A DNA stretch of 26,026 nucleotides from a virus (Duplodnaviria; Caudoviricetes), in IMG/VR virus record IMGVR_UViG_3300011334_000314, positions 1 to 26,026 of that record; one strand, 5' to 3'. A program made the position numbers and the translations under genes. Below, piece by piece: positions 1 through 26,026 of this stretch (position 1 is the stretch's first letter; every line of letters begins with the position of its first letter). The notes beneath the pieces are model-generated. The model did not search any database. It was not told where the DNA came from and saw nothing but the letters and a program-made list of their open reading frames with translations.

Positions 1-104
1 AAACAAACCACCTGTTAAAAGTGCGAGTGTGTCAAACATCGCAATAGGACAAACGTAATAGGTGAAAGTCGCAACGTAACTCAAAACGATTAAATTAATA
101 ATAA

Positions 105-112
105 CAAATATA
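105..112 (-). promoter_or_regulatory. Bacteroidota sigma-70 -7 promoter element (TATATTTG), firing leftward downstream of the holin-like gene
   Basis: Plus-strand CAAATATA at 105-112 is TAnnTTTG on the minus strand; intergenic; no clear -33 element. Confidence 0.55.
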
Positions 113-173
113 GCGATTACTCGCTTACTTGAAACTTTTGAACACGAACTTAACAACGACTTCAACCATTGCT

Positions 174-422
174 TCATAAAAATTTCAATATGAATTGAAC
201 GATTAACCCACCAACGACACCAGCAGCAGTTGCAATACCACCCAAACGAGCGACCTGCAAACGTTGGTTCTGAATATACTTGTCGTGCTTTTGAACCTTA
301 CTCACAAGACCTTCAATCTTCATCTCGTCGTCGCCTATTAAGACGTGATAGATGCGGTCTATTTTTTTATTTAACTCTTGGAGTTCCTCGTGTATCAATG
401 CTATCTCGTTTTCTGTGTTCAT
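174..422 (-). CDS. Putative holin / lysis membrane protein (coiled-coil N-terminus, single C-terminal TM helix)
   Basis: 82 aa; hydrophobic C-terminus LGGIATAAGVVGGLIVQFILKFL; ATGA overlap with the endolysin stop. Confidence 0.55.
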   Translation of the reverse strand: MNTENEIALIHEELQELNKKIDRIYHVLIGDDEMKIEGLVSKVQKHDKYIQNQRLQVARLGGIATAAGVVGGLIVQFILKFL

Positions 423-862
423 TTGAAGTAAAGTTGTATTTCTGCTTCTCTACGATTTACTAAACCTTTAAGCACAACACCACCGCCTTTGTTCCACATA
501 CGGAAAGAATCAGCTATCGTTGCGTCTAATGGGTTCACATTTAATTTTCTCAAAACTGAAGACTTCTTGAACCCACCCACACCGATATTGTAAGCAAGAG
601 AAACACACGCGCTAAATTGGTTCTCGTTGAGCGTTTGCGTTATCAAGGCACGAACAGAAACGGCAAACTTGTCCACAACGTTTTTCGCTAATTGCTCCGC
701 TCTTGCTTGAGTTATTATATCGCCTTCCTTAACCTTCGTTCCGTCTTCGTAGAAAGTGTTTCCATATCCAATAGTCCACACGTTAGCCGGGCAGAGATAA
801 GCCTTCAAACGACAACCTTCAAAACGCTTTAACAGCGCATATCCTTCAGCGTTAACTTTCAT
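419..862 (-). CDS. Endolysin, GH24 phage lysozyme
   Basis: FEGCRLKAYLCPANVWTIGYG (E15-x8-C24-x5-T30 triad), AYNIG and GLVNRREAE motifs typical of GH24 muramidases. Confidence 0.95.
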   Translation of the reverse strand: MKVNAEGYALLKRFEGCRLKAYLCPANVWTIGYGNTFYEDGTKVKEGDIITQARAEQLAKNVVDKFAVSVRALITQTLNENQFSACVSLAYNIGVGGFKKSSVLRKLNVNPLDATIADSFRMWNKGGGVVLKGLVNRREAEIQLYFK

Positions 863-968
863 TTACTAATCGCTTTATTTGTTTCTCTTTTTTCAAAAGG
901 TACTTACGAAACTTTTCTTCGTAGACCTTCTGCTTAACCATATCTTTCTTGCGCCCTGCTTTCGCCAT
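852..968 (-). CDS. Small basic protein (38 aa, MAKAGRKKDMVKQKVYEEKFRKYLLKKEKQIKRLVNES), not in ORF track
   Basis: Manual translation; ATG at 968 after an A-rich leader; fills the gap between adaptor and endolysin and overlaps the endolysin start. Confidence 0.7.
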   Translation of the reverse strand: MAKAGRKKDMVKQKVYEEKFRKYLLKKEKQIKRLVNES

Positions 969-983
969 TTGTTTTTGTGTTCG

Positions 984-1556
984 TTATCTAATCCAACCAA
1001 GACCTTGCCTTCTATAAGTATAAGAACGTCGGTCGCGTCCGTCGCTAATCTCAAAAGCATTCGACGGATAGACATTTGTTTGCGACCATATCTGTTGTGT
1101 CTCGTTCGTAGTGTACTCTGGAAAGTCGCTTTGATTAAAACACAAGAAGTCGACCATACGTTGTGTGTAGAACATCGCTTTTGAGCGCGATTGATCGCGG
1201 TAATTTTGCAAGTCGGTTTGCGTGATAGGTGTAGTGTCTTCGCTTGTACGAATTACAAGACTTCCGTTGTCTGTTTTAACGTACAAATGAGGAAGCATTT
1301 CGTACAAAGACCACCACATTATCATTCGACGTAAGTAAGTGTCTAAAAGTTCCTCGTATGCGCCTGTAATGTCGTCGTTTACAACGTCTTCTTTAATCTT
1401 GTTGTACAAGTCAGTTCCCAAATACAACTGCGCGTATTCGTCTTGTGCAAGATATATCGCAGGGTACATCAAAAGAGGGTCAACGCTTCCGTTAATCCAA
1501 CTGTATTTTTTTATGTAGTTTTCGTCTATTAAAAGAACTTCGGGTTGTAGTGCCAT
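984..1556 (-). CDS. Head-tail adaptor / head completion protein
   Basis: 190 aa helical protein directly after the portal; AQD..LGTDLY..I and FPEY motifs recalled from Bacteroidota phage adaptors. Confidence 0.65.
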   Translation of the reverse strand: MALQPEVLLIDENYIKKYSWINGSVDPLLMYPAIYLAQDEYAQLYLGTDLYNKIKEDVVNDDITGAYEELLDTYLRRMIMWWSLYEMLPHLYVKTDNGSLVIRTSEDTTPITQTDLQNYRDQSRSKAMFYTQRMVDFLCFNQSDFPEYTTNETQQIWSQTNVYPSNAFEISDGRDRRSYTYRRQGLGWIR

Positions 1557-1566
1557 TGTGTTTTTT

Positions 1567-3270
1567 TTATGAGTATTTTAATGAACCGCGTGAAGGTGTG
1601 TCGTTTGGACGAATTGATTCTTCGCCTTTTGGAAATAGTTCGTTTGCAATTGCGCCTGTTACAACTTTGTCGTTTTTCAATCCGTCGTTTGGAAGGAACT
1701 TTCCGCCTTGTCTTTTACGCATAAATACCTTTCTGAAGAAAGCGTGGCGGCAATAGACCCCCCCTTTCCACCTCCAAATCGAATAATTTGAGCTACCTTG
1801 GGGTGCAAACTCTCCGTTCACTCCCGCGTCACCCATTTGAATAATATCTTCGTAACGAAATAGCGCACCCATTTTGGAAAGTGCAACCATTTCTTGACAG
1901 AAATCGCGTGTAACTATTTCTCCGTCTTTATATGTGAAGTTCTTTGAATAGTAGTAACGAACTTTATAAAGTCCCGTGTCCTTTTCGTCTTTTTGGTCGG
2001 GGTTTGAATAACCACGAACGCTCATAAATTCAGAGCGAAAGTTTTCTTCGTCGTCTGGATTAGTTACTTCTTCGTCCGAAAGCAATTGCCATTCTTCTTC
2101 GTTGATGTACTCAGCCTTTTCGCGTAAGTGCGCCAACCAAGCGTCGCCTTGTTCCTTGCTTATCTTATTTTCAGCAACCGCAACTACTTTTTTTTTTAAT
2201 TCGATTGATTGTGTTGTTGGTTCAACAACTACCGCAACGTCGTCAAAAACGTTGTTCATTTCAATCTTCAAATCACTTCCAAGAATAGGTGCAAAAGTAT
2301 TTGTTATGATTCGTTGGTATGGCTTAATAACTTGATTATTGAATATCTCTAAACCAACCAACATTTCGTCTTTGTTCGAACCGAAGCCGTTAGATTCGCG
2401 TATGCCGTGAATAAGAGGTGAAACAACGCGGTGTCCAACCATTATTTGCTTCGCGGTTTCTTCGCTTAAAAATTGATATTGTTTGTCAGCATCGGAAAGA
2501 GGAAACGCTTGTATGTCTGGAGTGCGTGCAGGATCTTCGTTGAAAGTCATTAAGAACTTCCCTGCGTTGCTTGCACCGCTTAATCTTTCTTCCCATTCAC
2601 GGCGAATAGCTTCACGTTCTTCTTTTTGCGGAATGCCATTCAAGAAATTAATAATGAACGAAGGGAATAAACCGTTCAAGATATTATTAACGTGGTAAAG
2701 TCCCATTTGATGCGACAACTCGATATAATTCAACGCACCAAAGTAGTCGGGTTTAGGATAGTAAGAACTTCCTGCCATCATTCCGTGTGCGTAGATAACT
2801 TGTCTTGGTTGTTCTTGTGCTTGTGAAGGATTGAACGCAGGAATAAATTCGGGTTTACCTTTCTTTGAACGTGAATTTCTCCAGTCGCGAGAATACCAAA
2901 CACCTGTAATTTCTTCTTCTTCTTTATCGTAAGCAAGACGACAATTTTCAAAAGGCAAATGGTTAATCTTTACAACGCGTGTAAAGTCCATTGACCAAAT
3001 AACCTCAGCAACAAACGCACCCTGCAATTTTAAGTCGAAAGAAATGCCTTGCAAAGCATTGTCGAGAATCGTACCCGTACCTTGTCCCTCAATCATGAAC
3101 GCAATCGAGTTCGTCAACGCGTTATGAATTGGTGAGTTGTAGTAAAGGTTGATTAAGTATTGCGGATATAGGTTGTCATTTCCGTAATCAATCCAACCGC
3201 TACGATTTTCTTTTTCAATCGCCTCTGTTGGTATGTATCGGCTTAACGCTATTTGTTGAATGTTGCTCAT
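1567..3270 (-). CDS. Portal protein with ~200-aa C-terminal extension
   Basis: YGNDNLYPQYL..LY..SP.H, YYPKPDY, LSGASNAGKF and IMVGHRVVSP motifs of Bacteroidota phage portals; extension carries RDFC..M and KGGVYCRH. Confidence 0.88.
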   Translation of the reverse strand: MSNIQQIALSRYIPTEAIEKENRSGWIDYGNDNLYPQYLINLYYNSPIHNALTNSIAFMIEGQGTGTILDNALQGISFDLKLQGAFVAEVIWSMDFTRVVKINHLPFENCRLAYDKEEEEITGVWYSRDWRNSRSKKGKPEFIPAFNPSQAQEQPRQVIYAHGMMAGSSYYPKPDYFGALNYIELSHQMGLYHVNNILNGLFPSFIINFLNGIPQKEEREAIRREWEERLSGASNAGKFLMTFNEDPARTPDIQAFPLSDADKQYQFLSEETAKQIMVGHRVVSPLIHGIRESNGFGSNKDEMLVGLEIFNNQVIKPYQRIITNTFAPILGSDLKIEMNNVFDDVAVVVEPTTQSIELKKKVVAVAENKISKEQGDAWLAHLREKAEYINEEEWQLLSDEEVTNPDDEENFRSEFMSVRGYSNPDQKDEKDTGLYKVRYYYSKNFTYKDGEIVTRDFCQEMVALSKMGALFRYEDIIQMGDAGVNGEFAPQGSSNYSIWRWKGGVYCRHAFFRKVFMRKRQGGKFLPNDGLKNDKVVTGAIANELFPKGEESIRPNDTPSRGSLKYS

Positions 3271-3653
3271 TATGCGCCTGTATATATTACGTCTACGGGA
3301 ATCGTAGGCGTTGAAACGTCAAAGTAAATTGTTCCATTTGATAGTATCATTGAACCACGTTCAACAAGACCTACAACGGATTCATCTGTTGGATCTAAAT
3401 TGCTGTTGCTGTTCTGTCCGTACACGTCGTACTTGTACTTTCCAGCGTCAGTTAAACCAACTGTTGTTAAACGTATTTTAGTAACACGTTCGTTTTCGTT
3501 TATTACGGTAACGACTTGTGCGAGTTGTTCGCCTGTCATTTCGTAAGTTAAAACAAGAAGGTAATTTGTGAATGCAACGTTGAAGTATTGGCGACCTTCG
3601 TCTAACGAAAGCCACGCATCTTGATTCGCAGTATTTGTATTCAAATAAACCAT
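3270..3653 (-). CDS. Virion structural protein (possible head closure; beta-rich)
   Basis: 127 aa; G.YKYDVYGQ..SNLDP...GLVE.G motif; lies between tail tube and portal; 1-nt overlap with the portal start. Confidence 0.5.
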   Translation of the reverse strand: MVYLNTNTANQDAWLSLDEGRQYFNVAFTNYLLVLTYEMTGEQLAQVVTVINENERVTKIRLTTVGLTDAGKYKYDVYGQNSNSNLDPTDESVVGLVERGSMILSNGTIYFDVSTPTIPVDVIYTGA

Positions 3654-3684
3654 TCTAACTTTTATTTGTTCGTTGAAATTACAG

Positions 3685-3713
3685 CACAGAGGGACGCGTT
3701 GCCCCTCTATGTG
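3685..3713 (-). terminator. Stem-loop downstream of the tail tube gene
   Basis: cacagaggg...ccctctatgtg inverted repeat; weak U-tract. Confidence 0.5.
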
Positions 3714-3733
3714 TAAAAGTTTTTTGTCAGTTA

Positions 3734-4240
3734 TTAGTCAAGGATTGACAAAGGCGCACCGCTCAACTTGTACGCTCTCTTTGGAGTTTCGTGAACGAAT
3801 GCCAAAGTGTATCCGTTGGCGTCACCCAAAGTTGCTCCAGTCGCTGCTGTTGCAGTAGAAAGGTCTGCTCCGTACTCGTAACCAACAGCCCACCAATTGT
3901 CGTTTGAATCGTTAACGAAAATCATTGGACGAGCCTGTGCAACTGTTTGCAATTCCAAACGTTTTGCGCTTGATAATTTTTGCAACATTACATTCACAGT
4001 CTGCGTGTAAAATACTGTTCCGTTGTCGCGGTTGAAGTTGATTGTTTCTTCGAACGATCCTGTTTGCGTTGGTAGTTCGTAAGTGAACAAATCACCTGCA
4101 ACTGGACCTACGATAGCAGTAACGATTTCGTTTGCGTCTAAAGTCAACGAAGTAACTGTATCGCAAAGAACAATTTTCTTAATCCCACCGATGCCGTCTT
4201 TGCAATCGAGTGTAAATCCTGTACTTAATTCACAAGCCAT
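3734..4240 (-). CDS. Major tail (tube) protein
   Basis: MAC.L..G..LDCKD.IGGIK N-terminus and NGTVFYTQ / GDANGYTL motifs typical of Bacteroidota siphovirus tail tubes; follows the capsid gene. Confidence 0.75.
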   Translation of the reverse strand: MACELSTGFTLDCKDGIGGIKKIVLCDTVTSLTLDANEIVTAIVGPVAGDLFTYELPTQTGSFEETINFNRDNGTVFYTQTVNVMLQKLSSAKRLELQTVAQARPMIFVNDSNDNWWAVGYEYGADLSTATAATGATLGDANGYTLAFVHETPKRAYKLSGAPLSILD

Positions 4241-4258
4241 ATTATTAGTTTTTTATTA

Positions 4259-4302
4259 GCACAAAAGAGGAGCGGTGTTTAAGCCGCTACCTCTATTCGT
4301 GC
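4259..4302 (-). terminator. Intrinsic terminator / long stem-loop after the major capsid gene
   Basis: Minus strand agagg-tagcgg-cttaaaca-ccgct-cctct followed by tttgt. Confidence 0.65.
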
Positions 4303-4322
4303 AAGGGTTAGAATGGTTGAGA

Positions 4323-5225
4323 TTATGCAGTATATTGGTAGAATGCGATTTCGTCACCGAAGCCGTATTGTACACCTGCGAAGAATGAACAAGCGAAACG
4401 AACGTTGTCAGACAAATCTTTGTCGTACATATCCAATACCGCTACGCTATTCCATTGGTCAAGTAAGTTAGTACCGAACCAAAGGTTGCTCTTTTGGAAC
4501 ATAGCCATTGTGTCGTCGGACATACCAGGACACTCGATAATATCGTACTGACCCTGCCAAGTCATTTTAACTGTTTCACCTTGGTACAAGTAGCTTCCAC
4601 CACCAAGACCTAAGATAGCAGTTCTGAACGCTTCAGCAACGTTAGAAGATACTGCGATAACAGGCTTTTCAGTAGCACGACGAACGCGTGTTGGTAAAGT
4701 CAATACTAAACGAGCCATTTCTTCGATTACGTTAGCAGAAGTAATAGCTTCTGGAGTAGCAACGTCAAGAACAGCAGCGTCAGCTAAGAACAAAGTCTCA
4801 AAACCTGCGTACTCACCTGCTGTTGCGTTGACACCCTGCCACATAACAACCTCGTTGTTAGCAGCGATACCCGCCATAACGTTAGCAATGATTGCGTCAG
4901 TCAAAGAAGCGTGAAGGTTTCCGTCTTGCTCAGATTTAGCTTCCCAGTCTGATAAGAAATCTTTCTTACAAAGTTGACGGTGAACTTGGAATTTTTCCAA
5001 AGTCAAGATGCGCTCAGTTAAAGTAACTGTTCCTGTTGGAGTAAAGTCACAAGTCGCGTTTGCGAAAGTGATGTTGTCAACTAAGCGACGAACAACTTGT
5101 TTGTACTCGATGTTTTCTTTGAAGGTAACCGCAGCCAAAGACTCGTTACTCAAGAACGCAGCGCGGATATATCCTGCTGCTTCACGACCTGCAAAGGTTG
5201 TGGTTAATGAAGTGGTAGTAGCCAT
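4323..5225 (-). CDS. Major capsid protein (HK97 fold)
   Basis: 300 aa after protease and scaffold; CDFTPTGTVTLTERIL, LCKKDF..DW, WQG, SNLWFGT and GVQYG motifs; biased codon usage. Confidence 0.88.
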   Translation of the reverse strand: MATTTSLTTTFAGREAAGYIRAAFLSNESLAAVTFKENIEYKQVVRRLVDNITFANATCDFTPTGTVTLTERILTLEKFQVHRQLCKKDFLSDWEAKSEQDGNLHASLTDAIIANVMAGIAANNEVVMWQGVNATAGEYAGFETLFLADAAVLDVATPEAITSANVIEEMARLVLTLPTRVRRATEKPVIAVSSNVAEAFRTAILGLGGGSYLYQGETVKMTWQGQYDIIECPGMSDDTMAMFQKSNLWFGTNLLDQWNSVAVLDMYDKDLSDNVRFACSFFAGVQYGFGDEIAFYQYTA

Positions 5226-5244
5226 TTTTTATTTGTGTTTTTTT

Positions 5245-5814
5245 TTATTTGTTTAAATGAAATACGAAGCGTTCTTCTGCCGACATTTTAGCGTATGGCT
5301 TAGAAGGTGCGCTTTGTTTGTTTTGTTTAACTTCTTTGATTGATTGAACCGCAGGTTGTGCGCTCAACTTCTCAACGTTAGATGAAAGTTCTGCGTTTGC
5401 CTTTTTCATTTCAGCAAGTTCGCTTTCAAGTTTAGCAACCAAAGACAAAAGACCTTCAACTTCTGCGTTGAAAGAATCTGCAACTACTTCCGTAGCTTGT
5501 TCTTCTTCAATTACAACTTCAACCTCTGGAGCTTCTTCTTCCATTGGTCTTAATTCGGTTACAACACCGTCAGCAACAACAACTGTAACTGCTTCTGCTG
5601 TCTTGTACTCTCCGTCCATAACAACAACCTCGTTGCCGTCTACGTCCTTAGTGAATACACGAACACCAACTGCCCACGCGTCGCTATCTGAATAGATGCT
5701 TGTACCGTCCTCTAAGATCGCTTCAACCATTTGCTTCACCTCAACTACTTCTTCAGCAGAAAGGGAAACATTGTGCTTTGCGAAAAGAGCGTTTACTTTT
5801 TCTCGTAAGTTCAT
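5245..5814 (-). CDS. Capsid scaffolding protein (probable start MNLREK at 5814)
   Basis: Acidic, with LEDGT and DGEY motifs and a coiled-coil C-half; between protease and capsid; the longer 5871 start runs through a promoter-like region. Confidence 0.72.
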   Translation of the reverse strand: MNLREKVNALFAKHNVSLSAEEVVEVKQMVEAILEDGTSIYSDSDAWAVGVRVFTKDVDGNEVVVMDGEYKTAEAVTVVVADGVVTELRPMEEEAPEVEVVIEEEQATEVVADSFNAEVEGLLSLVAKLESELAEMKKANAELSSNVEKLSAQPAVQSIKEVKQNKQSAPSKPYAKMSAEERFVFHLNK

Positions 5815-5857
5815 AATGTGTTTAATTAATAATTTAGTACCTAAATAGAAAAGAGCG

Positions 5858-5865
5858 TATATTTG
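5858..5865 (+). promoter_or_regulatory. Bacteroidota -7 promoter element (TATATTTG), antisense to the late operon
   Basis: TATATTTG at 5858-5865, about 50 nt upstream of a plus-strand terminator; -33 element imperfect. Confidence 0.55.
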
Positions 5866-5869
5866 TTTC

Positions 5870-5942
5870 ATAATTGATTCTTTTCATAGTTTCTTTTTGA
5901 TTTTAAGGTTTGAACGGGGGAGTAGTTACCCCCGTTTTTTTT
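5870..5942 (+). ncRNA. Candidate ~70-nt small RNA with a U-rich single-stranded seed and terminator
   Basis: Bounded by the -7 element (5858-5865) and a plus-oriented intrinsic terminator (5913-5942); no ORF. Confidence 0.5.
5913..5942 (+). terminator. Intrinsic terminator on the plus strand
   Basis: aacggggg-agtagtta-cccccgtt followed by a T run only in the plus orientation. Confidence 0.75.
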
Positions 5943-6117
5943 ACCCTAAAGTTTCAAGAATAGTATTCAGAACTTTCATTTCGTCCTCATTCAATCCGTA
6001 CGTCTTGAACCCCATTGCGCCCTGCTCTTTTGTTATTTTAGTAAGCGCTAAAAGAAACAGGTTTGCGTCGTCGTTGAACAATTCGACTTTGAGAAACCCA
6101 CCTGCTTCGATGTTCAT
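5941..6117 (-). CDS. Hypothetical protein (58 aa, MNIEAGGFLKVELFNDDANLFLLAL...ILETLG), not in ORF track
   Basis: Manual translation; ATG abuts the protease stop; the plus-strand 5897..6121 ORF is its shadow. Confidence 0.75.
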   Translation of the reverse strand: MNIEAGGFLKVELFNDDANLFLLALTKITKEQGAMGFKTYGLNEDEMKVLNTILETLG

Positions 6118-6708
6118 TTAGTTCTCTTTCAAAAGGTCATTTAGTTCTTCAAGAATGGCTGCAAATTCCTCGTGTGAGTGCATATACATTTCTTTCTCAG
6201 CAATGAAATTTCCTTCGATAGAGAAACCTAACACCTCTTTGTTTTGAATCTGCTTCTTTACTTCTTCGTTCTCTACTTTCATACAACCGAACCAAGTACC
6301 TTCTGGAAGTGAAAACCCGAAGTTCTTCGACTTGTCGTTCTCACCTTCAATGATCCACGTTTCAACGAGCGACACTCCGTCAACAACTTTCGCGTGTTCA
6401 ACTGTTGCATTGTTTTGGTTTGCTTGTTTTAAGTAGTTGTAAGCGATAGCGCGAATTGTTTCTTTTGAGTATTTAACGTAGTATTCCTCGTCCGTCTTTT
6501 CGTCGCGTCTATAAATGAGTTGGTCGGGAATAAGCAAAGCGCCGTATAGAAGACCTCTAAAATCTTCTTTGAACTTCACGCTGTGTTGTTCGCTTAACGC
6601 TACAAAATCGACACCTATCGCAGGTTGTTCTACTACGCTAATAGCATAAACACCGAGCGTTCCTTCGTCGTCAATGCCGTATTCAATTACTTTAATTTTT
6701 TTGTTCAT
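6118..6708 (-). CDS. Prohead protease (XkdF-like serine peptidase family)
   Basis: AISVVEQPAI..DF, G.LLIPD..IYR, TVEH, ETWI, LPEGTW and GFSIEG motifs. Confidence 0.88.
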   Translation of the reverse strand: MNKKIKVIEYGIDDEGTLGVYAISVVEQPAIGVDFVALSEQHSVKFKEDFRGLLYGALLIPDQLIYRRDEKTDEEYYVKYSKETIRAIAYNYLKQANQNNATVEHAKVVDGVSLVETWIIEGENDKSKNFGFSLPEGTWFGCMKVENEEVKKQIQNKEVLGFSIEGNFIAEKEMYMHSHEEFAAILEELNDLLKEN

Positions 6709-6719
6709 TGTTTTATTTT

Positions 6720-8603
6720 TTAACCGCCTAAGCGAGATTGATTTTGAATGAGTTGTTGTGCTTCTAAATTGCTTGACACTTGACCGCTTACAACGTATGC
6801 TTGAAGTGGTGGTTGTTGGTTAGGTTGAATACCCAAGTAGGCAAAGTTAGACGCGGCAGGTGCTGTCATTCCTCCACCTGTTGAACCGCTACCTATACCA
6901 CTACTACCTGTTGAACCGCCTGTACTTGCACTACCGCCACTCATAAATTTTCCTATTGTAGCTCCTGCTATTGTAGCAATTCCTGCTGCAGCACGAAGTT
7001 TAGCTGCCGTACTTGCTGTTGTTGCAAGTGTCGCACCACCGTCGGGAGAAAGTTTCCACGTTGGGTTAGCCCAATAACCTGCAATTTCTCGTTGAGTGTC
7101 TACAACTATTTGTCCTATTGCTAACGCTTTTTGTAGTACAAAAGCAACATCTGCGGCTTTTCTATTTCTTTGAAAAATAGTGCCAAGTAAATCTATTGAA
7201 GCATTTGCTAAATTCCAACGCGCTTCATATAGTTGAGTGTCCGCTGCAATAACTGCATTTTTATATTCTTCAGTAAATAGCAATCTTGTCTTATGCCCTT
7301 GCATAGAAATTTCGGTTAACTTGTCTTGCTTTATTTTTTCTTCATCTACAAGTTTTAAATTCCAAGAAACTTCCATATCGTAAACCTCTCCAAGTTCTTC
7401 ACGCTTGGCAGCAACTTTTACATTTTTCTTTTCATCTTCTAATTTTGCTAAATCTTGAACCGTTGTTTCAGTAGCAATAGCAAGTTTTGCATTTCTTAAA
7501 ATTTGTTCTTCAGCTAATAAATCATTAAGTTCTTTTTGAAGTTGTTTTTGTCTATCACTTTGAACTAAAACTTTTTTAGTTTCAATATCTTTTTGAACAA
7601 AGTTTGCTCTTTCTGTCGTGTATTGTTGCTCCGACATAATTAAGTTTTCTTTGTCAAGATTAGCTTTTATCAATCGTTGCTTTTCAGCAATAACGGATAA
7701 TTGCTGCGCTCTTGCATCTTCAAATTTTGCAATGGCTGCTCTTCTTGTTTGGTCTTCTTTATAACCTTCAATTGTTAAATTTTTCGCTTCTTCAATAAGT
7801 TTAACACGATCCGCTTCACCCTTTGCAGTTATACCGCTTAAAAGATTACGCATTTCGATTAACTTGTTTTCCTTTTCACGAATAGTATTAATATCTCCAG
7901 TTGTTCGAGCAATGGCTAACTCATTCTCTGCAACTTGTATATTATTTTGCGCTTTTTCTTTTTCAAGTTCAAGGGTTCTAAAACTTTCTCCATTTAAAGT
8001 TTTTTCTCTGGCTATACGAGCATCTAAAATTTGATTTTGTTGTTCAAGTGCTACATTTGCTTCACCTAACTTTTCTACTTTTTCTGCCGTTCCACTTAAA
8101 GCAGCATTAATCTTATCGAAGTTTAAAACAAGTAAAGCAACTGCACCACCAAGAGCGAGTAATGGATTACCAACAATAGCACCTGCAAGATTTCCTAAAC
8201 CTTTAATTAAACCACCTACTTCATCTTTTAATGTATTAAAATCTATTCGAGAAACAGCGTTACCCATTGCAGATAAAGACTGCCCTGCTCCTTTCAAGTC
8301 CAAGTCCATTAAGCGCGAACCGAACAAAGAAACGTTATTTGAAAGACCCTCAAACGCGTTACCTGCGTTAGCATTAATTTCAGCACTTAAATCTCCGATG
8401 TTATCCTTTAACTCGGCAGCACGAGCGGACGCTTTCTTAAACTCTTCACTTGAAGAATCCATTTGTAACAACTGCTGTTGTAACGCGCGGAGTTCAGCCT
8501 TTGCGCTCTTAAATCCTGTTGCCGTATTTTCGGCTGCCGTAGCGGTTTCGCCAAGTACACGCGTCGCGTTTGTGCCTACATTAAAATCTATCGTGTTTGC
8601 CAT
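6720..8603 (-). CDS. Tail tape measure protein
   Basis: 627 aa, Ala/Leu/Glu/Lys-rich coiled coil with a hydrophobic segment; C-terminal QAYVVSGQVSSNLEA motif. Confidence 0.8.
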   Translation of the reverse strand: MANTIDFNVGTNATRVLGETATAAENTATGFKSAKAELRALQQQLLQMDSSSEEFKKASARAAELKDNIGDLSAEINANAGNAFEGLSNNVSLFGSRLMDLDLKGAGQSLSAMGNAVSRIDFNTLKDEVGGLIKGLGNLAGAIVGNPLLALGGAVALLVLNFDKINAALSGTAEKVEKLGEANVALEQQNQILDARIAREKTLNGESFRTLELEKEKAQNNIQVAENELAIARTTGDINTIREKENKLIEMRNLLSGITAKGEADRVKLIEEAKNLTIEGYKEDQTRRAAIAKFEDARAQQLSVIAEKQRLIKANLDKENLIMSEQQYTTERANFVQKDIETKKVLVQSDRQKQLQKELNDLLAEEQILRNAKLAIATETTVQDLAKLEDEKKNVKVAAKREELGEVYDMEVSWNLKLVDEEKIKQDKLTEISMQGHKTRLLFTEEYKNAVIAADTQLYEARWNLANASIDLLGTIFQRNRKAADVAFVLQKALAIGQIVVDTQREIAGYWANPTWKLSPDGGATLATTASTAAKLRAAAGIATIAGATIGKFMSGGSASTGGSTGSSGIGSGSTGGGMTAPAASNFAYLGIQPNQQPPLQAYVVSGQVSSNLEAQQLIQNQSRLGG

Positions 8604-8821
8604 TAGAAGAATATGTTATAAAGAATAAATATCCAGAACGCTGCGTTTACCGAAATACGCGCTACTTTCCACAACCAATACTTGAACATTGATAGCTTAC
8701 GTTTTCCGTTAGCCATTGTACCGTGTTCCGTGTTGGTCTTCATATCCAACTTAATGAACTCCAAACAAGCGATCATTGAGTGCGCTTTATTTTGAAGATG
8801 TACCTTTGAAGTCTGCTCCAT
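8603..8821 (-). CDS. Small membrane protein (C-terminal TM helix)
   Basis: 72 aa ending ISVNAAFWIFILYNIFF; stop overlaps the tape measure start; start uncertain. Confidence 0.6.
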   Translation of the reverse strand: MEQTSKVHLQNKAHSMIACLEFIKLDMKTNTEHGTMANGKRKLSMFKYWLWKVARISVNAAFWIFILYNIFF

Positions 8822-11438
8822 TGCTTATAATTGTTATTGTGTCCCCTGCTGCGCTTAGTGTAATGCTTCCGCTACCTTCAACCGTTTCGCCTGTGTATGC
8901 TTGTATTGTTAGTACGTTAGCACCCGAAACAACGCGTTGAATTATAAATTCGCGCCCTGCCGTCGTCGTTGCGGAAGGCAAATAGATAGTAATGTTGTTA
9001 CTCGTTGTGTCTGCGAAAACCATTCTATCAAAATTTGTTATAACGTAGTCCGTTGTTATCGTCTTAACAGGTTGCGAAACTCCTGCGTTAAATCTAACAG
9101 GCGCTCCAAAGTCAGTAGGTGCTAACGTTGGCGCTTGTGCCGTTAATAAAGAACGTGTTCCGTTGTTTGGCTTGTTGTAACAATCGCCTTTTGTGCTGTT
9201 CCAATTATAACCGAAACGCAAACAACATTCTTCAGTTACCGTTGCAGGGTCTCCGTTGGGGGTTTCCCAATTCATCGTTTGGTTTAGATTAGATGAAACA
9301 GGTGTAAGGTCGCAGTCGTTGTCTATATCAAGAAGGCGAATAAGTTTTACTTTAGTCATATCTTGCTCGCCTACAACGTAGCCTTCGATGTCTAACACGC
9401 GCCACCAAGAATCTACTATCCAAATCTTATCGCTGTATTGAAACGTAAAAATATCGTTTAATGTTAACGCAAACATTCCTTCCATTATACGCGCTTGTCC
9501 GTCGTACAATTCGCGGTAGTAATTGCGCCACCAACGATTATATAAGTTGTTATAAGGAATTGCTGTTATCGTGTGAAGTGGTATTTCGGGAGCGAAGTTT
9601 AAGTCCTTGTCTAATACGTCTGGGTTTGTCGTCGAATAGTTGCTTAAGCAAGGCACTGAAGTTGAAACAACCTCATCGGCTACTTCGTCGTAGATGTTTA
9701 CGTTGAAGTCATTCGCGTAATAAAGAATACGCGGTTTAGGTTGTACGAATTGTCCTTCTGAATTGATAAATTTCGGAACTATTACCCCTGTGTTCTCAAC
9801 AGTTGAACAAGGCGAAGGTGCAAAAGATAGTTCTACTTTTTCTTCGCCTGTCGCGAACTCGTTAATTATTTCGAAGTCGCTTTCACTTACTTCGTATGTT
9901 CCGAAGATATGCCCATTGTCTTTGTATAACGAGTTGTAATAGTCGCCGTCTTCGGTATAGGTAAAAGTGAATTTCGCTTTTTGCAAGTCGGTCGTCGGGT
10001 AGTACGTTATGTCTTTTGATAGGTCGAGTTTATTTGTCCAATCTAAAGTGTTGCCACTTGCGATGTATTCAACAAGTGGCTCAATTCTTAAAGTGTTTGG
10101 TAAACTTCTATCGGGAACAAAGGCAAGATTGAACATCTTTTGAATTGACGTTAAGAAGTCAATTTGCTTCATATCGGGAGCATTGAACTCCATTACGCAA
10201 GTGTCGCCTGTTAAAGAAGTTCCAACGCTTACTAACTCAATACCTGTTCCTGTGTAATCGTTTACTCCATTGCCTACAAAAGAAATGCTGAAACTCGAAG
10301 TGTTTTGAGCGCCACTAACTCCCTCAATTTTTATTTTTAATGTATCTCCTGCATTTAATGAAAGAGTAACAGTATTATCTTTTATAAAGGTGTGTGAATA
10401 TAGATTTGAATTATCTGTAAAATTGTTATAAGTAGAATCTACAAACACGTCGTTCACATAATAAAAATAACTTAAAAATAAATCGGTTACATAATTACTT
10501 CCCGAAGAAGTAGCTGTTCCATTTGCCCAAATTCTAAAAGTAAATTGACCGCTAAAAGGTGCTGTATAAACTCCACTACTCCAATCGTTACCTGCGTCCT
10601 CATATTCCGTTAATGGCAAGTAAAAATTCTTTATATTATTTGTTGGTGTAAAAGAAAAGGTTTGGTTTGTTGAGTACGCAAGTGTACTCGCAATATCATT
10701 CAATCCCAACGCACTATTCAAATACTGACCATTCACAAAAGGAACGTACACGTTATCTAAACAATCGGCTAAGTTGTCGCTCGTCCATTGTATCCCTGCG
10801 TCTTGCATTATTTGACTAAACAAGTATGAGGCTTTTACAGCAGGTGTTAAGTGTCCGACGTAAAGCGGTTTGTACAATTCAATAGCAACAAAAGATGTTG
10901 AATAGATAGGCTGTCCAAAAGGATTCGTAGCGGTTAAATTCCACTTATCGCACAGCGTTAGAATCGTGTGTTCATTCGGCGGTGTTTCAACGTTAGCGTG
11001 TAAAAGGTCGTAGTCTAAATCACCTGCAACAATGCTCTCAATGTCTTTTAGTTTTTTCTCGTTCAACAGACGTGAAAGGTTCGGTACTTCACCAAAGAAC
11101 ACCACTTCAAACTCGAACAATTTTCCACTTTGCCAGTACAACTTTTTAACTTGAATATGTCCTGTTGCAATGGGTATCGTATTTACCGTTAACGACGCGT
11201 CAACCTTCTTTCTAAAGTCAAACCAACCGTTGAAGTTTACGTTGAAGATAGCGCCGAAAAAGTCTACGTTAGTTTTACTCGCAGGAATACGAAATTCTTG
11301 CGAGTAGTTACCGATAGAACTAAAGTTCGTTAGATCCGTGAACTTGTAATTAAGATGAACTTTTTCATTCTCGTAAAGGTCTATCGTCGCTGCGTTGCCG
11401 TCGTTATCGGTAAGCGTTAGTATTACTTCGTTAATCAT
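8787..11438 (-). CDS. Tail tip / baseplate hub protein with C-terminal beta domain
   Basis: 883 aa; IDLYENE, YSQEFRIPAS..N, APDMKQIDFL.SI.KMFNL and LRIEP motifs typical of Bacteroidota siphovirus tail proteins. Confidence 0.7.
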   Translation of the reverse strand: MINEVILTLTDNDGNAATIDLYENEKVHLNYKFTDLTNFSSIGNYSQEFRIPASKTNVDFFGAIFNVNFNGWFDFRKKVDASLTVNTIPIATGHIQVKKLYWQSGKLFEFEVVFFGEVPNLSRLLNEKKLKDIESIVAGDLDYDLLHANVETPPNEHTILTLCDKWNLTATNPFGQPIYSTSFVAIELYKPLYVGHLTPAVKASYLFSQIMQDAGIQWTSDNLADCLDNVYVPFVNGQYLNSALGLNDIASTLAYSTNQTFSFTPTNNIKNFYLPLTEYEDAGNDWSSGVYTAPFSGQFTFRIWANGTATSSGSNYVTDLFLSYFYYVNDVFVDSTYNNFTDNSNLYSHTFIKDNTVTLSLNAGDTLKIKIEGVSGAQNTSSFSISFVGNGVNDYTGTGIELVSVGTSLTGDTCVMEFNAPDMKQIDFLTSIQKMFNLAFVPDRSLPNTLRIEPLVEYIASGNTLDWTNKLDLSKDITYYPTTDLQKAKFTFTYTEDGDYYNSLYKDNGHIFGTYEVSESDFEIINEFATGEEKVELSFAPSPCSTVENTGVIVPKFINSEGQFVQPKPRILYYANDFNVNIYDEVADEVVSTSVPCLSNYSTTNPDVLDKDLNFAPEIPLHTITAIPYNNLYNRWWRNYYRELYDGQARIMEGMFALTLNDIFTFQYSDKIWIVDSWWRVLDIEGYVVGEQDMTKVKLIRLLDIDNDCDLTPVSSNLNQTMNWETPNGDPATVTEECCLRFGYNWNSTKGDCYNKPNNGTRSLLTAQAPTLAPTDFGAPVRFNAGVSQPVKTITTDYVITNFDRMVFADTTSNNITIYLPSATTTAGREFIIQRVVSGANVLTIQAYTGETVEGSGSITLSAAGDTITIISNGADFKGTSSK

Positions 11439-12676
11439 AAGCCGACAGGTTGAGAGTATTTAAGGTTCAAAGTAACATTGTAAAGTTTTGAGTAGCGCTC
11501 GTCCTTAATAACAAAATTCTGAGCGTCAACTAAAACAGGTGTCATTGTTCCGTCGTCGTTGATTATAAATACGTCGTTTGAACGGCAAAGCGTTTGTAAT
11601 AGGTTGAACTCTCCAACCGACACCCAGTCGCTGTTTATTTGTAGTCCTTTTGTCGTGTTTACATAACGGTCGGTTGTACCTCTGTCGTATGTGTTGAAAC
11701 CAAACGTCGAAGCGTTGTAGTCACCTACTACTTTTTGGTATTGCTTCCTTTCGTAATTGTACGATAGCTCCGACTTCTTCGTGAAGTTGAAGTAATCCAC
11801 ACCGCCAACAGTATTCGACCAACCCAAACGCACATTGTTAAAACGGCAATCGTCAGCGATAAGGTAAAAACAATACACGCGTGAAGCAGGTGTGTAAATG
11901 GGGAAGGCAATTTCTTCACCTGCTTGTATTGTATAGTATTTAACATTCGTAAAATCTACTCCGTCATTAATTAAATTTGCAGGGTAAGCACCTAAACGTG
12001 AAACACTGTTCAAGTCTTCGTTTGGAATTGTGTAATTTGTAGCGTCTATTATCTCATCATTGTTGTCGTAAGTTGTTAAATACAAATTATTCGCTACGTT
12101 ATCAACTAAAAGTCCGTTATTGCTTATTGAATACAACTGCCCAAAGTCAGCTAATCGCGTTGGTATGTACACCCAGTCGCTCGAAAGTCCGCGTGCTGCC
12201 GCCTCGTTCCACTTGTGCGTATCTTTCGTTCTTTCACTCATCAAGTATTTAGACGTTCCGTCCATAGCATAGCGAACATTCGGATCGGGTTTGTACCCGT
12301 CGCTTATTTGATACTCTGCGAGGAACGCGTACACGTCGTCAATGTCAGCCATTCCGCTACCGCTTACTGTGAATATGCCGTCTACGAGCCACCCTTCTTT
12401 TATCGTGCAAGAGATGAAAGCAACACTTGTATTTTCAATAGCTATATTCGATTCGCTTGCCGTTCCTGCGTCGTGGCGCAGTTGTTCTCTGAATATCGGC
12501 GCAAGGTCAAGTATTCCTTTGTTTGCAGCGTTGGGTTGAACGTTCACTTGGAAAGAACCGAAGTCGAACACATAACGAAATCCTGCGTTCGCTACATTCG
12601 TTGAACTGCAAACGATCATCAGTCGTTGACCGATAGGTGTGTATTGGTATGGTTGTTCGTTTATTGTAATTGCCAT
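11435..12676 (-). CDS. Tail structural protein (distal-tail-like)
   Basis: 413 aa; W.N.VGG.DYF.F, INSDWV and L..S..V C-terminal motifs; directly upstream of the hub with ATGA overlap. Confidence 0.6.
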   Translation of the reverse strand: MAITINEQPYQYTPIGQRLMIVCSSTNVANAGFRYVFDFGSFQVNVQPNAANKGILDLAPIFREQLRHDAGTASESNIAIENTSVAFISCTIKEGWLVDGIFTVSGSGMADIDDVYAFLAEYQISDGYKPDPNVRYAMDGTSKYLMSERTKDTHKWNEAAARGLSSDWVYIPTRLADFGQLYSISNNGLLVDNVANNLYLTTYDNNDEIIDATNYTIPNEDLNSVSRLGAYPANLINDGVDFTNVKYYTIQAGEEIAFPIYTPASRVYCFYLIADDCRFNNVRLGWSNTVGGVDYFNFTKKSELSYNYERKQYQKVVGDYNASTFGFNTYDRGTTDRYVNTTKGLQINSDWVSVGEFNLLQTLCRSNDVFIINDDGTMTPVLVDAQNFVIKDERYSKLYNVTLNLKYSQPVGL

Positions 12677-12679
12677 ATT

Positions 12680-13216
12680 TTAAATGTCTTTTAATTGATT
12701 CTCTATTACTGCGTTAAAGTCTTTGCCGTATGCTTCAACTACCTTAGCCTCGTATTCGTCCCATATATTCTCCATTGCGTAGTCGAACGCGTGCCAACCT
12801 TTTATTCCGTCGCGTCCTATCTTGCGAGCAATTAAGAAAGCAACTTGTTTTTTTAATGATTCAGTCGACTTCTTTATTTTACCGCTTTCTTTGTCGCGTA
12901 ATCTTATCGGCTTAATTCGTATCCATTCAAGAATCGCGCTTACGGGCGGTTGCTTGCCTGGTCTCCTTCCGTTCTCTCGTGCTAAAAAATACTGCGACGC
13001 TTTACCCTTTGCGTAGATTGAAATATCTATCGACTTACCTTTAATCTTCAACCTGTAAGCGAGCGACTTTTCGAGCGTACCACTTGCAACCGCGTTCGTA
13101 TAGTTGCGTCCAACCTTTCGCTTTAAGCGATAGTCGGACTGCATCAATTCGACAAAGCGTTTAGCCATGTCATTTACGACCGCAAAGAAGTTGGGTGCGC
13201 TCTGTTCGTTAGCCAT
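12680..13216 (-). CDS. Tail completion / neck protein (HK97 gp10-like)
   Basis: Basic 178 aa; ASG.L..S, E.GRRPGKQPP...I..W and AFLIARKI...GI motifs. Confidence 0.7.
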   Translation of the reverse strand: MANEQSAPNFFAVVNDMAKRFVELMQSDYRLKRKVGRNYTNAVASGTLEKSLAYRLKIKGKSIDISIYAKGKASQYFLARENGRRPGKQPPVSAILEWIRIKPIRLRDKESGKIKKSTESLKKQVAFLIARKIGRDGIKGWHAFDYAMENIWDEYEAKVVEAYGKDFNAVIENQLKDI

Positions 13217-13352
13217 TTATTACTTCGTCGGTTACTTGGTCGGTTACTTCCTCAGTTACTATTGTATAATTTCCCCACTCAATAGCTTCTTGCTCGTTGA
13301 GCGTTTCGATGTAACCATTTTCGGTTATCATTCGGTACTTTGTGATTATCAT
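13209..13352 (-). CDS. Small acidic protein (47 aa, MIITKYRMITENGYIETLNEQEAIEWGNY...), possible fibre assembly partner; not in ORF track
   Basis: ATGA overlap with the 784-aa gene stop; stop overlaps the next start; 3' end has 12-bp tandem repeats. Confidence 0.7.
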   Translation of the reverse strand: MIITKYRMITENGYIETLNEQEAIEWGNYTIVTEEVTDQVTDEVING

Positions 13353-15703
13353 GTGCGTGGTGTTGTTAATACGTTTTCATATCCTAAATAGTCGCAGAAT
13401 ACACTTCTATTTGTTATGCCTATTGTTTTGACAATTGATTGCTTTACGTTAAATCCACGAGGATTATTGGCAGCAAGCCATTTAGGAATATTGGTTGTAT
13501 GTGTAGCTGCTAAAGTTCCGTTAATATAGAAAGCAACTGAACTAGCCGCTGCATTAACTTCTATTCTTAACTTAGTCCACGCTCCTGCTGTTACAGCTAC
13601 CGATGTTGTTGTAAGTGTACGAACAGCTCCATTACAGGTCTGCGTTTGCCAATTAGGAGTAGCGGAAGTTCCGTTCTGAGTTGCGCCCTCATCGTAAGTA
13701 AAAAATGTTCCGTTGCCTTCAGCTCCATTTGTTGCTGAACTTCCAAAACCTGCAATAAATCTAAATCTTTCCAAAGATGTAGAAAGTGTTTCTACGCAAA
13801 CATATGTTTCAAATACCCACGCACCACCGCCAAAGAAAAATTGAGAACCAACAAAACCTTCGTTAATATGCGTAGCGTAAGCCGTTGCCGTTGTTCCTGT
13901 TTGATACTGACAAAATCCTATTTGACTTGCAGTTGCGTTTGGTATATTCGTTACTTGTCGAATAACACTTGCTCCTGCTCCACTTGTAAATTGTGTAAAG
14001 TTTGGAGTTTGATTTCCTGTATTATCAAAGTCGGTAAAATACTGAATGCCTCGCTTAAATTTGTCAATAAAAGATAATCCATTAACCGCGTCAACCGTTG
14101 GAAATTTAACGCCTGTTCCGTCTACTGCTAATGAGTTTTGTTTGTTGGCTGCGTTTTCGGGTGTGTAACCTAAAGCACTTGCAACCGTTTTGTTTTTCCA
14201 AAGAGTTGTAGAACTTTCATAAGTCAACACGTTGTTGTTTGCAGGTGTCGTAATGCTTACGTTGTGCAATTCGTCCAACTCCCAACCGTTCATTATCTTC
14301 ACATAAATCTTTCCGTTATTCGCGTGTGCGTATTCAACGTATCCTATCACAACAATGTGTCCTGTCGCGCCTGTTGGCTTAATGTTAGTAAGCGCACCTG
14401 CCGTAGTTGGTGAAAGGTAAAGAACGTCTCCGTCTGCCCACGTTTCACCTTGTAAACTTCCTGTTGTGTTAATGCTTTCAAGTTGACCTACCGTCTGAAT
14501 AAATCCTTCTTGGTTGGTTGCTATCGTTTCGCAAACAATGCCTATTGTATCTGCGCTGTTGTTGTCGTTGTTTGCTTGCGCTAATTCAACGGCTAACCTT
14601 TGACCTTGCGCACCGCTAACGCGTACTGCCTGATAAGCCGCCTTCGTTAAGGTAGTGTTTGGAGTTACTTTGTTGACTACTCTTGCTACAAGGTCAACTC
14701 CGTTCTTTAAAGAAACAGTACCACCTTTTAAAAGTGTTTCGCTGCTACCTATTGTATTGTTCCAACGAGTAGCGCCTACGACGTAACCTGCACCCGAAGG
14801 ACTAACGTTTAACGCTATGTGGTCGGCTGTTAAGTTATGCGTTCCCAAGTCTACATCGGCAGTAGCACCAACGTAAGGAACAAAGCCGCTCACGTCTGGT
14901 ATCGTTGGCTTGTTGTCTAAGTCGTTGTAGTCATTTGAAAAACCGACAGCGCTAATGCTCGTTATGTCAGCTTTTAAAAGCATTTCTTCTTGCAAGTCGT
15001 CAATGGCTGCTTCAATGTCAATTATTGTTTGACACGTTCCAATTGTCGCACACGTTAAACCTACTTCGTCGGTCAAAAGATACCAACCACGCACCCCTTC
15101 GTCATTCGTTCCGTAGTAATAATTCGGCGAAGGTGTTGCTTCGTCGTTCACTAAAGAAACGTTTCCGTTTTCGTCGCGTGTGATACTATCAATGAACGTC
15201 AAGATTGAACCTGTGCCGCCTGTTGAACTTTCGAAGAAGTCATTCCACTCCGCAGGAATAGAACAAGCGTCCCAATAGTAAGGAACAAGCAAATCTAAAC
15301 TAACCGTCCAACCCGTTAGCGTATTGTGAAATTCTTCTAAGAATGGTTCAAGGCTTACGTTTTGTACTGTGATTAAGTCGCCGAACAAAACGCGGTGGTT
15401 TGTAATCTCAGCTATTAAGTCTTCAGCGATTCGTTGAAGGTCGGATAAGACCTCGCGTTGAAATTCTACTTTGTCGTCTTTGTCTCTCGGAAGATCCGCA
15501 AGAACTATCTGAAAACTAAACGTCTTCATTCCCTTCGCATACGTCACGTTAGAAGGCACGACGTGCATAAAAGGATATTCGGTAAACTTCTCTAAGTCTG
15601 CCGTGTCAATCTGACCGTGTGAAAAGGTCTTTAATATAAAGTGTCCAGAGGCAAATGCCTTGAACCTATCTATAAGCGCGTTGTAGCTTTGTGCGTTCGA
15701 CAT
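13349..15703 (-). CDS. Tail-terminator-like N-terminal domain fused to fibre and lectin-like domains
   Basis: aa 1-155 with YPFMHV, EPF.E.F...LTGW and C.IP motifs; middle GDVLYLSPTTAGALT..KP fibre-type segment; C-terminal W.KLRIEVN..V.FYING ConA-like motif. Confidence 0.6.
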   Translation of the reverse strand: MSNAQSYNALIDRFKAFASGHFILKTFSHGQIDTADLEKFTEYPFMHVVPSNVTYAKGMKTFSFQIVLADLPRDKDDKVEFQREVLSDLQRIAEDLIAEITNHRVLFGDLITVQNVSLEPFLEEFHNTLTGWTVSLDLLVPYYWDACSIPAEWNDFFESSTGGTGSILTFIDSITRDENGNVSLVNDEATPSPNYYYGTNDEGVRGWYLLTDEVGLTCATIGTCQTIIDIEAAIDDLQEEMLLKADITSISAVGFSNDYNDLDNKPTIPDVSGFVPYVGATADVDLGTHNLTADHIALNVSPSGAGYVVGATRWNNTIGSSETLLKGGTVSLKNGVDLVARVVNKVTPNTTLTKAAYQAVRVSGAQGQRLAVELAQANNDNNSADTIGIVCETIATNQEGFIQTVGQLESINTTGSLQGETWADGDVLYLSPTTAGALTNIKPTGATGHIVVIGYVEYAHANNGKIYVKIMNGWELDELHNVSITTPANNNVLTYESSTTLWKNKTVASALGYTPENAANKQNSLAVDGTGVKFPTVDAVNGLSFIDKFKRGIQYFTDFDNTGNQTPNFTQFTSGAGASVIRQVTNIPNATASQIGFCQYQTGTTATAYATHINEGFVGSQFFFGGGAWVFETYVCVETLSTSLERFRFIAGFGSSATNGAEGNGTFFTYDEGATQNGTSATPNWQTQTCNGAVRTLTTTSVAVTAGAWTKLRIEVNAAASSVAFYINGTLAATHTTNIPKWLAANNPRGFNVKQSIVKTIGITNRSVFCDYLGYENVLTTPRT

Positions 15704-16423
15704 AATTGTAGTCTATTAGGTAAGTCATATAAGTAAATATCTCCCACGCGGATTTTTCCGTAATTGCGTCTAACTTTGTTATATCGCGTCCGCAGGCTTC
15801 CATAAAAAGGTGATACCAACCGTAGCGTCCCAACACTTGGTTTAGTCCTTCTCGGTCGTCAATTGCTCCATTTCCTTCGTCAACTTCTTCACCTCGTTCT
15901 CCAAATAATCGAGCGAAGTGCTGCTTAGTTCGGTTAGCAAAGTCGAAAAAAAAAGCATCGCGCCATTAAATTGTTCAAGTGTCATTTGTTCAACATACGA
16001 TTCAACGAGTTCACGATTTGCTTTGCTGTGTGGTACAATGGTGTACTTCGAACCTACGCGCTTGTCAATGGGGCGGTAAAGCGTCCCCATTATCTTCACT
16101 ATGTTTGCGTTCACGTCACTTGCCCAGGTGCTTATGTCCGCATACTCACCCATTGAAATAGAGTAAAGGTCGGGAATAAAACCAAAGTCCTTATCCTTAA
16201 TTGTTATTGTTTCAAAGAACTTCGCGCTTTCGTTTGCAAGTGTGTCTTGAAAAGCGCCGAGTAGGGTCGGCAAATGTTGGAAGGGGATTTGTTCCGCTTG
16301 TTCCTTCAGTAGGTTACTAATGCTAACCAACTTGTCTATGTCACTTTTCGCTGCGTGGTAGTCAAGGTATTGCTTGACGCTGATTGAAGAATAGTCAGCA
16401 GGTATGCTTACTTTGATGCTCAT
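15666..16423 (-). CDS. Tail assembly chaperone, -1 frameshift-extended form (~252 aa, lambda gpGT analogue)
   Basis: T9 slippery run at 15946-15954; the -1 frame stays open for 93 codons (..RYGWYHLF..GRDITKLDAIT..) to TAG at 15666-15668. Confidence 0.75.
15842..16423 (-). CDS. Tail assembly chaperone, short form (lambda gpG analogue)
   Basis: 193 aa; FGFIPDL..IS.GEYADI and LYRPI motifs; GAMLFF lies at the slippery site. Confidence 0.7.
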   Translation of the reverse strand: MSIKVSIPADYSSISVKQYLDYHAAKSDIDKLVSISNLLKEQAEQIPFQHLPTLLGAFQDTLANESAKFFETITIKDKDFGFIPDLYSISMGEYADISTWASDVNANIVKIMGTLYRPIDKRVGSKYTIVPHSKANRELVESYVEQMTLEQFNGAMLFFSTLLTELSSTSLDYLENEVKKLTKEMEQLTTEKD

Positions 16424-16465
16424 TTGTTTGTTGTTTAATATCTACAATATCAGTTCTTTTGTTGA

Positions 16466-16621
16466 CTACGAACCACAATACAAACACCCTTCGTCGTCGT
16501 CGTCGATAGTGTTTGCTTCCTTGTAAATTCTTATCGCTTCCATTTCAACCTGTTCTTTCGTCCACGTTGGATTAAAGGCGCTTATCTGTGATTTGAGAAA
16601 GTTTAATTTGTTGTCGCTCAT
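16466..16621 (-). CDS. Small protein (51 aa) ending DDDDEGCLYCGS; not in ORF track
   Basis: Manual translation MSDNKLNFLKSQISAFNPTWTKEQVEMEAIRIYKEANTIDDDDEGCLYCGS; A-rich leader; co-oriented with the operon. Confidence 0.8.
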   Translation of the reverse strand: MSDNKLNFLKSQISAFNPTWTKEQVEMEAIRIYKEANTIDDDDEGCLYCGS

Positions 16622-16642
16622 TTTTTTTATTTTTTTTTGCGT

Positions 16643-16733
16643 GTACCCTTTCGGGTGCTTTTCTTTTCAGTTGGGTACAATTTGTAACCGAGTGGGTATA
16701 ATTTATGTCGCAAGTATTGTCAACTTTTGCGAC
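16643..16733. repeat. Three consecutive intergenic inverted repeats
   Basis: gtaccc-tttc-gggtgc (16643-16658), imperfect hairpin 16668-16694, gtcgcaa...ttgcgac (16707-16733). Confidence 0.6.
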
Positions 16734-16746
16734 CGAAAAACTTGAC

Positions 16747-16992
16747 TTATACTATTAAATCTTCAACGTTTATTTGATGCTCTTGGAGTAGCTCGCGAAT
16801 GTATTCGAATACTTCCTCAATCCCTTGTTGATATGCGCCTTCCTGTCGTTCGTTGTACTTGGTGAACTTGCGGTATCCGTTCATCTGCAACTCCCAAAGC
16901 ATAAGCGCCATATCACGCGCCTTTGTGATTCTATTGAACTCGTAACGATCGTCGCCGTCGCTTAAGTCAAAGGTCAATGTTGCTTTGCTCAC
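16747..16992 (-). CDS. Conserved phage hypothetical protein
   Basis: 81 aa; KATLTFDL..D N-terminus common in small phage proteins; 4-nt overlap with the terS stop. Confidence 0.75.
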   Translation of the reverse strand: MSKATLTFDLSDGDDRYEFNRITKARDMALMLWELQMNGYRKFTKYNERQEGAYQQGIEEVFEYIRELLQEHQINVEDLIV

Positions 16993-17348
16993 AATTTATC
17001 GTTGATTATTATTTGAATAGGTTCGCTGTTTGCGCCTGTAAGTTCGGTCATTTGTTTCGGATTACCAAACGCGCGGCTCAATAAAGTTTCGAGAGAATAC
17101 AACGAACCTTTCTTCAACGAGGTCATCATTGCGTTTGCTATTGTCTTTTCGAGTATCGTTGCTTTCGGATTATCCCAGACGCTTTTCAGTTCGTCTAAGT
17201 CCATTGCCATCATCGCTTGTATGGTGTCGTTTATTTCGCTCAACTTGTAGCCGCTTTCCTTCAACAACGAAACGTATTTCTTCGGGCGTCCGTTGGGGTT
17301 GGCGTTGTTTCCTTTTGGAAAGGGTTTAAGGTTTTGTATGTTTGCCAT
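16989..17348 (-). CDS. terS: Terminase small subunit
   Basis: NLKPF.KG...NPNGRPK N-terminus; LLSRAFG.PKQ..ELTGAN.EPI C-terminus; follows the ParB-methyltransferase. Confidence 0.75.
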   Translation of the reverse strand: MANIQNLKPFPKGNNANPNGRPKKYVSLLKESGYKLSEINDTIQAMMAMDLDELKSVWDNPKATILEKTIANAMMTSLKKGSLYSLETLLSRAFGNPKQMTELTGANSEPIQIIINDKL

Positions 17349-17357
17349 TGTTCACGA

Positions 17358-18575
17358 TTATTTCACGATTACTCCGTTACGCTTTACCTTTAACGAAGGA
17401 TCGAGTTTCTTCATTCTATCTATTATCACTTGACAATATTTCGGGTCGAGTTCCATTCCGTAGCATTTGCGTTTTAGTTGATGTGCTGCAACCATTGTTG
17501 TTCCTGTTCCTAAAAATTGATCGAGAACAATATCACCTTGTTTTGTAAATTGAATTGCCCACTCCGGTAAGTCTATTGGAAATGTTGCAGCGTGAACATT
17601 TGAAAATTCATTATTTCTTTGAGGTTTACCTCTGTATATATTTGGAACTGTTCCTCTAAAATTTCCATTTGGAATTGCTCTGGAAGCATTTTCTTTTGAT
17701 GAAATAAAGAACATATATTCCCAAGCACTTGTCATTACATTTTCAGCCATTGCAGGTTGTCCGTGTCCTTTGTCCCAAATTGCAACATCAATAAAATTAT
17801 TTTTGTAATTGTGCAGGTATTCAATTAAAGCAATTTTATTTCCTGCAAGACTTTGGATATTACAAATTAGATACTCTGAATTTAAGATTGCGTTATTTGT
17901 GAATCCTATTAACAAATCTAAATAATCCGATTGTTTTTGATTGTCGTTATACTCGTTGTATTTGTTATCTGTTGTATATGTGTTTCCACTTAACGATTCA
18001 CTTTTACCCGCGTTGTATGGAGGTGAAGTAAATGCCATATTTGCCTTTTCTCCGTTCATCAATTTAGCGACTGAATCACTATCTGTTGAATCACCACACA
18101 ACAAACGGTGTTCGCCTATCTCGAATAGGTCGCCAATAACAATATCCGTTTCAATAGCGTCTGCATCTGCTTCGAAGTCGTCCTCGACAGCGTCCAACTC
18201 CACACCTTCAAGATTAGGAACGTCCAAACCCCATTCTTCTAATTGTTCTGCGTCCCATTCGTTGGCTAACGCGTCCCAGTCCCATTCACCAAAACCAACA
18301 TTGTCTTTGATAATAAAAGCGCGTTGTTGTTCTTCTGTTAGTTCTGAAGCTTTGATAATTGGTATTTCTTTTAGTCCTGCTTCCTTACACGCTTTCAATC
18401 TCATATTACCACCAAGAACAACCATATCTTCATTAACAACGATTGGTCGTAGTTCGAGCATCTGTGGAAGTTCTTTTATTGAAGCGACTAACTTTTTGAA
18501 TTTATCGTCCTTAATAATACGAGGGTTATTCGGGTTGGACTTTACTTCGTTAATCTTGACAGTTATTGTCTTCAT
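17358..18575 (-). CDS. ParB/Srx-domain + beta-class amino DNA methyltransferase (m4C or m6A)
   Basis: NPNNPR.I, RPIVV and GGNMRLKA (ParB N-terminus); HRLLCGDS, TSPPYN (motif IV), H.ATFP and DQFLGTGTT (motif I). Confidence 0.93.
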   Translation of the reverse strand: MKTITVKINEVKSNPNNPRIIKDDKFKKLVASIKELPQMLELRPIVVNEDMVVLGGNMRLKACKEAGLKEIPIIKASELTEEQQRAFIIKDNVGFGEWDWDALANEWDAEQLEEWGLDVPNLEGVELDAVEDDFEADADAIETDIVIGDLFEIGEHRLLCGDSTDSDSVAKLMNGEKANMAFTSPPYNAGKSESLSGNTYTTDNKYNEYNDNQKQSDYLDLLIGFTNNAILNSEYLICNIQSLAGNKIALIEYLHNYKNNFIDVAIWDKGHGQPAMAENVMTSAWEYMFFISSKENASRAIPNGNFRGTVPNIYRGKPQRNNEFSNVHAATFPIDLPEWAIQFTKQGDIVLDQFLGTGTTMVAAHQLKRKCYGMELDPKYCQVIIDRMKKLDPSLKVKRNGVIVK

Positions 18576-18852
18576 ATTAGTTAAATATATTATTGTGCTA
18601 ATTTACTTTAAATGTTTCTTGTTATGTCATTAAATTCAAAGAAAAGAAAAGAACAAAGAAAAACGTGTAAGCACTATAAAAGAAAGAACAAAAGAAAAAG
18701 CTCCCCCGAAAAAGATTACTCTCGCTCTTAAAAGAGCAGTTGCACGATCCAAGCACTGGTATTCTGCAAGTGTAGTCATTGGTTACTTCGCTTTGACTTA
18801 CGAAGGTCTTCTTTACTCTTATTCAGCTTTGTCGTGTATTCATTACTCTTAT

Positions 18853-18928
18853 TAAAAAAAATATACCCCCAATTGTTTATAGCCGTCAAGCGTAAACAAA
18901 AGGGGGCAATACCAAAAACGCTTGACTA
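18853..18928 (-). ncRNA. Candidate structured leader / small RNA with pseudoknot potential and terminator
   Basis: GUCAAGCGU/ACGCUUGAC and CCCCC-UU-UUGUUUA/UAAACAA-UU-GGGGG interleaved helices, then a U8 tract; directly after a -7 element. Confidence 0.55.
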
Positions 18929-18930
18929 TA

Positions 18931-18938
18931 CAAATATA
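18931..18938 (-). promoter_or_regulatory. Bacteroidota -7 promoter element (TATATTTG)
   Basis: Plus-strand CAAATATA at 18931-18938, intergenic. Confidence 0.6.
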
Positions 18939-18975
18939 CGTTCGTATTGTCAAAGGTTGCCTTGAAACTTTTCAG

Positions 18976-19419
18976 TTACTCATTGTTGAAATCAACATTG
19001 ACATCTGACATCGATTCAAGAAACGTCTTGATGTCTTTCTTCACACAAGCGCCACACGTCGAACGCTCGTTATAAGCGCCCGTTGCTTTGTCTTTGAAGG
19101 TGTAGAACTTGCTTAAGTCAATAGCGTCAATCCTGCCCTTCTTTTGCGCGTCAAGAAGAAAGCGTTTGAACTCTATCTGTTCTTCAAGTGAAAGAACACC
19201 GTTCCATTTAGATGCAGGACAAGAAGCGAAAGCGAGTTTAGCTTTGACTGGCATAACGCAACCGCATAACTTAATCGACTTGCGTTTGAACTTTACTTCG
19301 ATTTCTTCTTCTGCTCCGACAATTAGCGGTCCACACGACTGCGTTGATGCTTCGAAGAATTTACACGTTCGGCATATATCCAAACGTCGTTTGTACTCAT
19401 TGTGTTTTACGAATAACAT
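18976..19419 (-). CDS. Cys-rich metal-binding protein (DUF6171-like N-terminus; probable start MLFVKH at 19419)
   Basis: RLDICRTC, CG, CGCVM..K.KL....CP..KW and C-terminal TCGACV. Confidence 0.7.
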   Translation of the reverse strand: MLFVKHNEYKRRLDICRTCKFFEASTQSCGPLIVGAEEEIEVKFKRKSIKLCGCVMPVKAKLAFASCPASKWNGVLSLEEQIEFKRFLLDAQKKGRIDAIDLSKFYTFKDKATGAYNERSTCGACVKKDIKTFLESMSDVNVDFNNE

Positions 19420-19900
19420 TTGCTCTAATTTTTTGTTTAATTGAATCAATGGTGCGGTATAAGAACGGCATCGGTATTCCTGTTTCTTTCGATAGTGCAC
19501 GATAGGTAAAATCTTCAAGAATGTACTCTTGAAAGATAAGACGTTCAAACTCACTCAGTCGGCTTATAAGAATGTCCAGTTGCTCGTTTGTCATTCGTGC
19601 GCCTAACCACGTCTTATCGACTTCATGCGCGTAGTCTTTGAAGTCGCGTCGGTTTCTGTTCCAGGCGATAGTTTGTTTATAAAACGGCGACGTTGGACTG
19701 TTAACCGACAAATACATTACGCGAATAAGATAAAATTCAAAGTCGCCTGTATCTATTAAGTTTTCGATATGCTTTGAACCAAACATAGAAAGTAAAGAGT
19801 CGTGCAAGAGATCCTCGTAGAATGGTTCTTTACGAGCGATGTTGTACGCAAGTTCTTTAAACTTTTTGTAGTGTCCCTCTATGTAATGTTCAAGTGTCAA
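19397..19900 (-). CDS. ECF-like RNA polymerase sigma factor (probable late transcription factor)
   Basis: EDLLHDSLL (region 2) and LSEFERLIF...TYRALSKETGIP...LYRTI...KQKIR (region 4 HTH). Confidence 0.8.
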   Translation of the reverse strand: MTLEHYIEGHYKKFKELAYNIARKEPFYEDLLHDSLLSMFGSKHIENLIDTGDFEFYLIRVMYLSVNSPTSPFYKQTIAWNRNRRDFKDYAHEVDKTWLGARMTNEQLDILISRLSEFERLIFQEYILEDFTYRALSKETGIPMPFLYRTIDSIKQKIRANVIRKTQ

Positions 19901-20307
19901 GTTGTGAAGTATTCATCTATTATCTTAATTGCTTCGTCCTTTCCCTTACAAATATAAGAAGCATAGCCTCTGTTTCTCAATTGTTCTTGCCACCACTTTT
20001 GTTCTGGCGATGCAACACCACCTTTCTCCTTCTTCATTTCGATTGCAAGACCTTTATAGTCCTGCGTTGGTTCGTAAATGAATAGGTCGGGAAAGCCTTT
20101 GACATAACCTGTGCGCTTCATCTTGATCGCTTGTAAGTAACTCGTCCTCATTCCACCTGCGGAAGCGCAATACAAAGCGTTCGGATATGCTAAACGAAGG
20201 TACTTAATTACAATTTCTTGCTGATTCGCTTCGGATTCAGGTGCAATTTTACGCTTCACAACACTTTTTTTATATGTTTTCTTAAAAGTTTTCACGTTTA
20301 TTTTCAA
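19897..20307 (-). CDS. VRR-NUC domain nuclease (Holliday junction resolvase-like)
   Basis: E...Q, G.VKGFPDL, AIEMK, SPEQK.W and L...GY motifs of the PD-(D/E)xK VRR-NUC family; start codon uncertain. Confidence 0.9.
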   Translation of the reverse strand: MKINVKTFKKTYKKSVVKRKIAPESEANQQEIVIKYLRLAYPNALYCASAGGMRTSYLQAIKMKRTGYVKGFPDLFIYEPTQDYKGLAIEMKKEKGGVASPEQKWWQEQLRNRGYASYICKGKDEAIKIIDEYFTT

Positions 20308-20347
20308 TTAGTTATAAATTATTTTCAATTTATTTTCAGTTTGTGTG

Positions 20348-20377
20348 TTGGATATTACAAAAGTTAGCATAGATTTG
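20348..20377 (+). promoter_or_regulatory. Canonical Bacteroidota sigma-70 early promoter
   Basis: TTG (20348-20350), 19-nt spacer, TAGATTTG (20370-20377), at the divergence point of the two arms. Confidence 0.85.
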
Positions 20378-20417
20378 TATTCGTCAAACAAACACAATCA
20401 AAGATAAACAAAATCAA

Positions 20418-20531
20418 ATGAAAAAGACCTTACTATTTATCGCGATGCTATTCGCAGGAATGTTAATCGCAGGAACGATTGACGAGTCAACAAGACAACT
20501 TGAATCACAACCTAACACAATAAACAAATGA
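20418..20531 (+). CDS. Small membrane/secreted peptide (37 aa, MKKTLLFIAMLFAGMLIAGTIDESTRQLESQPNTINK); not in ORF track
   Basis: First ORF after the early promoter; signal-peptide-like N-terminus; ATGA overlap with the next gene. Confidence 0.7.
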   Translation: MKKTLLFIAMLFAGMLIAGTIDESTRQLESQPNTINK

Positions 20532-20698
20532 AAGTAGAACTAATTCAAAAGACGACGCTGACAGATATGTACTACGTCATCAAAGTAAACGGAGAGTTTC
20601 ATATGAGCTACAATGAACTCCAAGACGCGAAGAACGCATACGACCGAATCAAGTCAGCAACACCACGCGAAGAAGTAATCGAATCAAAAGAAATCTAA
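20528..20698 (+). CDS. Hypothetical protein (56 aa, MKVELIQKTTLTDMYYVIKVNGEF...); not in ORF track
   Basis: Manual translation; translationally coupled to the upstream ORF. Confidence 0.75.
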   Translation: MKVELIQKTTLTDMYYVIKVNGEFHMSYNELQDAKNAYDRIKSATPREEVIESKEI

Positions 20699-20712
20699 AA
20701 CAATAAAATCAA

Positions 20713-20943
20713 ATGAACAATGAAAAATCAAATTTTTACAAATCACTTTTTCTCTTTGAAGACGAAGTACAAATTCTTGTTAACGGAATCATTACCGCAC
20801 AAAATTACTACGGTGAGCAAAAGAATGGCACAAGTAGCAGGGATACGTTTTGCAACGCCCGAATCGAAGAACTTGAACGAGTATTCCTCAAACTTAATAC
20901 GTCGCATTGGAAAGAACTACCAGAGCCAACAAAAGAAAAGTAA
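20713..20943 (+). CDS. Hypothetical protein
   Basis: 76 aa, A-rich leader; overlapped by a second open frame 20720..21079. Confidence 0.65.
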   Translation: MNNEKSNFYKSLFLFEDEVQILVNGIITAQNYYGEQKNGTSSRDTFCNARIEELERVFLKLNTSHWKELPEPTKEK

Positions 20944-21039
20944 CTTTATTTGCGTTTCTTCGTCAGCATCAGCATACAACCTAACGCACAACGAGATAAG
21001 CGCCAATATCGAAAAACATCAAAAACTTTCTGAAGCGCG

Positions 21040-21069
21040 TTGGAACGACAACTTAATCGAGTATATTTG
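21040..21069 (+). promoter_or_regulatory. Second canonical Bacteroidota early promoter
   Basis: TTG (21040-21042), 19-nt spacer, TATATTTG (21062-21069). Confidence 0.8.
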
Positions 21070-21094
21070 TAACCACTAAAAATCAAAATAAACT

Positions 21095-21385
21095 ATGTAC
21101 TGTCCAAAAATCACTTATTGCTTTTCAGCAAATGACCTCAAAGAATTAAACAAACAAATTAAAGTTCTTGCCGTTAACTACGAAGAAACAGAAGGCGGTT
21201 GGTTCAACGTAGTTGAAGGAGATAATGTAACCTTTACAGACGAAGCAGGAAAGATTTTTGTCTTATCTATTTGCGGTCAGTTCTTTCGTCGTGGCGAAGG
21301 CGAATACGACCTCGAACACGTTATGTTAATAGCAGACGGAATAACCCTACACTTTGAAGTTAGACTATTCGACGACCAATTGTAA
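21095..21385 (+). CDS. Hypothetical protein
   Basis: 96 aa acidic ORF after the promoter; stop overlaps the next start. Confidence 0.75.
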   Translation: MYCPKITYCFSANDLKELNKQIKVLAVNYEETEGGWFNVVEGDNVTFTDEAGKIFVLSICGQFFRRGEGEYDLEHVMLIADGITLHFEVRLFDDQL

Positions 21386-22182
21386 TGGGTTACTTTAAGC
21401 GCATAAACGAACAAGCGCATCTGCACGAAAGCCAATTGAAACATATGGAGTCCGACGCGGAACTGGCAGTAAAGTTCGAACAATATCTAAATTCATTCAA
21501 TAACAACAAAATAAACAACAACACAATGAGCATTATTGCACAACCAACAAACAACAACGGCGGTGGACAAACAGTACCTGCTGGAACACACGTAGCACGT
21601 TGCTACCAAATCATTCACATCGGAACAATCCTCGACACTTATCAAGGCGAAGAAAAGCTTGTAAACAAAGTTCGTCTTGTATTCGAACTACCATTGGAAA
21701 CCGCCGACTTTGGTAAAGGTGAACAACCATTTTCAATCGGACTTGACTTCACTTTATCAATGCACGAGAAAAGCGGATTGAGAGCGTTCGTTCAAGGTTG
21801 GTTAGGTAAAGCTATGTCGGACGGAGAAGCAAACAAGTTTGACATTGCTACTCTTCTTGGAAAGGAATGTATGCTTAACGTAATGCACCGCACCGCGAAC
21901 ACAGGTCGCACCTATGCAGATATCAAAGGCGCTTCACCACTTGTTAAGGGAATGACTTGTCCGCCATTGGTGAACTCTGCTTTCCTTTTAGACTACGATA
22001 GCGAAGACTTCGACTTGCGTTTCAAGATGCTTCCAGAGTGGCTTCAAAATAAAGTAAGTTCTTCGAAAGAATTTAGCGACCGATTAGATAAGGCTGCAGA
22101 TCAAATGAATAAGGCGAAAGCAATGCTTGAGAAAAGCGGTTTGGTTCAGTCAACAGACGACACGGACGAATTACCGTTCTAA
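21385..22182 (+). CDS. Phage ssDNA-binding / replication protein (OB-fold-like; internal start MSIIAQ at 21526 likely)
   Basis: PAGTHVARCY.II.IGT, FTLSMHEKS.LR and LPEW motifs; acidic DDTDELPF tail typical of SSBs. Confidence 0.75.
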   Translation: MGYFKRINEQAHLHESQLKHMESDAELAVKFEQYLNSFNNNKINNNTMSIIAQPTNNNGGGQTVPAGTHVARCYQIIHIGTILDTYQGEEKLVNKVRLVFELPLETADFGKGEQPFSIGLDFTLSMHEKSGLRAFVQGWLGKAMSDGEANKFDIATLLGKECMLNVMHRTANTGRTYADIKGASPLVKGMTCPPLVNSAFLLDYDSEDFDLRFKMLPEWLQNKVSSSKEFSDRLDKAADQMNKAKAMLEKSGLVQSTDDTDELPF

Positions 22183-22196
22183 ATGAATAAGATGTT

Positions 22197-22233
22197 ATAA
22201 AAGGCGGTTATTTCATACATAATCGTCTTTTAT
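22197..22233 (+). terminator. Long stem-loop after the SSB-like gene
   Basis: ataaaaggcggttat / ataatcgtcttttat, 15-bp stem with G-U pairs. Confidence 0.55.
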
Positions 22234-22260
22234 TACACTTAACGAATTAAATCTAAAACA

Positions 22261-22554
22261 ATGAAGAAACTAATTTCACTTGAAAGACGCATTGAGAATC
22301 TACTCAAGAAATACAAGACGCTCCGCAATAACAACAAAGCACTTTGTGTTCGCGTTTGGGAACAACAGTTCGACGAAAGAAAAGACATCACAAGCAACTT
22401 CTTCGCGATGTACGAAAGCGGAAAGTACGTCAGCGCTGACAACATCACACGAATCGCACGACTTGTTAAGGAACGCAATCCAGAACTACGCGGAACGAAC
22501 CACGACGACAACAAGAAGAAAGCGCAGTTAATTAAACCACTATTAAAGAAATGA
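22261..22554 (+). CDS. Hypothetical basic protein, possibly DNA-binding
   Basis: 97 aa; I..LL.KY..LR.N, ITRIARLV.E.NPELRG pattern; ATGA coupling. Confidence 0.75.
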   Translation: MKKLISLERRIENLLKKYKTLRNNNKALCVRVWEQQFDERKDITSNFFAMYESGKYVSADNITRIARLVKERNPELRGTNHDDNKKKAQLIKPLLKK

Positions 22555-22790
22555 ATAAAGAAATATACAAGACTCCATTCGGTCGCTTAGTCAAGATTAA
22601 CTTCAAGACGCTCAACAACTTCAAGAACGTTCTTCGAATCAGCGACCCAACAGCAAGACTTTACGTTGCACACCCAGAACGAATGAGGATAAAAGACTTC
22701 AACAACATTTGCCTTCACACAGGACTTTCAAGAGAAGAAGTATTCAGCACATTCACACCAACTAAATTAATAAACGAAGAAAATGATTAA
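22551..22790 (+). CDS. Putative HTH (Cro/Xre-like) transcription regulator
   Basis: TLNNFKNVLRISDPTARLYVAHPERMRIKDF..IC..TGLS fits an HTH pattern. Confidence 0.55.
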   Translation: MNKEIYKTPFGRLVKINFKTLNNFKNVLRISDPTARLYVAHPERMRIKDFNNICLHTGLSREEVFSTFTPTKLINEEND

Positions 22791-23055
22791 AACAGAACCA
22801 AATCAAGCAGCATTTGCTTATTTTAATGAAATGAATTGTTGGCAAACAGGTTTAACCAAACGTGAATACTTCGCAGCTATAGCAATGCAAGGTTTGCTTA
22901 GCAATATCAATCAATCTTTTGGTAAGCCTAATGTAAATGAAGCATCAATAAAAGATGAATTAAAAAGAGAACAAGAGCTTATTAACAATGTAGCAATCAA
23001 AGCAGTAAGATACTCAGATGCATTAATTAAAAAAATAAACGAAGAAAATGACTAA
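22783..23055 (+). CDS. Conserved phage hypothetical protein (GLTKREYFAA.AMQGLL family)
   Basis: GLTKREYFAAIAMQGLL...A..AV.YSDALI motif; flanked by direct repeats. Confidence 0.8.
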   Translation: MIKTEPNQAAFAYFNEMNCWQTGLTKREYFAAIAMQGLLSNINQSFGKPNVNEASIKDELKREQELINNVAIKAVRYSDALIKKINEEND

Positions 23056-23581
23056 CGAACAGATAAGACAGCAAATAGTAGATATGATACCTTTTGCACA
23101 TATGGAACGCTTTGAAACACTTTGGTCTATGGTAATACCAAAATACGAGCGTTTATCAAGCGAACAAATAAAGATGCAACAAGAACTGGAAAACGAACGT
23201 GAAACGTTTTGGAGCGCGTTAGAAGACGTTGTATGTAGCGTAATGGGTATTCAATCGCAAACGCTATACACACCAACAAGACGACGCGAGATAGTGACAG
23301 CGAGACAAATGATTTTCTTTTTGATCCGTCCGTGTTACTTCCAGTCTTTTGATTCTATCGGTAAACACTATGGCAAAGACCACGCTACGGTAATGCACGG
23401 AATAAAGCAAGTTACTTGGCAAATTGAATGCGACAAAAGCTATCGTACAACAGTTGAAAGAATATGTGATTTAATGGACGGTATGGGTTATGCTAAACCT
23501 ATTAAATTTTTCACTAAGTTTGTCGAACACTTGGAGCATCAAAAAGAACTTGAAGCGAAAAGAAAAGCAAGAATCAAATAA
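23048..23581 (+). CDS. DnaA C-terminal (domain IV) HTH protein
   Basis: TRRREIVTARQ, S...IGKHYGKDHATVMHG, the Bac_DnaA_C signature; no AAA+ domain. Confidence 0.88.
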   Translation: MTNEQIRQQIVDMIPFAHMERFETLWSMVIPKYERLSSEQIKMQQELENERETFWSALEDVVCSVMGIQSQTLYTPTRRREIVTARQMIFFLIRPCYFQSFDSIGKHYGKDHATVMHGIKQVTWQIECDKSYRTTVERICDLMDGMGYAKPIKFFTKFVEHLEHQKELEAKRKARIK

Positions 23582-23600
23582 ACCTTAAAACCTTAAAATT

Positions 23601-23789
23601 ATGTGCGACTACTGCCGTTACTGCGATGTTGAAGCAATCGAAGAACGAATTGCCGATATTAAACACAATAGCATTGTTTACGAGAACTGGGACAACTCAG
23701 ACGTTCAAGAACTATTCGAAGATGAAATAGGTCTTTGTTACGACTGCCAAAAAGAAGAAGACGCGGATATGGAAAGGGACGAATACTAA
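23601..23789 (+). CDS. Small acidic Zn-binding protein
   Basis: CDYCRYC N-terminus and CYDC; 62 aa. Confidence 0.7.
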   Translation: MCDYCRYCDVEAIEERIADIKHNSIVYENWDNSDVQELFEDEIGLCYDCQKEEDADMERDEY

Positions 23790-23800
23790 AACTAAAAATT

Positions 23801-24031
23801 ATGACAAAGAAACAAAGTAGTATAGATTGGTTGGTTGAGCAGTTAATACCAAATGCAATGAGAATGTTTGATGCAACAACTTGCAATGCTATTGAACAAG
23901 CCAAAGCAATGCACAAGGAGGAAATTAAAGATGCTCATTTTGATGGTCAATGTGATAAAACAGAGGGTTATCTAATCGTGATAGCTGAACATTACTATAA
24001 CGAAATATTTGGAGGGGAAAAACAATGTTAA
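23801..24031 (+). CDS. Conserved phage hypothetical protein (probable start MTKKQSSIDWL at 23801)
   Basis: DWLVEQL, EQAKAMHKEEIKDA and AEHYYNE.F motifs common in Bacteroidota phages. Confidence 0.75.
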   Translation: MTKKQSSIDWLVEQLIPNAMRMFDATTCNAIEQAKAMHKEEIKDAHFDGQCDKTEGYLIVIAEHYYNEIFGGEKQC

Positions 24032-24450
24032 TACTACAACTAAAAAAGAGAATCGAAATTCTCGAAGCAAAGGTTCAAGAACAGGAACAAAAGATAAACG
24101 ACATTTTAAATAAGTTGTCCGAAAAGGCAACAAGTCCTTCTCTTGTTCCTGCAAAGAAACAAGCGTTCAAAAAACCAACTGTTGTTGAGATATACGACTA
24201 CGCTTGTGAGCGATTGAGCAACGACGACGCGATTAAATTTACCGAGAAATTCCACGCGCACTACGAAGCCAACGGTTGGAAGGTAGGACGCAACGCGATG
24301 AAAGACTGGAAGGCGGCTGTTAGAAAGTGGGACTTAACTACCTTTGACACATCAAAAACAAACCAACAAACTAAAATCAAAAATGGAAAATTCGATTCCG
24401 ATGCTGCGCAACGCATCTACAACGACGCTCACAACTACACAAAGGATTGA
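24025..24450 (+). CDS. Replication initiator C-terminal-domain protein with N-terminal coiled coil
   Basis: FKKPT..EI, F..HYEANGWKVGRN.MKDWKAAVR.W motif of phage replisome organisers. Confidence 0.75.
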   Translation: MLILQLKKRIEILEAKVQEQEQKINDILNKLSEKATSPSLVPAKKQAFKKPTVVEIYDYACERLSNDDAIKFTEKFHAHYEANGWKVGRNAMKDWKAAVRKWDLTTFDTSKTNQQTKIKNGKFDSDAAQRIYNDAHNYTKD

Positions 24451-25138
24451 CAAAGCCGAACGCGAGAGCGCGTTTGTTGCCGACTACGACTTACCAACGT
24501 TCGTTAAACTTTGCTCGAAGGTTTGCGCTATGTATGGCATAGCACTTCCAGAGGCGCAACTGTTGCAAATGTTGCACGAGTTCATTGTCAAACACTTTCG
24601 GTGGGTTACATTCGAACACTTCAATCTTGCGTTTGAAATGAACGCGGCAAACGAACTGTCAAAGAAATGCGAACACTTCGGTGCTTTGAGCGTGTCTTTT
24701 ATAGGCGACGTGTTGACTTGCTACAAACCACACCGCGACAAAGCAAACCTACAAATTCAGAGAGAAATAGCGGAAGCAATAGAGGAAAAATCACAACAAA
24801 TAAAAGAGAACGAAATGGCGGTAAACGATGACAGTTGGAGAAGAATGCTTCAAGAAGACGTTGAGAGCTTCAAACAAAGCAAATACACGACGTTAGAACT
24901 ACGAGGGGTGTCAATGATGCGTTGGCTTGAAGAAAGTAAAAGGATAACCGCTGAAACGTTCACAGACGACGAATACAAACTTTGTAAAGCGAAGGCGAGA
25001 AAGACTGTTTTTAACGAACAACAACTTTCGAAAGGAATGGTTGAGCGAATGAGCGACCGCAAACGTCAACTCGTAAAGGAATCTATCCAGTTCGAAGGGT
25101 TGCGCGAATTGTATAAACTTTATTTGAGTAAGCAATAA
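24383..25138 (+). CDS. Putative helicase loader / replication protein (probable start MENSIP at 24383)
   Basis: Overlaps the initiator-domain gene as in O/P-type pairs; F.LAFEM, S..FIGDVL..Y motifs. Confidence 0.5.
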   Translation: MENSIPMLRNASTTTLTTTQRIDKAERESAFVADYDLPTFVKLCSKVCAMYGIALPEAQLLQMLHEFIVKHFRWVTFEHFNLAFEMNAANELSKKCEHFGALSVSFIGDVLTCYKPHRDKANLQIQREIAEAIEEKSQQIKENEMAVNDDSWRRMLQEDVESFKQSKYTTLELRGVSMMRWLEESKRITAETFTDDEYKLCKAKARKTVFNEQQLSKGMVERMSDRKRQLVKESIQFEGLRELYKLYLSKQ

Positions 25139-26026
25139 TGCAACCTTACAAACCAACATACCTGCCGCGTCAAGTTGAAGCGTTGAACTTTCTGAACACC
25201 GATAGTATCGTTGAACAGTTGTTATACGGTGGCGCGGCAGGGGGTGGCAAGACGAAGTTCGGTTGTATGTGGCAGATACAACGTCGTTTGAAGTACGCTG
25301 GAACACGTTCTTTAATTGGACGAAGCAAATTAGACACGCTTAAAAAGACTACGTTAAACACCTTCTTTGAAACGGCTGAGGAGTTTGGATTGATAGCGAA
25401 TAAACATTATACTTTCAACGGTCAATCCAACGTGATTAAGTTCTTCAACGGAAGTGAAATAGTGCTAAAAGATTTGTTTGCTTACCCCTCAGATGTAAAT
25501 TTTAACAGCCTCGGGTCGCTCGAAATTACTGATTATTTTATAGACGAATGTTCCGAAGTAACCGAAAAGGCGGTCAGCATTGTTCACTCGCGCTGTCGTT
25601 TTAAGTTGAACGAATACGGTCTTATTCCGAAAGGTTTCTTGTCGTGTAACCCTGCGAAGGGTTGGCTTTATAATGAGTTCTACATTAAGAACAACAGGAA
25701 CGAATTACCTTCACACAGAGCATTTGTCCAAGCGTTACCGCAAGACAACCCCTTCCTTCCTGTTGCTTATATTGAATCGTTGCGAAGACTTCCAGAGTAC
25801 GACCGCAAAAGACTTTTAGAAGGCAATTGGGAGTTCGACGACGACAGCGACAAGTTGTTCTCAACGGACAACTTACTCCGTATGTTCCGCAACGAACTGA
25901 TTGAAGGAAAGAAATATATCACAGCCGACATAGCGCGGTTTGGAAAGGACAGGACGATTATTTGCGTTTGGAATGGGTTAACACTTATTGAACTAATTGA
26001 ACTCAATCGTGCAGCGTTGGACGAAG
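25138..26026 (+). CDS. terL: Terminase large subunit (3' end beyond window; not in ORF track)
   Basis: Manual translation MQPYKPTYLPRQ..; Walker A YGGAAGGGKT, Walker B YFIDE, coupling motif SCNP, DNPFL, RLLEGNW, nuclease motif TADIARFGKD. Confidence 0.95.
   Translation, partial: MQPYKPTYLPRQVEALNFLNTDSIVEQLLYGGAAGGGKTKFGCMWQIQRRLKYAGTRSLIGRSKLDTLKKTTLNTFFETAEEFGLIANKHYTFNGQSNVIKFFNGSEIVLKDLFAYPSDVNFNSLGSLEITDYFIDECSEVTEKAVSIVHSRCRFKLNEYGLIPKGFLSCNPAKGWLYNEFYIKNNRNELPSHRAFVQALPQDNPFLPVAYIESLRRLPEYDRKRLLEGNWEFDDDSDKLFSTDNLLRMFRNELIEGKKYITADIARFGKDRTIICVWNGLTLIELIELNRAALDE

Follow-up and report, generated by a model that had tools for sequence, protein, structure and literature searches.

A conserved promoter-to-terminator unit at a phage head-gene junction: a candidate FopS-like RNA complementary to early-gene starts and overlapping a likely late promoter

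The locus

The window, by which is meant the whole stretch of 26,026 nucleotides that was analysed (IMG/VR record IMGVR_UViG_3300011334_000314, positions 1 to 26,026), is a linear virus record that is about 84% complete. It encodes a portal protein, a protease (Peptidase_S78_2), an endolysin, a terminase and an ECF-like sigma factor, and its promoters and leaders are of the Bacteroidota type. The capsid-like protein has its closest cultured match in the Nonlabens phages P12024S/L, which at 29% identity are too distant for a comparison of the unit described here. A search of bacterial genome contigs returned no relative of this protein, and hence no prophage relative, and none of the 14 near-complete genomes matched the tyrosine integrase family (PF00589). 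The genes and features that concern us first are the following.

4323-5225, minus strand: capsid-like gene, labelled from gene order, with no named family match
5245..5814, minus strand: scaffold-like gene (MNLREK...), labelled from its position between the protease gene and the capsid-like gene, with no named family match
5941..6117, minus strand: 58-aa ORF, whose TAA overlaps the terminator U-tract
19397..19900, minus strand: phage ECF-like sigma factor (profile and PDB matches), presumed reader of the late promoter
5833..5836, plus strand: TTTA as -33 element of the host-sigma promoter, 21 nt upstream of the -7 element
5858..5865, plus strand: -7 element TATATTTG, a Bacteroidota primary-sigma promoter element TAnnTTTG
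5871..5942, plus strand: predicted non-coding RNA of about 70 nt, with a predicted +1 at about 5870-5872
5881..5890, plus strand: box 1, UUUUCAUAGU, complementary to AUGAAAA starts and resembling the FopS 5' seed
5896..5911, plus strand: box 2, UUUGAUUUU followed by AAGGUUU, complementary to AAAAUCAAA / AAACCUUAAAA leader boxes
5912..5942, plus strand: intrinsic terminator with stem 5912-5920/5929-5937, an 8-nt loop and T8 at 5935-5942

The sigma factor matches phrog_1740 (E 5e-8) and the PDB entry for RpoE (E 7e-4), and TIGR02937 is found in 7/7 aligned members at scores below its cut-off. Genes are called early when they are on the strand opposite to the capsid-like gene; this is an inferred label, and the large terminase (25138-26026, plus strand) is also on the early strand. 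The DUF5681 protein at 16989-17348, which we take to resemble a small terminase, is on the opposite (minus) strand.

The initial annotation described a plus-strand -7 element, a U-rich stretch and a strong terminator at 5858-5942, and all three are indeed present. The Bacteroidota promoter consensus is given in PMC2483708 as -33 TTTG / -7 TAnnTTTG. Between the -7 element and the GC stem there are 41 U-rich bases, and folding predicts that the 5' part of the RNA is mostly unpaired (mean unpaired probability 0.73). TAnnTTTG by itself is common in the window, with 19 sites on the plus strand and 14 on the minus strand. The full promoter-to-terminator unit occurs once, and it was found in 2 of 200 dinucleotide-shuffled windows.

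Two further claims about the architecture stood in part. Both of the CAU triplets that were thought to face start codons exist (CAT at 5869-5871 and 5885-5887), but only the second is in the RNA body, because the first, which is part of the conserved minus-strand motif ATG(A/T/C)AACAAA, is located no later than the predicted +1. The unit had been placed inside a minus-strand operon; it does lie between the 58-aa ORF and the scaffold-like gene, but it also overlaps a likely internal late promoter.

A type I toxin-antitoxin system or another small coding gene was rejected, as the frame of the 17-codon ORF starting at 5887 is not conserved among 65 regions. Fifteen RNA runs contain no more than small shares of the stretch; the four examined consist of contigs that carry neither strand nor ends, and a depth bump at 5874-5914 in run X5 was not counted.

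Conservation of the unit

A search with the capsid protein found 80 related loci. The intergenic region is complete in 64 of them, and the 16 that end too early were dropped. The initial annotation had proposed looking for the same unit upstream of scaffold genes in related phages, and it is kept in 64/64 covering loci. With the window included, TAnnTTTG is present in 65/65 regions, with only the first n varying. The -33 element reads TTTA in 41, TTTG in 31 and TTTC in 1 of 73 distinct variants, a set partly selected by motif search, and TTTA or TTTG stands at the 21-nt spacing in 72/73 of them.

The terminator has changed while keeping its form. In 16 distinct hairpins all seven core pairs are Watson-Crick, and compensatory changes are found at 4 of the 7. 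The claim that it works on the plus strand only is supported by the same alignment, in which 18 basal cells are G·U on the plus strand and none on the minus strand, and by the window itself, where the minus strand reads TTCAAACC after the stem and has no U-run. In the single-stranded part, TTTGATTTT is present in 53/53 aligned units, so that the UUUGAUUUU box is invariant, and the TTTTCAT of box 1 is present in 47/53. For comparison, the flanking genes are invariant at only 25 of 113 comparable two-fold sites. These observations support, in silico, the suggestion that the plus-strand promoter-seed-terminator unit is under selection.

Further away, the pattern is looser. In a clade of about 80% capsid identity (three loci), the -7 element reads TACATTTG, TATATTTG or TAGTTTTG, the other n varying too, and it is followed by a U-rich stretch and a terminator as in the window; the full TTTGATTTT box is absent from these three loci. 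In distant phages it is the late strand that has a promoter, a U-rich stretch and a terminator ahead of the scaffold gene, and inspection by eye found a -7-like element in 10/13 units and TTTA(A)GGT in 11/13. No such unit was seen in the 270 nt compared in L202, L206, L213, L220, L229, L231 and L292.

Complementarity to early-gene start regions

The seed (5871-5911) was paired with the start regions of the window and the duplexes were compared with those of 300 shuffles. The candidate targets are as follows.

20704..20732, plus strand: start region of the early gene at 20713/20720; -20.9 kcal/mol, p 0.003-0.01
21079..21097, plus strand: leader of a 96-aa early gene (start 21095); -18.4 kcal/mol, 0/300 shuffles as good
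23580..23603, plus strand: leader of a 62-aa early gene (start 23601); -17.0 kcal/mol, p 0.01
24372..24385, plus strand: leader of a 251-aa early gene (start 24383); 12-nt exact match

The four leader matches noticed initially are all present: TAAAATCAAAAA at 24372, the last A of which is the A of the ATG at 24383, TAAAATCAAA at 20704, AAACCTTAAAA at 23580 and 23588, and the 21095 leader. In the comparison with shuffles, which had been suggested as a check, three early start regions (20713/20720, 21095 and 23601) reach p<=0.01 and account for the four best duplexes in the window when 20713/20720 is counted once; the pairing at the 24383 leader is not significant (-14.9 kcal/mol, p 0.09). The mean pairing energy is -14.0 kcal/mol for the 14 plus-strand starts versus -9.8 kcal/mol for the 24 minus-strand starts (MWU p 0.005), and the worst-pairing starts include those of the capsid gene, the portal gene and the long gene at 8603. 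The best pairing window genome-wide, -24.5 kcal/mol at 23526, is inside a coding sequence, and the late gene 12676 has an 11-nt match to the seed. A possible action in cis on the scaffold/capsid leader, which had also been raised, found no support at the annotated scaffold start (5814), where the pairing is -8.9 kcal/mol with p 0.60.

The distribution of the complementary box follows the same division. AAAATCAAA occurs seven times in the window: at five early start regions, in the unit itself, and at 8038 (minus strand) in a long late ORF. It is found in 18/18 orthologue leaders of the 21095 gene, and the box is present in the orthologue leaders of the 24383 gene (18/18), the 20713/20720 gene (4/18) and the 23601 gene (8/17). 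Among 18 close genomes AAAATCAAA occurs in 55/299 early-strand versus 2/531 late-strand leaders, and among five distant genomes in 2/96 and 0/119, respectively; these counts come from a simple gene caller that mis-called some starts, and the 18 genomes are related, not independent. Counted by gene family, the box is found in 9/50 early versus 2/48 late families, which is borderline (Fisher p 0.051). The early z is below the late z in 18/18 genomes, with a per-genome MWU p >0.05 in 8/18.

Exchanging seeds between genomes defines the scale of this match. Seeds of close genomes give a z of -1.16 with their own early leaders, -1.17 with those of other close genomes and about -0.50 with distant ones. 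As there is no own-genome advantage among the six close genomes, the seed match is clade-wide, not gene-specific; no fine covariation of seed and target was found among these genomes, and the variable linker of the unit tracks no leader. Seeds of the distant clade give a z of -0.10 with distant early leaders, and the distant units show no preference for their own early leaders.

The initial annotation had cautioned that low-complexity matches arise easily by chance, and this concern is real. The two-box pattern gave 62 hits in bacterial genomes, 45 of them in Bacteroidota by record title (counted by eye), and on the other strand an ORF is opened in 50/62, so that the pattern marks ordinary bacterial gene starts. 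The seed is the complement of a generic strong Bacteroidota start, which fits the TAAAA ribosome-site consensus reported in PMC2483708 and the A-rich starts lacking Shine-Dalgarno sites reported in PMC7797042. Host targets are therefore allowed, and the claim of specific selection is weakened. Of the proposed trans-acting blocker of early mRNAs there remains the better pairing with early-strand than with late-strand starts, in the window and in 18/18 genomes, but no specific target emerged.

Two other features were noted among the early genes. A host-type -7 element at 21062-21069 (plus strand), in the last codons of the 20720 gene and 25 nt before the 21095 start, reads TATATTTG or TACATTTG in all 18 genomes. 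At 20713 and 20720 (plus strand) there is a tandem ATGAACAATG in two frames, which is kept before the early gene in the relatives compared.

The overlapping late promoter

Phages of this kind have a motif ahead of the scaffold gene, for which the loci were tested here. The feature in the window is the following.

5842..5871, minus strand: likely late promoter of the scaffold and capsid genes, ATGAAACAAA (5871-5862), 13 nt, CTATTTA (5848-5842)

Aligned by eye, the motif reads ATG(A/T/C)AACAAA, about 12-13 nt, CTA(T/C)(T/A)(T/A)A. It is seen in the window, in the clade of about 80% capsid identity, in L256 and in a clade of about 46% (44-81% capsid identity overall), and cannot be made out by eye in several other loci. 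With a strict pattern, just 4/39 scaffold-upstream regions gave a match, so the motif rests on the by-eye alignment; in the window this pattern matched one other site, inside the portal gene, and revealed no second late promoter. Given the phage ECF-like sigma factor, the minus-strand motif is a likely late promoter.

The late motif shares CAAA with the plus-strand -7 element, and the two promoters, placed back to back, overlap. In the distant clade variable bases follow the late motif, and the motif thus does not explain why the TA of the -7 element is invariant. The triplet at 5869-5871, when read on the minus strand, is ACG or GTG in 22 of 43 distinct variants.

In the clade of about 46% capsid identity an opposite-strand TAnnTT(A/C)G is located 10-13 nt further out, before a small ribbon-helix-helix (RHH) gene, which is NikA-like/RHH_1 in the one member scanned. 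The two clades have in common an opposite-strand host promoter, which is followed by a protein gene in one of them and by a non-coding unit in the other. Two points are new with respect to the initial annotation: the plus-strand promoter overlaps the likely phage-sigma late promoter, to which one of the 'CAU' triplets belongs, and the distant clade has an RHH gene. This gene (L339:1353-1484, in G028, and loci L252-L286) is on the opposite strand, has its host-type promoter next to the late-promoter motif, and converges with the promoter/U-rich unit on a two-way terminator.

Relation to known RNAs

FopS RNAs, as described in PMC11697453, are driven by sigmaABfr, are 65-70 nt long, consist of a single-stranded 5' part and a terminator, and block start regions. 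The same source reports SusC mRNAs as targets, binding by RbpB, and one copy in a Caudovirales phage, which may bear on the novelty of the present unit. No Rfam family matches the window at the gathering threshold. An alignment to the FopS model (RF04319) covers model positions 1-71, has both boxes in the right order and scores 21 bits versus a gathering threshold of 56; 0/36 records exceed the cut-off, and the best relative reaches 31.9 bits. A second weak match of the model, at 22193-22270 (minus strand), is the reverse complement of the leader of the 22261 gene. Since a plain gene leader read backwards also scores, weak scores with this model are unspecific. Several relatives have a hairpin at 22193-22270.

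The unit resembles FopS in having a primary-sigma promoter, which at the sequence level is of the sigmaABfr type (TAnnTTTG in 65/65 regions, -33 element at 21 nt), a predicted length of about 65-70 nt, a U-rich single-stranded 5' part and an intrinsic, Rho-independent terminator. The blocks UUUUCAU and GAUUU(U)AAGGUU stand in the same order in both, and both are complementary to start regions. When the seed is compared with R1/R1', the UUUUCAU core, present in 47/53 units, aligns and the flanks differ. Unlike FopS, which is multicopy in Bacteroidaceae genomes, the unit is single in the window, and the genome is a virus record; its linker is longer, its hairpin is different and its score is below the cut-off. 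It also differs in its position, a head-gene junction of a phage where it overlaps a likely phage-sigma promoter, and in its predicted targets, which are phage early genes instead of SusC mRNAs. Judged by sequence, the unit is FopS-like in architecture and is not a FopS member.

GibS of B. thetaiotaomicron, as presented in PMC7366714, shares with the predicted RNA an extended single-stranded AU-rich seed that pairs with start regions lacking Shine-Dalgarno sites; it differs in being 145 nt long, in its PM2 promoter, in its two seeds and in being chromosomal. Measured against the mode of action of GibS and FopS, the seed has complementarity to start regions beyond that of shuffles, at the level of gene families borderline (p 0.051), and among the six close genomes seed and targets do not covary.

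The RNAs aQ of lambda, sas of P22 and STnc6030 of BTP1, covered in PMC12197685, are likewise opposite-strand transcripts within a phage gene cluster, the transcript being a predicted one here. According to the same source, they pair fully with one overlapping mRNA, belong to temperate enterobacterial phages and, in the case of STnc6030, tie such an RNA to superinfection exclusion. In contrast, the start codon overlapped in the present locus is not conserved in frame, and a tyrosine integrase was found in 0/14 near-complete genomes.

In bacterial chromosomes, a script found a promoter-like element in 3 and a terminator in 1 of the 62 hits, and both together in none. L349, from a Porphyromonadaceae MAG, shows by eye TAATTTTG, both seed boxes, a GC hairpin and no open frame, and is a possible chromosomal relative. 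A literature search that covered few subscription papers found no tested FopS-like sRNA from a Bacteroidota phage, and the available text of a 2025 review of phage sRNAs (PMC12197685) does not contain 'Bacteroid' or 'Flavobacter'.

Possible function of the unit

The promoter elements, the polarity of the terminator, the invariant box and the concentration of its complement in early-gene leaders are all observed. The unit is a real, conserved element, which most likely specifies a FopS-like anti-start RNA interlocked with the late promoter. By combining the available information, it is possible to describe how it might work. Transcription of the unit by the host primary sigma factor would begin as soon as infection starts, and the RNA of about 70 nt is predicted to be stable and could accumulate. 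Its targets in trans would be the AAAAUCAAA...AUG start regions common to several phage early genes, where base-pairing would block the loading of ribosomes and thus act as a brake on early-gene translation. As the box is common to the whole clade, the brake would extend to a co-infecting relative, and probably to host mRNAs with the same generic leader. Since the plus-strand promoter overlaps the likely phage-sigma late promoter, the two forms of the polymerase would exclude each other, and synthesis of the RNA would stop as late transcription starts. With no tyrosine integrase in 14/14 genomes, its role would be the pacing of infection or the exclusion of relatives, not prophage immunity. 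We give this sequence-based model, with a FopS-like RNA that acts in trans on early-gene starts, about an even chance of being correct.

A bolder version has an evolutionary component. The integrase-less clade would have replaced a protein repressor, the RHH protein of its sister clade, with a FopS-like RNA interlocked with the late promoter, obtaining an RNA-timed early-to-late switch and the exclusion of co-infecting relatives, with structural genes avoiding the box. We regard this version as doubtful. If the RNA is real, one short seed would regulate a whole temporal gene class via a shared leader box, and this regulation would be tied to the late switch through the promoter overlap. It would bear on the control of translation in Bacteroidota phages, which do without Shine-Dalgarno sites.

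The main alternative is that the minus-strand sequence itself is functional, as a true upstream in-frame start of the scaffold gene that adds 19-24 residues and is used on read-through mRNA. The plus-strand RNA and an outer stem would hide this start on the read-through mRNA, and the mRNA from the internal late promoter, starting downstream, would escape. An in-frame upstream ATG is indeed found in 62/65 regions (in the window, the ATG at 5871 would add 19 residues), and where the triplet at 5871 is ACG or GTG such an ATG is in frame in 31/34. In-frame stops are absent from all 73 distinct 57-nt stretches (rough p 0.04), and in bacteria the two-box pattern mostly marks a real gene start, opening an ORF in 50/62 hits. 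In the outer stem, ACC(U)UAAA on the late strand is the partner of the last bases of the 58-aa ORF (region z -3.9), and its TTAG/CCTA versus TTGG/CCAA forms co-occur in 57/60 variants; however, the frame and outer-stem patterns may represent only one or two inherited events. The amino acids of the extension vary freely, yet no synonymous change is seen in its K, Q, Y, Y and K codons, which is the pattern of a DNA motif. Furthermore, 31 of the 65 regions have the first ATG (5887) in frame, 28 have it out of frame and 6 lack it; in another group it is ATA, and the motif of the distant clade mostly reads ATG-TAA. We consider a regulated upstream start rather unlikely.

It is also conceivable that the RNA is directed at the host, where it would repress mRNAs whose start is the generic AAACC..AAAAUCAAA..AUGAAAA, such as those of exported or outer-membrane proteins, as FopS does with SusC, or titrate an RbpB-like protein; the match to early leaders would then be a by-product. 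The targets and RbpB binding of FopS (PMC11697453) provide a precedent. The two-box pattern fits as well, with 45/62 bacterial hits in Bacteroidota (by eye) and 50/62 opening an ORF, and distant phages keep TTTA(A)GGT (11/13 units by eye) with no preference for their own early leaders. Against this, the box is concentrated in the early leaders of the clade and nearly absent from late and distant-clade leaders, and a purely host-directed RNA seems quite unlikely.

The least probable possibility, to which we give little weight, is that there is no functional RNA. A late promoter, a terminator that faces antisense and a leader, either generic or left over, would then simply be neighbours, for instance after a small gene like the RHH gene of the distant clade had been lost, and any short RNA would arise incidentally from competition between the promoters. 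In favour of this, TAnnTTTG is found at 33 sites and has CAAA in common with the late motif, the minus operon contains another plus-strand terminator-like hairpin at 16643, the second FopS-model match (22193-22270) is only a reversed gene leader, and several distant loci have no such unit. Against it, the invariant 9-nt box is outside both promoters, the -33 element is kept at a fixed spacing, and the combination of promoter, U-rich stretch and terminator is seen again ahead of the scaffold gene of distant phages, where it is on the other strand.

The hairpin at 16643-16658 (plus strand) has no TAnnTTTG before it and is not kept at that place in the 14 relatives compared. A second candidate non-coding unit lies at 18938-18860 (minus strand), with TATATTTG, about 70 nt of nested inverted repeats and a U-run; in a comparison of four genomes, G002 and G012 keep it with compensatory-looking changes, and G007 differs. 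Minus-strand hairpins at 4271-4288, after the capsid-like gene, and at about 3675-3700, after a 168-aa gene, possibly attenuate or stabilise late mRNA.
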